Source: a virus
Reading direction: 5' to 3' (one strand)
DNA: 40,546 nt
IMG/VR virus record: IMGVR_UViG_3300045970_000141
Span: 1-40,546 of that record
The position numbers were made by a program, and so were the translations under genes. Shown piece after piece: positions 1 to 40,546 of the stretch (positions are counted from its first letter, which is position 1; the number at the start of each line of letters is the position of its first letter). The notes below the pieces were generated by a model. The model was not told the origin of the DNA. It saw nothing but the letters and a program-made list of their open reading frames with translations, and did not search any database.

Positions 1-293
1 CTGCCCCACATCTCATATACGACTAGATCTCCTGCGAGCGCATTCACGCTGCTAAGGTTCCAGTAAAGCCCCATCATGGTGGTCGTCCATGTCTGGGTCC
101 ATGAAGTGAAATACTTTTCGCCTCCGCGATCAGACCCGCCAAACGCACGACTAGACCCGTAGGACGTTATGTTGTCCATCACGTTAGCCGTGCTAAACTT
201 CGGCACCGCCACGATCCCGACTACGGAATTTGTACTGGGCCGATAGACGTAGATGAACCCCGGGAACATGGTTGCCCCAGATATCCCCGCAGT
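1..293. repeat. Direct terminal repeat, copy 1 (identical to 40254..40546). Either circular-assembly overlap or terminal redundancy.
   Basis: Base-by-base comparison of the first and last 293 nt shows identity. Unique genome length is 40546-293 = 40253 bp. Confidence 0.95.
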
Positions 294-689
294 AGGGATC
301 TGGACAAATCCAGACGCCGCAAAATAGCCTTCTGGGAATACTCTGGCTGGGGTTACGGCCCCCGCTTCCGACAGCCCAACTGCGGCACAGAAAATCTGCT
401 GCGGGCCAGCTATCACTCGACCTTTCCCACTAAAAGGGATCACTACCCGAGCTGGTATCGACTCACTCCCGTATGGCGGAACCGCGAACGGCTCTATGAT
501 CCTCCAGCTTCCGGGGGCGTATTTACCAATCGGTACCTGAGTAGACAGGTAGTAAACTGGAAGGGCGATGCCGTTGACCAGGGAGTCGGGATTTGCAACT
601 GACCCCCCTCCCCACGGCAAGTATGTGGCGCTGTTCCACAGAGTGGGGAGATATACGCCAGACCCAGCAAGCGGGAAGTAGAGCTTCAC
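1..689 (-). CDS. 5' portion of the junction-spanning virion-module gene. About 409 aa in total together with 39713..40546. Beta-rich and aromatic-rich, function unknown.
   Basis: The frame of ORF 39713..40522 stays open through the repeat into 294..689. An in-frame TAG lies at 690..692 (minus sense). The first candidate start is GTG at 687..689, and there is no in-frame ATG between 270 and 689. My hand translation of the extension reads like a real protein (KLYFPLAGSGVYLPTLWNSATYLPWGGG...). Confidence 0.6.
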   Translation of the reverse strand, partial: MKLYFPLAGSGVYLPTLWNSATYLPWGGGSVANPDSLVNGIALPVYYLSTQVPIGKYAPGSWRIIEPFAVPPYGSESIPARVVIPFSGKGRVIAGPQQIFCAAVGLSEAGAVTPARVFPEGYFAASGFVQIPTAGISGATMFPGFIYVYRPSTNSVVGIVAVPKFSTANVMDNITSYGSSRAFGGSDRGGEKYFTSWTQTWTTTMMGLYWNLSSVNALAGDLVVYEMWG

Positions 690-733
690 CTACCCACCCG
701 CCAATTCTGTGAGTGGGTAGGTGGTCACGATCG

Positions 734-1333
734 TTACTTGTGGGCGACCTTGCCCGTATTCATTTCCGCGATCTTCTGCCCCTGCGCCTCCAGCGCCTTC
801 GTCAGTGTGGCGATCTGCTCGTCCCGCTTCGCCAGTTCCGCCTGCATCTTCTGAGCAGGAGCCGCCTTTTCGGCCGACTCCAGATAGGCGATCACCTTCC
901 GCCGCAGCCCGAAGAAGCCCATGAACTTCTGGCCGTTCGCGTCCGACAGATCCCGAAGCTGCTCGGCCGTCTTCACGCCAACCGCCGCCATCTCCAGGCA
1001 CTGGCTCTTCGTGATGAACGGGATGGTGGTGAGCGGAGTGCCCTCCAGCGGGGCCTCCAGACCGGCCTTGAATGCCCGGTACTCCTCCGCGAACTCCAGC
1101 GTGTCCCGCTTCGACACCTCCCGGATGACGTTGCAGGTCGCGTCACCCGGAATCATCTTCTTGATGAACTCGTGGTCCTCGAAGATGGGACGCCCCTCCT
1201 CGATGGTCTTCGTCTCGTTCTGGACCGCATCCATGAAGAACTGGACGAGGAGCCTCTTCTGGCGCCCCCCGTTCTGCGCCTCTAGGGCCTGCATTTCCGC
1301 TTCGGATGCACTGATTGCCATGCTGTCTCCCAT
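734..1333 (-). CDS. Hypothetical virion-module protein (199 aa) with a C-terminal coiled-coil-like tail.
   Basis: ORF track. It follows the capsid and decoration genes. A G-rich SD (GGGGG) lies about 5 nt upstream of the ATG at 1333. Confidence 0.7.
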   Translation of the reverse strand: MGDSMAISASEAEMQALEAQNGGRQKRLLVQFFMDAVQNETKTIEEGRPIFEDHEFIKKMIPGDATCNVIREVSKRDTLEFAEEYRAFKAGLEAPLEGTPLTTIPFITKSQCLEMAAVGVKTAEQLRDLSDANGQKFMGFFGLRRKVIAYLESAEKAAPAQKMQAELAKRDEQIATLTKALEAQGQKIAEMNTGKVAHK

Positions 1334-1344
1334 GCTACCCCCGG

Positions 1345-1381
1345 AAAAAGGGACGCCGAGGCGGGGGTTCCCCGGCGTCCC
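1345..1381 (-). terminator. Rho-independent terminator (minus strand) after the capsid and decoration genes.
   Basis: A 9-bp GC stem (1350-1358 GGGACGCCG pairs with 1373-1381 CGGCGTCCC) with a 14-nt loop. It is followed on the minus transcript by UUUUU (plus-strand AAAAA at 1345-1349). Confidence 0.7.
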
Positions 1382-1398
1382 CCTGCTGCTACTGCTAG

Positions 1399-1926
1399 CT
1401 ACACCCCTGCGACGTAGGGGTAGTTCAGGAACACGGTGCCTGCCGCCGAGGAGGCCGACTGAGCCCCCGCCACGTAGGCGCCGTAGATCTGGTTGGCGAC
1501 GGCTGCGGAGGCTGCCGGGGACCGCTCGATGCAGCCCGCCGTCGAGCCGATCTTGCAGAGGTCACCCAGAGTAGCGGCCGAGGACACGGTGACCGGGCTA
1601 GCGTGCCCGTACACCTGAACCCATCCCGCCACGTTGGAGGCCGACAGGGCGGCGTAGACGACGCCCACCCTAGCGGCCGAGCCGTTGCTGGCCGTGCCCA
1701 ACTGCGACACGGAGCCAGCGAGGCCCCGGAAGACGACGGCGTTGCCAGCGGCGACGTTCGCCCCGCCAGCGGCGTAGACGAAGACGCCCGCGCCGAGAGC
1801 GGAGTCGGTGGCGAGAGCCGTCTGCCCGAATCCGTACTTGGGGAAGACGCCAGCGGAGGTGGCGAAGGAGGCGGTGACGGTCACCTCGTCCTTGCCGATG
1901 GTGGGGTCGACGAACTTGTATGCCAT
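1399..1926 (-). CDS. Putative capsid decoration or cement protein (175 aa, Ala/Gly/Ser/Val-rich beta protein).
   Basis: It lies immediately downstream of the major capsid gene, with AAAGGA as SD. Composition and size fit podoviral decoration or cement proteins. The assignment is positional. Confidence 0.5.
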   Translation of the reverse strand: MAYKFVDPTIGKDEVTVTASFATSAGVFPKYGFGQTALATDSALGAGVFVYAAGGANVAAGNAVVFRGLAGSVSQLGTASNGSAARVGVVYAALSASNVAGWVQVYGHASPVTVSSAATLGDLCKIGSTAGCIERSPAASAAVANQIYGAYVAGAQSASSAAGTVFLNYPYVAGV

Positions 1927-1947
1927 GGTAGTAGTCCTTTCGAGGGC

Positions 1948-2934
1948 TTAGGTGGTGATCTGGAGGCGGCCCTGGAACTGGGCTCCCGAGCAGGTCGCCG
2001 CGCCAGCCCACGCGAGGATCTGCACTTCCGCGTCCTGATTGACCGACCAGCGACGGGTCGGGTTCAGGGCGACCATGTTCCGGTCCTTGTGCGGACGGAG
2101 CCGGAAATACTTGGTATTGAGGAAGTAGAACGAGGTGAACGGCGAGGACGAGGAGTCCACTCCGTATCCGCCGATTCCGCCGTCGAGCACGACATCGGCG
2201 TCCATGAACTTCACGGACGGGAAGCCGAGCTTGGCCTGACCGGGATCGGTGAAGCGCTGGATGGCCTGAAGCGACGCCATGTAGGCGGCCCAGGTGGTGT
2301 TCGTGGTGAGGATGAGGTCCGGCCGGTCGCTACCACGGACCAGCTTCGCCCACATCTCGTTCATGGCCGTCTGGACGACGGTCGCGGTGAGGCCACCGGA
2401 CTTGGTGTTGATCTGGTTCTTCCAGAAGGTCCAGGTGGAACGGTCGATGCCGCCGTAGGTGTTCGTGTTCGTGTACGGCACGGCAGCTTCGAGGCCGACG
2501 ATGGTCTTCCCACCGTATCCCGTACCGTCCGAGTAGACGCCCTCGGAGAGACGGTTCGCCATGGTGCCCTCGGCGACGTTGATGCGGGACTCCAGGAGGT
2601 CGATCATCGCCTCCCGACCCGAGTTCTGAAGCTGCTCCAGACCCGAGATGACCACCGGGACCGCGATCTGCTTCATGTAGAACTGGGCGGCCGAGATGAC
2701 ATCCTGGGCGGCGACCGGCAGGAGGTCGTATCCCGAGTACCACGAGGCGTTCCCGTTCTCCGCGAAGCTGATCTCTTCGAGGATGACGGAGCCACCCGAG
2801 ATGGTCTTGATGTTGCCGCGCTCCTGGAGGCGGGCCAGGAAGGCGTTGTTCTTGGTCACGTTGTCCGCGATCTTGCGGGTACGCGACTCGATGGTGGTTG
2901 CGATGATGTCCGTGACAGAAGTCGGAAAAGCCAT
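1948..2934 (-). CDS. Major capsid protein (HK97-fold type, 328 aa).
   Basis: Position in the portal-scaffold-capsid order, size, and general sequence character of podoviral major capsid proteins. GGAG SD 7 nt upstream. Recognised by eye only. Confidence 0.85.
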   Translation of the reverse strand: MAFPTSVTDIIATTIESRTRKIADNVTKNNAFLARLQERGNIKTISGGSVILEEISFAENGNASWYSGYDLLPVAAQDVISAAQFYMKQIAVPVVISGLEQLQNSGREAMIDLLESRINVAEGTMANRLSEGVYSDGTGYGGKTIVGLEAAVPYTNTNTYGGIDRSTWTFWKNQINTKSGGLTATVVQTAMNEMWAKLVRGSDRPDLILTTNTTWAAYMASLQAIQRFTDPGQAKLGFPSVKFMDADVVLDGGIGGYGVDSSSSPFTSFYFLNTKYFRLRPHKDRNMVALNPTRRWSVNQDAEVQILAWAGAATCSGAQFQGRLQITT

Positions 2935-3043
2935 GGTTCACTCCACAAGGAAAGGGTTGCGACACTTGCGCGTGGACGGGCCAATCCCGTTCGCCACGCC
3001 CCGTCGCGGGGCCTAATCTTGTGGGTGAGCCGCTAGGCTCCCA

Positions 3044-4120
3044 CTAACGTCGCGTGTTCAGCGAATCCCACGCGGCGTTGATGTCGTCCGTCAAGCTACC
3101 CCCCGATGGAGCCGCTACACCAGCTGTCGGGTTACCACGAACACTCGATGCTGCCACTCTGGCCCGCTGCGTGGATCCGTTCTGATTCGCGGCGGCCCTC
3201 CGCTGCTCTACAATCCGAGATACCTCGGGGTGTAACGCAACGGCTTTATTATACGCATCTTGTGCCGACATTTGGAAGCCCCTCTTGGACGCAAGGTCAA
3301 GGATATCGGCCATGTCCATCCGAACGTCCTCGAAGAACTCCTCGCCCTCGATGGCTTGAAGCTGCTGGGTGGCCTGCTGCCTCGTCCTCTCCTCGGCCTG
3401 CTGGAGAATGGCGTCCAGGCGGGGATCCCGGATGGGCCCCTGCGGCGCCTGCTGCTGGGGAGCCTGCTGGGGGGCCTGACCCGAAAGAAGCGCATCGAGG
3501 GTAGCGATGTCGACCCCGTAGGTCTTGATGATCCCGGCGACGATCTGAGCCCGGGTCTGCTGGGGGCCCGTGGCGAGCATGGCCGTCGTCCGCATCAGGT
3601 TATTGATCCCGGTCATGGGATCCACACCCTCGGAACGGAACAGGTGCTCGTAGGGACCGATGGCCTTCTGGAACTGCTGGTGGGTCTGGCGGGCTTCCGC
3701 CGTCTCCTGGAGCGCCATGGCGGTTTCCCGCTCACGCCGGATGACCTCCTGCTGGATGTCCGGGGGCACCTTGTCCCAGCCCTCCCGGGCGAGAGGCTTC
3801 CAGGACGCCGGGGGCTTGGCCTTCACCGGGGCTTCCGGGGTGACCGGAGCCACCTCGGGGGGCTTCTGGGCCTCCGGGGGCTTCGCCCCGTCCGTCTTGA
3901 TGGTGGGGGCCTTCTCACCTAGCGACTTGGCGAACCGGCCCTTCTCGTCCCTAGCGCGGTCGTCGGCCTGCTCCTGCGTCTCGCCGATACGGGCTTCGGC
4001 GCTGACCTCTGCCGAGGCCTCTGTCGGAGCCTCTGTCGGAGCTACTGCCGGAGCCTCGGGCTCGGTGGAGTCCAGTGCGGCCGCGATATCTTCCCTGAGA
4101 TTCGAGTCTTCGATGACCAT
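3044..4120 (-). CDS. Scaffolding protein (358 aa).
   Basis: It lies between portal and capsid genes. It has a low-complexity acidic/Pro/Ala N-terminus and a Q-rich helical C-terminal half, which is typical scaffold composition. Confidence 0.65.
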   Translation of the reverse strand: MVIEDSNLREDIAAALDSTEPEAPAVAPTEAPTEASAEVSAEARIGETQEQADDRARDEKGRFAKSLGEKAPTIKTDGAKPPEAQKPPEVAPVTPEAPVKAKPPASWKPLAREGWDKVPPDIQQEVIRRERETAMALQETAEARQTHQQFQKAIGPYEHLFRSEGVDPMTGINNLMRTTAMLATGPQQTRAQIVAGIIKTYGVDIATLDALLSGQAPQQAPQQQAPQGPIRDPRLDAILQQAEERTRQQATQQLQAIEGEEFFEDVRMDMADILDLASKRGFQMSAQDAYNKAVALHPEVSRIVEQRRAAANQNGSTQRARVAASSVRGNPTAGVAAPSGGSLTDDINAAWDSLNTRR

Positions 4121-4141
4121 GCTACCCCCGTAACTGCGTGG

Positions 4142-4354
4142 TTACTTCGTGTCTTCGGTGTCGTCCACGGCCTTGTAGTAGGCCCTCTTCTTGGAGAGCG
4201 CGTCGTGCGGGAAGGCTCCCTCCGGGATGACCTTGGAGATGCGTTCCGCCCCCTCCCGAGCCTTGACGGCCCGCGTCTCCACGCCTTCCTGCTTCTCGGG
4301 CGGTCCCTTCATCTTCCGCAACATCGCCGCCAGTGCTCCCTGGATGTCAGCCAT
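4142..4354 (-). CDS. Small hypothetical protein (70 aa).
   Basis: ORF track. TAATG overlap with the upstream gene at 4352-4356. Confidence 0.6.
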   Translation of the reverse strand: MADIQGALAAMLRKMKGPPEKQEGVETRAVKAREGAERISKVIPEGAFPHDALSKKRAYYKAVDDTEDTK

Positions 4355-4692
4355 TACCGCCTCCGGTCGAGAACTTCGTAGGTGGCCCGGGCGACCGCAT
4401 CTCGCCTAGCCTTGCTGTCATCACGGATATCTGACTTCTTCACGTTCTCGTAGTAGCCAGGGCTGAAGTCGCTAGAGGGCGCTAGCCCGGTGCGCTTCAT
4501 GTATTCCCGATGCTTCCTGCGGGAGCCGATGTCCGTGCCATCGGTAGCCTGAGTGTTTTCGTAGAAGCGGTCCATCAGGACCGGGGCGTTGAGAGCCAGC
4601 ACCTCGGCCTCCAGCCCCAGCAGGGCGGCATCCACGAACCCGAACTCGGACGCCTGCGGGTGGCTCGGGCGGTAGACGTACCTCTTTCTCAT
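4354..4692 (-). CDS. Hypothetical protein (112 aa).
   Basis: ORF track. Its start lies 2 nt after the portal stop through the recurrent TAG-CC-ATG junction (plus-strand catggcta at 4690-4697). Confidence 0.65.
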   Translation of the reverse strand: MRKRYVYRPSHPQASEFGFVDAALLGLEAEVLALNAPVLMDRFYENTQATDGTDIGSRRKHREYMKRTGLAPSSDFSPGYYENVKKSDIRDDSKARRDAVARATYEVLDRRR

Positions 4693-4694
4693 GG

Positions 4695-6962
4695 CTACTC
4701 CTTCCTTCCGGCGTTCTTGTTGGCGGCCTTGCTCTGGGAGAGCTTCTGGGCGTGCTGTTCCTTCGCCTGCTTCATCGTCATCTCGTGGTTGGCGATGGCC
4801 CGCTCGTGCTCCATGGACGCGCTAGCGTCGTCGAGCAGCATCTTCTTCGTGTCGGCCCGAATCTCGGCCTCGGCCTGACGGGCGCTGATCTCGCCCTCCA
4901 TCTGGGTTTGCTGGAGGGAGGTCTGGGCCTTCTGCTGCTCCACCTCCATGCCGAACATGAGCTTCTTCTGCTCTAGCTGGAGGCCGAACGCCTTAGCCAT
5001 CATCTCCATCTGGAGTTCCTGCTTCCGCATCTGCGCTTCCATCTGCTTGATCGCCATCTCAAGCTGGTTCTTCTGCTGCTGTGCCTGGATGTCGACCTGC
5101 GCCTTCTGCTGATCCATCTGCATCTGGGCAACCATCTTCTGCTGCTCCATCTGCATCTTCTGCTGCTCGGGGTTCGGCTGCGGGTTCTGCTGGGCCTGCT
5201 GCATGACCTGATTTGCGGTGAGCACCATCTGATCCAGCACCCCCTCGATAGTCGCACCGCCACGGAACCCAGCTATCGTCCATTGGAGCACCTGGAGGAG
5301 ATACGGCATCGACCACGGGGCGGCTTCCGCCATCGGGAGCGTGCTCTGGAGGAACTGGGACATCGCCATCAGGAATTCGCTACGCTCCTCCTTCACGGCG
5401 GCCATATCCGCCATGGACACGGACTCCGGCTTCACCTCGATACGGTACTGGTAGAAATCGCTCTTGATCAGGGCGATGGCCTGCTGGGCGCTCTGCTGAT
5501 CCTGCTGCGCGATGTACTGGATGTTGGAGCGCTTGGCGATCGTCTCGGGGTCTACGTGCTTCGAGATGATCTCGGCCTTTAGCGCCTGGATATCGGAGGC
5601 GAACCGTGCAAAATCGTTCTGGAGACGCTGCACCCGCACCGAGGCAAACTTCGCCTTGAGGGACTGTTCGGTGGCCGTCGCTCCTGCGGTCGACTGTCCC
5701 CGCATGATGTCCGACATCCCCGTGATCTGGTAGAGAAGCTGCATCAGTTCCGAGCGGTAATCCCGAAGCACTTGGAGTGCATTCACGATTGCGTCGAGCG
5801 GAAGCCAATCGACCACTCCGGCGAGGCCGCCCTTTTCCTTGAACGCCTCGAATCCCTCGATGCCGATCAGTTCGTTTGCGATCGTCTCGGAGAGCAGGCG
5901 CTTCACGCCCTCGTTCGTCTTGTCGTAGACGCCGCGCACCGCGATGGCGCGCTCCAGGTTGGTGATCCGGGTGGAAACGGCATCCACCTCGTCGTAGATG
6001 TCTTGGGCCAATACGAAATCGGCCCGAGGCATGAACTTGGTGGTGGTGACGTTCGCGACGAGCGGCCTAGGGCACGGGAAGAAGCCGTCCAGTTCGTAGG
6101 GGTCGTCCTTGATGTCGAGGATCTTGTCGAATCCCTTTACCCACCAGTAGACCTTCCGGTCTTCCTTGTTCCAGATTTCCCAGACATCGGCCCGGGACCA
6201 CGGGTCGTTCTTGAGGCCGTCGTTCTCGTCCTTGTTGATGTGCTTCGTGCCGGTCAGCGGGATCTTGTCCCCGTACTCCGGGAACCGCTTTCGCAGTTCG
6301 TCCTTCGTCATCGGAGCCTTGAAGGCTACCCAGCGAACCTCGTCCCACGTGCGGCAGGGCGACCAGCGGAAATCCCGCCAATGCACGTAGTCGGTGTCTA
6401 CGTCCTCTTCCTTCTTGGACGGATCCGGGGTGTAGGCCGGGGCTCCCTTGCGAACCAGGCCGGTAGCCTGGTCGATTGTATCCGGGATGGCCGGAACATC
6501 GTCGTGCTCCTCCCACTCGACCTCGTAGCGCACCCTAGCCTGCCCTAGACCCGGGATAAGCCGGTCTTCGAGGCAGTTCTCCAGAGCGGTCGCGTAGGTG
6601 TCGCTATCCCGCTCGATGTCCGTGTTCAGCATACGCTGGAGGACTTCGCCGCCGATCCGGGCTACGTCGTCGTTCGGATCCGCGAACTTCCGCTTCACAT
6701 CGACCTTCGGCTCCTTGCCGTACATGAGGGCCTGAAGGGTCTGGACGTTGGAGGAGAAGAGGTTGATGCGGGTGTCGCCCTCGCTGCGCTGGTCGTTCCT
6801 CATATCGAGGAACCGCTTGACGGTCTTGTCGCCCGCGTCGATCCAGGGCTGGCTATTGTCGGCCGCCGCCTTCATCTCCACGGACCATTTCGAGGCAATC
6901 CCCTCCGGGCTGTCGTCGAACTGGCGCTCTGACTCGATCTTCTGGCTGTTTTCGACGGTCAC
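4695..6962 (-). CDS. Portal protein (755 aa) with a long Q/M/E/K-rich C-terminal helical extension.
   Basis: Size, position directly after TerL (ATGA overlap at 6959-6962), and general portal-like sequence character. The last ~190 aa are a low-complexity coiled coil. Confidence 0.85.
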   Translation of the reverse strand: MTVENSQKIESERQFDDSPEGIASKWSVEMKAAADNSQPWIDAGDKTVKRFLDMRNDQRSEGDTRINLFSSNVQTLQALMYGKEPKVDVKRKFADPNDDVARIGGEVLQRMLNTDIERDSDTYATALENCLEDRLIPGLGQARVRYEVEWEEHDDVPAIPDTIDQATGLVRKGAPAYTPDPSKKEEDVDTDYVHWRDFRWSPCRTWDEVRWVAFKAPMTKDELRKRFPEYGDKIPLTGTKHINKDENDGLKNDPWSRADVWEIWNKEDRKVYWWVKGFDKILDIKDDPYELDGFFPCPRPLVANVTTTKFMPRADFVLAQDIYDEVDAVSTRITNLERAIAVRGVYDKTNEGVKRLLSETIANELIGIEGFEAFKEKGGLAGVVDWLPLDAIVNALQVLRDYRSELMQLLYQITGMSDIMRGQSTAGATATEQSLKAKFASVRVQRLQNDFARFASDIQALKAEIISKHVDPETIAKRSNIQYIAQQDQQSAQQAIALIKSDFYQYRIEVKPESVSMADMAAVKEERSEFLMAMSQFLQSTLPMAEAAPWSMPYLLQVLQWTIAGFRGGATIEGVLDQMVLTANQVMQQAQQNPQPNPEQQKMQMEQQKMVAQMQMDQQKAQVDIQAQQQKNQLEMAIKQMEAQMRKQELQMEMMAKAFGLQLEQKKLMFGMEVEQQKAQTSLQQTQMEGEISARQAEAEIRADTKKMLLDDASASMEHERAIANHEMTMKQAKEQHAQKLSQSKAANKNAGRKE

Positions 6963-8359
6963 GGGATCCTCTTGCGCTGCGACAGGGAGATGGCTCGATC
7001 GTCGTGAAGCTGGTCGAGCGTGAAGCTCATGTGGATAGGAACCGCATTGGGCTTGGGGGCTACCAGCGTAGGAGCACCTTTCCCTAGCATCTCCGATACC
7101 TTCACTACGGCAGCAGTATACCGGAAAGCGTCAGCGGCGTGGCTCGACCAATCATGGGCGGGTCGTGCCGAGTAGTCGCGGTCATCCTCGTCCCACTCGT
7201 AGTGATAGTTGCGGATGCACTTGATCCCGTCAGCGGTGCGCGGGTGGAAGCGCACGCCCTTCTGGATCATCCATCGAGCGGCCTGAATTCCCTCCAACAG
7301 TGGGAGATCGGGTCCAACCGATACCACTCCAGGGTACTTTCGCAGGAATTGATTGAGAATCGAAACCCCAGCCGCGAGAGTAGTTTGCCGGGCATCATGT
7401 GGAAGCCAGTGGCGTATGTATCGGTACGGTTTCCCGTCGATGACATCGAAATAATGACTAAGCGGTTTCCCGTGCTCTTCGTAAAAATCGATGAGGTCAA
7501 CGCGCCCTCCCTTCACTTGCCAGAACCAGATCACCGTGGAATCGGTGAAGCCAAGATCCCAGCTAGTGAAAACGTCGTCGTAGCCGTGCTCGAAATCGTC
7601 GAGGGCCCCGGTCTTCCCGGCCTCGTCGACGAGATCGCCCCAGACGGAGCCGACGAGGGCGGCTGTCCAGTCACAAAGGTACTCCTGCTTGATGAATGCT
7701 TCTGGCTTCCCGCTCTGACGCTCCTCGGCTAGCGTCTTCTCGGGGTCATACGCACGGGTATCGAAGAGGGTTTTGATGTCGCAATACCAGAGCTTCGGAT
7801 CCGCCTTGGCGCGGTCGAACAGGTCTTTTGCGTGGTTCGCCCCTCTAGGCGTCGTGATGTAGATTTCCCAACCGTCGTTCTCCCGGAGCATAGGGGAGAT
7901 GAGGTTCGTGCTCTTGGGCGAGCAGATGGCGTATTCGGAGTAGACGACACCTACGGGTCCGGCGCCCACGACCTCCACTCGATCTGACCCCAGGAGGCGC
8001 CAGATGCTTCCACACTTGAGTTCCACGACCATCTGCTGCTCGTCCTTGCGCTTGACGATGGACCCGGGTCGCTTCGGGTCCAGAAAACCCGGAAATACGT
8101 TCTCAAGGGTACGCTTTCCTTCCTTGGTGAAGCCCTCCCAGATGGCCTTCCGGGCTTGGGCGAATGTCGGGTAGATGTGCCAGTAGGCGCCCTTCCGCTC
8201 GTGCATCATCTTGCAGGTCTGGTGGAGGGCGGCGAGATCCTTGCCGGAGCGCCGATGCCACACCATCATGCACTTCTTCCCCCCGTTATCCATGAAGTCC
8301 ATGAACGGGATCTGGTAGTCCCGGGGGGTGAAATCGTTGGGTAGGGAGACGTTGATCAT
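6959..8359 (-). CDS. terL: Terminase large subunit (466 aa from the internal ATG).
   Basis: Walker A-like VWHRRSGKD near the N-terminus, size, and position before the portal. I prefer the ATG at 8359 (MINVSLPNDF...) because it forms an ATGA overlap with the upstream stop at 8356-8358. The track start at 8389 would add 10 aa. Confidence 0.88.
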   Translation of the reverse strand: MINVSLPNDFTPRDYQIPFMDFMDNGGKKCMMVWHRRSGKDLAALHQTCKMMHERKGAYWHIYPTFAQARKAIWEGFTKEGKRTLENVFPGFLDPKRPGSIVKRKDEQQMVVELKCGSIWRLLGSDRVEVVGAGPVGVVYSEYAICSPKSTNLISPMLRENDGWEIYITTPRGANHAKDLFDRAKADPKLWYCDIKTLFDTRAYDPEKTLAEERQSGKPEAFIKQEYLCDWTAALVGSVWGDLVDEAGKTGALDDFEHGYDDVFTSWDLGFTDSTVIWFWQVKGGRVDLIDFYEEHGKPLSHYFDVIDGKPYRYIRHWLPHDARQTTLAAGVSILNQFLRKYPGVVSVGPDLPLLEGIQAARWMIQKGVRFHPRTADGIKCIRNYHYEWDEDDRDYSARPAHDWSSHAADAFRYTAAVVKVSEMLGKGAPTLVAPKPNAVPIHMSFTLDQLHDDRAISLSQRKRIP

Positions 8360-9435
8360 ACCCACGCGCTCCCGTTCCAGTAGACCCAAGCCGTGCCGCT
8401 CCAGACCTTGAACGTCTGGTTGATGGCGCCGCCGCCCCCGCTGGTCGCCCGGGCGTAGGCGTCGGAGAGGGTCAGGGTGTCCAGCTGGGTCCGGCCGGAC
8501 GCGACGGAGGCCACCGCTACCGCATAGGCGTCCGACAGGGCGAGGGTGTCTAGCGAGTCTTTGGTTGCTCGGGCGGCGACCGAGTAGGCGTCCGACAGGG
8601 TGAGCGCATCGGACTGGGATCTGCCCCCTGCCGTTGCCGTGGCGGCGGCGTAGGCGTCGGACAGAGCGAGGGTGTCAGCCTGCGAACCCTGCGCGGCCGC
8701 GCTTGCGGCGTAGGCGTCCGACAGCGCCAGCGCCTCCATCTCGGACCTGCTGACCCCTGCCTGCGCGGCATAGAGGTCCGATAGGCTGAGAGTGTCGCTC
8801 TGGCTCCTAGATGCCGCTAGCGCGGCGGCATACAGGTCGGACAGGGTGATGGCGTTCGATTCCGAGCCGGTAGCCGCGAGCGCGGCCGCGTAGAGATCGG
8901 ACAGGGCCAGCGTTTCCGCTTGAGATCTCGCCGCCGCAACGCTGGCTAGGTAGGCGTCCGACAAGACGAGCGCGTCGGACTCGGCCCCTGCGTATCCCAG
9001 AGCTACTGCGTATAGGTCGGAAAGCGCCAGGCTTTCCGCCAGGCTCGCGCTAGCCCCGGATCCACTAAAGGCGCTAGCGTATGTGTCCGATAGAACTAGG
9101 GTGTCGCTAGAGCTGCCGCTATACGAGATGGCGGCAGAGTAGCCGTCTGCCAGGGTGATAAGCTCAGCGCCAGCCCCAACTAGGCGGACGCTAGCCGAGT
9201 AGCTATCGGAGATAACCAGCGTCTCGGCTTGGGAGCCCTGCGCGGCTGCCCCTGCTGCGTAGGTGTCGGTGAGGGTGATGGTCTGGGCTGCCAGAGCAAC
9301 CCCGACCACCATGATCACCGCATAGGCGTCCGAGAGGGCTAGCGTCTCGGTAACTGCCCCGCTATCCCCCCCACCGCCGCCACCACCGGGGACTCCGGTC
9401 TGGAAGGCGTTGGGCTGGAAAGCGTTCTGCTGCAA
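8356..9435 (-). CDS. Tandem-repeat protein (359 aa). Poly-Gly N-terminus, 15 copies of a ~20-aa unit (..TLxLSDxYAAxxA..), and an aromatic C-terminal tail.
   Basis: A single uninterrupted ORF. I counted 15 repeat units by hand. The apparent start is TTG at 9433-9435, 3 nt after the methyltransferase stop. Its stop overlaps the TerL ATG. Confidence 0.75.
   Translation of the reverse strand: MQQNAFQPNAFQTGVPGGGGGGGDSGAVTETLALSDAYAVIMVVGVALAAQTITLTDTYAAGAAAQGSQAETLVISDSYSASVRLVGAGAELITLADGYSAAISYSGSSSDTLVLSDTYASAFSGSGASASLAESLALSDLYAVALGYAGAESDALVLSDAYLASVAAARSQAETLALSDLYAAALAATGSESNAITLSDLYAAALAASRSQSDTLSLSDLYAAQAGVSRSEMEALALSDAYAASAAAQGSQADTLALSDAYAAATATAGGRSQSDALTLSDAYSVAARATKDSLDTLALSDAYAVAVASVASGRTQLDTLTLSDAYARATSGGGGAINQTFKVWSGTAWVYWNGSAWV
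8425..9351. repeat. About 60-bp periodic degenerate tandem DNA repeat (the coding repeat of the gene above).
   Basis: Recurrent cores such as gcgtaggcgtccgacag.gcgagggtgtc alternate with variable ~30-nt segments, all in one reading frame. Confidence 0.85.
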
Positions 9436-9438
9436 GAG

Positions 9439-10056
9439 CTATTTCTTGATCGCCGTCGCGATCATGTCCTGGGCGGCTTCCTTGTAGGACTGGAGAGCGA
9501 ACTGGACGAAGCCCTGATCGCGGCCGATGCACCAAGGGGCGAGCGAGTACCCGTAGGAGACATCGAAATCACAGCTATACGCGAGCGGGCCGGGAGCGAT
9601 CTCGGAGTCGGTGTGAGGGGCCTGTGCAGGAAGGTTCTTCTCCTTGCTGCCAGCCCTCCACTCCTTGTTCATGTAAAGCCACGCCATCTCGGAGAAGGGG
9701 GCCTGATGGGTGGGGTCGCCGTAGTACCTGTTGGAGTTCCAGTGGGGAAGGACGATCTGGGCCTTCGCCCCCTTCCGCATGACCCGGTGCAGTTCGTTGA
9801 AGAAGAAGACCCGCTCCTTCCAGGTCAGGTGCTCGATCATGTGGGAGCAGTTCACCTCGTCCACGGAGTCGTCGGCCCACGGCCACGTATGGTTGCCGAG
9901 GTCGTGGACGACATCCACGCCGGGGAGCTTCAGGGTATCTACCCCGATGAACCCCTCCTTCTTGTTCCCGCCGCACCCCAAATCCAGCTTCAAGGGGACG
10001 ATCATCGGAACGAGGTTCGCCGGGACATCCTCTGCCTTCACCTTGCGCTTTGCCAT
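9439..10056 (-). CDS. Class I SAM-dependent methyltransferase (205 aa from the internal ATG).
   Basis: Motif I LDLGCGGN, a downstream acidic loop (VDVVHDL), and a VDEVNCSHMIEHL motif typical of Methyltransf_11-like enzymes. The ATG at 10056 has GGGGG as SD and lies 10 nt after the upstream stop. Confidence 0.8.
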   Translation of the reverse strand: MAKRKVKAEDVPANLVPMIVPLKLDLGCGGNKKEGFIGVDTLKLPGVDVVHDLGNHTWPWADDSVDEVNCSHMIEHLTWKERVFFFNELHRVMRKGAKAQIVLPHWNSNRYYGDPTHQAPFSEMAWLYMNKEWRAGSKEKNLPAQAPHTDSEIAPGPLAYSCDFDVSYGYSLAPWCIGRDQGFVQFALQSYKEAAQDMIATAIKK

Positions 10057-10066
10057 GTGACCCCCG

Positions 10067-10798
10067 TCACCAGATACGGCCGTCATCTGCGATATGGCCG
10101 ACAGTTGTGCTGCAATCGACAGCGCAGCGGAAGCCGTTCGGCCGCGCCACCTGTCCCCAGAAGTAGAGATCCTGCGTGCCGACGCCCCTGTCGTCGGGAT
10201 CCTTGCCGAGCGTCTTAAACCAGGGCTTCTCGACCTTCTTCGCCTCCAGTTCCCGGAACATCGACATCCGGTAGAGGGCGAAGCCCATTCCGATACCGTA
10301 TGACTCGATGACCTGCCCGGGGACCGGGATCTGCGGCCGGTAGTTCTGCACTGGATCCCTGATGTCGCCCCAGATTTGGGGAACCCCGCCCTCGCCCTTC
10401 GTCCAGTAGAGCCCGCTGATTGCAGCGTACTCGGGATTTTTCTCCATGGCAGAGAGGAGCTTCAGCACCTCGTTGCCCTGAGAGCAGATGTTGTCGTGCT
10501 CGATGGTCAGGACGTATTCGAAATCCCGCAATCCGGGGTTGGCGAGCGTGATGTCGATGGCGGCTTGAAAGGCTGCGCCCACTTCCGCCCCCTTGATGAA
10601 CATCGGGACCATCGCCTGATTCGGCGGGAAGACCAGATTGCGGTGCGACAGGTACACCTCGGGCATGATCTTGTTGCCGCCCGGAATGATGTAGACGATC
10701 CGCTGCTTCTTCCACGAACCGATCTCCGTGAGCCGCCTGCTGGCGGCCTCCAGGTCTTTGTTGTGGATCCCTTCTCCAATCATCAGGATTTCTGCCAT
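10067..10798 (-). CDS. GT-A fold (family-2-like) glycosyltransferase (243 aa from the internal ATG).
   Basis: Rossmann-like N-terminal strand (RIVYIIPGGN), a DxD-equivalent TIEHDN, and a later GTQDLYFW acidic motif. The ATG at 10798 is preceded by GGGGGGA and lies 11 nt after the upstream stop. Confidence 0.7.
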   Translation of the reverse strand: MAEILMIGEGIHNKDLEAASRRLTEIGSWKKQRIVYIIPGGNKIMPEVYLSHRNLVFPPNQAMVPMFIKGAEVGAAFQAAIDITLANPGLRDFEYVLTIEHDNICSQGNEVLKLLSAMEKNPEYAAISGLYWTKGEGGVPQIWGDIRDPVQNYRPQIPVPGQVIESYGIGMGFALYRMSMFRELEAKKVEKPWFKTLGKDPDDRGVGTQDLYFWGQVARPNGFRCAVDCSTTVGHIADDGRIW

Positions 10799-10809
10799 TG
10801 TCCCCCCGG

Positions 10810-11835
10810 TTAGGTACTTCCAAGTATGCAATACCAGTTGTTGACGACGCTACCGCTGATCCTCGACCCGGCCATGTCGGCATTGGAGGTGATCGCTCCC
10901 GCAACGCCTCTCGATGCAGGCCCCCACGGGTTGAGCGACGAACCGGCCACGGTGGAGCCCGTTCCGAACCAAGCAAAGTTAGCAGCCGCAGCTGGCTGCT
11001 GATGGAGATTCGAGTAGAGCGCGGCGGTCGTCGCCGTTGCGGTCGTTCCTGCTCCCGAAGAAGCATGAGCCTGCGCGATCCAGTACTCTCCTGCCGTGAG
11101 CGTCGTCGCAGGGAACGGGATCTTGATCATCCTCGGTCCATTGAAGACGGCGGCGATGTTGGCCGTCGCGCCGGACGAGAAGTTTGCCGCGAGCGTTCCG
11201 CCAGTGGTATCCGTGGCGAAGGATACGGTCATGCCGATGGAAGTATTTGAGTGTGTGATGAGGACGGTTGCAACGAACGACCCGTGGGTCATGTACGACA
11301 GGCTATCGTAACTATTGCCGTAGTTCTTGCGGCTGAACAGGCTGAAGTAGTGCGTATAGCCGTGGCGAACGGTCTGAGTCGTGGCAGACGAAGTGCCTGT
11401 CGGGAACCCGATGCTAACGGACTTGGGTGCCCACACGTTGTTGAATGCGAGATCTTCCTGGATGCTGAAATACTGGAAGTAGGTCGATGCAGGGTGAGAC
11501 GACCATGCCGTGCCGGTGAGGTACGGGGTCGGCTCGAAGATCGACATCGCACGGCCAGTCTCGTTGATCCAGAGCGTCTGCCCGCCACCGGCAGCAGTGG
11601 ACAGGTTCAGCGTGATGTCATTGGTGCCACCGAAGACGAGGTTGGTCCCAGACCCGTTCGCGGTGCCAGCCGTGTTGCCGGTGATCGTTACGAAGTGGTT
11701 GTGCGCGGAGTTCCAGTCAGAGGGGCGTATGAGATCCGTCGCCGCGATGGTGTTCGTCCCACCCCCGCTGTTCGCGACTGTGACCGTCCCGGTGAAGTCC
11801 GCGACGGTATTCGACTTCACATGACTGACGGCCAC
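10810..11835 (-). CDS. Fibre-like or receptor-binding-like beta-rich protein (341 aa, Thr/Ser/Gly/Asn/Ala-rich).
   Basis: GTG start at 11835 with a strong AGGAGG SD 5 nt upstream. The N-terminal segment (..TDLIRPSDWNSAHN..) and composition resemble phage fibre proteins. The functional call is tentative. Confidence 0.45.
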   Translation of the reverse strand: MAVSHVKSNTVADFTGTVTVANSGGGTNTIAATDLIRPSDWNSAHNHFVTITGNTAGTANGSGTNLVFGGTNDITLNLSTAAGGGQTLWINETGRAMSIFEPTPYLTGTAWSSHPASTYFQYFSIQEDLAFNNVWAPKSVSIGFPTGTSSATTQTVRHGYTHYFSLFSRKNYGNSYDSLSYMTHGSFVATVLITHSNTSIGMTVSFATDTTGGTLAANFSSGATANIAAVFNGPRMIKIPFPATTLTAGEYWIAQAHASSGAGTTATATTAALYSNLHQQPAAAANFAWFGTGSTVAGSSLNPWGPASRGVAGAITSNADMAGSRISGSVVNNWYCILGST

Positions 11836-11850
11836 GGGGGCCTCCTGATC

Positions 11851-12447
11851 TTAGGCCATCGACAGAGAGGCGGTCACCGACAGGGTGGACGGGTTGGCGG
11901 CCTGGAGGGAGGCGAACGTCCCGTAGGCGTAGAGGCGAACGTCGGCGGAAGCCGCGCCCGTCCCGCAGGCGGCCGAGGTGTAGAAGAGCACACCCGCGCC
12001 GCTGATCGTCTGGACGGCGGTGATCCCGTAGGAGGCCGTTGCCGAGAAGAGCTGGGTGCCGGTATCGCCCGCCGCCGTGGCGGCGGTGGCGAAGGTGATG
12101 GCCGGGATCGACGCCCCGTAGCCCGTCACCTGGGAGCCGTTGATGTTCGACCAGACGGCGCTGGCGTTGGTGGTGGCCGAGGCCGAGTGGAGGAAGAGGA
12201 AGGCGTTGGAGTTCGAGGCCCAGCTTGCGAAGAGCCGGTTGCCGACCAGCGCCCGCCCCTGGTGGACGACGAGGTTGTGCGGCATATGGCCCGAGGCGAT
12301 CATCTCGGGCTTGCCGTCCGGGCCGGGGGCCCAGAGTTGCGCGTCCATCTTGAAGTAGGGCATCTCCAGCGCGTCGCCGGAATTGCTTCCGCCGTGGACG
12401 ATCTGGGCCTCGTACTTGTCGGTCAGGTTCAGCTTCTCGCTAGCCAT
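11851..12447 (-). CDS. Hypothetical beta-rich virion-associated protein (198 aa from the internal ATG).
   Basis: The ATG at 12447 (MASEKLNL...) has a GGAGAG SD and follows the upstream stop at 12464. The N-terminal 38 aa of the track ORF overlap the upstream gene and are rejected. Confidence 0.6.
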   Translation of the reverse strand: MASEKLNLTDKYEAQIVHGGSNSGDALEMPYFKMDAQLWAPGPDGKPEMIASGHMPHNLVVHQGRALVGNRLFASWASNSNAFLFLHSASATTNASAVWSNINGSQVTGYGASIPAITFATAATAAGDTGTQLFSATASYGITAVQTISGAGVLFYTSAACGTGAASADVRLYAYGTFASLQAANPSTLSVTASLSMA

Positions 12448-12463
12448 GGGGCTCTCCGTCTTT

Positions 12464-12895
12464 CTAGGGGATATTGATCCAACCCCAAGTACCCGCGTTT
12501 CCGGCGAGCCATTGGGCATAGGTGATACCGCTTGCTGGGGGAGTGGACTGAACAGCGACACCGAGCCGAGCCCACATGGCGGGCCGACTGAGCAGGGAGG
12601 CCAGCGAGGTGTTCAGGGCCGCTATCTCCTGGTCCGTGACGGCATCTTGAGCCTGTAGGGCCAGAACATCAGCAGTGAGGATGGCGTCTTCGGCGGCGGT
12701 TCCGAAGAAGGAGGGGGGATGACCCCCGAGGGTAGCTGCATCCCCCCCTCCCGGGTTGACGCCTGTGGCCGTGAGTTTCGCGATGGGGCCGGTGACGGCA
12801 GCGGTGATGCCGGATACGAGATCCAGCGTCTCAACGTAACCGACAGTGGCCCCGTTCTGGGTGATCTTGAGGCGTATCGGAACCTGGATGCTCAC
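12464..12895 (-). CDS. Small fibre-like protein (143 aa).
   Basis: GTG start in a GTGA overlap with the upstream stop. It contains DAATLGGHPPSFF, a motif type (D.TL.G.H.S.F) common at the start of phage tail-fibre shafts, followed by a coiled-coil-like segment. Confidence 0.55.
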   Translation of the reverse strand: MSIQVPIRLKITQNGATVGYVETLDLVSGITAAVTGPIAKLTATGVNPGGGDAATLGGHPPSFFGTAAEDAILTADVLALQAQDAVTDQEIAALNTSLASLLSRPAMWARLGVAVQSTPPASGITYAQWLAGNAGTWGWINIP

Positions 12896-13131
12896 CGACC
12901 GCCCCTGATCTTGTGGTACCCGGCTTCGGTGAGGCAGTAGCGGATAGGCGGCTCGGGCGTTTCCTCGTACCTCGCCAGTTCCCGGCTCCGGGCGTACCTT
13001 GAAATAGGGACACGGGTAACCAGACGAACAAGGCCCTTTCTATGGAGCCTATCGAGAACGTGCAGGGGCGGGATGTACTCACAATCCCCCTCCATCTCGG
13101 GCCGCCAGAGGTTATTCGCCGGGTTCCGCAT
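12892..13131 (-). CDS. Small winged-helix-like DNA-binding protein (79 aa). Possible small terminase or late regulator.
   Basis: The pattern LDRLHRKGLVRLV...RYCLTEAGY resembles the wHTH recognition helix plus wing. It is the second gene of the late operon. Confidence 0.45.
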   Translation of the reverse strand: MRNPANNLWRPEMEGDCEYIPPLHVLDRLHRKGLVRLVTRVPISRYARSRELARYEETPEPPIRYCLTEAGYHKIRGGR

Positions 13132-13513
13132 CTTCGGGGCTCACCTCGATAGCAGGAAGGGCCCTTCGCATCGTATTCACGATGACCTGGACCCCGATGT
13201 CACCCCCGAACTCTTGCTTCGGCTGGGGCACGGTGAACTGAGCCTTCAGCTTGATGGCCGCTAGCTGCGCCATCGCGTTTCTCTGGGGATTATTGATGAT
13301 TTCTTGCAGCGTGTCAAAGTCATCCTGGGTAAGCCCGAGCCGAGCCTTCACCTCATCCTCGGAAAGCGCCTTCAGTTCGGCCACCCGGTCCTTCGCCCTC
13401 CGCTTCGACTCCTGGCGTAGCGCGGAACTGAGCACACGCGCCGCGTCCGCTTCCGGCCCCTCCGCCGTAGCCAGCCGCCCCGACCCCTTCGCTTGGCCCC
13501 TGCCAGCCATCAA
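13112..13513 (-). CDS. First gene of the late operon (133 aa). Hypothetical; alternative small-terminase candidate.
   Basis: A strong SD (TAGGGAGG) lies 5 nt before the ATG at 13513. It is basic and helical. No family recognised. Confidence 0.6.
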   Translation of the reverse strand: MMAGRGQAKGSGRLATAEGPEADAARVLSSALRQESKRRAKDRVAELKALSEDEVKARLGLTQDDFDTLQEIINNPQRNAMAQLAAIKLKAQFTVPQPKQEFGGDIGVQVIVNTMRRALPAIEVSPEDAEPGE

Positions 13514-13963
13514 AACCTCCCTAAGACAAGACTATCACCAAAAGCTAGCTAGTACGGAACGCTACTTGTCTAGCCGAAGGTTTAAGGCTCTTAACACGCA
13601 GCCGGAGCGTTAGCGGAGGCTGGCCGAGGCTCTTGGCCGAGGCGAGGTGAGCGAAGCGAACTGTCTTTGTCACGCCGATCTACATACGTTCTAGATCCGC
13701 ACGCGCGAGCATGGACCTTCCGAAGATCGCTTGTCAATCCCCAATAAGGATGGTTTTAACAACCTGCCTAGACGCCTAGAGCTTTCTAGCTTCGGGCGTA
13801 CCCCCAAAGGGGTAAACCCGTTTCAAGCGATTTTTGGGTAGTGGGAAGGGGCCCACCTTTTCAATCTCCGATCGATCCGGGATGACCCCGGGGGGCGGGT
13901 CCGTCCACTCGCGCCCTGCCGCCGCGTAGCCCTGGCCATACACTACGTGACCATACATACAGC

Positions 13964-14021
13964 CTAGCCTAGCGTGCCTAGTCTAGCGCCTAGCCTAGCT
14001 AGCCTAGCCTAGCTAGCCTAG
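13964..14021. repeat. Dense CTAG / (G)CCTAG(C) microsatellite-like array.
   Basis: I counted 11 CTAG tetramers in 58 bp (starts 13964, 13969, 13978, 13983, 13990, 13995, 13999, 14004, 14009, 14013, 14018). Three more lie at 14043, 14084 and 14100. Confidence 0.9.
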
Positions 14022-14148
14022 CGCCTACCCCGCGCCCCGGACCTAGCGTGCCGATCGTAGCTGGGGAAGAGCGTCTATCCGAGCTAGCGTCCAGTCTCCC
14101 TAGCCTACCATATCCCTGTAACCGGGGAAGTTACACCCTAACCGTGCC

Positions 14149-14194
14149 TGCCGTAAAACGTCACCCCAAAATTGTCATGTGCCGTAAATGGTCA
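14149..14194. promoter_or_regulatory. Pair of 15-bp boxes (TGCCGTAAAACGTCA at 14149, TGCCGTAAATGGTCA at 14180) spaced 31 bp apart, upstream of early operon 1.
   Basis: The direct repeat is visible in the sequence. Each box matches a box at 21715/21746 at 12 of 15 positions. Confidence 0.55.
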
Positions 14195-14317
14195 CCGCTT
14201 GTTGCCCGATAGACCCTGATTTCCTTCGGGTTTGTTGGGTCGTTCCTTGGCTCGTGGCCTGCATATCCTATGGACGGGCAATCAAGCCCCGGCCGAAAGG
14301 CTCGAAAGGGAACGACG

Positions 14318-14629
14318 ATGGAAGCGAGAAAGAGCGTAATCAAGATGGCGCCGCACGCGAGGGGGAAGCGCGTATGGCTACAGGGGGCGTGGCTCGTCAA
14401 GTATGGCTTCGGCCGGGGCACGCCGATCAAGGTGACGATCGACGCTTCGGGCATGGTGATCGAGGCGGATGCGGCAGGGGATAGGCGCGTAGCTGGGAAG
14501 GACGTTCAACCGATCATCGACGTTATCGGCTCGGCAGTGTCGGCCGCATTCCCCGAAGCGTTCGCGCTGGTAGTAGTTACGCCGGGCATGATCACGGTCG
14601 CCCCCTCGACTGAGAAGGGGGCGATCTAG
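14318..14629 (+). CDS. AbrB/SpoVT/SymE-like swapped-hairpin domain protein (103 aa). Putative early regulator.
   Basis: The segment RVWLQGAWLVKYGFGRGTPIKVTIDASGMVIEA matches the l.G.WL...GF..G..v.V......vi pattern of SymE/AbrB-type domains. I prefer the ATG at 14318 because of the AAGGGA SD. The track start at 14270 remains possible. Confidence 0.6.
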   Translation: MEARKSVIKMAPHARGKRVWLQGAWLVKYGFGRGTPIKVTIDASGMVIEADAAGDRRVAGKDVQPIIDVIGSAVSAAFPEAFALVVVTPGMITVAPSTEKGAI

Positions 14630-14631
14630 CC

Positions 14632-14811
14632 ATGGCAATCCACAAAATGACCCCTGACGACGCTACGCGAATCCTCGACTCCATGAGGGAAGAGGCATAC
14701 GAAAGCCACGACAGGGAGCGCGAAGAGCAGATCGAAATGCTCGCCCTGTACCTGTCCCGCATGGAAGCCACGATCCGGCGCATCGCCAGCGCGATCAAGG
14801 GGGAGGAGTAG
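14632..14811 (+). CDS. Small acidic helical protein (59 aa). Not in the ORF track because it is under 60 aa.
   Basis: My hand translation is MAIHKMTPDDATRILDSMREEAYESHDREREEQIEMLALYLSRMEATIRRIASAIKGEE. It is flanked on both sides by TAG-CC-ATG junctions. Confidence 0.6.
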   Translation: MAIHKMTPDDATRILDSMREEAYESHDREREEQIEMLALYLSRMEATIRRIASAIKGEE

Positions 14812-14813
14812 CC

Positions 14814-16019
14814 ATGGCTTTCACCGCGAAGGAATCGGGAACCTGTACGCGCTGCAACGGAGAGATCAACGTTGGGGATCAGATCGTCATCTATAACCGG
14901 CCAAAGCCCCGTAGCCTGTTTCACGCCACGTGCCCCGACGAGGGTCGGCACACTCCCCCCGGTGTGGAGGGTCCGGAGGGCGAGCAGGAGGGTCAGGGAG
15001 GCAAGGGAAGGGGCGAGCAGGGCGAGCAGGAGGGCGAGGGTCAGGGCGAGGGTCAGGGCGAGCAGGAGGGCGAGGGCGAGCAGGAGGGAAGCGACAAGCC
15101 CCCCACGATCGACGCCATGATCGACGAGAAGGTTAAGGCTCGCGTCAAGGTCGAGATCGCAAAGGTAAAGGTTCCAGGTGGCGCCCCTACCCGGATCGAG
15201 ATCGTTCCCGTACAGGGTCCGCCGATCGACGTTACAGAAGATCACCCAGACGTTCCTCGGGTGATCAGGCTCTTCATGGCTGGCCTGTTTCCCTACCTCT
15301 GGGGGGATGCGGGGACGGGAAAGACCACTGCGCTTATGCGCGCTGCTACCATTCTCGGCGAAATGCAGGGCCGCACGATCGGCATGGAAATCGATACCCT
15401 CGATCGCTCTACCCCCCGATCAGCGATCCTCGGATACCGCACCCCTAACGGGGATCCGGTCCAGACCCCCTTTACCAGTAGCTACACCAACGGCGGGCTT
15501 CTCATTCACGACGAAATGGATAACGCCCCTGCATACGTTCAATCGATCCTTAACACTGCGCTGGCTAACGGGCATTCGCCTAGCGCGTGGGGCACGATCA
15601 AGCGGAACGCGGATTTCTTCTACTGTGCCGCTGGCAACACGCCATTCCGTCCTACGCCTAGGTTCCCCGATCGCTTGCCCGGATCGTTCGCCTACATGGA
15701 TCGGCTCTATTTCCTCCACTGGGAGCTAGACCAGAACATCGAACGGCGGGCTTGTGGGCGCCCTCCGGTCAAGCGTCAGGCTCGCAAGGTCGAAACCTGC
15801 TCGGCCGCAAGTTGGGGCGCGTGGGTCGAAGAGGTTAGGGAGTGGACCCGGGTCAACACCCCCACCATCCAGGTGACGCCTAGGGCGACGTTCGCGGGCT
15901 TGAAGGCACTGTCTGCAGGGGAGACGCCCCTCGAAGTAGCTCATGGCCTGATCTTCCGGGGGGCTGATAGCGCCCTGACGGGCAAGATCCTCGCAGCTAA
16001 CCCCTTGCCGAAGAGCTAG
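14814..16019 (+). CDS. AAA+ ATPase (MoxR/CobS/AAA_5-like) with an N-terminal CxxC..HxxC zinc finger and a (G/E/Q)n linker (401 aa).
   Basis: Walker A WGDAGTGKTT and Walker B LLIHDEMDNA. N-terminal C11-x2-C14-x22-H37-x2-C40. A low-complexity GEQ tract spans aa 51-92 (nt 14964-15089). Confidence 0.8.
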   Translation: MAFTAKESGTCTRCNGEINVGDQIVIYNRPKPRSLFHATCPDEGRHTPPGVEGPEGEQEGQGGKGRGEQGEQEGEGQGEGQGEQEGEGEQEGSDKPPTIDAMIDEKVKARVKVEIAKVKVPGGAPTRIEIVPVQGPPIDVTEDHPDVPRVIRLFMAGLFPYLWGDAGTGKTTALMRAATILGEMQGRTIGMEIDTLDRSTPRSAILGYRTPNGDPVQTPFTSSYTNGGLLIHDEMDNAPAYVQSILNTALANGHSPSAWGTIKRNADFFYCAAGNTPFRPTPRFPDRLPGSFAYMDRLYFLHWELDQNIERRACGRPPVKRQARKVETCSAASWGAWVEEVREWTRVNTPTIQVTPRATFAGLKALSAGETPLEVAHGLIFRGADSALTGKILAANPLPKS

Positions 16020-16021
16020 CC

Positions 16022-16864
16022 ATGGAACGAGGCAAGGGAAGCGACAAGACGTACCCTAGCTGGGGAGAGTACCTCCAAGCGGCAAGGGCGATCGACCCTG
16101 ACGCTTCCAGTACAGGCCACAAGGATAGGGATGCGAAGGAATGGGCTGGTGCGGCTTGCATCGGAGACGCGCTCAAGATCGCCGATCTGGGATGGGCGGA
16201 TGGGGCGCGTTTGGTGTCCGAAGTTAGCGCCCCTATCGTGGACCGGATCTCTAGCTCGCATATGGAAATCGGGGGGTGGGGGTGGGATGTCACTGGCGCC
16301 GATTTCGACGTAGGCGAGCTAATGACGGGCACCCCTGAGTGCTGGCTAACGCCTAACGAGATGCAGGCTAAGCCCGTGATCACGATCTCAGCCAACGTCA
16401 CTACCTCGGCCGGAATTCCTGCTCGCATGATCGAGCTAAGGGGAGCGGCCGTAGTGGCGCTAACCCTCGCCCTGCAAGCGGCCGGATACATCGTCCGAGT
16501 CTACAAGATCGAAGGCTATCCCGTAGGGTGGGGGAGCGAGCCGACGTTTCACCGCGCTTGCCTTTCGGACGATCAAGGGGGCCCGCTAGATACCGATCGC
16601 CTACTCTTCGCGCTGGCACACCCGGCTGCCGCTAGGCAAATCGGCTATTGCCTCGGCGCCATCCAAGGGGGAGGCAATCCCGGATCGCCCTTGGGAATGC
16701 CTAGCGACCCCCCTAAAGCGCTTGGCTGGCACGGGGATATCTACCTTCCGGCCGCGCTTAACAGTGACGCAAATTGGAACGACGAGGAAAGCGTATCCAG
16801 GTGGGTCGAAGGCCAGTATGAACGATTGACCGCTCCCCCGAAGGACGATCCGATCGGCACGTAG
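16022..16864 (+). CDS. Partner protein of the AAA+ ATPase (280 aa). Hypothetical; possibly a degenerate vWA-like fold.
   Basis: It is coupled to the ATPase by a TAG-CC-ATG junction. A central strand-helix-strand segment (VITISANVTTSAG...AVVALTLALQAAGYIVRVY) resembles a vWA core without a clear MIDAS motif. This is a weak call. Confidence 0.6.
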   Translation: MERGKGSDKTYPSWGEYLQAARAIDPDASSTGHKDRDAKEWAGAACIGDALKIADLGWADGARLVSEVSAPIVDRISSSHMEIGGWGWDVTGADFDVGELMTGTPECWLTPNEMQAKPVITISANVTTSAGIPARMIELRGAAVVALTLALQAAGYIVRVYKIEGYPVGWGSEPTFHRACLSDDQGGPLDTDRLLFALAHPAAARQIGYCLGAIQGGGNPGSPLGMPSDPPKALGWHGDIYLPAALNSDANWNDEESVSRWVEGQYERLTAPPKDDPIGT

Positions 16865-16876
16865 CTACAAGGCGAA

Positions 16877-16898
16877 ACGCCCCAGCTACAAGGGGCGT
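16877..16898 (+). other. Intercistronic stem-loop (7-bp GC stem, 8-nt loop) without a U-tract.
   Basis: ACGCCCC (16877-16883) pairs with GGGGCGT (16892-16898). Flanked by a duplicated GCTACAAGG. Confidence 0.4.
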
Positions 16899-16954
16899 AG
16901 GGGTGTCATGCGCCCCCTGACGAGCCTAGTCAGTAACCTAGAAAGGGAACAAAC

Positions 16955-17653
16955 ATGGAACAGGCAATTCAAGCGGGACTGGCACTAGACCTTACCGTCC
17001 GAGTGACAGGAGGAATTGAGTACAAGCGTCGAACGATCAAGAGCGAATGGCGCGAAGGGGGGGCCAAGGTCGAAGAATGGGAAACGGAGAAGATCACCCG
17101 TAACCCCGAAGAGCACGCGAAAGCGGTAAAGGTTCGAGCCGACGTTAGGAATTCCATCACTCGCCTTTGCGCCCGTACCCCGATCGGCGATCTCCTGCTC
17201 GTGCCCCCCGATCAAGAGGATAAGATCCGGATCGCGCTGGACGCCGCTAGCGCCATGATCGACGCTCACAATTCGAAGGCAACCCACCATTACGTTGTGC
17301 TGGGGTGCGTCCCTTCTAGGCTCGTTCCGGACGATCGCTGGACGCTCCGATCGATCTCAGGGGAGATCATGGCTACCCTCGGCATGATGGAAGCTGGGAT
17401 AGCCGGGGCGAACGTGGAGCGCATTCGCGAGGCATCCGATAGCGCTTGCAAGATCCTGCCGATGCTTACCCCTGCCGCTAGCAAGGCGATCGGGCTCGCG
17501 ATCGAAGAGGCAAGGCGTGCCGCTCGCGAGATCACCCGGAGGATCATCAAGGGCAACGAGGATCCGATCGATGTTATCCCCGAGATCCAGGAGCGGTCTA
17601 GCGCGATCGACGCGGCGAAGGTCACGTTCCTGGATAACGAAGGGAAGGGCTAG
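16955..17653 (+). CDS. Hypothetical protein (232 aa).
   Basis: ORF track. AAAGGGA SD upstream. Ends in a TAG-CC-ATG junction. Confidence 0.7.
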   Translation: MEQAIQAGLALDLTVRVTGGIEYKRRTIKSEWREGGAKVEEWETEKITRNPEEHAKAVKVRADVRNSITRLCARTPIGDLLLVPPDQEDKIRIALDAASAMIDAHNSKATHHYVVLGCVPSRLVPDDRWTLRSISGEIMATLGMMEAGIAGANVERIREASDSACKILPMLTPAASKAIGLAIEEARRAAREITRRIIKGNEDPIDVIPEIQERSSAIDAAKVTFLDNEGKG

Positions 17654-17655
17654 CC

Positions 17656-17865
17656 ATGCCTACGATCCGATTCTCCCCCTTCAAATCGATCGCCCCTACG
17701 TGGGTCGAGGGGCTTGCGCTGGCGCATATCCCTAGGCTCGGATGGCGCTTCGTCGACGTTACTACGGGCATGGAATCGATCTCATGCGTGGGGGAAACCT
17801 ACCGTACCCGGATGGAAGCACTCGCAGACCTGGATCGGTATAACCGAGAAATCTGGGGAGGCTAG
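17656..17865 (+). CDS. Hypothetical protein (69 aa).
   Basis: ORF track. Starts from a TAG-CC-ATG junction. Confidence 0.6.
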   Translation: MPTIRFSPFKSIAPTWVEGLALAHIPRLGWRFVDVTTGMESISCVGETYRTRMEALADLDRYNREIWGG

Positions 17866-17866
17866 C

Positions 17867-17959
17867 GTGGGTCCATACCAGACGCTCGCGATCTTCCTCG
17901 CGCCCTTCGTTCTACTGTCCCTCTGGCAAGCGTTCGGGCCCGACAGGGGAGACTACTAG
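17867..17959 (+). CDS. Micro-ORF encoding a 30-aa single-pass hydrophobic peptide.
   Basis: A GTG lies 1 nt after the upstream TAG. Translation is (M)GPYQTLAIFLAPFVLLSLWQAFGPDRGDY. It ends in a TAG-CC-ATG junction. Confidence 0.45.
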   Translation: MGPYQTLAIFLAPFVLLSLWQAFGPDRGDY

Positions 17960-17961
17960 CC

Positions 17962-18051
17962 ATGGAACACCACCTTGCCCGGGTCTACCTCGGGATCCTG
18001 CTCGAAACCGTGATCCTTTACGCCGTGATCCTGTTTCTGGTATCGCTCTAG
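17962..18051 (+). CDS. Micro-ORF encoding a 29-aa hydrophobic peptide.
   Basis: Translation is MEHHLARVYLGILLETVILYAVILFLVSL. It is the last ORF before the terminator. Confidence 0.45.
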   Translation: MEHHLARVYLGILLETVILYAVILFLVSL

Positions 18052-18102
18052 ACTCTAGCGGTCCCCGATCGGGTCCGTTCCCTTCCCTCCGGGGATACCG
18101 CG

Positions 18103-18139
18103 CCCCCCACTGGAATCGTCCGGTGGGGGGTCTTTCTTT
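18103..18139 (+). terminator. Rho-independent terminator of early operon 1.
   Basis: CCCCCCAC (18103-18110) pairs with GTGGGGGG (18123-18130) over a 12-nt loop, followed by TCTTTCTTT. Confidence 0.75.
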
Positions 18140-18222
18140 GCCCTAGGACGCACGCAAGCCCTCCGGGGATACCGGCGCACCCCTTATGCGGCTTGCGTGG
18201 CTATACGGGGCACTGGCGCGTT

Positions 18223-18534
18223 CTAGCGCGGTCCCTTGATAGCTTCCCGCAAGCGCCCGATCGCCCCTGCTACATCTTCGAGAGCGTCCACGACGCGCCT
18301 ATCCCGGATGGCGCTTCCCTCGGACGGGCCATCCAGTGCTGCTCGGTCGCGTAACAGCCGGTTCAGACGCTCCCCGTGCCTATCCTCGAAACCCAGGATA
18401 ACGCCCATCTGGGAGTCTCCCGCTAGGTCCACCAGGAACGTATCGAGCGCGGCTAGGTACTGGGCCCTGGATCCGAGTCTAGCGTTTGGCGTGCCCATCC
18501 GATCGCGCTCCCCTGGATCGCTAGGCTTTCGCAT
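18223..18534 (-). CDS. Hypothetical protein (103 aa).
   Basis: ORF track. Last gene of the leftward replication block. Confidence 0.55.
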   Translation of the reverse strand: MRKPSDPGERDRMGTPNARLGSRAQYLAALDTFLVDLAGDSQMGVILGFEDRHGERLNRLLRDRAALDGPSEGSAIRDRRVVDALEDVAGAIGRLREAIKGPR

Positions 18535-18784
18535 GGGCAGCCCTCCGCTTTTGCGCTCGGTTTCGGTCTACCGCGCCATCCGGCCGCCCCCTAGCCTTCG
18601 GTGCGTCCTTGTACCGGATAGCGGCCTTTCGCAGCCGGTCCCAGTAGTGGACTAGGGCGCTAACAGCCCCGGGATCCTTGCTCGACTCGTATACCTCGAC
18701 AGCGTAGGCATACTCGACCGCAGCGCTTCGCAGCACGAGCACCGGATTGGCCTTCGGGCCGGGCTTATTCCTCTTCGGTGGCAT
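18521..18784 (-). CDS. Hypothetical basic protein (87 aa).
   Basis: ORF track. Short overlaps with both neighbours. Confidence 0.55.
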   Translation of the reverse strand: MPPKRNKPGPKANPVLVLRSAAVEYAYAVEVYESSKDPGAVSALVHYWDRLRKAAIRYKDAPKARGRPDGAVDRNRAQKRRAAHAKA

Positions 18785-19148
18785 TGGGTACCTCGTTGAC
18801 GGCGATCCGAATGCTAGGGATCGTCTTGTGGTGATGCTTGTGGGCGTGCAAGGCCACTACCTGCCTATCGTTGCCATACACGACCCCCTCTAGGCTATCC
18901 AGAATCAGCTTGAGGGGTCCATCCAGATCGTTGCGTTTGGATCGGAACCAGATATCGACGGTCACCATGATCGGCGCCTCGGTTTCCGGATCGCGCCCTC
19001 GCATGGCTTTCTTCGCGAATGCGGATACCCTCCCCTTGAATTCCTTCCCCTCGGCATTCATCCAGAAACCGCCCCGGCCGGATCGGTAAGCGGCGTTCGT
19101 AGAGACTGTCGGCCCTGGAACCACAAACGCTATTGAGAATAGAGGCAT
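18765..19148 (-). CDS. rusA: RusA-family Holliday junction resolvase (127 aa).
   Basis: The segment NDLDGPLKLILDSLEGVVYGNDRQVV matches the RusA acidic catalytic-core pattern (D.D...K...D.L.g.vy.dD.qv). Size is typical. Confidence 0.78.
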   Translation of the reverse strand: MPLFSIAFVVPGPTVSTNAAYRSGRGGFWMNAEGKEFKGRVSAFAKKAMRGRDPETEAPIMVTVDIWFRSKRNDLDGPLKLILDSLEGVVYGNDRQVVALHAHKHHHKTIPSIRIAVNEVPNATEEE

Positions 19149-19152
19149 TCGC

Positions 19153-19743
19153 CTAACCCCACTGTTCGGCCATCGCGGCCGCGATGCCCTGGAAGGTTCT
19201 GGATCTCTCTCGCCATCGGTTCGGCCCCGGCGCCATTCGATGCACGCGAGCCACTCGATCGGTGACGATAGGTACCGGGGTTACCCCGAATGCTAGCTGT
19301 TCGGTAGCTGTCGGTATCAGGCGCGGCAGGTTCTTCAGCCAGAAACAGGTTGCCTTTAGCTCGCCATGCCCAAACATCCACGGCTGGATGATCTGGTCGG
19401 GTGGGCGGATCTTGGTCGAGATGACCGATATGGGATTCTCTAGCGCGATCTTGTGAATCGGCGCATCGAGCAGGGCTTGCACGAAAGCTATCGCCCGGTC
19501 CTGTCTACCATCTGCGATCTTCGCCGGGAAATGGCGCGACCCAGATACCGCCAGATCGGTGCAAGGCGGGTGGGCAATCATCAAGTCCCAACCCATGCCC
19601 AGATGCAGAAGGACATCCCCTTCGTGGTGATATGCCGGGTCGCCCTCGGTGGGTAGCAGGTCGACCGACCAAGCGTCGTGGCCTCGCGCCCGAAAAGCGT
19701 CCCGCACTATCGCGGAATATTCGCACGCCACTAGAACGCGCAT
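19153..19743 (-). CDS. Short DNA cytosine-5 methyltransferase-like protein (196 aa) with no evident target-recognition domain.
   Basis: PC motif (AHPPCTDLAVSG), ENV-like ALENP, and a C-terminal RSRTFQGIAAAMAEQW. The N-terminus MRVLVACEYSAIVRDAFRARGHDAWSVDL resembles a short phage methyltransferase family I recall. Confidence 0.7.
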   Translation of the reverse strand: MRVLVACEYSAIVRDAFRARGHDAWSVDLLPTEGDPAYHHEGDVLLHLGMGWDLMIAHPPCTDLAVSGSRHFPAKIADGRQDRAIAFVQALLDAPIHKIALENPISVISTKIRPPDQIIQPWMFGHGELKATCFWLKNLPRLIPTATEQLAFGVTPVPIVTDRVARVHRMAPGPNRWRERSRTFQGIAAAMAEQWG

Positions 19744-20667
19744 CTAGTCGTCATCCTGCTCGGCATCACACCAGGGAGCGGGAACCTGAATCGGCGGGTC
19801 CACTTGGATCGGTTCGGGATTCTCGGGCGTACTGGTCCGGTCATCCCAGCGGCACTCGGAGATCGACGAGTAGGGCTTCCACAGGTGGTAGAAGTAGGCG
19901 CCATTCGGGATATCAGCGTCTCCCTGTCGGATATGCCGCTTCTCCGCGATGATGCACACGCGGGCGATCTGCTCGATCTGGCCTGAGTTTTCGATGTCGG
20001 AGAGAACTGGCCGTACTTGGTCAGGGTTTTCGCTCTGGGATCTGCGCCTATCCCAATCGCGGTTCAGCTGGGTCATGGCGACGACCAGACACTCGGCCTT
20101 GCGCTGGGAAGCCCGAATCATGCGGAGGCCGTCCCCCATCACCTCGAACTTCTGGCCCTTGTCGTATGCGATCTCTCCCAGGTGGTCGATCAGCACGACG
20201 CTGTTCTTCGAGGCCATCTCGATCTTCTCGCAGACCTCGGCCACGTAGGGCTTTTCCATCCAGACCGTCCGGATATTCATCCACTTGTCCATCCGGTCTT
20301 TCGGGATACGGTCGATGATGTCGTCGAGCGTCCCCGACCGATACGCCGCCTGGACTTGGGGGAGCGGCGTTCTGGCTAGCACCGCGATAGCCCGCATATC
20401 GAACTCGGTTTCGTCGTCCTCTAGCCAGAACACGTTTACCTTGCGCCCGGTAAGCGCGATGTTGACGGCGAAGCGCACGGCGGTCGCGGTCTTGCCGTGG
20501 GAGGTTCTGGCGGCAATCACGCATAACTTGTGGCGCGGCAGGCCACCGTTCAGGATCTTGTCGAGCGTCCCGATCCCGGTGGGAATCAGGGGTGGAACCT
20601 CGATCTCCCCCGACCGGATTCTCGGGGCGTCCTGCTTCATCTGCATGATCCTGCGATAGCTGTTCAT
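19744..20667 (-). CDS. dnaB: DnaB-like replicative helicase, RecA-type C-terminal domain only (307 aa).
   Basis: The pattern TGIGTLDKILNGGLPRHKLCVIAARTSHGKTATA contains Walker A. VVLIDHLGE is Walker B-like, and LSDIENSGQIEQIARV is the DnaB signature. Confidence 0.85.
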   Translation of the reverse strand: MNSYRRIMQMKQDAPRIRSGEIEVPPLIPTGIGTLDKILNGGLPRHKLCVIAARTSHGKTATAVRFAVNIALTGRKVNVFWLEDDETEFDMRAIAVLARTPLPQVQAAYRSGTLDDIIDRIPKDRMDKWMNIRTVWMEKPYVAEVCEKIEMASKNSVVLIDHLGEIAYDKGQKFEVMGDGLRMIRASQRKAECLVVAMTQLNRDWDRRRSQSENPDQVRPVLSDIENSGQIEQIARVCIIAEKRHIRQGDADIPNGAYFYHLWKPYSSISECRWDDRTSTPENPEPIQVDPPIQVPAPWCDAEQDDD

Positions 20668-21587
20668 GGCTTCTTTCCTGAGTAGCTGTCGAGAGCTTCA
20701 AGCAAGGCTCGGCTGGACTCCGGCAAAGACGATACCGGTATCGGGGGCGGCTTCTTCTTGTTCGGGGCGTACTTGCTCTGGGCGGCGCGGAACCGGTTGA
20801 GGTTCTTCGTGGGGTAGAACTTGTCCTCCAGGAAGGATTCCCAGCGTCGGAGGGTTTCCGCGTCATCCCGGGTCACCTTCTGGACGGCCTTCAGGTCGCC
20901 AAGGGTCCGGTCGGGGATGTCGAGGTCTTCACCGGTTCGGTCGCGGTACTTCTGACGCATCGCGGCAACGAGCGCAGTGAGTTGTATGCTTTTCTCTGTC
21001 TGCTTCTGTCTTCCTCTGCTAGAGAGTATCCCTTGCTGTATACCAAGCTGTATCCGCTCCGGCGTTGGCTCTTGGTATTCTTTATAGTTTACGCGGACAT
21101 AGCGAGTGATGGTGTGTATACTCCCCTGTATACTCTGCTGTATACCAAGTAGGAGCCCTTTCTTGGTCAGCGCAGCGGTCGCCTTCTGGATGTTGGAGCG
21201 GGAGATAACCTCCCGTGACGACGACAGATACTCGGCTAGCTGCCCCACGGTGACGATCACCGACCCGTCATCCCCGGCGTTGTCCTCGACGTAGTGCAGG
21301 ATCTCGCGCTGAATCAGGGTACATCCCCGGTAGGTGCTGCCCTTGCGCCACTTCTTCCTCCAGGACTTCCGCCATGCTTTCGAGTCAGGCGGCGGTTGAG
21401 ACGGCGGCTTGCGAGCCACCTCCGGGCCCGTAGGGTCCGCTCTATCCGGCGTCTCCTCCACTCCCTGCGGGAAAAGGCCGCGCTGGACAGCAACGCCAGG
21501 TAGAGCCCTGATCTCGTCAGACCCAACGAACGGCAGGATCGAGCAACCAAAGCTGGTAGCTCCACTGCTGGAGCCTGCGCTAGCCAT
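20664..21587 (-). CDS. Replication initiator or helicase-loader-like protein with a winged-helix domain (307 aa).
   Basis: It lies immediately upstream of the DnaB-like gene with an ATGA overlap. A wHTH-like segment reads LIQREILHYVEDNAG..VTVGQLAEYLSSSREVISRSNIQKATAALTKKGLL. It contains internal iteron-like DNA repeats. The start is uncertain, with no SD at 21587. Confidence 0.6.
   Translation of the reverse strand: MASAGSSSGATSFGCSILPFVGSDEIRALPGVAVQRGLFPQGVEETPDRADPTGPEVARKPPSQPPPDSKAWRKSWRKKWRKGSTYRGCTLIQREILHYVEDNAGDDGSVIVTVGQLAEYLSSSREVISRSNIQKATAALTKKGLLLGIQQSIQGSIHTITRYVRVNYKEYQEPTPERIQLGIQQGILSSRGRQKQTEKSIQLTALVAAMRQKYRDRTGEDLDIPDRTLGDLKAVQKVTRDDAETLRRWESFLEDKFYPTKNLNRFRAAQSKYAPNKKKPPPIPVSSLPESSRALLEALDSYSGKKP
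21035..21149. repeat. Iteron-like repeats plus an AT-rich patch inside the initiator gene. Putative replication origin.
   Basis: Exact 13-mer GCTGTATACCAAG at 21035-21047 and 21137-21149. TGTATAC cores start at 21037, 21115, 21127 and 21139, the last three with a 12-bp period. A degenerate TGTATCC lies at 21049. The AT-rich stretch ggtattctttatagtttac lies at 21074-21092. Confidence 0.6.
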
Positions 21588-21714
21588 AGGAGGTACCGCC
21601 CGGGTTGTAGTGGGGGAAGAGCGCGACGAGGACTCGGTAGCACGCTGGGACAGTAAACGGTAGTTTTTCGATCGTCAAGCATCACGACCCTCCAGGATGA
21701 TCGGTTCCCCGGGG

Positions 21715-21760
21715 TGACGAAAATCGTCAACCCAAGAACGGCACCTGACGAGAAACGTCA
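21715..21760. promoter_or_regulatory. Two 15-bp palindromic boxes of form TGACG-N5-CGTCA, spaced 31 bp apart. Putative operators.
   Basis: TGACGAAAATCGTCA (21715-21729) and TGACGAGAAACGTCA (21746-21760) lie in the divergent intergenic region between the initiator gene and early operon 2. Confidence 0.6.
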
Positions 21761-21886
21761 CTCCCCGTGAGAGCGAAAGCCTAATGATTTCGCGAAACCG
21801 ATAGAGAGTAATCATTGGCCCGACCCCTGCATTACCTGAAATCGTCCGACACAATGGCGGGCCAAAGAAATAAACTCAAAGGGCCC

Positions 21887-21915
21887 TTGACTCTCAACTA
21901 CCACCGTTTTACGGT
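21887..21915 (+). promoter_or_regulatory. Candidate sigma70-like promoter for early operon 2.
   Basis: TTGACT (21887-21892), a 17-nt spacer, then TACGGT (21910-21915). Followed by an AAGGAAGGGG SD before the ATG at 21939. The -10 element is weak. Confidence 0.3.
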
Positions 21916-21938
21916 GGGCGCAAGGAAGGGGAATTCAA

Positions 21939-22352
21939 ATGGCAGATCCCAAGACGATCGCGGAGCTTCTTTCCTCGGCACGGAAGGCGCTGGAAGCAGA
22001 CGGCAGCCGTGAGAAGCAGAAGGTCACGATCGCCAACCTGCTCGTTGCCACCATGCCTGACGAGATCCGCGCTGTCGCGGCGACCTCGATCGAGGCGGTG
22101 GGGCTGGCAATCGACGCGGCCGACGAGATCTCCTCTCGCATCGGGGCCGAGCTGATGTTCAAGCTGATCGCGGACCCGCAGGCTGTCCACAAGTGCGAAT
22201 TCTCGCTGGCGTCGCTGGCGTCGGTCTGCTCGCAGAAGCAGATCCCGCTCCGCGCTGGCGAGGGTATCCCCACCGAGTCCAAGCCTGAGTCGAGGCCCGG
22301 AGAGAAGGCGCCTCTCGGCTTCCGTCCCACTCAGGCCCCGGCGAAGGCATAG
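21939..22352 (+). CDS. Hypothetical protein (137 aa).
   Basis: ORF track. Good SD. Ends in a TAG-CC-ATG junction. Confidence 0.7.
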   Translation: MADPKTIAELLSSARKALEADGSREKQKVTIANLLVATMPDEIRAVAATSIEAVGLAIDAADEISSRIGAELMFKLIADPQAVHKCEFSLASLASVCSQKQIPLRAGEGIPTESKPESRPGEKAPLGFRPTQAPAKA

Positions 22353-22354
22353 CC

Positions 22355-22762
22355 ATGGCAAGCGATACCAAGGGAAACCCCGAAGAGCCGGGGTTCGCCA
22401 TCACCAACCACAAGGGGTTCCGCCTCCTCTTCCCGAACGGCATCACCATCAGCGTTCAGTGGGGGCCGGGTAACTACTGCGAGGCCGGGGATATCACCCC
22501 CGGCTCCTGGGACGCCCCCAAGAAATCCGACTGGTGGGAGTCGGCAGACGCCGAGATCGCCCTCCTCCGAGACGACCAGTGGATCACGGAGGAAGCCTAC
22601 GCTCACTTCAACCCCGGGGAGATTCTGGGAGACGACGTTCTGGGGAGGGTTTCGCCCGAAGAGGTGGCCTCCTATGTCGCGTGGGCAGCAGCCCAACCTC
22701 CCGCGCCCCTGCGGGAGCATGGAGAGGACGAGCGCAAGGCAGCGCAAGGGGGCGAGCCATGA
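22355..22762 (+). CDS. Hypothetical protein (135 aa).
   Basis: ORF track. Starts from a TAG-CC-ATG junction. Confidence 0.7.
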   Translation: MASDTKGNPEEPGFAITNHKGFRLLFPNGITISVQWGPGNYCEAGDITPGSWDAPKKSDWWESADAEIALLRDDQWITEEAYAHFNPGEILGDDVLGRVSPEEVASYVAWAAAQPPAPLREHGEDERKAAQGGEP

Positions 22763-22824
22763 TGGCGGTCATCGTGACGCTGGTTCTCGTCTACGTCATC
22801 CTCACTGGGATCTGGGATCTCTAA
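22759..22824 (+). CDS. Micro-ORF encoding a 21-aa hydrophobic peptide.
   Basis: ATGA overlap with the upstream stop. Translation is MMAVIVTLVLVYVILTGIWDL. TAATG overlap with the next gene. Confidence 0.4.
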   Translation: MMAVIVTLVLVYVILTGIWDL

Positions 22825-23012
22825 TGGCCTGCCTAGAACACGTTTGTCGCGAGTGCGGCTGGTTCACGTTCAGCAATACCCCCGGCAGTGTCGGCGCGTG
22901 TCCCGAGTGCGGGGGAACCCAGTTCGTGACCTACTTCGACGAGGAAAACGATCACCCGGTCGAGCGAGACGAGCCCGACGAGGAGCCGGAAGGCGAGGAC
23001 GAAAATGAGTGA
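22824..23012 (+). CDS. Zinc-ribbon protein (62 aa) with an acidic tail.
   Basis: MACLEHVCRECGW...CPECGG gives two CxxC pairs. I chose the start by the TAATG overlap. The upstream part of the track ORF is rejected. Confidence 0.6.
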   Translation: MACLEHVCRECGWFTFSNTPGSVGACPECGGTQFVTYFDEENDHPVERDEPDEEPEGEDENE

Positions 23013-23601
23013 CGCCAGGAGCCTAGTCGCGCTAGCCGAGCTAGCCCAAGGCCAGCAACCGTACACCGATGCGGAGGATACGAGCGTCGTCGAGGGCGCG
23101 TGGGCCATCACGAATAACCAGACCTGCGAGTGGGCTCTCAAGCGGGCTGCGAACCTGATGCTAGAGAAGCAGGAGATCGAGGCCGCCGTGGAGGCCGCCA
23201 AGGCCCGCCTAGACCAGCGAGCGGCCGCCCTCACTGCCAAGCTGGACCGGGGCATCGGGTTCTTCGAGTCGAACATCGCGAAGTACGCCACCGAGAACCG
23301 GGAAGCCATCTTGGGTGGGGGCAAAAAGCGAAGCCGGACCTACCTGTACGGCATCGTCGGCTGGCGGAAGTCTGCGGCTCGCCTCGTCGTTCAGGACGAG
23401 CATATCCTTCTGGATTGGGCCATGGACGGGGGAAAGGTCGGCCTGTATCGGCTCAAGATGGAACCCAACATGGCTGCCATCCAGGAACTCTACAAGGCCG
23501 ATGGCATCATCCCACCCGGGACCGAAGTGAAGCCCGAATCCGAGAAACTCTACATCGACCCGGTGGATCCTGCGGGACCACTCAAAAAGGGAACACCATG
23601 A
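23005..23601 (+). CDS. gam: Mu Gam-like host-nuclease inhibitor / DNA-end-binding protein (198 aa).
   Basis: The architecture and local patterns align by eye with Mu Gam-family proteins: an N-terminal coiled coil, GGGKKRSRTYLYGIVGWRKS, then YRLKMEPNMAAIQELYK..IPPGTEV. Confidence 0.72.
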   Translation: MSDARSLVALAELAQGQQPYTDAEDTSVVEGAWAITNNQTCEWALKRAANLMLEKQEIEAAVEAAKARLDQRAAALTAKLDRGIGFFESNIAKYATENREAILGGGKKRSRTYLYGIVGWRKSAARLVVQDEHILLDWAMDGGKVGLYRLKMEPNMAAIQELYKADGIIPPGTEVKPESEKLYIDPVDPAGPLKKGTP

Positions 23602-23858
23602 AGGTTTTTATGTGCGACTCCTGCGGCAACGAAACGGAACCGGACAAGCTGCGAAGTCTCCACACCCACGGCCCCACCGGCCTGACCGCCATGTCTACGA
23701 GAGCAGGCATAGCCTACGGATACCCGGGGCTCCCCGTCGACTACACCACCTGGGATCTCTGCCCCCGCTGCTGGGGACGCACCATCGAGAGCATCGGGTG
23801 GTATCGGGAATACCGCCGCCACAAGGCCGCCGAAGAGGCAGCAGGGGTGAGCCCGTGA
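23598..23858 (+). CDS. Zinc-ribbon protein (86 aa).
   Basis: ATGA overlap. MKVFMCDSCGN...CPRCWG gives two CxxC pairs. Confidence 0.6.
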   Translation: MKVFMCDSCGNETEPDKLRSLHTHGPTGLTAMSTRAGIAYGYPGLPVDYTTWDLCPRCWGRTIESIGWYREYRRHKAAEEAAGVSP

Positions 23859-24049
23859 AGCGCCCCGCCATCACGACCGCAGACGCCATCCTGCACGCGA
23901 TCTGCTCCCCCTGCTCGCCGCTCGTCACCAGCGATGTCCCCGGCAAGATGAACATCGCCGATGCCTTGGTGTCGATCGCCATGGAGCTAGGCCGCGTAGC
24001 GGATTGCATGGAAGCCGACCGCAAGCCCAAGAAGGGACGCAAGCCATGA
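23855..24049 (+). CDS. Small hypothetical protein (64 aa, GTG start).
   Basis: GTGA overlap with the upstream stop. The frame is continuous to 24049. Confidence 0.5.
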   Translation: MKRPAITTADAILHAICSPCSPLVTSDVPGKMNIADALVSIAMELGRVADCMEADRKPKKGRKP

Positions 24050-24222
24050 CCGGGGGCGAGATCCGAGACGCCAAGGCGTCGGCAGTGCTCCTTATCGAGC
24101 GGCTAGCCGACTCTAGGTGGGTAGCGGCAGGGGACGCGCTGGAGGCCATCCAGAGGGCCGTCGAAGGCGCGATCCGCTTCCACAAATACAACCGAGAACC
24201 CAAGAAGGAGAGAAACCCATGA
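24046..24222 (+). CDS. Small hypothetical protein (58 aa).
   Basis: ATGA overlap at 24046-24049. Translation begins MTGGEIRDAKASAVLLIERL... Confidence 0.5.
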   Translation: MTGGEIRDAKASAVLLIERLADSRWVAAGDALEAIQRAVEGAIRFHKYNREPKKERNP

Positions 24223-24848
24223 TGTCGTCACCCGCAATAGGACAGATCGGCAAGGCGCTGTCGGCCGCGCAGGGCAAGTTGAAGGGAGCGGTGAAGGATT
24301 CCAACAACCCCTTCTTCAAGTCGAAGTACGCGGACCTGTCGTCGGTCTGGGATGCGTGCCGAGACGCGCTCGCAGAGAACAACATCGCCGTGATCCAGGG
24401 ACCGATGGCCGATGGCTCCAAGATCACCGTCACGACGCTGCTCGTCCACGAATCCGGCGAGTGGGTATCGGAGGCCCTGACCTCGCACGCCAAGGACGAT
24501 AGTCCCCAGAGCGTCGGAAGCACGATCACCTACCTTCGCCGGTACGGGCTCGCCTCGATGGTCGGGGTAGCCCCCGAGGACGACGACGCAGAGGCCGCAC
24601 AGCCCCGTGGGACGACGCAAGGGAGGGGTATCCCACATCAGCCCATCCCCTCTCCCGCCGTCGCCATGGCCGCCACGAAGGCCAAGATCGACCCGATGGT
24701 GAAGGAGCGCGTCGCCGTCTTGGTGAAGCTGTACGGGGATAACTTCAAGGCATACGCCGAGAGGGTGCTGCGGCGCGAGGTTCACAAGGCCAGCGACCTG
24801 ACCCTCGACGACATCCTCAAGCTGGAGCAGGGCGAAGATGTGCCATGA
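24219..24848 (+). CDS. erf: ERF-family single-strand annealing recombinase (209 aa).
   Basis: The pattern NPFFKSKYADLSSVWDACRDALAENNIAVIQ matches the conserved ERF N-terminal signature. AAGGAG SD 9 nt upstream of the ATG at 24219. Confidence 0.85.
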   Translation: MMSSPAIGQIGKALSAAQGKLKGAVKDSNNPFFKSKYADLSSVWDACRDALAENNIAVIQGPMADGSKITVTTLLVHESGEWVSEALTSHAKDDSPQSVGSTITYLRRYGLASMVGVAPEDDDAEAAQPRGTTQGRGIPHQPIPSPAVAMAATKAKIDPMVKERVAVLVKLYGDNFKAYAERVLRREVHKASDLTLDDILKLEQGEDVP

Positions 24849-25102
24849 GGCTAGGATGCTTGACCTTGCACAAGGTCTTCTCCTGGGAGTGCCTTGATTG
24901 CTGGTCCGAGGAGAATAACCGTCTCAGGTCTGCGCTAGAGCTTATTCACGATACCACCGAAGAAGGAAAGACAGAGCAACGCGCCATGGAGGCGCTACGG
25001 GGAGACACGCATGAAGGAAAACGCGAAGCTGTCGAAGCTGGTGAAGGCGCTGGAGCAGGCGATCCGCATGGCCGACCAACTGGAGGCGGAAATCCGGAAT
25101 AA
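24845..25102 (+). CDS. Small Cys-containing hypothetical protein (85 aa). Its 3' end overlaps the next gene by 92 nt.
   Basis: ATGA overlap with the ERF stop. The last ~30 aa look like run-on out-of-frame sequence over the next gene. Confidence 0.4.
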   Translation: MRLGCLTLHKVFSWECLDCWSEENNRLRSALELIHDTTEEGKTEQRAMEALRGDTHEGKREAVEAGEGAGAGDPHGRPTGGGNPE

Positions 25103-25286
25103 CGGGAAGTCCCAGACGGAGAAGCCGCCCCGGGGGGCTAAGAGGTGGAAGTGCGACACGGGTCGCCGGGGCCGAGTCCCCAACTGGGTGCTCAAGGCGA
25201 CCGGAACCGACTCGAAGGCAGAGGTGGTCCGCAAATTCGGCCACGGGTTCAAGTTCATCGAGGGCGTGGCTCCGGAGATCGGGTAG
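25011..25286 (+). CDS. H-NS-like nucleoid-associated protein (91 aa). N-terminal coiled coil plus a C-terminal GRxGRxPxW-type DNA-binding motif.
   Basis: MKENAKLSKLVKALEQAIRMADQLEAEIRN forms the coil. WKCDTGRRGRVPNWV resembles the TWSGRGRxPxW core of H-NS/Bph3-type domains. GGAG SD upstream. Confidence 0.5.
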   Translation: MKENAKLSKLVKALEQAIRMADQLEAEIRNNGKSQTEKPPRGAKRWKCDTGRRGRVPNWVLKATGTDSKAEVVRKFGHGFKFIEGVAPEIG

Positions 25287-25288
25287 CC

Positions 25289-25867
25289 ATGATCGTCAAG
25301 GTGACGGGTGGCCTTGCCATGGCCTGTCGACATCTGGGGTACGGCAAGCGCATCGACAACGCTAGCACCAAGAGGCGTGACGGCAGCGCGGCCGCGTCCA
25401 TGCAGTACGAGATCGACAACACGACCCAGGAATTCGCCTTGGTCGCGCAGCAGGCGCAAGAGTGGAGAACGAAGGGGAACGAGAACATGAGAAAGAACGC
25501 AGAGGCCGTGAGGGACGAGGTTCGCTCGCTCCGAGAGATCGTGGAGAAGCTAGTCCAGATGAACGGACATGGGCAGGAGGCGCCATCCCAAGTGACGCTC
25601 ACGGTGCCCGTCAAGGCCCCTCCTCCCCCCCCTCCCAAGCCCCCCGCCGAGACGGAAATGGCCCCGGAAGGGTCCGTGTGGCGCACGCGCCCATGGAATC
25701 AGCCGAGAGGCCCCAGGTGGCTCGAAGTTTTAGCCGTCCACCGTGGGCACGAGGGCAAGTGGATGGTGGATGTCTTCGTCATCGGGGGTCACCAGCGCAA
25801 TCGCACGCTGGAGCTAGGGACGCTGCTGTCTCACTGGGAGAGGCAGGATGCCGGAGCCCCGGCCTAA
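25289..25867 (+). CDS. Hypothetical protein (192 aa) with a central poly-Pro linker.
   Basis: I chose the start at the TAG-CC-ATG junction (25284-25291). The upstream part of the track ORF is rejected. Confidence 0.6.
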   Translation: MIVKVTGGLAMACRHLGYGKRIDNASTKRRDGSAAASMQYEIDNTTQEFALVAQQAQEWRTKGNENMRKNAEAVRDEVRSLREIVEKLVQMNGHGQEAPSQVTLTVPVKAPPPPPPKPPAETEMAPEGSVWRTRPWNQPRGPRWLEVLAVHRGHEGKWMVDVFVIGGHQRNRTLELGTLLSHWERQDAGAPA

Positions 25868-26027
25868 CTGCCGCACCAAGGGCCGTAGGCACCTATGGGA
25901 GCCGTCCAGATGGGGCGATCCGCTTTACCGGAAGCTAATGCCCCATTTCCTTGGTCCTTGGTTCACTTGCTGTAACTGCGGATACGCTACTAGCCACCAG
26001 CTACAGGAGCCGGGATGGAAGCCATGA
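25848..26027 (+). CDS. Small Cys-rich protein (59 aa). Not in the ORF track.
   Basis: My hand translation is MPEPRPNCRTKGRRHLWEPSRWGDPLYRKLMPHFLGPWFTCCNCGYATSHQLQEPGWKP. GGGAGAGG SD upstream. Its stop forms an ATGA overlap with the next start. Confidence 0.4.
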   Translation: MPEPRPNCRTKGRRHLWEPSRWGDPLYRKLMPHFLGPWFTCCNCGYATSHQLQEPGWKP

Positions 26028-26215
26028 ACCAGCCTACCGATAAGTCTCGATGGGATTTCACGTTCGAGGTCACCCCCTACGACCGCAAGGTGTTCCTGTT
26101 CGAGTACGCGCTATCTGCTGCGGCAAGTGGAGACACAGACAGAGTAAACATCTCAGGTCACGCCATCTACGCGCTCAAAATGCTGGAAGCAGAATTAGGC
26201 AAGATCAAGCCATGA
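26024..26215 (+). CDS. Small hypothetical protein (63 aa).
   Basis: I prefer the ATG at 26024 because of the ATGA coupling. The track start at 26015 would add 3 aa. Confidence 0.55.
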   Translation: MNQPTDKSRWDFTFEVTPYDRKVFLFEYALSAAASGDTDRVNISGHAIYALKMLEAELGKIKP

Positions 26216-26481
26216 CCGACAACGTTAAGGGATTCATCGAAGCCGCAGATGTGCTGGTGGCTGCACTCAGGGCAGAGATCGCCAACCTGAAAGACCGTAT
26301 CGCCACTCAGGCCGAGATGATTCAGGTCTGGAGCGGGATGCTGGACGACATGGATACCCAAGCCCTGCGTATCCAGGAGCTAGAGCGCGCCGGGAGGGAT
26401 GCCCTGGAGGCGCTAGAGATTAGCGGTTCATGGGGCGCGGCAAAGCGTCTTCGGAAGGCTCTCGATAAGGGGATGCCATGA
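26212..26481 (+). CDS. Coiled-coil hypothetical protein (89 aa).
   Basis: ATGA overlap at 26212-26215. Translation begins MTDNVKGFIEAADVLVAALRAEIANLKDRI... Confidence 0.6.
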   Translation: MTDNVKGFIEAADVLVAALRAEIANLKDRIATQAEMIQVWSGMLDDMDTQALRIQELERAGRDALEALEISGSWGAAKRLRKALDKGMP

Positions 26482-26612
26482 CCGCCCCGTGCGCCTGTAG
26501 GTGTTTCGAGTGCTCCGCCAACCAGAAGGCGACATCCCGTGCCGCCTGCGAGCTAGACGCATCCACGTTCACGACGACGCTCTTCCCGCCAGCAGCGACG
26601 ATAACGGAGTAG
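26478..26612 (+). CDS. Possible Cys-rich micro-protein (44 aa). Ambiguous with the antisense ORF 26420..26617.
   Basis: ATGA overlap with the upstream stop. Translation begins MTAPCACRCFECSANQ... The antisense frame shares the same wobble positions, so GC3 cannot discriminate between them. Confidence 0.3.
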   Translation: MTAPCACRCFECSANQKATSRAACELDASTFTTTLFPPAATITE

Positions 26613-26671
26613 GTCATGGCCCTAGGTCTAGCAAGTCAGATCCGCGCAAGCCATAAGGGAGAACACGTACC

Positions 26672-26899
26672 ATGACCAACGAGGAGACGATCCGGGTCTG
26701 CACCCCATGGGCTCCGCTACATTCGCATGAGGATTGGCAACGAATGGAGTCCGAACTCGCCACCCTCCGCGCCCGCCTCGCCACCGTGGAGGCGGCGCTG
26801 ACAGAGTTGTTGGACCCACCATGGAACGAACAGTCGGTGGATATCCGGCGTCGAGCCCGCGCCGCCCTCGCCGGGGACGCGCAGAAGGAGACAACGTGA
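26672..26899 (+). CDS. Small hypothetical protein (75 aa), paralogue A.
   Basis: AAGGGAG SD upstream. It shares an exact 36-nt segment and an exact 19-nt segment with the next gene. Confidence 0.65.
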   Translation: MTNEETIRVCTPWAPLHSHEDWQRMESELATLRARLATVEAALTELLDPPWNEQSVDIRRRARAALAGDAQKETT

Positions 26900-27147
26900 G
26901 CATCTTCAACAAGACCATCGACAAGTTATTTCCTGCGGAGGAGTCAACGGGAACCGAATCTGAGATTGAACGACTCCGCGCCCGCCTCGCCACCGTGGAG
27001 GCGGCGCTGCTTGGCGTGCGCGAGCACACGCTTTCCGATGGGCCATGCTGGTGCGTGCTAGCGAAAGGCCCCGACGACGAGCACACGACGTACTGCCTAG
27101 CCGCCCGCTACGCCCTCGCCGGGGACGCGCCGAGGGGGGACAAGTGA
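26896..27147 (+). CDS. Small hypothetical protein (83 aa, GTG start), paralogue B.
   Basis: GTGA overlap. It shares LRARLATVEAAL and ALAGDA with the previous gene. Confidence 0.6.
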   Translation: MSIFNKTIDKLFPAEESTGTESEIERLRARLATVEAALLGVREHTLSDGPCWCVLAKGPDDEHTTYCLAARYALAGDAPRGDK

Positions 27148-27350
27148 TCTGGAGAGCGATTCCGTTGCTGGCCGTTGGCGTCTTGGCGGTGCTTCGCGTC
27201 CCGTTCTGGCTGCTGTTGCCACGCGGAGTCTACGAGCGGCTTTGGGCGCGACCGACGTTCTGCCGGTGGGGCCTGCATTTGTGGGTATCCCCCGCCGCCA
27301 TGGTGGAGAAGTGCGTGTGCTGCCGCAAGGAAGTGCTGGTGGGGCCGTGA
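27144..27350 (+). CDS. Small membrane protein (68 aa, GTG start) with a C-terminal CVCC cluster.
   Basis: GTGA overlap. Hydrophobic N-terminus IWRAIPLLAVGVLAVLRVPFWLLL. Confidence 0.5.
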   Translation: MIWRAIPLLAVGVLAVLRVPFWLLLPRGVYERLWARPTFCRWGLHLWVSPAAMVEKCVCCRKEVLVGP

Positions 27351-27703
27351 CCGCGCGCACGCAGGCCATCGAGGCGGCGGCGAGGGCGGTCTGTAAGGCA
27401 TCGTTCGACGACCGCGCTTGCGAGATTTCCGTATTCTTCCTGATCGACAACCTCCGCGCCGCGCTGGCGATGGACGAGGGGGCGGGACGCACCCTGCGCG
27501 AGCAGGTGAACGAGCCCGGGTTCGCGGCACTCGTCGCGGCCAAGGTCGCAGCCATGAGCGTGAAGTGTCGATGCGGCAGGGAGGCGCACGAACACTACTG
27601 GGATGCCGCGCCCGGGAAAGAGGAGGACGATTGCCCCGGGTTCAGCGCCGACCTCGATCGGATCGAGGCGCCCCCGCAGGACGCGCCGGGGGAGGGGGGA
27701 TGA
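27347..27703 (+). CDS. Hypothetical protein (118 aa, GTG start).
   Basis: GTGA overlap. The upstream part of the track ORF is rejected. Confidence 0.55.
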   Translation: MTARTQAIEAAARAVCKASFDDRACEISVFFLIDNLRAALAMDEGAGRTLREQVNEPGFAALVAAKVAAMSVKCRCGREAHEHYWDAAPGKEEDDCPGFSADLDRIEAPPQDAPGEGG

Positions 27704-27879
27704 CCACATGGCTTACGGTTGCGACCATGGCCTGCCTTGTTGTTGGTGGCTACGCAGCAGGAAGAGCCCATGCGTATTTCTTGCTCGCCGCCCAGTGGAG
27801 CAGGGTTAGCAAGGCGACCATCGAAGCCATGGATCTGATGGATAAGTGGCGCAGGAAGAACGGAGAGGTGATCCCGTGA
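27700..27879 (+). CDS. Small single-pass membrane protein (59 aa).
   Basis: ATGA overlap. Translation begins MTTWLTVATMACLVVGGYAAG... Confidence 0.5.
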   Translation: MTTWLTVATMACLVVGGYAAGRAHAYFLLAAQWSRVSKATIEAMDLMDKWRRKNGEVIP

Positions 27880-28232
27880 GCGACGAGAGGGACAACAAGA
27901 GGTTCCTGCGCTGCGACTACACCGTGGACCGCCTGATGATGATCCAGATGGGCGAAGCCAAGGTAAAGGAAATCGTGATGCAGCAGCTAGCCCGTGCTGC
28001 TGCCAACGCTCTAGTCGGGCGCGAAGACCTGGTGACGTACAGGGACGAGCGCATGGCCGATAGGCGCACCTATTCACTTATCGCCGCCATCTACCCCATC
28101 CGCGAGTCACCGCCCATGCAGCGACTAGAGGATCTGATCTACCAAGACAACCCATTCCTCAAGATATGGAAGAAGCACCACAAGCCAGCACCTAGAATGC
28201 CAAAGCCGATCTACTGGAACGACAAAGGATAA
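27876..28232 (+). CDS. Hypothetical protein (118 aa, GTG start).
   Basis: GTGA overlap with the upstream stop. The frame is continuous to 28232. Confidence 0.55.
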   Translation: MSDERDNKRFLRCDYTVDRLMMIQMGEAKVKEIVMQQLARAAANALVGREDLVTYRDERMADRRTYSLIAAIYPIRESPPMQRLEDLIYQDNPFLKIWKKHHKPAPRMPKPIYWNDKG

Positions 28233-28237
28233 AACCC

Positions 28238-28783
28238 ATGAAGACGACCATCACGGAAGCATTGGCAGACATCAAGACCTCGCTAGCCCGGATCGCCAAG
28301 AAGCGGCTAGCCATCAAGGCATACCTCGGCCGGGATGCCCGTATCCGGGATCCGATGGAAGGTGACGGGGGCTCACGGGAATTCATCCGGCGAGAGCTAC
28401 AGTCCATCTACGACCTAGAGACGCGGATCATCAACATCCGGTCGGCCGTTCAGGCGTCGAACCTAGCCTGTACGGTCGAGATCGAGGGGCGGGCCATGAC
28501 GCTCGCCAACTGGCTCAACTGGCGGCGCGAGGTGTCGGCCGGGGCCAAGGGGTTCCTCGACGACGTATCTCGCACCCTCGACCAGATGCGGAAGCAGGCC
28601 ATCCAGCGCGGACAGCCTATCACCACTCAGGGCAACAACGCTCCCAACCCCGAGGTCGGGGAGTGGATCGTCAACGTCAACGAGCGGGATCTGGCCGAGG
28701 AGATCGACCGCATGGAGCGCATTCTGGGGCAGCTTGATGGTAAGCTGTCGCTCTTGAACGCCACGACCACCATCGACGTATAG
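28238..28783 (+). CDS. DIP1984-family-like (so-called septicolysin-like) helical protein (181 aa).
   Basis: The N-terminal ITEALADIKTSLARIAKKRL, the central RIINIRSAVQASN and TLANWLNWRRE, and the C-terminal LDGKLSLLNATTTIDV follow the pattern I recall for this family. It is the last gene of early operon 2. Confidence 0.5.
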   Translation: MKTTITEALADIKTSLARIAKKRLAIKAYLGRDARIRDPMEGDGGSREFIRRELQSIYDLETRIINIRSAVQASNLACTVEIEGRAMTLANWLNWRREVSAGAKGFLDDVSRTLDQMRKQAIQRGQPITTQGNNAPNPEVGEWIVNVNERDLAEEIDRMERILGQLDGKLSLLNATTTIDV

Positions 28784-29038
28784 AACATCGCCGGTTTACT
28801 TGCGAACAGAGAGAACGCGCACGCATACCCAGACCATCCACTGAAAAAGGATGCCTATCCAGGGCTCGCAGGACGGTGAAGAAGCTGACCGATGAACGCT
28901 AAACGCTGCTTCGCTCAACCCTGAACCTAGAACGTGGAACGCTGCTCCAAATCCTTTGCAAAGGAAGGCTGACTAGAGATAGCCAGCACCCGCCAGCGCG
29001 GCGGGCTCTCGTCCCAAAGGCAGCACGCTAGACCGGCA

Positions 29039-29368
29039 TTACCTCTTGGCCGACACTGGCCGTACAGTTTCTAGCAGGGTTTCGATACGGGTGAGGCGGC
29101 TGTTGATCTCGCTGAGATTGGCAGCCGTTCCTCTTTCCGCATCCGAGTAGTGGTCCTGAGACACCGCCACCCTAGAGAAGTCCTTGGCCTGCTGGTCGAG
29201 GTGCTGGTTCATCTCGGTCCTGGAGATGAAGTTAGCGTTAGCCCACAGGATGATCGTGACCGTGGTCCCCGCCACCGTGGCCGCCAGCTTTGCCCAATCC
29301 GGGATTCCGCTATCGCTTTCGCGCCTACGGTGCGGGTAGTCCTGCCCGTCCTGCTGTTCCTCGGCCAC
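29039..29368 (-). CDS. Type II membrane protein with a periplasmic coiled coil (109 aa). i-spanin-like or lysis accessory protein.
   Basis: Acidic N-terminus, one TM segment (LAATVAGTTVTIILWANANFI), then a helical C-terminus. It is the last gene of the late operon, in the lysis cassette. Confidence 0.5.
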   Translation of the reverse strand: MAEEQQDGQDYPHRRRESDSGIPDWAKLAATVAGTTVTIILWANANFISRTEMNQHLDQQAKDFSRVAVSQDHYSDAERGTAANLSEINSRLTRIETLLETVRPVSAKR

Positions 29369-29869
29369 CTAGAACTCCCAGCGAGCCGATGGCCCGAAGT
29401 ACCACGCATCAGCCTTGATTGCCCCTACCCCCAGCCATATGGGGCCAAGCACCCTCACGGTAGCGTCCCCCTCGAAAGCCCACCGACCCGAAGAAAGGTC
29501 GATTCCCCCTAGGGCCGAGAGGGCGAACACGGGCCTGTTTTCGGTCACCTTGGAGGCTTCCTCCTTGGTGTCGATGGTCCGGTCCACGCCACCCTCCTTG
29601 ACGACGCGGGTGACGATCTTCTCCTTCTCAATGACCTTCTCCACTGTAACCGTTGGGCCAGCGGGGCCAGGAACCGTCACGGTTCGGGTGGTGATCCTCT
29701 CCGGCCCCTTCTCGGTGACGATCCGGTCCTTCCACTTCACCACCTCGACCTCCTTGGTCTGGATGACCACCTTTTCGGTCACCTTGGGAGGCAGGGTGTA
29801 TTTGGCGATGACGATCCCACCAACGAGGCCAGAAAGAGCGACTAGCGCGTATTTCATCCATGGCGTCAT
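29369..29869 (-). CDS. Membrane-anchored protein (166 aa) with a K/E/V/T-rich extended middle and a beta-rich C-terminus ending ..ARWEF.
   Basis: The ATG at 29869 forms an ATGA overlap with the upstream stop. N-terminal anchor MKYALVALSGLVGGIVIAKY. No Cys and no lipobox. The N-terminal 119 aa of the track ORF are rejected. Confidence 0.6.
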   Translation of the reverse strand: MTPWMKYALVALSGLVGGIVIAKYTLPPKVTEKVVIQTKEVEVVKWKDRIVTEKGPERITTRTVTVPGPAGPTVTVEKVIEKEKIVTRVVKEGGVDRTIDTKEEASKVTENRPVFALSALGGIDLSSGRWAFEGDATVRVLGPIWLGVGAIKADAWYFGPSARWEF

Positions 29870-30036
29870 GTCACCCTCTGGTCGGGTAGCTGCGCGATCT
29901 GGTGCTTGGCTAGCTTCCATGCCTGCTGCATGATCCACGACAGGCTTCGATCTAGGCGCGCAGCCTCCATGCTGATCTCCTCCACCATCTCGACGGGGAA
30001 GTAGAGCGACTGTTTGCAATGCTCCTTGGCGATCAC
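29866..30036 (-). CDS. Ribbon-helix-helix (CopG/Arc-like) protein (56 aa, GTG start).
   Basis: KQSLYFPVEMVEEISMEAARLDRSLSWIMQQAWKLAK follows the RHH strand-helix-helix pattern. GTGA overlap with the upstream stop at 30033-30036. Confidence 0.65.
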   Translation of the reverse strand: MIAKEHCKQSLYFPVEMVEEISMEAARLDRSLSWIMQQAWKLAKHQIAQLPDQRVT

Positions 30037-30428
30037 ATCGCCACCCGCTGGGGCCAGAAGAGGAAGCCAGCCGCGATCCCGACCATGCACATGAGGAACG
30101 GGGTGCGGACGATGCGGAGCCAGCCGGGGAGCGTGTCCCGGGCCACCCCGGCCAGGAAGATGTCCGACAGGATGATGATGACCGCGATGATCGCCCAGCC
30201 GAGCCACCACCATGCCTTGTTGCCAAACGGGTTCTGATCCATCCCGACCGTCATGAAGAAGTGCCCCGTGAGCACCCCCCACCCGTAGGGCACGAACATG
30301 AACTTGATCGCTCCATCTTTCATAAAGACGGAGATCGGTTCTTGGTGAGTGGCGACGAGGTACAGTTCGTAGGCGAGCCACAGGGCTGCGGATACCCCGA
30401 GTACGATGGCAGTAACTAGCTGGATCAT
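30033..30428 (-). CDS. Four-TM membrane protein (131 aa). Holin or antiholin-like candidate.
   Basis: ATGA overlap at 30425-30428. Four hydrophobic segments are visible. The N-terminal 112 aa of the track ORF are rejected. Confidence 0.6.
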   Translation of the reverse strand: MIQLVTAIVLGVSAALWLAYELYLVATHQEPISVFMKDGAIKFMFVPYGWGVLTGHFFMTVGMDQNPFGNKAWWWLGWAIIAVIIILSDIFLAGVARDTLPGWLRIVRTPFLMCMVGIAAGFLFWPQRVAM

Positions 30429-30676
30429 GTGGGCTCCCTCTTCATGGAAGCCACCTTCTCGGTGGCGGTCGTGGCCTTGCGCCCGAAGTAGAGGAAGAAC
30501 ACCGGGGTGAGCCACGCATCGATCTCGGCGGTAGTGACGGAAGCGAGCGTGTGCCCGAACACGGAGACGTTGCCTAGCAACCACTTGATCGCGACCACGG
30601 TGAAGGTGACGAAGACCAGCGTGGCCGATAGCGAGGGCTCCCCGGTGACGGGATCGTTGAACACGGGCAGCTTCAC
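30425..30676 (-). CDS. Two-TM small membrane protein (83 aa). Holin candidate.
   Basis: It lies directly downstream of the lytic enzyme gene. Two hydrophobic segments and a charged C-terminus. Confidence 0.6.
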   Translation of the reverse strand: MKLPVFNDPVTGEPSLSATLVFVTFTVVAIKWLLGNVSVFGHTLASVTTAEIDAWLTPVFFLYFGRKATTATEKVASMKREPT

Positions 30677-31038
30677 GCGATGACCTCCAGATCGATGTCG
30701 CTAGATTTCCAGATGTATTCTCTGATGGACCTAGGCAGGATGATGCAGCCTTGGCTAGCCTCACCTGGGAACTTCACGCTATCCCCGTGGATCAAAAACC
30801 CGGCCCTGCCGAATACGGAGCCGGGGTCTTTCGGGGCCAGCCGAAGGCAGAACGGGCCGTGGGATGGGGAGTCGAAGAGCGCGATGATCTGCCACGCCCC
30901 CCGAGGAATTGGGCCCTTGTTCTTCTGGTCCTGACAGTTCGGGTCGTTCTTGCATTCGCCGCACCCGCTATAGCCAGTAGCGATCAAGTCCCCGGCCACC
31001 CCCCGCCACTCCCCTTTGCTCTGGCTATAGGTCCACAT
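30673..31038 (-). CDS. Tlde1/DUF2778-like L,D-transpeptidase-fold enzyme (121 aa). Putative endolysin.
   Basis: The motifs YSGCGECKNDP, KGPIPRGAW, GRAGFLIHGD and EASQGCIIL match the His...(S/T)xGC catalytic arrangement of the DUF2778/Tlde1 family. It lies next to the holin candidates. Confidence 0.68.
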   Translation of the reverse strand: MWTYSQSKGEWRGVAGDLIATGYSGCGECKNDPNCQDQKNKGPIPRGAWQIIALFDSPSHGPFCLRLAPKDPGSVFGRAGFLIHGDSVKFPGEASQGCIILPRSIREYIWKSSDIDLEVIA

Positions 31039-31040
31039 GG

Positions 31041-31943
31041 CTAGCCCGTGGTCTGGAACGTCAGGTTGTCGAGGGGGATCGTGGTTCCTGACGCTAGAAC
31101 CCGTTCGCAGCTAAAGGCCATATTCCCGCCGATTATGGTCACGCGCATATACTCCGAGAACAGCACCAGCGACGGATCTTCCCCGGCTCCCAGATAGACG
31201 AAATTCCCGTAGGGAGGCATCCCAGTGATCGTGAACAGCGTCTCGCTTCCCACCGTTGGGCCCGTGGTGACCACCTTGCCGTAGAAGACGATCGTGCTGC
31301 CCGCGACCTTCCGCCATCGGAGCCCAAGCGTGGTGGCATTGACTCCGTTGGTAGGCTGGGCCCACGCAGAAAGGGCCCCGGCGTTATCCACATACGCCTT
31401 CGTGGCCGCGTCCTGCGCCAACGTGGGGTCGAGCAGGTTCACGATCTTCTGGTTGCCAGCGCTTGCTCCGGCCGAAAGCACCGCCTGCGCCGTGAAGGTC
31501 GCTACCCCGGTGACCCCGAGGGTTCCCGTGATGCCCGCATCCCCGCCGACTCCAAGGTCGCCCGTGACGCCCACGTTGCCGCCGACCGAGGCGTCCGTCG
31601 TGACCGTGATGTTGCCCGGGAATACCCAGTTCACCACCGCGAGAACCTTTGCCCAGGTAGCCGCGATGACGCCTAGAGCAGAGAAGCCTCCAGTGCCAGC
31701 GCCAGAGCGGTAGAGGCCGGTACCTCGCTCCAGGTCGAAGGTGATACCGGGTGCCGCCGAAGAACCGTCCGCGTGGGGGAACGGAGAGGCCATCCCGCCC
31801 TTGCCGGTACGGGAAAGGCTGTCCTCCAGCATCGCCGCGATATCGGTATTCGTGGCGTTCTGGACCGACGCCATGGCGGCTGTCCCACCGACAACCGGGT
31901 TACCGGTGGGAAGGGTAACCGTTCCGTCCAACGCTCTAGGCAT
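31041..31943 (-). CDS. Tail fibre protein (300 aa).
   Basis: The N-terminal LPTGNPVVGGT...DIAAMLEDSLSRTGKGGMASPF...SAAPGITFDLERGTGLYR and the later NQKIVNLLDPTLAQDAATKAYVD are classic conserved tail-fibre motifs. Confidence 0.85.
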   Translation of the reverse strand: MPRALDGTVTLPTGNPVVGGTAAMASVQNATNTDIAAMLEDSLSRTGKGGMASPFPHADGSSAAPGITFDLERGTGLYRSGAGTGGFSALGVIAATWAKVLAVVNWVFPGNITVTTDASVGGNVGVTGDLGVGGDAGITGTLGVTGVATFTAQAVLSAGASAGNQKIVNLLDPTLAQDAATKAYVDNAGALSAWAQPTNGVNATTLGLRWRKVAGSTIVFYGKVVTTGPTVGSETLFTITGMPPYGNFVYLGAGEDPSLVLFSEYMRVTIIGGNMAFSCERVLASGTTIPLDNLTFQTTG

Positions 31944-34159
31944 TACTTCTCCTTTTCAGCCAGCAAGCTAGCCATCACTGCGGATATGCCCTTGGGCAGG
32001 GCGCCCGCTTCCGGGTTCAAGGTAAGCTGCTCCCATGGCTGCGTAGGATTCGACATCGCGAGCTTCAGGGCCCCTGCCTTGGCGGCCATGTTCCGTTCTG
32101 TCGCCGCAGCTAGCTGGTGACCGTACTTGCCCCCGAGGAACTGAAGCCCCTCGATGCCCATGATCCCGGCGCCAGCGAGAGCCCCGGCGATTGGGTGACC
32201 AGCGGCGAATCCGAAACCGGCACCGCCTACACCACCCGCTAGCGACCTACCAGCGTATCTGGAAGCCTTGAACCCCTCCCCGGCCGCCGACATCCTGTTC
32301 TGGCCGCGCTGTAGCGTGGGGAGCACCGTGAGCAGGCTGTGAAGCTGGTTGTTGGCTTCCAGGAAGGGGGCATAAAGCTCGGGAGCGTGCGTCTGGACCG
32401 CAGATTCCGCCTCGTCCTTCAGGATCCCGGCGATCCTCTGCCGAAGCTGGAGATCGGGAGACATTGCGATGGCCGCTTCGGGCTTGAACGGGTTTCGCTG
32501 CGAGCCGGTCAGGTTCACTTCTCGCTGGAGCCACCGCTTGAAGTTGAGGGCTTCGCTAAGGCTCATCCGAGCCGGGTCGAAGTTCACGGTGGTCGGCGAC
32601 GGTCCCGGTATCTCGGGTACGGACGGTCCCGGGGACATCTGCTGCTGGCGGGCAAGGCCCTGCGCGGTAGGCGGATCCTGCTGGTAGATCGGGTTCCCCT
32701 CGACGAGCCTAGCTTCTGGGGTGCCGAACATATCCCGCTGCACGCCAACGGTCTGTCCGATGGCCTCCGGGGGCTGGGGAGGAGCCTCGACGGGCTTCGC
32801 CTTGTTTCCGCTCCAGTTCGTCCCGTACTCGGCAGGCTCGTAGGGGGTGTATTGGCTTCTGGGAGGCACGGTTTCCGGCCCCGCTTGAAGCTGCGTCCGG
32901 GTGAGCGGCAGACCCTCCTGCTGCACGAGTTCCGTTGCCACCTGCCTAGGCGCGGGCTGGGTGACCCCCGGCCCTGCCGTGATTGGTCCCTCTACGGGTA
33001 GCCCCAGCGAGCCCGTCTCTCCTTCTCCGAAGCGGACGTTGGTGCTGGTCGGGCGAGCCCGCGTCGCCTCGTCGCGGAACTCCTGGAGGAGCCTGCGGGC
33101 ATCTACCCCTGCGGCGCCGCCACCGAAGGCCCTCGACGGAGAGGTATCGGCCGCCTCTACGGCCTTCTCCACCCGCCCGAACAGGCTGTCGAGGTCGATC
33201 GCGTTCGACCGCTTGAGGTCCACCGCATCCGTGATTTCCCGAAGGATGGGCGTGTAGTGGCTGTCGATCTTCCCGGCGTTGGCGAGGATGTCGGTCGCAT
33301 CATCCGTGGGTCCGACCATGGGCCGCTTGGCGTCGGGGAGGGTGGTTCCCTTCGGGCCCCGAGGAGCCGGATTCTGGATGCTGTTCCACCAGCGCGACAG
33401 GACGTTGCCGGTCGCCTTGGGCTTCGGAGCTTCCGGGACGGCAAGGCTATCCACGATACGCCCAGCGTCCAGGCCAACGTCGCCATACGGAGTACCGAAC
33501 TTTTCGCGGAGGATGGCGTTCTCGGCCTCTCCTGCTCCGGTTGCCTTGAGGGACGAGCGGGATGCAGCGTCGGTCAGCTTGCCTTCTGCCCAGCCCAGCG
33601 CCCGGGGAGCCCCCTCCATGAACTTCCCGAAGAATGCGCCTTCCGCCATGTCCCGGGCCTTGCCGTAGAGGTCGGGAGCCTCCGAAAGCAGGGCTCCAGA
33701 GAGGGCACCTTGGGTGGCGACTCCCGATCCAGGGATGAGGGCGTTGTAGGGCATCGTCCCCAAGCCCGAGAAGACCGCGCTAGTGAACGGGGCCTTTTTT
33801 TCGTCCTCCACGTTGCGAAGCTCGACCATCATCTGCGCCTTCTCTGGCGGCAGATCGGGGTAAAGAATCTTCCCCAAGGCGCGAGTGCCTCCAAACTGCC
33901 TAGGGAGCGAGAACAGCCCCTTGTTGAAGGCAGACGGGGCCGCCTTCGCCATTTCCAGTGCGGACTTGACCGATCCGCGAACGTATCGCTCCGTCGTCCC
34001 GACGTTGCCGGAGTAGGGATCCGGGGTCATCGCTGCGGGAGGCTGAACGGCCCGGGTTCGCCACCCGCCGTCAGCGGCATCCGGACTAGGCGAACTAGCG
34101 ACAGGAGCCGCCTCGGGGGCAGCCTGACCTACCGGAGTCGCGTTGGCTCGCCAGTCCAT
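31943..34159 (-). CDS. Large internal virion / ejection protein candidate (738 aa).
   Basis: It lies in the block between nozzle and tail fibre, as in T7-type genomes. Pro/Gly/Ala-rich with a Gly-rich hydrophobic C-terminal segment. No family recognised. Confidence 0.5.
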   Translation of the reverse strand: MDWRANATPVGQAAPEAAPVASSPSPDAADGGWRTRAVQPPAAMTPDPYSGNVGTTERYVRGSVKSALEMAKAAPSAFNKGLFSLPRQFGGTRALGKILYPDLPPEKAQMMVELRNVEDEKKAPFTSAVFSGLGTMPYNALIPGSGVATQGALSGALLSEAPDLYGKARDMAEGAFFGKFMEGAPRALGWAEGKLTDAASRSSLKATGAGEAENAILREKFGTPYGDVGLDAGRIVDSLAVPEAPKPKATGNVLSRWWNSIQNPAPRGPKGTTLPDAKRPMVGPTDDATDILANAGKIDSHYTPILREITDAVDLKRSNAIDLDSLFGRVEKAVEAADTSPSRAFGGGAAGVDARRLLQEFRDEATRARPTSTNVRFGEGETGSLGLPVEGPITAGPGVTQPAPRQVATELVQQEGLPLTRTQLQAGPETVPPRSQYTPYEPAEYGTNWSGNKAKPVEAPPQPPEAIGQTVGVQRDMFGTPEARLVEGNPIYQQDPPTAQGLARQQQMSPGPSVPEIPGPSPTTVNFDPARMSLSEALNFKRWLQREVNLTGSQRNPFKPEAAIAMSPDLQLRQRIAGILKDEAESAVQTHAPELYAPFLEANNQLHSLLTVLPTLQRGQNRMSAAGEGFKASRYAGRSLAGGVGGAGFGFAAGHPIAGALAGAGIMGIEGLQFLGGKYGHQLAAATERNMAAKAGALKLAMSNPTQPWEQLTLNPEAGALPKGISAVMASLLAEKEK

Positions 34160-35305
34160 TTACTTCACCTCCTGGAATCCCTCTGCCTTGGCGGCCTCGA
34201 TATCCTTGCGGTTCATCCGGGGGATGTCGAACGTCTCGTTGCCCTTCGCCATGCGGACGGTGATCTCCTCGGGAAGCATTTTCCCGGCCGTCTGGAGGGC
34301 TTCGAGGACGCCTTCCTTCGGCGTGAAGTTATCGTCCATGTAGTCGTGGACCCCGAGCGTCTTGGCGATCCCACGGACCTGATCCGGGTAGTGCTTCGTC
34401 ACTCTGGGATAAGCCTGAACTTGGCGCAGGAAGACATCGGCGCCCACGGCCTTTGCGTGCCGGTTTTCTCGCTCGATCACGCCGAGCAGGTTCTTCAGGA
34501 AGACCTTTTCATTGGCTCCCGGCATTCCGCTGGTGACCCAGTTGTGGATCTGGGAGGTGGTCATATTCATGGTGTTAGGCGCCAGATCCTTGATGCCCTG
34601 GATTGTCGGCGCGTAGCCGCCATTCACCATGGAGGCGACAGTCTGCACTGCCTCGTTCACCATCTGTGGAGGCACCTTGTCGAGATCCTGATCCGGTGTA
34701 GCCATCAGGAGCCGGAAACCACGATGTCCACGCAGGTTGATGATGCCGGATGCCCCGAGTCCCGACCGGGAGGATTGCAGATAGGGGTCGATGCGCTTCG
34801 AGAAATCCTTGAGGTCGTTCGTGGCCCGATCGAGTTCCTTTGCGTCGGCCCTAGCCTGGAAGTTCGCCCCAGTGCCCTTATCGGACACGAGGTCGTATTC
34901 CCCGGTGTGCTGGTTCAGGGCATAGGTGCCGGAGGGCGTATTGATCAGGCGATTCGGATTCTGGGCCGCCAGCGTCTTCGCCAGCATATTCTGGCCCTCG
35001 ATCTGCTTCGTCTGGATAGCCCGGTTAAGGCGAGACTCCTCCTTGTCGTGGGCCATCCTCTCCTGCATGGCCTGACGCTCCTGCCCGTACTGCATTCGCT
35101 TTTCGAGGCCGGTGAACAGGTCTTTCTGCTCCCCCGCCGCCTGCGCCTGTAGCCCCTGCGCCTGCGCGGCCGGATCAAGGGCCTGCGCCCCCACCATCGC
35201 CGCACCCTTCTTGAACCGGAGTAGCTCGGATAGCGCCTGCGCGGCCGACTTGGAGTCGGGGGTATCCCCCATCAGCAAATCGTAGACCTCGTTGCCGGGG
35301 GGCAT
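34160..35305 (-). CDS. Internal virion protein candidate (381 aa).
   Basis: Positional assignment. Q-rich coiled-coil N-terminus. Confidence 0.5.
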   Translation of the reverse strand: MPPGNEVYDLLMGDTPDSKSAAQALSELLRFKKGAAMVGAQALDPAAQAQGLQAQAAGEQKDLFTGLEKRMQYGQERQAMQERMAHDKEESRLNRAIQTKQIEGQNMLAKTLAAQNPNRLINTPSGTYALNQHTGEYDLVSDKGTGANFQARADAKELDRATNDLKDFSKRIDPYLQSSRSGLGASGIINLRGHRGFRLLMATPDQDLDKVPPQMVNEAVQTVASMVNGGYAPTIQGIKDLAPNTMNMTTSQIHNWVTSGMPGANEKVFLKNLLGVIERENRHAKAVGADVFLRQVQAYPRVTKHYPDQVRGIAKTLGVHDYMDDNFTPKEGVLEALQTAGKMLPEEITVRMAKGNETFDIPRMNRKDIEAAKAEGFQEVK

Positions 35306-36189
35306 CAGATTTTCTCCTGTTCCCTGAGATACCGGGCCATCAGGCTCTCGTAGCCACGGCTGCGCCGGGGGTCCGTTTCCGGGTACTCCAAGCTACGGAA
35401 GCCGAACCCTCGACTCCTCCGGGGATCCGACTCTGGGGCCGGGTAGCCACGGCCACGCTGCGGGTCCATATCCGTAAGCTCCGACGCCCCTCCGACCTCT
35501 TCCGGGAGGACCGGGGCGCCGTACCCGCGACCTCGACGGGGGTCGTTCTCGGGGACTCCGGGCTCCGTATAGCCCCGCCCGCGCTGCGGACTCATGTCGG
35601 TCAGCAGGGACGCCCCGCCGTCTTCTGGCGTCGGCCCTGGAGCCCGCTGGGAGGTCGCTAGTGGCTTCTTGGCAGGCCCCTGCGGTACGTCGATCTGGCC
35701 GAAGTTCACCTGACCCGGCATCGGAGCCGAGGTGGGATCCGGCTGGAGCGGGGAGGGCGGGCCGTACTTCTCGTTGGCCTGCCGCGTCAAAAGGTCGCTA
35801 GCCTCCCCCTGCTTCCATGCGTTGTAGGCGTCGGTGGTGCCCCGCTTCGTCCGCAATCCAGCGGCGAGCGCGTCGTTCAGCTTGTGCTCCTCGATCTTGC
35901 CACCGCCGCGCCGGAAGGCACTCAGCAGCATCTCGGACGGGTCTGCCGCCACGTAGATGCCGTTTCGCACCGACCCGCCACTCGCCATCGGGGTGTTCGA
36001 TTGCTCCGTCGCCTTCGTAAGCTGCTGCTGGAGAAGGGCCTGATCCTCCCCGTGCGTCGACAGGTTCGACAGGGCCGACCGAAGGGCCCCGGGCTGATTC
36101 GCGAGCATCCGTAATTCGCCCGGGCCGTTGCCGGTGCCCGCTAGCGACTTCAGATACTCCTCGATGATTTGCTGCTCTTGGGGAGTCAT
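35305..36189 (-). CDS. Internal virion protein candidate (294 aa) with C-terminal DPxR(G/S)RG(Y/F) repeats.
   Basis: The ATG at 36189 has an AAGGA SD and follows the upstream stop at 36198. The N-terminal 68 aa of the track ORF are rejected. I counted five repeat motifs by hand. Confidence 0.55.
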   Translation of the reverse strand: MTPQEQQIIEEYLKSLAGTGNGPGELRMLANQPGALRSALSNLSTHGEDQALLQQQLTKATEQSNTPMASGGSVRNGIYVAADPSEMLLSAFRRGGGKIEEHKLNDALAAGLRTKRGTTDAYNAWKQGEASDLLTRQANEKYGPPSPLQPDPTSAPMPGQVNFGQIDVPQGPAKKPLATSQRAPGPTPEDGGASLLTDMSPQRGRGYTEPGVPENDPRRGRGYGAPVLPEEVGGASELTDMDPQRGRGYPAPESDPRRSRGFGFRSLEYPETDPRRSRGYESLMARYLREQEKI

Positions 36190-36197
36190 GTGGATCC

Positions 36198-37010
36198 TTA
36201 TCCGAACATCGAGCCGATACCGCCGATCATGTCCCCGAACCCACCGAACAGACCCTTGTTCTTCGACTCGTTCTGCTTGTTTTGGACGGAGAAGCGGTCG
36301 AGGTCGCTCTGCCACTGCATCCCGGCTGCGTTGAGATCCTGCGAACCCTGCCCGTAGTTGGGTGCCTGATCGTTCAGCATGGATTGCATCCACTGAGCCT
36401 GCTGGAAGGGCTGGTTGGCGTCGGCCCGGTCCTGCACCTGCTGCGCCTGACCCGCGCCGATCGACCTGCTAAAGAGGTCGCCGTAGGCGTCGTTCATCTG
36501 GTTGCCGAAGGTCCGGCTAGAGTTCACGTTGGCTTCGGTGCCAGCCCCTAGACCCTGATTCGCCATCTTCGCGTCGAAGGCGCTCTGGTTGGCGTTCCAC
36601 TGCGGGCCTAGTCGGGCCGCGCCTTGGTTGTAGACGGTATCGAATGCTCGTTGCCCACCTGCCAGTGGATCCCTCTGGGACGAGTTCACCATCCCGCCGA
36701 GGAGCCCTTGGAAGGCGTCATTCGCTTGCCCGGTGAAGCCCATCTTGGATACCGGACGCCCGTCCGGGCCAGTGCTCCAGGTCTGCCCGCCCAGCGCGTT
36801 CTCGGTATTCGGGCGCGTGCTAATGCTCTGGTCCTGGGCCGCCTTCTGGTAATTCGGAGCATTCGGCAACTGCGGGGTACTCCCGCCTCCGAAGCCACCC
36901 AGAAGACCACCCATCACGCCGCCAGCGGCAGCACCCCACGGACCCAGCACGGCGCCACTCCCAGCACCCGACATCGCTCCACCGGCTGCGCCCTTAAGAT
37001 CGAAACCCAT
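36198..37010 (-). CDS. Gly/Gln/Asn-rich internal virion protein candidate (270 aa).
   Basis: Positional assignment. Gly-rich hydrophobic N- and C-termini. TAATG overlap with the upstream gene. Confidence 0.5.
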   Translation of the reverse strand: MGFDLKGAAGGAMSGAGSGAVLGPWGAAAGGVMGGLLGGFGGGSTPQLPNAPNYQKAAQDQSISTRPNTENALGGQTWSTGPDGRPVSKMGFTGQANDAFQGLLGGMVNSSQRDPLAGGQRAFDTVYNQGAARLGPQWNANQSAFDAKMANQGLGAGTEANVNSSRTFGNQMNDAYGDLFSRSIGAGQAQQVQDRADANQPFQQAQWMQSMLNDQAPNYGQGSQDLNAAGMQWQSDLDRFSVQNKQNESKNKGLFGGFGDMIGGIGSMFG

Positions 37011-38719
37011 TAGAGGATGCCTCCCTGATCCGCGACGACATCGAAGCCGATCAGCGTTGTGTTCGATTCAGCAGTGACGCGGACGACCATCGCCGCGCTA
37101 GTCCCAAGCCCCGTGGTGCCGACGACCTTGTTGGCGGTTGCGTGGTCGTCGCCCCAGAGCATCGTGTCCCAGAGGCCCGTATCCCAAGCATTCGCAGGAA
37201 CCGTAAGCGGGGATGCGGTAGTACCGATATCCGATAGGTCGAAGTCATAGCGGGCTTCCGCCGAGTACCCCGGGGTGTTCCCGTCCGTGTAGAAGTAGGG
37301 CCGAATCATGTGGACCCGCTTCTTCCGTGCCGACCCCATCATCGTGTATGCGGTCATCACGGATGCGTTGATTGGAGTCGCCCCGGTCCCGTCCAAAAGC
37401 TGCCCGTCAACGAACCCCTTGTTCGCGCAAATGCGACCATCGGCCGTACCGAAGTAGAGGTCGCCCTGCCACGGCTCCATGCACATGACCGGGATGCCAC
37501 TCTGCTGCGCCCACCCCTTCGACGAGAGGGACATCACGAGTAGCTGCTGTTCGTGGTCCGGCGTAGCGGGGACGCTCACCACCATCAGGTTGTCGGAGGG
37601 GTGCATCTTGATCGACCACCCCGGGAGATGGCCGCGATCCGTCATCAGGATATTGAAGAGGTTGGCGATCTTGCCCGTCGCCATGATATTCGGGTCACGG
37701 ATCAGGCCGCCCGCCACCAGCTTCGAGAGGGGCACACAGCCCAGCCTAGACAGGATGAAGAGGTCGCCACCGAAGTCGGAAGCGATGCGCCTGCCCGGGG
37801 GTACCTGCCCTAGCCACCAGACACCATGCAGGCCAAAGGTTTCAGGGAAAGTAGGATCAGTACCCCGATAGATAACCACATCGCCACCTCTGCTGATACC
37901 CACAAGCAGATCGTCAATACCCGTCCCACCATCCACGGTCCAGGACCAGAGTCCGACAAGGCTTCCTCCGTAGCGGAACCGGCTGCCGAACGGCATCTGG
38001 CTGACCGTCCCGGCGAACTGGTTAACCGGCAGATAGACGGCGGTTGACGAGTCCTCCGGGGTGAACCACAGGCGGTTCTTCCACGAAACGACATGGCGGA
38101 ACGAATCCGGGTTTGCTCCGTTGATCTGGCCGACCCCCGTGCCCTGCGTCACCTTTGACCATACGTTGTTCCCCTCGTCGTAGAGGAGATAGCCGTTGGC
38201 GCCGTCGCAGTAGGCGATGTAGTGGTTCCCGTTCTCGTTGGCGAAGGCCGTGTAGATTCCTTCGCCTGCCCCGGGCGGATTGACGTACTGTCCGAGGTAG
38301 TTCAGGTACGTCCCCACCGGGAACGTGTAGACCCTGTTCGACACCGACAGGACGCCGGTATGGGTGCAATCGTAGATGCCATCGGGAGTGCAGGCGAAGA
38401 GGCGGTCCCCACGGGAGGCGTGCCCCGTGAACGCGATGACCGTCCGCACACCACCTGGGTTGAACCCCTGCCATCCGGTCGGGGAACGCCCGCCATAGCT
38501 AGGAGCCGGAGTTCCTACCTGGGTACACCACTCCCGCCACCCGGAGCGGACCCGAAGGCCGTACTGGAAGGGGATGAGGTTCCAGAGCGACAGGCAATCC
38601 GACTCCGGCATCTTGCTGGCCGGGTCGGAAGCGTTGATGCCGCCCACGGGCGCGGCCATATGAGCCACGTTGTTCGTGGCCCTCTGGGGCACTGGCCGGG
38701 TAGGGTATCTAGGAGCCAA
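37010..38719 (-). CDS. Tail tubular protein B / nozzle-like protein (569 aa).
   Basis: Size, beta-rich repetitive character and position after the adaptor-like gene, matching T7 gp12-type synteny. The start is uncertain: TTG at 38719 or ATG at 38659. Confidence 0.55.
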   Translation of the reverse strand: MAPRYPTRPVPQRATNNVAHMAAPVGGINASDPASKMPESDCLSLWNLIPFQYGLRVRSGWREWCTQVGTPAPSYGGRSPTGWQGFNPGGVRTVIAFTGHASRGDRLFACTPDGIYDCTHTGVLSVSNRVYTFPVGTYLNYLGQYVNPPGAGEGIYTAFANENGNHYIAYCDGANGYLLYDEGNNVWSKVTQGTGVGQINGANPDSFRHVVSWKNRLWFTPEDSSTAVYLPVNQFAGTVSQMPFGSRFRYGGSLVGLWSWTVDGGTGIDDLLVGISRGGDVVIYRGTDPTFPETFGLHGVWWLGQVPPGRRIASDFGGDLFILSRLGCVPLSKLVAGGLIRDPNIMATGKIANLFNILMTDRGHLPGWSIKMHPSDNLMVVSVPATPDHEQQLLVMSLSSKGWAQQSGIPVMCMEPWQGDLYFGTADGRICANKGFVDGQLLDGTGATPINASVMTAYTMMGSARKKRVHMIRPYFYTDGNTPGYSAEARYDFDLSDIGTTASPLTVPANAWDTGLWDTMLWGDDHATANKVVGTTGLGTSAAMVVRVTAESNTTLIGFDVVADQGGIL

Positions 38720-39716
38720 ATCCGGTCACCGGGATGCTCTGCTGTCCGACCAACGGGTCGAACCCGAGTATACCGTATCTATTCAAACTCAGCTTCTTTG
38801 ACGGGGCGTCCTGATTGAGCGCTGAGTCGAGGATGGCGTTGAAATCCTGCTGGACGGATGTCGTGTCGAACCCCTTGGCCTTCAGGAATTCTAGCTTGAG
38901 GCCAGCCACCACCAGAAGCGGGTCGAACCACACGTAGTCGGTCGAGGCCGTAACCGTGTCAGCCGAGGTCGTATTGGGGGACGCCAGCGTGGAGGCCCAC
39001 CAACCCGAGCAATACTCGAACGCGATGACGTAGCCTGCCGGGGTATTCGTATCCGGGTAGATGTTGATGCTCCGCTCCATCGGCCGGAACAGGACCGTGA
39101 ACACCACCCCCACCAGACGGGCCTTGAGGTACTGCCACTCCTGGGCCGACAGGGGGCCTCCCAGCGGGAGCCGGTTCGTCCGGTTCCACCCCGTCTGGTC
39201 GATCATGTTGTGGAAGTCGCTAGGGAGGCAGTATTTCGACTGACCAGCTACCGTGGTAAAAACGTGCTCCTTGCGGAGATAGCTCCACGGTGGGCCCATT
39301 CGCGGGTGAATGAGCCTCTTGCCTAGGCTTTTCAGGAGCCAGCACATCTGCTTCACGCTGGCGTCCGTGCTGGCGTAGGGGTCCGTCACGTTGCTCAAAC
39401 CGACCTCGACAAGCGCCTGATTGACGAGGTTCCCGGCCGTATCCCATACGGGGATCGGAACCCCTGTCGCCCGGAACGGTGCGCTCCAGGGCGACACGTT
39501 GCCCGACCCGTCCTCTGCGTTCACCCGATACCAAGTGGCCCCAGTCCCGGCAACGTGGTCGTAGTAGAACACGCCAAGCGTGCCGTCGTAATTCGGCCCC
39601 GGGATCGCGTGTGTAATGGTAGCGACAGCGGCGTAGGTAACGCCGTCTGCCGACGACTCCAGGTTGTACTTCGCGATCCCTACGGTTGTGGCCGGATTCC
39701 AAGTGACCTTGATCAT
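38709..39716 (-). CDS. Tail adaptor / tubular protein A-like protein with an N-terminal FN3-like domain (335 aa).
   Basis: ATGA overlap with the upstream gene. The N-terminal ~95 aa (VTWNPATTVGIAKYNLESSADGVTYAAV...WYRVNAEDGSGNVSPWSAPF) show the FN3 pattern. The remainder is assigned by position. Confidence 0.5.
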   Translation of the reverse strand: MIKVTWNPATTVGIAKYNLESSADGVTYAAVATITHAIPGPNYDGTLGVFYYDHVAGTGATWYRVNAEDGSGNVSPWSAPFRATGVPIPVWDTAGNLVNQALVEVGLSNVTDPYASTDASVKQMCWLLKSLGKRLIHPRMGPPWSYLRKEHVFTTVAGQSKYCLPSDFHNMIDQTGWNRTNRLPLGGPLSAQEWQYLKARLVGVVFTVLFRPMERSINIYPDTNTPAGYVIAFEYCSGWWASTLASPNTTSADTVTASTDYVWFDPLLVVAGLKLEFLKAKGFDTTSVQQDFNAILDSALNQDAPSKKLSLNRYGILGFDPLVGQQSIPVTGFGS

Positions 39717-40546
39717 ACGCCTCCACCTGTATCAGTCGCGGTCCCGCCCGTGGGAGGGCTGGGAAGTGGGTTTTCGTCCGTAGCTTCTGTGCCCGTGGGA
39801 GCCCTAAATGCGTTGCAGGCTTGGGCCTCACCGGACAGCACTTCAGAGGGGGCGGTGGCGAGGTTCAGATCGATGTGCGTCGTGTCCACCTGCGTCACGC
39901 TGGTAACGGCGATCTGACCCACGGACGGGCCGATGGTGGGGCCGATGATCCCTACCGGGTTGTCGAAGGTGAGAGAGATATGCGGGCCAGTACCGGGGGA
40001 TACGTCGGTCAGGTTCACTGGGGCCGAAAAGAGGGTCGGGATCGCCGGGGCTGGACCCGGCGACAAATCGTTCCAGTAGAAGAAAGTATTAAAGCCCCTC
40101 GCGTCCGCAACGTCTCCTGTTGTCGCCAGCCCATATGACTGATCGTAAGAGTATCCAGCGGAGGGGTTTGAAGGGTTGATCTCTCCAGACCACCCAACCT
40201 GCAACCAAATTGTCCACTCACTATCAACAGCGCCACCGTAGGAGAAGTAGTTACTGCCCCACATCTCATATACGACTAGATCTCCTGCGAGCGCATTCAC
40301 GCTGCTAAGGTTCCAGTAAAGCCCCATCATGGTGGTCGTCCATGTCTGGGTCCATGAAGTGAAATACTTTTCGCCTCCGCGATCAGACCCGCCAAACGCA
40401 CGACTAGACCCGTAGGACGTTATGTTGTCCATCACGTTAGCCGTGCTAAACTTCGGCACCGCCACGATCCCGACTACGGAATTTGTACTGGGCCGATAGA
40501 CGTAGATGAACCCCGGGAACATGGTTGCCCCAGATATCCCCGCAGT
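39713..40546 (-). CDS. 3' portion of the junction-spanning virion-module gene (continues at 294..689).
   Basis: ORF track 39713..40522. The frame is open to the window end and continues in the duplicated start of the window. Confidence 0.65.
   Translation of the reverse strand, partial: TAGISGATMFPGFIYVYRPSTNSVVGIVAVPKFSTANVMDNITSYGSSRAFGGSDRGGEKYFTSWTQTWTTTMMGLYWNLSSVNALAGDLVVYEMWGSNYFSYGGAVDSEWTIWLQVGWSGEINPSNPSAGYSYDQSYGLATTGDVADARGFNTFFYWNDLSPGPAPAIPTLFSAPVNLTDVSPGTGPHISLTFDNPVGIIGPTIGPSVGQIAVTSVTQVDTTHIDLNLATAPSEVLSGEAQACNAFRAPTGTEATDENPLPSPPTGGTATDTGGGV
40254..40546. repeat. Direct terminal repeat, copy 2 (identical to 1..293).
   Basis: Same comparison as copy 1. The repeat lies entirely inside a coding frame. 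Confidence 0.95.

Follow-up and report, generated by a model that had tools for sequence, protein, structure and literature searches.

A tandem-repeat protein encoded directly upstream of TerL in an Mx8/Mx9-related phage: a member of an uncharacterised repeat family and a putative virion fibre shaft

The choline-binding and clostridial-toxin CROP repeats (CW_binding_1) are ~20-residue beta-hairpins that form a beta-solenoid and bind cell-surface carbohydrate. Triple beta-spiral shafts, as in the adenovirus fibre, reovirus sigma1 and PRD1 P5, belong to viral attachment fibres and are made of short (15 to 20 aa) strand-turn-strand repeats with alternating hydrophobics and a variable repeat number. 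Parallel beta-helix tailspikes of the P22 gp9 type have three strands per coil of ~22 to 25 aa. Small terminases (TerS) of the Mx8 p42-like type are encoded 5' of the large terminase gene (TerL) in Mx8, Mx9 and the contigs L023 and L024. Here we compare with these systems a repeat protein of a podophage that has Myxococcus phages Mx8 and Mx9 among its relatives, encoded on a stretch of 40,546 nucleotides (IMG/VR record IMGVR_UViG_3300045970_000141, positions 1 to 40,546; hereafter, the window). The gene and its parts are as follows.

8356 to 9435, minus strand: repeat-protein ORF (359 aa, TTG start, TGA stop)
9397 to 9435, minus strand: N-terminal motif MQQNAFQPNAFQT, in which AFQxN is duplicated
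9367 to 9387, minus strand: poly-Gly linker GGGGGGG (residues 17 to 23)
8419 to 9348, minus strand: array of 15 units of 20 to 23 aa each (residues 30 to 339)
8359 to 8415, minus strand: C-terminal Trp motif TFKVWSGTAWV-YWNGSAWV, a duplicated F-x-V-W-x-G-x-x-W-V unit

The ORF is real: the JGI gene call on the source contig (49,937 nt) is identical to it, and a second, Logan-assembled contig carries a nucleotide-identical copy. Its in-frame GC3 is 0.78. The methyltransferase stop codon (TAG) is followed by CTC and then by the TTG start, so that the start lies 3 nt past that stop, as the preliminary description had proposed; the N termini of orthologues (MQGNAFQ with an ATG start in L092, MQQDAFQ in P0166) back this position. 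Because of the 3-nt spacing, which is found in L092 too, and the absence of an obvious Shine-Dalgarno sequence, translation of the ORF is likely coupled to that of the methyltransferase.

The repeat count of the preliminary description was reproduced with the motif [LIV]x[LI][STA]DxY, which occurs 15 times at spacings of 20 (10 times), 21, 22 and 23 (twice); none of 20,000 composition-preserving shuffles of the protein reached three motifs. The unit consensus is (D/E)-(T/A)-L-x-L-S-D-x-Y-A-x-A-x-x-x-x-(G/R)-S-x-x, with D7, Y9 and L/I3 present in 15/15 units, L5 in 14/15 and S6 in 13/15 (S/T in 14/15). The protein is acidic, with regularly spaced Asp and Glu residues. The unit Tyr is not kept in orthologues, being replaced by Gln in L008, L014 and P0133. 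Tandem Repeats Finder detected no array over the unit region and reported only a 15-nt array at 9400 to 9432, over the duplicated AFQxN codons. The array was missed at the DNA level because the units share only about half of their nucleotides (mean unit-to-unit identity, 0.50); the repeat is detectable solely at the protein level.

Both ends of the protein are conserved. The poly-Gly stretch and the Trp-rich tail (FKVWSGTAWVYWNGSAWV) of the preliminary description are present, and W345, G347, W350 and V351 are invariant in nine orthologues (alignment A6). The N-terminal motif is kept in orthologues as (A/S)FQxx(A/S)F and is internal in L008, L014, P0047 and P0043, where an extra domain of 60 to 370 aa precedes it. 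The two end motifs were found in L007, L008, L014, L009 and L092, as well as in P0043, P0047, P0133, P0166, P0175 and P0176, with the C-terminal Trp motif recorded in P0043 and P0176.

Orthologues were found via TerL and not via their own peptides: a repeat-protein peptide scan of viral contigs gave 48 pattern matches, none of which was confirmed. Genes with both end motifs lie directly 5' of TerL in L006/L012, L007, L008/L014, L009/L016, L019 and L092, and the TerL proteins of contigs with a repeat-protein orthologue are 62 to 91% identical to that of the window. Comparison of these contigs showed that the unit number varies, from 15 in the window to about 20 in L092 and L007, with at least 17 in the truncated L009 copy. 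TerL, portal and glycosyltransferase of the window are 90 to 91% identical to their L092 counterparts, and the repeat proteins of the two are 53% identical over aligned pairs, with the L092 copy 104 aa longer. A tblastn search of 50,697 phage records returned no match for the ORF, three family members or three cassette neighbours, negatives to which the BLAST low-complexity filter may add for repeat queries. No host was assigned, because a TerL scan of genomes for prophages gave only a weak Brucella match.

The repeat had been described as belonging to no named family, and profile searches agree. The protein matched no family in Pfam (E ≤ 0.01) or PHROGs, and its NCBIfam matches were composition driven (13 to 20 bits against cutoffs of 150 to 2500). 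PDB sequence searches with the ORF, its C terminus, the glycosyltransferase, the methyltransferase, g341, g198 and the g133 profile (cassette genes listed below) gave nothing significant. A Ser-Asp MSCRAMM adhesin (ClfA/Sdr) was considered and rejected: the NCBIfam scores of 13 to 20 bits (cutoffs of 1150 to 2500) are compositional, and the protein has one S-D per 20 aa with no SD dipeptide run. Pentapeptide-repeat and DNA-mimic readings were likewise set aside, given no profile match and family members located in tail and head modules.

An AlphaFold monomer model was of moderate confidence (pLDDT, 66.7; pTM, 0.63), and a first model had a pLDDT of 52. Both consist of strands only, without helices, and in both residues 1 to 28 have a pLDDT of <50. 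Each unit is predicted as two strands, of 6 and 9 residues, joined by a 2-residue turn (D-x) and followed by a loop of 3 to 4 residues; this amounts to one beta-hairpin per unit with [S/T]-D at the turn; a further hairpin is predicted at the C terminus (E341-345/E350-353). This C-terminal hairpin resembles the T4 fibritin foldon in pattern only; fibritin was not found when the PDB was searched with the last 42 aa, and a foldon-type assignment was not supported. Foldseek searches of the PDB with both models yielded generic solenoids and nothing significant (best E, 0.15; TM, 0.15 to 0.33). The best structural matches in BFVD were uncharacterised proteins of uncultured Caudovirales (A0A6J5PBZ6 and A0A6J7X0B7; TM, 0.57; E, 9.5e-4; probability, 1.0).

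From its sequence, the window protein is a member of a large uncharacterised repeat family, in which it belongs to a distinct AFQ/Trp-hairpin subfamily. An exhaustive HMMER scan at E ≤ 1e-3 recovered 694 cluster representatives, of which 143 also passed E ≤ 1e-10 and 4 passed E ≤ 1e-30; a word-indexed search gave 23 matches, with E values down to 4e-18. All matches have the periodic xLxL[ST]D unit. With this un-named [S/T]-D family the window protein shares the ~20-aa period, the xLxL[ST]D core, significant sequence similarity and the structural match to the BFVD members, and the members are encoded in phage structural modules. The subfamily is set apart by the AFQxNAFQ N-terminal and FxVWxGxxWV C-terminal motifs, which are absent from most family members, many of which end in YLRRYLNDV. 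The profile of phrog_12240, which represents the wider family, was matched by 13 of 22 homologues (best E, 1.6e-15) and not by the window protein at E ≤ 1e-3. Laminin_G_3/ConA-like lectin domains occurred in 8 of 50 family members scanned, and Phage_tail_L, the podophage GP4 fibre-tail adaptor Gp77 and GH16 in single members. We found nothing on this repeat family in the literature on myxophages, virion glycosylation and hairpin-repeat fibres.

The gene lies at the end of a cassette that precedes TerL, whose members in the window are given below in order away from the repeat gene, after TerL itself.

6959 to 8359, minus strand: large terminase TerL (phrog_2, E = 4.2e-24; 58% identity to Mx9 TerL)
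9439 to 10056, minus strand: class-I SAM-dependent methyltransferase (Methyltransf_11, E = 9.8e-6, above cutoff; phrog_6636, E = 2e-14)
10067 to 10798, minus strand: GT-A-fold glycosyltransferase (EHD in the DxD position; TQDLYF motif)
10810 to 11835, minus strand: g341, putatively fibre-like (N-terminal ~90 aa conserved, C terminus variable)
11851 to 12447, minus strand: g198, a constant cassette member (homologues in L008, L014, L021, L092, L094 and L095)
12464 to 12895, minus strand: g143, with a GGGDAATLGGHPPSFF motif and a Trp-rich C terminus (homologues in L014, L030, L092, L094 and L095)
13112 to 13510, minus strand: g133, first late-operon gene (132 to 133 aa), positional TerS candidate

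The preliminary description had placed the repeat gene in the small-terminase slot and in translational coupling to TerL. The TGA stop (8356 to 8358) does overlap the TerL ATG (8357 to 8359) as ATGA; against coupling, TerL has its own Shine-Dalgarno sequence (GGGAG, 9 nt upstream, made by the N-G-S codons of the repeat ORF), and in L092 the two genes stand 80 nt apart, so that the overlap is missing there. The slot assignment did not hold: a shuffled cassette ends 5' of TerL, and its last gene differs among close relatives. Directly 5' of TerL we found an unrelated 136-aa protein in L013 and L015 (TerL, 82 to 83% identical), a 603-aa fibre-like protein in L026 and L017 and a methyltransferase in L030; L024 has the cassette between TerL and portal, with an Mx8-p42-like small protein ahead of TerL.

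The repeat protein is most likely not a small terminase. It matched no TerS profile in Pfam, PHROGs or NCBIfam, its 359 aa are predicted to be all beta without a helix-turn-helix in both AlphaFold models, and its 53% identity to the L092 protein, against 91% for TerL, shows no TerL-like conservation. With the Mx8 p42-like proteins it shares only position and the start-codon overlap; it differs from them in size, predicted all-beta fold, acidic repeats and lack of a TerS profile match, and its gene is hypervariable and swapped for unrelated genes in close relatives. That a novel beta-repeat protein has functionally replaced the small terminase and brings DNA to TerL is highly improbable. The ATGA junction directly 5' of TerL, the lack of a TerS profile match anywhere in the window and the regularly spaced acidic residues would suit such a role, but the occupants of the slot in L013, L015, L026, L017 and L030, the gap in L092 and the arrangement in L024, with the cassette downstream of TerL, speak against it, as do the predicted fold, the position of the protein among the two fastest evolving of an operon whose TerL is 91% conserved, and the occurrence of family members at a distance from terminases, in tail and head modules. 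Adjacency to TerL would instead reflect the cassette insertion site in this lineage. The gene g133, which represents a conserved family (alignment A4) always at the head of the cassette, is an unproven positional candidate for the small terminase; it matched no TerS profile. Similar N- and C-terminal patterns had raised the suspicion that g133 and the Mx8 p42 family are homologous, which was dismissed for lack of support (BLASTP E, about 1; hhalign probability, 0.2%).

Besides a GT-A glycosyltransferase and a SAM methyltransferase, the cassette of close relatives encodes three proteins of fibre-like type and one large protein that varies. The fibre-like character of g143, g198 and g341 is suggested by context and sequence pattern. 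The conserved part of g341, residues 1 to 90, shows 61 to 78% identity to its counterparts in L014, L092 and L094; the remainder diverges, and overall g341 is 43% identical between the window and L092. The glycosyltransferase of the window matched no Pfam family itself; among the 15 members of its alignment (A8), 7 matched Glycos_transf_2 and 4 matched Anp1, and D113, T219, D221, F224 and H246 are invariant. The variable last gene encodes the repeat protein in six lineages and, elsewhere, the 603-aa fibre-like protein, the 136-aa protein or a methyltransferase. The gene after the g341-like gene encodes the repeat protein in L008 and L014 and a tail spike in L024 (phrog_2234, E = 1e-15; Pfam Pect-lyase_RHGA_epim above cutoff). 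Behind the same first gene (g133 family), L094 has a Pect-lyase protein, and L095 has PB4_spike and NosD-like proteins. The cassette, flanked by the TerS candidate (the first late gene) on one side and by TerL on the other, is most likely a variable, shuffled host-recognition-type module.

We consider the repeat protein, as the variable last gene product of this host-recognition-type cassette, to be a structural virion-surface fibre or adhesin shaft with a probability of roughly 55%, the tail being its likeliest location. This reading is favoured because the gene belongs to a cassette that evolves fast and is made up of fibre, spike and sugar-modifying genes. The beta-solenoid or fibre-shaft shape first suggested from the repeat period fits both the AlphaFold models and the genomic neighbours of the family (tailspikes, fibre-like proteins and lectin fusions). 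The phage also has a canonical tail-fibre gene at 31041 to 31943; its presence was counted against the fibre-shaft reading, as were the lack of a matching solved fibre structure, the moderate confidence of the monomer model and the negative tblastn result, by which no isolated phage among the 50,697 records has a homologue of the protein or of its cassette neighbours.

According to the models, each ~20-aa unit would fold as a beta-hairpin with a first strand (x-T-L-x-L-S), a tight turn at the invariant [S/T]-D-x and a second strand (Y-A-x-A-x-x-x). Ala10 and Ala12 would be the cross-hairpin partners of Leu3 and Leu5, giving one Leu/Ala face; to bury it, the ribbon would have to supercoil or the protein to oligomerise, and the Thr/Ser/Tyr/variable face would be exposed. 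A rod made of fifteen such hairpins could be as long as about 14 nm. The conserved ends, AFQxNAFQ with the Gly hinge and the C-terminal F-x-V-W-x-G-x-x-W-V hairpin, may dock and register this rod, of which the array would be the fast-evolving, length-variable part.

Such a shaft would resemble the CW_binding_1/CROP repeats in its ~20-residue period, hairpin and loop, conserved aromatic and tandem arrays of variable length, and also in its proposed adhesin-type role. It differs from them in lacking a Pfam CW_binding_1 match and the GW/YY pattern, and its Tyr is not conserved in orthologues; no CROP-type structure was among the Foldseek PDB matches listed. With triple beta-spirals the protein shares short strand-turn-strand repeats, alternating hydrophobics and variable repeat number, but its turn is [S/T]-D and not Gly/Pro, no sequence or Foldseek similarity was found, and the protein was modelled only as a monomer. 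Beta-helix tailspikes fill the equivalent cassette position in L024 and L094 and are the top, nonsignificant PDB neighbours of the repeat protein in Foldseek (TM ≤ 0.33; E ≥ 0.15). Unlike them, it matches neither a Beta_helix nor a pectate-lyase profile, lacks a catalytic domain and has two strands in each 20-aa unit.

The genomic contexts of the wider family bear on where on the virion such a rod would be placed. In the SU10-adaptor podophages L003, L004, L096 and L097, the family gene is in the tail module, after the adaptors, near genes for a Beta_helix protein, a lysozyme and a 1200- to 1470-aa protein. In the siphophage contig L005 it is flanked by the major capsid gene and the head-completion genes, and in the siphophage contig L099 it follows a gene for a 1015-aa head-module protein and precedes HK97-gp10-like and tube genes. 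The L005 and L099 contexts favour a head-fibre role at least there, and the window gene itself adjoins the head-packaging genes TerL and portal. A capsid fibre or decoration protein, projecting as a rod from the capsid surface to which the C-terminal Trp hairpin binds and carrying, in some orthologues, an N-terminal lectin-like domain at its tip in a Hoc-like logic, is accordingly an alternative, though we think it unlikely. Wherever extra domains occur (in the wider family, L008, L014, P0047 and P0043), they precede the repeats, which suggests the C terminus as the anchored end and suits a head fibre. The tail module of the podophages, and cassette partners and replacements of tail type (tailspike, PB4_spike and g341 with its variable C terminus), argue against it.

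Less probable still is a nonvirion accessory of the cassette, acting as substrate, carrier or assembly factor for the glycosyltransferase and methyltransferase or acting on the host surface. The likely coupling to methyltransferase translation, with a spacing shared with L092, points in that direction, and a homologous GT-A gene (tblastn E, about 1e-9) lies 0 to 1 genes upstream of a family member in two unrelated lineages. On the other side, the glycosyltransferase and methyltransferase persist without the repeat protein in L024, L030 and L095, family members in L005, L098 and L099 have no glycosyltransferase nearby, and the repeat-protein sequence has no signal peptide or membrane segment.

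The fibre-shaft reading can be extended, doubtfully, to a new beta-hairpin fibre fold in which the turn-exposed [S/T]-D of each unit is the acceptor for the cassette GT-A and the methyltransferase then modifies the sugar. GT-A genes stand beside family members in the window lineage, with separate glycosyltransferase and methyltransferase genes, and in L003, L004 and L097, whose GT-A carries a C-terminal extension that may be methyltransferase-like; Methyltransf_11 was matched by 2 of the 15 members of alignment A8, not tied to particular members. Counted for this reading were the substitution of S by T, and never of D, in the units and the apparent coupling of repeat-ORF translation to the methyltransferase; counted against it were cassettes with glycosyltransferase and methyltransferase but no repeat protein, and family members with no glycosyltransferase nearby. 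If the reading is true, the phage displays a rod with one glycan every ~1 nm.

For this Mx8/Mx9-related lineage, the annotation rule that the gene before TerL is the small terminase fails, because a 4.7-kb fibre/spike/glycosylation cassette is inserted before TerL (or, in one relative, between TerL and portal). The constant pairing of a GT-A glycosyltransferase and a methyltransferase in a structural cassette points to possible virion glycosylation outside actinophages, which, if it holds, would be the more interesting result. For a never-studied repeat family of uncultured phages, an anatomy is now defined, comprising the unit, its turn, a putative buried face and the conserved ends. The family would be a good target for structure determination and host-range engineering, since near-identical phages differ freely in the number and sequence of their units.

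The 359-aa tandem-repeat protein encoded directly 5' of TerL represents a new sub-family within an unnamed, uncharacterised family of phage repeat proteins, and its genomic context suggests that it serves in the virion as a fibre or adhesin shaft, probably in association with the tail (probability of about 0.55). Every sequence observation that the preliminary description had made on this ORF (its coordinates, TTG start, 15 units, and ATGA overlap with TerL) was confirmed. The following late genes (g133 and similar names give the ORF length in amino acids) frame the argument.

8356 to 9435, minus strand: repeat ORF, 359 aa, TTG start
9439 to 10056, minus strand: class-I SAM methyltransferase
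10067 to 10798, minus strand: GT-A glycosyltransferase (GT; alignment A8)
Upstream of g198, minus strand: g143, carrying the GGGDAATLGGHPPSFF motif
13112 to 13510, minus strand: g133, first gene of the late operon, small and conserved, with a GRGQAKGSGR N-terminus
Downstream of the repeat ORF, minus strand (same strand): TerL (phrog_2, 4e-24)
Downstream of the repeat ORF, minus strand: portal (phrog_12082, 1e-176; 51% identical to the Mx8 and Mx9 (Myxococcus phage) portals)
Downstream of the repeat ORF, minus strand: major head protein (phrog_9953, 1e-104)
31041 to 31943, minus strand: canonical tail-fibre gene, with a QKIVNLLDPTLAQDAATKAYVD motif and weak matches to several tail-fibre PHROGs

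The genes upstream of the repeat ORF were, in transcription order, g133, g79, g143, g198, g341, the GT, and the methyltransferase. This strand was taken up again at the opposite end of the window, where it encodes an SU10-adaptor-like tail protein, an Mx8-p52-like protein, and the tail-fibre protein. The tail-fibre gene marks the distal limit of the tail module, so that, together with the cassette between g133 and TerL, two distinct regions of the phage carry fibre genes. The upstream boundary of the late operon was a divergent intergenic region of ~750 nt, in which an AGCCT-type pentanucleotide tandem array of about 12 copies was found (13961 to 14022). On the opposite strand, an AAA_5-like 401-aa ORF (14814 to 16019, plus strand) contained a GGCGAG-type tandem repeat (14975 to 15088) and had a DUF7192 gene as its neighbour to one side and, two genes off to the other, a faint SymE_toxin-like gene, both on this strand.

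The minus-strand junction reads ...ATC AAG AAA TAG CTC TTG CAG CAG AAC..., so the repeat ORF starts at TTG, 3 nt (CTC) past the methyltransferase stop (TAG), and its translation appears to be coupled to that of the methyltransferase. Orthologues beginning MQGNAFQ (ATG; contig L092) and MQQDAFQ (P0166) speak for the TTG start. Gene calling on the source contig (JGI Ga0485188_0000390; 49,937 nt) had produced an identical 359-aa gene, the ORF was nucleotide-identical in an independent Logan assembly, and its in-frame GC3 was 0.78. The motif [LIV]x[LI][STA]DxY occurred 15 times, at spacings of 20 (10 times), 21, 22, and 23 (twice) residues; when the protein was shuffled 20,000 times, three or more motifs never arose. 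Within the 20-position unit, Asp7 and Tyr9 were invariant, Leu or Ile occupied position 3 in all 15 units, and Leu5 and Ser6 were present in 14 and 13, respectively. Positions 13 to 20 were variable and Ala/Gly/Ser-rich, with Ser-x-x as their last residues ahead of the following acidic one. The units are old, with mean pairwise identities of 0.42 (protein) and 0.50 (DNA), and Tandem Repeats Finder detected nothing in the unit array, reporting only duplicated AFQxN codons (9400 to 9432).

Both AlphaFold monomer models of the protein were all-beta. The first, from a heterogeneous multiple-sequence alignment (MSA), had a pLDDT of 52, and the second, whose MSA included sub-family orthologues, reached 66.7 (pTM, 0.63; 164 residues at 70 to 90). 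In the better model, each unit ran through a strand of 6 residues (x-T-L-x-L-S), a turn of 2 (Asp-x), a second strand of 9 starting at the invariant Tyr, and a loop of 3 to 4; the C-terminal Trp motif was modelled as an additional hairpin. On these models, the simplest explanation for the invariant [S/T]-D would be a role in forming the turn (Asx/ST element). Across the two-residue turn, Leu5 would pair with Ala10 and Leu3 with Ala12, which would leave one Leu/Ala face needing burial, perhaps via supercoiling or oligomerisation; the opposite face would carry Thr2, x4, Ser6, Tyr9, and the variable residues. Thirty strands at 4.8 Å would give a rod of about 14 nm at most.

A Foldseek check of the models found no relative among solved structures (best E value, 0.15), where the neighbours were generic beta-helices, including the P22 tailspike at a TM of about 0.2 to 0.3; in BFVD, it matched solely uncharacterised proteins of uncultured Caudovirales (TM, 0.57; E value, 9.5e-4). 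Adenovirus and reovirus triple beta-spirals are viral fibre shafts made of short hairpin repeats, and choline-binding and CROP adhesins are solenoids of ~20-residue beta-hairpins. By analogy, the repeat protein may be likened to the former in its predicted short hairpins and to the latter in unit size. The profile or structural matches that define either group, or beta-helix tailspikes, pentapeptide repeats, Ser-Asp MSCRAMMs, and foldons, were not obtained for it.

Relatives were gathered via TerL (5 viral and 80 metagenome contigs), and the gene preceding TerL was compared. Repeat-protein orthologues with the same end motifs were found in L092, L006/L012, L007, L008/L014, L009/L016, and L019, with TerL identities of 91, 86, 83, 80, 78, and 62%, respectively. 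Elsewhere, TerL was preceded by an unrelated 136-aa protein (L013 and L015; TerL, 82 to 83%), a 603-aa Gly/Thr-rich protein (L026 and L017; 67 to 70%), or the cassette's methyltransferase (L030; 60%), and in L021 (63%) a 285-aa ETDTAxASE-repeat protein lay further upstream, with other ORFs between it and TerL. The L021 TerL (6428 to 8689; 753 aa versus about 466) carries an intein-like insert between ...HDWSSHG and SDAFRY, which begins CFTGETKV and ends IVHN before Ser. Mx8 and Mx9 have two small genes ahead of TerL, one of which is p42 (GAGRPKGS N-terminus). An Mx8-p42-like 110-aa protein precedes TerL in the 40-kb contig L024 (52%), where the whole cassette (8414 to 12733: a g341-like protein, a 647-aa protein, a GT, and a methyltransferase) lies between TerL and portal, not upstream of TerL. 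Matches to phrog_2234 (1e-15) and, above cut-off, to Pfam Pect-lyase_RHGA_epim and Beta_helix identify the 647-aa protein as a tail spike. Behind g133-family first genes, L094 encodes a Pect-lyase protein and L095 a PB4_spike protein and a NosD-like protein. This variation among TerL-proximal genes indicates that the g133-to-TerL region is a shuffled, variable cassette; g143, g198, g341, the GT, and the methyltransferase are its constant members, and the place of the variable member is taken by the repeat protein, by a tailspike, or by some other large protein.

Such shuffling, with unrelated genes ahead of TerL in relatives, does not support the earlier placement of the repeat protein in the small-terminase (TerS) slot, and it is very improbable that the protein substitutes for TerS from its position next to TerL. 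As for the coupling to TerL that had also been proposed, the overlap is real: the repeat ORF ends ...TGG AAC GGG AGC GCG TGG GTA TGA, the final ATGA combining the TerL ATG with the repeat-ORF stop. However, it reflects generic operon packing, because the unrelated L013 protein also overlaps TerL, L092 has an 80-nt spacer, and TerL is preceded, at 9 nt, by a GGGAG of its own. This Shine-Dalgarno sequence (8366 to 8380, minus strand) coincides with the Asn-Gly-Ser codons of the C-terminal WNGSAWV motif, which is kept in L092 despite the spacer and is thus not conserved for the ribosome-binding site only. We infer that g133, small, conserved, and always first, is the only positional TerS candidate. 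Its LGLTQDDFDTLQEII segment had a weak HTH-like PDB match (E value, 0.29), and TerS profiles gave no match to g133; in relatives, fibre or spike cassettes always come next. Homology of g133 to the Mx8 p42 family was unsupported (hhalign probability, 0.2%).

Between the window and L092, TerL, portal, and GT were 90 to 91% identical, versus 53% over aligned pairs for the repeat protein (104 aa longer in L092) and 43% for g341. Copy-number comparison among related contigs, as the preliminary description had envisaged, showed that unit number differs among orthologues. The sub-family shares an N-motif, (A/S)FQxx(A/S)F, directly ahead of the repeats and, at the C-terminus, F-x-V-W-x-G-x-x-W-V, of which the window, L009, L092, and P0133 have two copies; W345, G347, W350, and V351 were invariant across nine sequences. 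A 60- to 370-aa domain without a profile match precedes the AFQ motif in L008, L014, P0047, P0133, and P0043. Conserved ends, a hypervariable, length-variable middle, and tailspike replacement in relatives are a host-interaction fibre signature, on which we rank a fibre ahead of a capsid fibre, an accessory protein, and a TerS substitute, in that order. The fibre shaft first suggested from the sequence is therefore the best-supported reading, and it rests on context.

Searches with the repeat protein gave no match in Pfam or PHROG and only compositional matches in NCBIfam. A word-indexed search yielded 23 matches, and an exhaustive HMMER scan yielded 694 representatives at E values of ≤1e-3 (143 at ≤1e-10), of up to 3,699 aa and with up to 11 matched stretches. 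All members contain x-L-x-L-[S/T]-D units (period, about 18 to 22 aa). Laminin_G_3 (ConA-like lectin) was detected in 8 of 50 long members scanned, and Phage_tail_L, podophage GP4 fibre-tail adaptor Gp77, GH16, and SPRY in one each. While phrog_12240 (no known function) was matched by 13 of 22 members, it was not matched by the repeat protein of the window. By tblastn, no isolated phage in a 50,697-record collection had a detectable member. In four SU10-adaptor podophage contigs, the family gene lies in the tail module after the adaptors, adjoining a Beta_helix protein or GT-A, and is followed by a lysozyme and a 1200- to 1470-aa protein. In siphophage contigs L005 and L099, the member sits beside capsid genes; that the repeat protein is a capsid fibre is nevertheless unlikely, given the signature described. 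The unrelated siphophage-like contig L098 encodes a 474-aa member with an N-terminal extra domain (4736 to 6160), then one 94-aa gene and a 468-aa ORF, presumed by size and position to be TerL; an SPP1_portal-like gene (faint Pfam match) is also downstream.

The GT-A assignment is based on alignment A8 (Glycos_transf_2 in 7 and Anp1 in 4 of 15 members), in which the DxD position holds an invariant Asp (EHD in the window) and a T-x-D-L-x-F motif is present. The GT-A and SAM methyltransferase (9439 to 10798, minus strand) are constant in a cassette of structural genes; a non-virion accessory role of the repeat protein linked to these enzymes is rather unlikely on the same signature. A homologous GT-A occurs in the unrelated SU10-adaptor podophages (tblastn E value, about 1e-9). 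In L003 (3430 to 4347), L004 (8952 to 10001), and L097 (8481 to 9506), the GT-A lies 0 to 1 genes upstream of the repeat-family gene and has a C-terminal extension, read as a fused methyltransferase-like domain. If the [S/T]-D turns were acceptor sites for the cassette enzymes, the fibre would be periodically glycosylated, an idea favoured by the adjacency of homologous GT-A and family members in two unrelated lineages and by the apparent coupling to the methyltransferase gene. It is improbable, however, as GT/methyltransferase cassettes lack the repeat protein in L024, L030, and L095, and members in L005, L098, and L099 have no nearby GT. The sub-family gene, for which a fibre shaft is our preferred reading, belongs to a mobile cassette for host recognition and glycosylation whose placement is unusual, and the constant GT-A/methyltransferase pair beside repeat-family genes may indicate virion glycosylation.

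Follow-up and report, generated by a model that had tools for sequence, protein, structure and literature searches.

What do the two adjacent enzyme genes in the late operon of this virus modify? In the window, by which we mean the whole 40,546-nt stretch of DNA analysed here, and across related loci, a glycosyltransferase (GT) and a methyltransferase (MT) are encoded almost always behind a gene for a fibre or surface protein carrying one particular C-terminal domain, the knob, so that they most likely decorate this protein with a methylated sugar. We give about an even chance to a cytoplasmic system dedicated to the knob-bearing fibre, which it would glycosylate before methylating the attached glycan. 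Somewhat below even is the broader proposition that knob, GT and MT form an undescribed, self-contained system of protein glycosylation and methylation, consisting of a new GT family, a cognate MT family and a dedicated acceptor domain, which would cap fibre tips in many types of tailed phages and anchored surface proteins in Patescibacteria (CPR). The features concerned are:

11835..10810, minus strand: fibre-like protein of 341 aa (ORF call), candidate acceptor and conserved third partner
10837..11577, minus strand: C-terminal 'knob' of the 341-aa protein, residues ~87-333 (locally iterated HMM)
10798..10067, minus strand: predicted glycosyltransferase, 243 aa, soluble, GT-A fold (model, Foldseek and distant relatives)
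10056..9439, minus strand: methyltransferase, 205 aa, soluble, class I SAM (Pfam Methyltransf_11 and PHROG 6636)

In the ORF list, the two co-oriented minus-strand enzyme genes together occupy exactly 9439..10798, the span that an earlier sequence-only reading had described as a tightly packed pair of a GT-A glycosyltransferase and a class I SAM methyltransferase. This description is borne out by AF2 modelling with Foldseek, by Pfam and by a gap of 10 nt between the two genes. Read directly from the sequence, the stop TAA of the 341-aa fibre gene (10812..10810) is followed by GGGGGGA and the GT ATG at 10798, the GT stop TGA (10069..10067) by GGGGG and the MT ATG at 10056, and the MT stop TAG (9441..9439) by the next ORF 3 nt further on; both enzyme genes have an RBS in front of their ATG. 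The 205-aa MT product is identical to the public gene call P0121, and GC3 of the two enzyme ORFs is 0.81 to 0.85. The proposed position inside the structural operon likewise holds: on the minus strand, fibre-like proteins of 143, 236 and 341 aa precede GT and MT, and a repeat protein (8356..9435), the large terminase (TerL), the portal and the major capsid protein follow, which places the pair within the late operon, upstream of the TerL gene. A soluble, virus-encoded GT is thus co-encoded with structural genes and linked to a fibre, as expected for virus self-glycosylation. The neighbouring proteins are, as had been noted, rich in Ser, Thr, Ala and Gly, these residues making up 0.44 to 0.55 of their sequence versus 0.24 to 0.25 in GT and MT. 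Since a scan of the locus for promoters and terminators gave counts no higher than the shuffle level, operon structure can be read from gene spacing only; no DNA-level tandem repeats were found in the repeat-protein gene.

As GT itself has no match in Pfam, PHROGs, NCBIfam or a single-sequence search of the PDB, its fold was drawn from a profile, a structural model and distant relatives. A profile built from 45 sequences weakly matches SpsA at the DxD strand (E 0.014), aligning 'TIEHDNI' of GT with 'ATDDNI' of SpsA and thereby the GT motif with SpsA D98-D99. The AF2 model (pLDDT 87.7, pTM 0.82) is built from alternating beta and alpha elements and yields 190 Foldseek hits in the PDB at E<=1e-3, at the top of which stand STIV A197 (1e-10), the GT domain of LH3, mimivirus R699, SpsA and COLGALT1; the Foldseek probability is 1.00 for A197, LH3, SpsA, COLGALT1, hyaluronan synthase and others. 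The topology of the model thus supports a GT-A fold, and the acidic nucleotide- and metal-binding motif is present in a non-canonical DxD variant, E100-H101-D102, following the strand formed by residues 95-99; distant relatives have EDD at this place. E100 is nearly invariant, and D102 and D210, the latter in the putative catalytic-base motif T208-Q209-D210, are invariant even in relatives only 25-38% identical to the window GT, which argues for active enzymes. Among 37 distant relatives, six reach Pfam Glycos_transf_2 (PF00535; best E 6e-9). With no curated model matching the window protein in Pfam or NCBIfam, which served as a proxy for CAZy, GT is a member at the level of fold and clan (GT2-like), outside any curated family. 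Model and sequence together indicate that 10067..10798 encodes a GT-A-fold glycosyltransferase of an uncurated GT2-like family, with sugar transfer as the predicted activity. The protein has no transmembrane segment (maximum Kyte-Doolittle 19-mer 1.18).

The assignment of MT is more direct. It matches Pfam Methyltransf_11 (PF08241) with 26.6 bits at a cutoff of 21.2 and PHROG 6636, 'methyltransferase', with E 2e-14, the PDB entry it matches best is 3dli, a methyltransferase (E 4e-4), and motif I, L-D-L-G-C-G, is kept throughout the family, with D25, G27 and G29 invariant; together, these results identify a class I SAM methyltransferase. The profile search that had been suggested as a check on the pair therefore succeeded for MT, through Methyltransf_11, but not for GT, which matches no Pfam, PHROG or NCBIfam model. 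A further motif, 'PHWxSxRYYGDPTH', is specific to the MT family. Like GT, MT lacks a hydrophobic segment (maximum KD19 about 1.2). A regular-expression search of MT found no [DNS]PP[YFW], PC or ENV motif, in agreement with the earlier statement that DPPY/NPPY-type and PC/ENV motifs are missing, and thus gives no indication of an N6/N4 or C5 DNA methyltransferase. In g90 of Synechococcus phage S-CRM01, a GT2-like domain is fused to an MT of the same family (E 4e-20) with the DPTH motif kept, which ties MT functionally to a glycosyltransferase.

The main evidence for a common role of the three proteins is their linkage across loci. GT is followed by MT in 80 of 81 IMG/VR viral loci and in most of 80 genome loci. 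Searching with the knob HMM, we found a knob-bearing ORF on the same strand upstream of GT in 143 of 161 loci, in 88 of them within 100 nt. Four further knob loci emerged with the HMM filters switched off, bringing the count to 147 of about 153 testable loci, where seven loci without upstream sequence and one masked locus were set aside as untestable. Wherever its position is listed, the knob match lies at or near the C-terminus of the upstream ORF. Five testable loci have no knob near GT-MT (L020, L025, L035, L117 and L140), the first three of which belong to relatives of the window phage that carry the cassette among head genes. As the knob has no stretch conserved enough for pattern scanning, in either a broad or a narrow alignment, the reverse test was built on the N-terminal domain of the fibre, which seeds loci independently of GT and may favour one fibre class. 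In this set, 46 knob genes have 2.2 kb or more of sequence downstream, and GT follows in 45 of these cases. The remaining one (L162) seems to belong to a circular genome in which GT-MT is found just upstream (L003), and in one locus (L217) where the N-terminal fibre domain occurs without a knob, GT and MT are absent too.

These data discriminate between the three substrates that had been put forward for the enzymes. The 341-aa protein stands as the conserved partner. Of the 81 related viral loci, however, only one has the repeat protein 8356..9435, and four, all from close relatives of the window phage, have the 175-aa protein 1399..1926; these two candidates were rejected. As these two proteins rarely recur, it is not Ser/Thr richness in general that provides the link, but a specific C-terminal domain. 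Although gene order alone cannot identify the acceptor, its conservation makes a virion-protein target, so far argued from sequence, much more plausible. Furthermore, no flippase, polyprenyl-phosphate transferase or other membrane component conserved with the module was seen in the 81 viral and 80 genome loci, and this, together with the solubility of GT and MT, fits a direct modification of protein in the cytoplasm.

The 341-aa protein consists of an N-terminal 'MAVSH..SN..AD..RPSDWNSAHN' domain, one 'GNTxG..GTN..GG(T)N(D)ITL' unit and the C-terminal knob. It has no match in Pfam, PHROG or NCBIfam, and none of its 162 homologues is named. Its AF2 model, of moderate confidence (pLDDT 72.9), is all-beta; the best Foldseek match in BFVD (E 8e-19) comes from an uncultured phage, whose protein of 834 aa is labelled 'parallel beta-helix repeat', and collagen-repeat and minor-tail proteins rank behind it. 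The knob itself is an all-beta domain (beta-sandwich) of about 205 aa, which the locally iterated HMM detects at residues 87-333 (E 2e-25) as its sole match in the window. Against the PDB, Foldseek returns weak lectin- and CBM-like matches of low probability, with TM-scores about 0.1; to judge from the model, such matches would fit a glycan-binding knob as well as a glycan-bearing one. The sequence in front of the knob is freely swapped, in ORFs whose length ranges from 77 to 1453 aa (some truncated at a contig end), and may take the form of beta-helix-like GNT..GGNNITLS repeats or of transmembrane-anchored cellular proteins, so that only the knob stays with the enzymes. The knob is also very divergent (mean p-distance 0.75, versus 0.31 for GT), and GT-knob distances, with those of the knob saturated, are barely correlated (rho 0.07 to 0.16, versus 0.65 for GT-MT). 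Thus, there is no signal of co-evolution, and conserved candidate acceptor residues are few; S184 of the knob consensus, for instance, is His in the window protein.

The module is widespread, with 3237 GT clusters at 90% identity and 510 IMG/VR stretches from at most 510 contigs, and it occurs not only in phages, 40 to 160 kb in size, but also in Patescibacteria, on whose chromosomes it sits among cell-surface genes. A prophage origin of the Patescibacteria copies is unsupported, their neighbours being genes for pyruvate kinase, FtsX and surface proteins, and homologues of TerL, portal or capsid of the window phage were found at these loci in a single case (L085). In tblastn searches of 50,697 GenBank phage records with GT and fibre, the only hits were to three uncultured 'Caudoviricetes sp.' records, with GT. 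At BLAST level, the system has no relatives in cultured phages, actinobacteriophages included.

How might the three proteins work together? The knob fibre, GT and MT would all be expressed late, from one operon. GT would take a sugar from its nucleotide-sugar donor and attach it to the freshly synthesised fibre with the knob, using a metal-binding DxD-type site (D102) with D210 as the probable catalytic base, and MT would then methylate the added sugar at the expense of SAM, so that a methylated glycan caps the fibre tip of the virion. The corresponding substrates of these enzymes in Patescibacteria may be N-terminally anchored, knob-bearing surface proteins, modified before export. We infer the knob protein as the acceptor and the sugar as the site of the methyl group, and likewise a donor sugar, a linkage and a benefit, which could lie in stability, in shielding from proteases or antibodies, or in the tuning of adsorption.

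Several other roles are conceivable for an enzyme pair with such a constant neighbour. The knob could be a lectin-like binder, and GT and MT could alter a glycan precursor of the producing cell's envelope so that the knob does not bind it; in a phage, progeny would then not be trapped on debris, or superinfection would be blocked, and an epibiont would avoid agglutinating itself. The strict knob-enzyme pairing resembles such an arrangement of binder plus immunity, the all-beta knob with its lectin- and CBM-like matches evolves as fast as receptor-binding tips do, and in Patescibacteria the module is found among cell-surface genes. However, these structural matches are of low probability, no membrane transferase or flippase is conserved with the soluble enzymes, and highly conserved enzymes beside a hypervariable knob are the opposite of what matched specificities predict, so that we consider this receptor masking or self-protection unlikely. 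Seroconversion of the gtr type is poorly supported, too. There, a membrane-associated bactoprenol GT (GtrB), the flippase GtrA and the polytopic GtrC glucosylate the O-antigen of the host; GT and MT have no hydrophobic segment, and no conserved membrane-protein neighbour was seen. A likelihood slightly smaller than that of receptor masking attaches to two independent protein modifications, in which GT adds a sugar to the fibre and MT methylates side chains of amino acids in this protein, not the sugar. That MT could act on protein directly is suggested by Paenibacillus phage PG1, where an MT-like gene directly follows the tail fibre gene and GT is absent, and for mycobacteriophages, methylation of tail protein by a host enzyme is reported to matter for function (PMC13445384). 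But the PG1 protein resembles MT in the N-terminal SAM-binding half only and lacks the DPTH region of the family, and a coupled pathway is suggested by the GT2-MT fusion of S-CRM01 as well as by the correlation of GT with MT distances.

The variable position of the cassette, ahead of TerL in the window, L002 and L025, behind the portal in L020 and flanked by head genes in L035, could also be that of a mobile accessory element which inserts near recombination hot spots of fibre genes and whose target, be it a host metabolite, a host protein or RNA, lies outside the virion. The five loci without a nearby knob agree with this, but an insertion bias does not explain why the same domain lies upstream on the same strand in phages and Patescibacteria alike, nor why knob genes are essentially never seen without GT-MT; the chances of this explanation are slim. 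Still more remote, to our judgement, is a hypermodified base that is glycosylated and then methylated in the phage genome before packaging. GT-A-fold DNA glycosyltransferases do exist in phages, in hypermodification clusters where the GT-A gene may lie beside a methyltransferase gene (10.1101/2023.12.21.572611), the cassette adjoins the terminase gene, and one of the 37 distant GT relatives gives a marginal match to Pfam TAGT (E 0.009). In those clusters, whose glycosyltransferase is of GT-A or GT-B type, the methyltransferase gene encodes a C5-cytosine DNA methylase and has a gene for a dioxygenase or for ThyS beside it, whereas no gene for a thymidylate-synthase-like, 5mYOX/TET, C5-methylase or hydroxymethylase protein was found among the scanned ORFs of the window, and none is conserved with the cassette. 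The described enzymes, moreover, carry an R..DDD..EDY/F motif and match TarP and JGT (10.1101/2023.12.21.572611), a combination of motif and structure not found for the window GT, which does not have TarP among its top 50 PDB hits. With MT devoid of DNA-methylase motifs and the module also residing among surface genes of bacterial chromosomes, the data fit the view, voiced in the sequence-only reading, that a sugar or a protein is a likelier substrate than DNA.

Modification of the knob-bearing fibre has parallels in known systems. The structural relatives STIV A197, SpsA, LH3, COLGALT1 and mimivirus R699 have the GT-A core in common with GT, as well as an acidic motif that follows the central strand (E 1e-10 to 1e-6, probability 1.0), and LH3 and COLGALT1 are protein-glycosylating enzymes. 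Yet they are only 8-18% identical to the window GT, with TM-scores of 0.46-0.59, have DxD or DD in place of its EHD, and in no case come together with a methyltransferase and a gene for a dedicated acceptor domain. Closer in logic are the adhesin systems HMW1/HMW1C, TibA/TibC and AIDA-I/Aah, in which a soluble GT encoded beside a surface adhesin modifies it in the cytoplasm before export, and many knob proteins carry beta-helix-like repeats as well. HMW1C, TibC and Aah, however, belong to GT41 (GT-B fold) or heptosyltransferase families, act without a methyltransferase and modify repeats, not a terminal domain. In chlorovirus PBCV-1, the GT-A and class I MT proteins A064R/A061L build and methylate the capsid glycan. 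There, a soluble, cytoplasmic, virus-encoded GT-A enzyme works with class I SAM methyltransferases of about 200 aa, which methylate the terminal sugar of a glycan on the virus's own structural protein (PMC9614988). PBCV-1 differs in that it is a giant virus of eukaryotes, has a single protein combining three domains along with further GTs, and uses the major capsid protein as acceptor; the window module has separate genes, and its proposed acceptor is a fibre-tip domain. We detected no sequence relationship to PBCV-1, nor does A064R appear in the top 50 PDB hits that Foldseek returns for GT. Phage-encoded GTs also modify virion proteins in Che8-type mycobacteriophages, where the glycans sit at the C-termini of structural proteins and the targets are capsid and tail-tube subunits of actinobacteriophages (Freeman et al. 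2023, as summarised in PMC12619734).

A literature search found no description of a knob-GT-MT module, which is abundant in metagenomes, unseen at BLAST level in cultured GenBank phages, and represented by no curated family for either GT or knob. Very few phages are known to glycosylate their virion proteins with enzymes of their own, and in these cases immune recognition is altered and perhaps stability as well. Here, gene order itself points to the probable substrate of the module, so that an unspecific 'GT in a phage genome' becomes a question about three proteins. If confirmed, the system would provide a new GT family whose protein acceptor domain is known, a portable pair of tag and enzymes for site-directed glyco-methylation, and a route into the almost unknown surface biochemistry of Patescibacteria, whose way of life centres on attaching to host cells. 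A modified adhesive or protective tip, horizontally exchanged as a unit, would then be common to phage fibres and to surface proteins of ultrasmall epibionts; were receptor masking true instead, a new kind of pairing between binder and immunity would be at hand. In one related phage (MW202524), three extra GT genes and a second MT surround the knob gene; these GT genes are essentially unique to this phage and were not counted as parts of the module.

How is the enzyme pair embedded in its genome? The window, with a GC content of ~0.62, looks like a podovirus-like genome of ~40 kb, in which a single long late operon runs on the minus strand. In transcriptional order, its products are two small proteins (133 and 79 aa), three fibre-like proteins (143, 236 and 341 aa), the glycosyltransferase (GT), the SAM methyltransferase (MT), a protein of peptide repeats (359 aa), the large terminase, the portal and the major capsid protein. 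The features concerned are:

8356..9435, minus strand: 359-aa protein of ~18-residue peptide repeats ('ETLxLSDxYAxA..'), STAG fraction 0.55
9439..10056, minus strand: MT, 205 aa
10067..10798, minus strand: GT, 243 aa
10810..11835, minus strand: 341-aa fibre-like protein, whose C-terminal ~205 aa we call the knob
11851..12561, minus strand: 236-aa ORF in its long reading
12464..12895, minus strand: 143-aa protein with the fibre-type motif 'DAATLGGHPPSFF'
14270..14629, plus strand: 119-aa ORF at the start of the early region, beside AAA_5 and DUF7192 genes; its match to SymE_toxin (E 2e-5, 24.8 bits) stays below the cutoff of 29
29-40.5 kb: tail genes

The sequence-only reading had placed a GT and MT cassette inside the virion operon, and so it proved: the interval 9439-10798, read directly off the sequence, holds exactly two co-oriented ORFs between the fibre-like genes and the repeat protein and terminase. 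The stop of the 341-aa gene at 10810 is followed by GGGGGGA and the GT start codon (ATG at 10798), the GT stop at 10067 by GGGGG and the MT ATG at 10056, and the MT stop at 9439 by an ORF that begins 3 nt on. As the long reading of the 236-aa gene overlaps the 143-aa ORF by ~100 nt, its real start is probably the internal 'MASEKLNL...'. The three fibre-like genes form a cluster whose position upstream of the terminase is unusual; unusual for its place, too, is the repeat gene, which lies immediately upstream of the terminase gene and overlaps it. The repeat protein is without a match to any family, and TRF finds no tandem repeat at the DNA level in its gene.

Our comparison of 161 loci gathered by GT homology, 81 viral and 80 from genomes, ties the two enzymes to one particular partner. 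Of the 81 viral loci, 80 have an MT homologue after the GT, in the same orientation. Many ORFs just upstream of the GT carry the 'MAVSH..RPSDWNSAHN' domain at their N-terminus and also a 'GNT..GGNNITLS' unit, but the element shared across loci is the knob of the 341-aa protein rather than its N-terminal domain. A locally iterated HMM of the knob, which like the GT and MT is present once in the window by HMM search, matches exactly one ORF in 143 of the 161 loci, every time upstream of the GT and on its strand, and within 100 nt in 88; the match lies at or near the C-terminus of the ORFs, whose lengths of 77 to 1453 aa include some truncated where a contig ends. With the HMMER filters off, the knob appears in four further loci. 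The others comprise seven without upstream sequence, one that is masked, L003, where the knob gene lies just downstream (L162), and five testable loci in which this HMM finds no knob. In the reverse test, seeded with the fibre N-terminal domain and thus independent of the GT, 46 knob genes have 2.2 kb or more of sequence behind them, and a GT follows 45 of these; the 46th belongs to the L003/L162 genome, which appears circular. The single locus in which that N-terminal domain occurs without a knob also lacks GT and MT.

What are these three proteins? For the 341-aa protein, AF2 gives an all-beta model of moderate confidence (pLDDT 72.9). In the PDB, this model weakly matches a cyanophage A4 capsid-associated chain, the mycobacteriophage Douge central fibre and low-probability lectins. 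Among predicted viral structures, it is closest to an uncultured-phage protein of 834 aa labelled 'parallel beta-helix repeat' (E 8e-19), then to collagen-repeat and minor tail proteins. These matches to fibre and tail proteins argue that the knob is a terminal domain of phage fibres. It is fast-evolving (mean p-distance 0.75, against 0.31 for GT and 0.47 for MT), with few conserved positions (Y251, G310, Y167, G249).

The GT is unmatched in Pfam, PHROG, NCBIfam and a single-sequence PDB search, and the sole annotation anywhere is 'has synthase' in three uncultured-phage GenBank records, although its family comprises 3237 clusters at 90% identity and 1624 representatives at 50% identity (E<=1e-3). 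We nevertheless place it, as a predicted enzyme of GT-A fold, in the GT2-like clan, on a branch without a curated model, because several lines agree: the one PDB match of a profile of 45 sequences, a weak one, is SpsA, aligned at the DxD strand (TIEHDNI vs ATDDNI); the confident AlphaFold model (pLDDT 87.7, pTM 0.82) has 190 Foldseek matches in the PDB at E<=1e-3, led by STIV A197 (1e-10), then the LH3 (lysyl hydroxylase) GT domain, mimivirus R699, SpsA and COLGALT1; D102 and D210 are invariant even in relatives at 25-38% identity, where the motif is EDD; and Pfam Glycos_transf_2 recognises 6 of 37 such relatives (best E 6e-9). The MT scores 26.6 bits with Pfam Methyltransf_11, above the cutoff of 21.2, and also matches PHROG 6636. 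An alignment of 38 homologues keeps motif I, LDLGCG, and a family-specific block, PHWxSxRYYGDPTH; the best solved relative of its profile is the uncharacterised methyltransferase 3dli (E 4e-4), which has the Y-x-DPTH-K motif in common with it. Hydrophobic segments are absent from both enzymes.

The module also occurs outside phages. A one-genome-per-species scan gave 90 GT relatives; 80 loci were kept, and no fewer than 61 of these carry Patescibacteria-group MAG labels (Saccharibacteria, Paceibacterota and similar), on contigs of up to 1.26 Mb and with GTs 35-40% identical to that of the window. In the genome loci, too, a knob gene precedes the GT and the MT follows it, the Patescibacteria knob proteins being mainly of two kinds, ~500 aa with an N-terminal hydrophobic anchor or with GNT..GGNNITLSQ repeats, and the surrounding genes are cellular (pyruvate kinase, FtsX, Ig/fn3/dockerin surface proteins). 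By tblastn against 50,697 GenBank phage records, GT and fibre occur in no cultured phage. At L133:10709-11719, a gene of the class A beta-lactamase family (PF13354, E 2e-39) lies between GT and MT, and such a gene may account for the gap of ~1 kb between them in many Patescibacteria loci, among them others of Paceibacterota type.

The simplest reading of this minimal soluble three-gene unit, to which we give about an even chance, is that the knob-bearing protein would be modified directly in the cytoplasm, the GT placing a sugar on it and the MT methylating that sugar; acceptor, donor, linkage and methylation site are all what we infer. The methylated-glycan virion modification proposed from the sequence is partly supported: the conserved linkage singles out 10810..11835 as candidate substrate, not Ser/Thr-rich neighbours in general, and 8356..9435 drops out, with a homologue in only one of the 81 viral loci (L002). 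Coupling of the MT to a glycosyltransferase is indicated by the correlation of GT and MT distances (rho 0.65), by Synechococcus phage S-CRM01 g90 (L236:4239-5492; 417 aa), in which an N-terminal GT2-like domain is fused to a C-terminal MT of the window family (HMM E 4e-20, QDPTH motif included), and by the expanded cluster of a related uncultured podovirus (L001, MW202524.1, 482-9313), where three further GT genes, essentially unique to that phage, a knob fibre and an extra MT-domain gene precede GT and MT. The g90 gene sits in a non-structural region of this T4-like cyanophage.

That the enzymes instead modify envelope glycans to mask receptors would suit a lectin-like, fast-evolving knob, but we consider it unlikely, as the enzymes are highly conserved and no membrane components accompany the module. 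Methylation of protein side chains, quite unlikely in our view, finds a hint in Paenibacillus phage PG1, where an MT-like gene follows the tail fibre gene: PANG_00019 (L237:4959-5579; 206 aa, annotated hypothetical), encoded directly behind the tail fibre gene and ahead of the holin, has the SAM-binding half of the window MT family (E 2e-29) without the DPTH region, and neither GT nor knob lies near it. Varying insertion sites would fit a mobile cassette unrelated to the virion, which however leaves the strict pairing unexplained and seems decidedly improbable. DNA hypermodification is hardly credible: its pathway-defining companion enzymes (10.1101/2023.12.21.572611) are absent from the window ORFs scanned, the module also stands among cell-surface genes of Patescibacteria, and a motif search bore out the earlier claim that the MT has no DPPY/NPPY-type or PC/ENV DNA-methylase motifs.

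Viruses that glycosylate their own structural proteins are already known. The closest working precedent for direct glycosylation and methylation of the knob-bearing protein is PBCV-1, in which A064R and A061L, a GT-A domain with class I MTs, build and methylate the capsid glycan (PMC9614988), whereas GT and MT are separate here. Our literature searches found no description of a knob-GT-MT module, and this version, which joins a dedicated fibre-tip domain to a cognate MT and a GT from an uncurated family and is shared with Patescibacteria, appears undescribed.

Within the GT family, the conserved 'QIWGD' motif is the site of an insertion in P0393 (562 aa), at a point equivalent to residues ~140-144 of the window GT (PQIWGD). 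The insertion follows '...GKPM', starts with 'CFDKE...' and ends with '...WSGN' before 'CYGDP', contains a LAGLIDADG domain (recognised by Pfam in one family member, E 2e-12) and, judged by these sequence features, looks like an intein; inteins usually occupy conserved positions of important genes. The distant member P0509 (540 aa) is matched in two stretches, has two 'FIDDD' motifs and appears to consist of two tandem GT-A domains of the family.

Follow-up and report, generated by a model that had tools for sequence, protein, structure and literature searches.

The window, by which we mean the whole 40,546-nucleotide stretch of DNA analysed here, is a phage genome, carrying genes for portal, large terminase, tail, amidase, DnaB-like helicase and RusA proteins. 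Within it lies a pair of adjacent genes, ORF1, encoding an AAA+ ATPase preceded by a zinc finger and a disordered linker, and ORF2, encoding a smaller partner protein, and these sit in an operon with the following features, all on the + strand.

14270-14811, +, two small genes of the same operon 5' of ORF1 (119 aa and 59 aa)
14814-16019, +, ORF1 gene, 401-aa zinc-finger/linker/MoxR-class AAA+ ATPase (ORF list, Pfam, PHROG, model)
14814-14939, +, CCHC mini zinc finger, residues 1-42 (motif, homologue alignment, model)
14940-15098, +, disordered acidic linker, residues 43-95 (model, composition)
14964-15089, +, G/E/Q low-complexity tract, residues 51-92, 42 aa (sequence)
15108-15230, +, pre-AAA helix (residues 99-117) and short beta segment entering the ATPase (model secondary structure)
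15231-16016, +, AAA+ module (motif positions, homologue alignment, model)
15303-15329, +, Walker A GDAGTGKTT, residues 164-172
15426-15467, +, helix-2 insert hairpin, residues 205-218 (model secondary structure and clade of Foldseek matches)
15498-15521, +, Walker B LLIHDEMD, residues 229-236
15573-15608, +, pre-sensor-1 insert hairpin, residues 254-265 (model secondary structure and clade of Foldseek matches)
within 15627-15644, +, sensor 1 N275
within 15663-15686, +, R287
within 15696-15710, +, R297
within 15876-15890, +, sensor 2 R357
16022-16864, +, ORF2 gene, 280-aa DUF7192 partner (ORF list, Pfam, PHROG, model)
16259-16375, +, candidate 'shaft/finger' of the partner, residues 80-118, beginning HMEIGGWGWDVTGADFDVGELMTGTPECW (position only)
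16376-16831, +, predicted vWA-like alpha/beta core of the partner, residues 119-270 (model, alignment)
16394-16408, +, degenerate MIDAS position NVTTS
16955-18131, +, genes of the same operon 3' of the pair (232 aa, phrog_11021; 69 aa) and a terminator-like hairpin (18102-18131)

The ATG of ORF1 is preceded by the Shine-Dalgarno sequence GGAGGAG, and only 2 nt separate its stop codon from the start of ORF2, making the latter the close downstream neighbour that a first-pass annotation of this DNA had described; translational coupling of the two genes, also proposed there, is inferred. The stop-start junction TAGCCATG, of which there are eight copies in the window, stands at four consecutive gene junctions of the operon (14627, 14809, 16017 and 17651) and links each of the two small upstream genes to the gene that follows it, the first of these, of 119 aa, having a weak SymE/AbrB-like match. 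It is because this junction recurs at successive boundaries that we describe the operon genes as tightly packed. The pair stands at or close to the start of its operon, on the side of the genome devoted to replication and not to structural genes, and it is by gene position only that it would be assigned to an early operon. In the window, the operon adjoins the structural module, from which it is transcribed divergently.

The ATPase and its DUF7192 partner

ORF1 is a MoxR-class AAA+ ATPase with the full set of catalytic motifs. The AAA_5 family (PF07728) matches it at 25.5 bits against a Pfam cut-off of 22, and matches relatives in cultured phages more strongly still (Tunturi_4 gp88, 59.7 bits; Krypton555 gp136, 51.2 bits). 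The AlphaFold model has a mean pLDDT of 83.7, and the best structures retrieved with it by Foldseek are CbbQ (6l1q, 8.9e-10), NorQ (9qh8, 2e-9) and the MoxR protein CHU_0153 (2r44, 2e-8), with MCM, Rea1/midasin, NtrC and ComM among the lower matches. We found 69 close homologues, and across 27 homologues both Walker motifs, N275, R357 and the two candidates for the arginine finger, R287 and R297, are invariant; the region ahead of the AAA+ module contributes a conserved xIEIxR...AHYLMPRL block, with H144 and R149 invariant. The MoxR/CobS-like core with clear Walker motifs that had been read from the sequence at the outset is thus borne out by family score, structure and conservation alike.

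For the partner, which the first-pass annotation had left without a family, the placement is now in DUF7192 (PF23822; 82.6 bits against a cut-off of 27, 3.9e-23) and in phrog_1909, and its 40 homologues lie on contigs whose lengths equal those of the ATPase homologues' contigs. The suggestion that it might be a degenerate vWA-type protein is supported at the level of the fold and gains nothing from the sequence. Searching the PDB by Foldseek with a confident model (pLDDT 87, pTM 0.84), the best four matches are NorD chains in NorQ-NorD complexes (probabilities 0.60-0.63), the match being to the NorD vWA domain with E = 0.012 and TM 0.24-0.29, and F1-gamma and PRTase folds are also among the weak matches. 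In BFVD, the best 12 are DUF7192 proteins, a Gordonia phage DUF7192 protein being one of the BFVD matches, and these are followed mostly by phage CobT/vWA proteins (E = 1.1e-3 to 5e-2, probabilities up to 1.0, TM up to 0.41). In Pfam, at E <= 1, DUF7192 is the only family to match, with no VWA model, and hhalign comparison of 41 DUF7192 sequences with a Pfam-confirmed VWA protein of a related phage gave a probability of 0.4%.

The modelled core of the partner is four-stranded, against six strands in the Rossmann-like vWA fold, with the order beta1-alpha1-beta2-beta3-alpha2/3-beta4-alpha4, and its invariant residues comprise RG (140-141), D183, GGP (186-188), D190, R193, H200 and R205. The MIDAS motif DxSxS...T...D is not conserved in the DUF7192 family alignment, where no column of it is invariant, the site after beta1 reading NVTTS in the window and NIVSS, HTGSG or DLGLR elsewhere. 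Taken over its length, the protein follows the order beta0-alpha0'-alpha0-shaft-VWA of the CobT C-domain. Between its helical N-terminal part and strand beta1, where the shaft of CobT lies, residues 80-118 combine the lowest confidence of the model (pLDDT 52-72) with a dense run of invariant or near-invariant positions (W86, D89-A93, D96, G98, G103, P105-W108), and by position only they are a candidate equivalent of that shaft. On the strength of the model, DUF7192 may be a shortened relative of the CobT/NorD C-terminal domain, a weak kinship seen at fold level only.

Two families of known systems offer themselves for comparison. With NorQ-NorD and CbbQ-CbbO the pair shares the ATPases that are its best structural matches and an arrangement as two adjacent genes and, with NorQ-NorD, a cofactor whose vWA domain is the partner's best PDB match and which bears an element positioned for pore entry (PMC13036017). 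It differs from both in a partner of only about 280 aa that is four-stranded, has neither the N-terminal target-binding domain and linker nor a conserved MIDAS and gives no sequence-level VWA signal, in the zinc finger that a disordered tether joins to the ATPase, and in its residence in a phage genome rather than a metalloenzyme operon.

The second comparison, with CobS-CobT, bears on a reading in which the genes serve auxiliary metabolism, as a viral version of the CobS/CobT cobaltochelatase motor that takes over host CobN and so raises cobalamin production. Tailed viruses often carry clusters of cobST genes, for which cooperation with host CobN has been proposed (PMC8651126). DUF7192 apart, the viral proteins that come closest in structure to the partner are phage CobT proteins, and ORF1 shares phrog_249 (1.3e-16), labelled 'porphyrin biosynthesis', with phage CobS-like ATPases, a label that its homologues in cultured phages also carry. 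This PHROG is, however, the only link of ORF1 to CobS, and its label comes from remote-homology clustering and not from a test; no NCBIfam model, the CobS equivalogs included, matches at E <= 1. The partner, at 280 aa against the 637 aa of CobT, is without the M48C-like N-domain and the linker and has a truncated sheet as well as the unconserved MIDAS, the pair shows no link to CobN, and the zinc finger added to the window ATPase, like the topoisomerase-type ribbon of its relatives described below, has no place in a chelatase. A role in cobalamin synthesis is therefore unlikely, and the hijacking of CobN in particular we consider most improbable.

The N-terminal finger and its linker

The zinc ligands of ORF1 (C11, C14, H37 and C40; nt 14844-14933) form exactly the C-x2-C-x22-H-x2-C arrangement reported at first pass. 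All four are invariant or nearly so across 19 aligned fingers, with H replaced by C in two, and the AlphaFold model is confident over residues 1-40 (pLDDT 83-92), the folded domain stopping near residue 42. What follows is predicted to be disordered (residues 43-95, pLDDT < 50) and is composed largely of glycine (18), glutamate (15) and glutamine (8 of 53 residues), with a net charge of about -13 over a slightly wider window of 58 residues. The 42-aa Gly/Glu/Gln tract within it has the position and composition originally given, and is encoded by an imperfect 18/36-nt tandem repeat. In 55 family members the linkers run from 36 to 110 aa, with low-complexity compositions that differ among homologues. 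The finger and the disordered linker are not chance features of the ORF1 sequence.

The finger had been compared with the DNA-nick-sensing fingers of PARP and DNA ligase III, and here the resemblance has to be separated from membership of the family. The PARP finger family, PF00645, matched neither the full ORF1 protein at E <= 1, nor any of the 19 isolated fingers at E <= 10, nor the N-terminus of Tunturi_4 gp88, and it is not among the 25 commonest families in 78 other finger-bearing proteins. A HMMER profile of the finger run against the PDB retrieved LIM half-domains, with E about 0.02-0.1; up to E = 10, neither a PARP nor a Lig3 chain appeared. The domain measures about 42 aa where PARP fingers have about 85-90, its spacer has 22 residues and not 28-30, and membership of PF00645 is not supported. 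The C-terminal portion of the PARP fold is missing, and a 6-residue loop replaces the longer base-stacking loop of PARP.

The likeness nevertheless appears to exceed ligand spacing at the motif level. Beyond the CCHC ligand order, the residues around both ligand pairs are similar to those of PARP1 and DNA ligase III, the shared motifs being A-K/R-x-x-G-x-C-x-x-C-x-x-x-I-x-x-G and aromatic-H-x-x-C. Aligned by hhalign with PARP1 F1, PARP1 F2 and LIG3 together, all of them sequences verified against the PDB, the finger profile gave a probability of 54% (P = 1.3e-4) with the four ligands all aligned, and it scored 23.5, a value reached by 1/200 column shuffles that preserve the ligands, whose scores were 11.8 +/- 2.7; the first finger of LIM scored 17 (26%). 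Against single PARP fingers the score was good for F2 only. In the Tunturi_4 homologue the spacer is longer (x37) and a W-H-x-x-C motif is present. These similarities would suit a nick-sensing finger that brings the ATPase to DNA breaks, but given a family model that never matches, a PDB search that returns LIM halves, the short spacer and a domain of half the length with its C-terminal part missing, we give that reading little credence.

From the profile searches, the finger belongs instead to an uncurated, mobile and fairly common CCHC module, which is found in 282 protein clusters, N-terminally on many unrelated small proteins. The caution of the first-pass annotation that it might match a different and common zinc-ribbon family has thus proved apt in so far as it belongs to another small zinc-finger family, though not a curated one. 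Its nearest profile matches include LIM halves, Prok-RING_1 and DUF2175, the last of these, like DUF7837, a sub-threshold Pfam match, and there are protein-binding fingers among them. The finger is not strongly basic.

Among the N-termini of the ORF1 family, about 25 are of CCHC type and about 26 of C4 type. In about a third of the sister ATPases, a topoisomerase-I-type zinc ribbon (PF01396) replaces the CCHC finger at the same position; precomputed PF01396 annotations occur on nine homologues among the matches listed, one of the nine being a distant relative. The source of one ribbon-bearing homologue calls it 'ssDNA-binding Zn-finger/Zn-ribbon topoisomerase 1'. The ribbon is followed by a similar linker, and although the two modules are not alignable, the ribbon is probably functionally interchangeable with the window finger since it takes the same N-terminal place. 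The topoisomerase-I zinc ribbon is a known DNA-binding module. Because sister proteins swap one module for the other, the finger most likely docks on nucleic acid or nucleoprotein. In the ATPases of P106B and Herelleviridae the pair has no finger at all, and the finger is therefore accessory rather than the core of the function.

These observations have to be set against a reading in which the machine is the same but contains no nucleic-acid step, a LIM/RING-type protein-protein finger recruiting some soluble protein of the host, such as a defence or stress factor, to be unfolded or inactivated, so that the pair would be an anti-defence or takeover effector. The LIM and Prok-RING_1 profile matches point that way, a linker of such acidity would hardly come close to DNA, the mobility of the finger among unrelated small proteins is what one would expect of a recruitment tag, and the genes lie in the early, non-structural part of the genome. 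The DNA-binding ribbon in about a third of the family speaks against it, as does a PADLOC defence-system scan without a match, with no known anti-defence family matched either. We consider a purely protein-directed adaptor unlikely.

Distribution of the pair and a proposed mechanism

The two genes travel together. In 17 loci with enough readable upstream DNA, the ATPase gene is upstream of the DUF7192 gene in 17/17, and adjacent to it in 16/17, the exception being Krypton555 with one small gene in between. No third gene is conserved beside the pair in these loci: neither of the small upstream genes is kept elsewhere, and the 232-aa gene on the 3' side recurs only in the two most closely related loci (L010 and L016). 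Carriers of the pair are Tunturi_4 (Tunturiibacter), cluster-L mycobacteriophages, Rhizobium P106B, a Listeria Herelleviridae phage and soil metagenomic phages. Cultured-phage pairs with the same two families in the same order (Krypton555 gp136/gp134, Tunturi_4 gp88/gp87, P106B gp25/gp22 and LP-Mix_6.1 HUK29_0156-0158) have 30-34% identity to the window proteins or less; Tunturi_4 gp88 and Krypton555 gp136 also begin with Cys/His clusters followed by a low-complexity linker, whereas those of P106B and the Listeria phage have no finger. The alternative raised at the outset, that this might be an ordinary CobS/CobT-like duo widespread in phages and free of DNA binding, is thus right about a widespread duo related to the CobS/CobT kind, while the idea of a nucleic-acid-directed finger survives indirectly through the PF01396-bearing sisters.

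Viral precedents for such pairs suggest another role, as a chaperone of virion assembly or maturation. The MoxR-vWA pair p618/p892 of Acidianus two-tailed virus acts on structural proteins (PMC4124505) and a MoxR-vWA pair has been proposed for jumbo phages (PMC7824862); the window operon adjoins the divergently transcribed structural module, and P106B has a head-morphogenesis gene close by on the opposite strand. The pair is never found within a structural gene block, however. Related contigs have it at the head of an operon whose small genes are followed by primase/helicase and nuclease genes, and in Tunturi_4 it stands upstream of a processivity factor and a methyltransferase. The p618 ATPase resembles ORF1 in being a viral MoxR-type protein and its activity is raised by a vWA partner, but it is a virion component with a C-terminal extension, and its partner is a large canonical vWA protein (PMC4124505). 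As p618 did not bind DNA and has no zinc finger, a virion chaperone would leave the finger and ribbon modules unexplained, and we regard this role as quite unlikely.

The reading we prefer, with a confidence slightly better than even, is that of a MoxR motor with a tethered finger and a vWA-derived partner that plugs its pore, together remodelling a target that is likely DNA-associated. In this scheme, the genes would form a two-gene phage module of the MoxR-AAA+/vWA-cofactor kind, compact and rearranged. By analogy with NorQ-NorD and CobS-CobT, ORF1 would assemble as a hexamer, and the partner would sit on the concave face of the ring with its conserved 80-118 segment reaching into the central pore to press on the helix-2 insert hairpins, so that ATP hydrolysis might twist or pull on it. 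Ordinary cofactors such as NorD, CbbO and CobT bear their own target-binding domain; here, target binding appears to lie with the ATPase, which would present up to six fingers on long tethers, and these would most likely bring the motor to nucleic acid or to a nucleoprotein complex. The model for the pore comes from the finger of NorD, which enters the NorQ pore (PMC13036017), and the shaft of CobT, which enters the CobS ring (bioRxiv 10.64898/2026.07.21.739949). The likeliest use, speculatively, would be to remodel, at an early or middle stage, a protein complex of host or phage that is associated with DNA.

Several observations count against this tethered motor. The vWA assignment is weak, with TM values of 0.24-0.41 at fold level only and no corroboration from Pfam or hhalign, and the F1-gamma and PRTase folds appear among the same weak PDB matches. 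The modest basicity of the finger, the charge of about -13 on its linker and the protein-binding fingers among the nearest profiles sit uneasily with docking on DNA, and the pair is fingerless in P106B and Herelleviridae. A bolder version would make the pair a hitherto unrecognised class of phage effector, in which a MoxR motor docked onto DNA or a DNA structure by its tethered CCHC or topoisomerase-type zinc fingers works with a minimal vWA-derived pore plug to pull DNA-bound proteins off their template, candidate targets being host nucleoid proteins, stalled complexes and DNA-sensing defence proteins, and in which the weak PARP-like signal reflects true distant kinship; this we think rather unlikely.

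The pair is present in many phage lineages in which it is now labelled 'porphyrin biosynthesis' or 'AAA-ATPase + hypothetical protein', the first of these labels being probably wrong and swelling the counts of viral auxiliary metabolic genes. We found no functional study of it, and 'DUF7192' occurs in no paper of the literature searched; a view of DUF7192 as a stripped-down CobT/NorD-type cofactor would provide the family with its first mechanistic model, that of a pore-inserting shaft. That the ATPase carries swappable zinc modules suggests that its target is nucleic acid or nucleoprotein, which would extend the range of MoxR systems beyond the metal insertion and enzyme maturation for which they are mainly known. 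The system is open to study in M. smegmatis phages. For the ATPase taken by itself there were also 236 matches in Staphylococcus phages and further ones in Gordonia phages.

The ATPase and its DUF7192 partner

ORF1, a 401-aa ATPase, and ORF2, its 280-aa partner, form a variant MoxR-vWA-type module and represent a phage gene pair that is widespread yet unstudied. The features reported by the first-pass annotation are present as described, namely a C-x2-C-x22-H-x2-C finger, a Gly/Glu/Gln (G/E/Q) tract, Walker A and B motifs and a closely following partner gene:

14814-16019, + strand: ORF1, 401 aa, N-terminus MAFTAKESGTCTRCNGEINVGDQIVIYNRPKPRSLFHATC
14964-15089, + strand: G/E/Q tract of ORF1 (residues 51-92), an imperfect 18/36-nt tandem repeat at the DNA level
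16022-16864, + strand: ORF2, 280 aa, starting 2 nt past the ORF1 stop

ORF1 is a MoxR-class motor, since its Foldseek matches in the PDB, headed by CbbQ (6l1q, 8.9e-10), NorQ (9qh8, 2e-9) and a MoxR protein (2r44), with MCM, Rea1, NtrC and ComM ranking lower, all belong to the helix-2-insert clade. It also passes the Pfam AAA_5 cut-off (25.5 bits against 22), so that its earlier description as a MoxR/CobS-like AAA+ ATPase stands. In the AlphaFold model (mean pLDDT 83.7), the folded finger (residues 1-40, pLDDT 83-92) gives way to disorder (43-95, pLDDT below 50); helix 99-117 then leads into an AAA+ module modelled with confidence, which carries Walker A (GDAGTGKTT, 164-172) and Walker B (LLIHDEMD, 229-236). 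Both motifs, together with N275, R287, D296-R297 and R357, are invariant in 27 aligned relatives. A search of 5.8 billion proteins recovered 69 close relatives (39-85% identity), from metagenomes only. Family profiles run against PDB sequences matched the ATPase at the P-loop level only, and the top 'hits', RecA and polyubiquitin, were discarded as summed scores of tandem-repeat constructs.

Two other readings of the motor were weighed. A CobST chelatase is what the label of its PHROGs cluster (phrog_249, 'porphyrin biosynthesis') would suggest; it ranks lower, as neither ORF1 nor ORF2 matches an NCBIfam curated protein-family model at E <= 1 and, judged by such models, ORF1 is not CobS. DnaI likewise combines a zinc domain with an AAA+ module, but a DnaI-like helicase loader was rejected for ORF1 because the fold is of the MoxR clade, not the initiator/loader clade, and the replication genes near the pair vary among phages.

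ORF2 scores 82.6 bits against Pfam DUF7192 (PF23822; cut-off 27) and has 40 homologues, on contigs whose sizes agree with those bearing ATPase homologues. Its model is confident (pLDDT 87, pTM 0.84), and the best four PDB matches are all the NorD vWA chain within NorQ-NorD complexes, albeit weakly (E = 0.012-0.1, probability 0.60-0.63, TM 0.22-0.29), with F1-gamma, vWF A1 and Ku80 vWA weaker still. In the viral structure library BFVD, DUF7192 proteins (Krypton555, Gordonia Syleon, Lactobacillus phage 3-521) take the first 12 places; in the block behind them, most matches are CobT or vWA proteins of phages, with E = 1.1e-3 to 5e-2, probabilities reaching 1.0 and TM up to 0.41.

The first-pass proposal of a degenerate vWA-type partner thus survives in fold, architecture and gene linkage but not in sequence: Pfam returns DUF7192 only, and an hhalign comparison of 41 members of the family with a VWA protein from a related phage, itself confirmed by Pfam, was negative (0.4% probability). 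The MIDAS position past strand beta1 reads NVTTS and is unconserved. The model begins with a strand (7-11), helices (14-79) and a segment (80-118), and continues from residue 119 with a strand (119-125), a helix, two strands, two helices, a strand and a helix. Segment 80-118 holds a dense conserved run (W86, D89-A93, D96, G98, G103, P105-W108) yet has the lowest model confidence, which fits an element ordered only upon binding. The CobT C-domain is built from beta0, two helices, a shaft entering the CobS ring and a VWA sheet (2026 preprint, bioRxiv 10.64898/2026.07.21.739949), and a NorD finger likewise reaches into the pore of NorQ (PMC13036017). From the fold matches, the CobT-C-like order of elements and the gene linkage, rather than from sequence, we read DUF7192 as probably related to the CobT/NorD cofactor domain, though shorter and lacking a MIDAS, a reading that provides this family with a testable model.

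The zinc finger and what it may target

The finger of ORF1 (residues 1-42; ligands C11, C14, H37 and C40) had been compared to PARP/Lig3-type DNA-nick sensors. Membership of that family is rejected: the HMM evidence, the spacer and the domain size (42 residues, against about 85-90 in PARP fingers) all speak against it. Pfam found no zf-PARP (PF00645) in full-length ORF1, in 19 isolated fingers (E <= 10) or in the N-terminus of the Tunturi_4 protein, and among 78 other proteins with a finger it is not one of the frequent families. A PDB profile search with the finger gave LIM half-domains (E = 0.02-0.1) and, out to E = 10, no chain of PARP or of Lig3. The nearest Pfam models are DUF7837 (2.3e-4, under cut-off) and, in a relative, DUF2175 (3.7e-7), both uncharacterised archaeal CCHC fingers, and matches to Prok-RING_1 and LIM are scattered.

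A true PARP-type nick sensor, although ranked lower, draws on a motif-level resemblance. When the finger profile was aligned by hhalign with PARP1 F1, PARP1 F2 and LIG3 sequences verified against the PDB, all four ligands aligned (54% probability), compared with 26% for the first finger of LIM, whose sequence was also checked. The PARP alignment scored 23.5 against 11.8 +/- 2.7 for column shuffles preserving ligands and spacing (n = 200), only one of which reached it; because the real score lies above these ligand-keeping shuffles, the PARP-like look exceeds ligand spacing, as far as profile comparison can tell.

The finger is a mobile, uncurated small zinc module. Among 1.84 billion cluster representatives, its profile found 282 proteins (E <= 1e-3) of 45 to 1275 aa, in which it is mostly extreme N-terminal and often duplicated; accompanying domains include AAA_5 (12/78) and DUF6011 (11/78), and a cluster look-up of names returned 'hypothetical protein' only. 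Many finger-bearing proteins, such as P0137, P0140, P0162 and P0174, are free-standing, 55-110 aa long, and pair this N-terminal CCHC finger with a second Cys-rich motif, identified by Pfam as DUF6011 in 11 of the 78 scanned, while others have two or three fingers in tandem. This family of small zinc fingers appears to lack a curated model.

Topoisomerase-I-type ribbons are known from DNA-binding proteins. Motif patterns sort about 25 of the 69 close ATPases into a CCHC type and about 26 into a C4 type, most of the latter having the topoisomerase-I zinc ribbon form CxxC...G.F..CS..P.C. Precomputed PF01396 matches occur in nine of the homologues listed, one a distant relative, and the source name of one homologue is 'ssDNA-binding Zn-finger/Zn-ribbon topoisomerase 1'. 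Mainly because the finger interchanges with this DNA-binding-type ribbon, we infer that it probably targets nucleic acid or nucleoprotein, which would suggest a MoxR motor aimed at nucleic acid. Two points count against this: LIM and RING fingers are protein-binding in character, and the ORF1 linker is very acidic (about -13). All of these ATPases have a low-complexity linker (36-110 residues, median 63), which tends to be acidic behind a CCHC finger and close to neutral behind a ribbon. A protein-recruiting anti-defence effector, with which the acidic linker of ORF1 and the LIM and RING matches would agree, is ranked below nucleic-acid targeting, and PADLOC returned no match for ORF1 or ORF2. 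As the ATPases of P106B and the Listeria phage have no finger at all, it is an accessory to the core two-protein machine.

A proposed mechanism

By analogy with the characterised systems, ORF1 would assemble as a hexamer, with DUF7192 docking on its concave face and segment 80-118 entering the pore against the helix-2 insert hairpins (ORF1 residues 205-218). ATP hydrolysis would then twist or pull DUF7192, while the tethered fingers would keep the motor on its target. Ordinary cofactors such as NorD, CbbO and CobT possess their own target-binding domain and linker, whereas the 280-aa partner is without either; the targeting role seems to have been transferred from the cofactor to the ATPase. 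The pair lies on the non-structural side of the genome, and in related contigs it heads an operon running into primase/helicase and nuclease genes. From this gene position, our best guess is action on a DNA-associated complex at an early or middle stage, ahead of the alternative of a virion chaperone like ATV p618/p892 (PMC4124505; PMC7824862).

Distribution and genomic setting of the pair

In all 17 loci with readable DNA 5' of the DUF7192 gene, a same-strand ATPase gene precedes it, immediately in 16 and with one small gene intervening in Krypton555; IMG/VR and metagenome scans contributed 18 extra loci. Neighbourhood analysis of the loci found no third conserved gene, a 232-aa downstream gene following the pair only in the two closest. 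Relatives were reached by protein-level searches only: blastn of the 2-kb region against the phage collection gave no match. Among 185,579 reference genomes scanned for a DUF7192 pattern, none contained a relative, so this route gave no prophage or host assignment.

Cultured phages in which the pair is present
Tunturiibacter phage Tunturi_4: gp88/gp87
Mycobacterium phage Krypton555 and other cluster-L phages: gp136/gp134 (Krypton555)
Rhizobium phage P106B: gp25/gp22
Listeria phage LP-Mix_6.1: HUK29_0156-0158

The ATPase alone has matches in Gordonia phages (e.g. Sephiroth gp135) and in 236 Staphylococcus phage records, and a Gordonia phage DUF7192 protein is present in the BFVD match list. The genes are currently annotated 'porphyrin biosynthesis', 'AAA-ATPase' or 'hypothetical protein'; the first is a common label and, on the present reading, probably a wrong one. 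No paper in the searchable literature mentions 'DUF7192', and for the homologues in Herelleviridae and cluster-L phages the literature yielded nothing of use.

Individual loci show further variation. In LP-Mix_6.1 (Herelleviridae; locus L024, 3342-4358), annotation divides the CobS-like ATPase between two consecutive ORFs (238 and 97 aa), with an 845-nt DUF7192 gene (32.8 bits against a cut-off of 27) behind them; a split or frameshifted ATPase gene may be the cause. Phages with the topoisomerase-ribbon version of the pair have, in addition, a gene for a distinct canonical VWA protein (270 aa; VWA_4 3.7e-12, VWA 2.1e-6), adjoining a PD-(D/E)XK nuclease about 6 kb downstream (L002, 15020-16721; L003, 10884-12585). 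P0114, a 267-aa metagenomic DUF7192 protein on a 1668-nt contig, begins with 31 residues that are the first half of a CCHC finger (MATARYAGSCTRCGGAIEPGDIVSFYNRPRP) fused straight to the DUF7192 body, and looks like the product either of a deletion that took out the entire ATPase from between the two genes or of chimeric assembly.

The window, a phage genome, carries portal (4695-6962), large terminase (6959-8389), tail and amidase genes on one side and a DnaB-like helicase (19744-20667), a methyltransferase and RusA on the other. The ORF1-ORF2 junction is the octamer TAGCCATG, comprising stop codon, CC and start codon, of which the window has eight copies (12441, 14627, 14809, 16017, 17651, 17957, 22350 and 25284); those at 14627, 14809, 16017 and 17651 link four successive operon genes. 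These stereotyped junctions frequently take the longer form CTAGCCATGG, and they share a CTAGCC core with intergenic repeats upstream of the operon. CTAG is not depleted in the genome (174 observed, 140 expected).

A CCTAG/CTAGC-based repeat array occupies the intergenic region 5' of the operon (13957-14112), with near-perfect palindromes CTAGCCTAGCTAGCCTAG at 13990-14021 and degenerate copies on to 14112; separate from it, a 17-nt direct repeat, TGCCGTAAA.GTCACC, occurs at 14149 and 14180. The upstream repeats may serve as operator, promoter or origin elements; between 13400 and 18300, no promoter of sigma-70-like type turned up. The operon's first gene (14270-14629, 119 aa) has a sub-threshold SymE toxin/AbrB-like match (PF08845, 2.3e-5, 24.8 bits against a cut-off of 29) and may encode a small DNA-binding regulator. 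An antisense ORF across the finger and linker (14592-15245, - strand, 217 aa) was rejected, its Leu/Ala-rich translation mirroring the GC-rich repeat, and is taken to be an artefact of composition. A strong terminator-like hairpin (18102-18131; 13 pairs, 9 of them G-C, then a T-rich tail) separates the end of the rightward operon from convergent leftward genes starting at 18223-18534.
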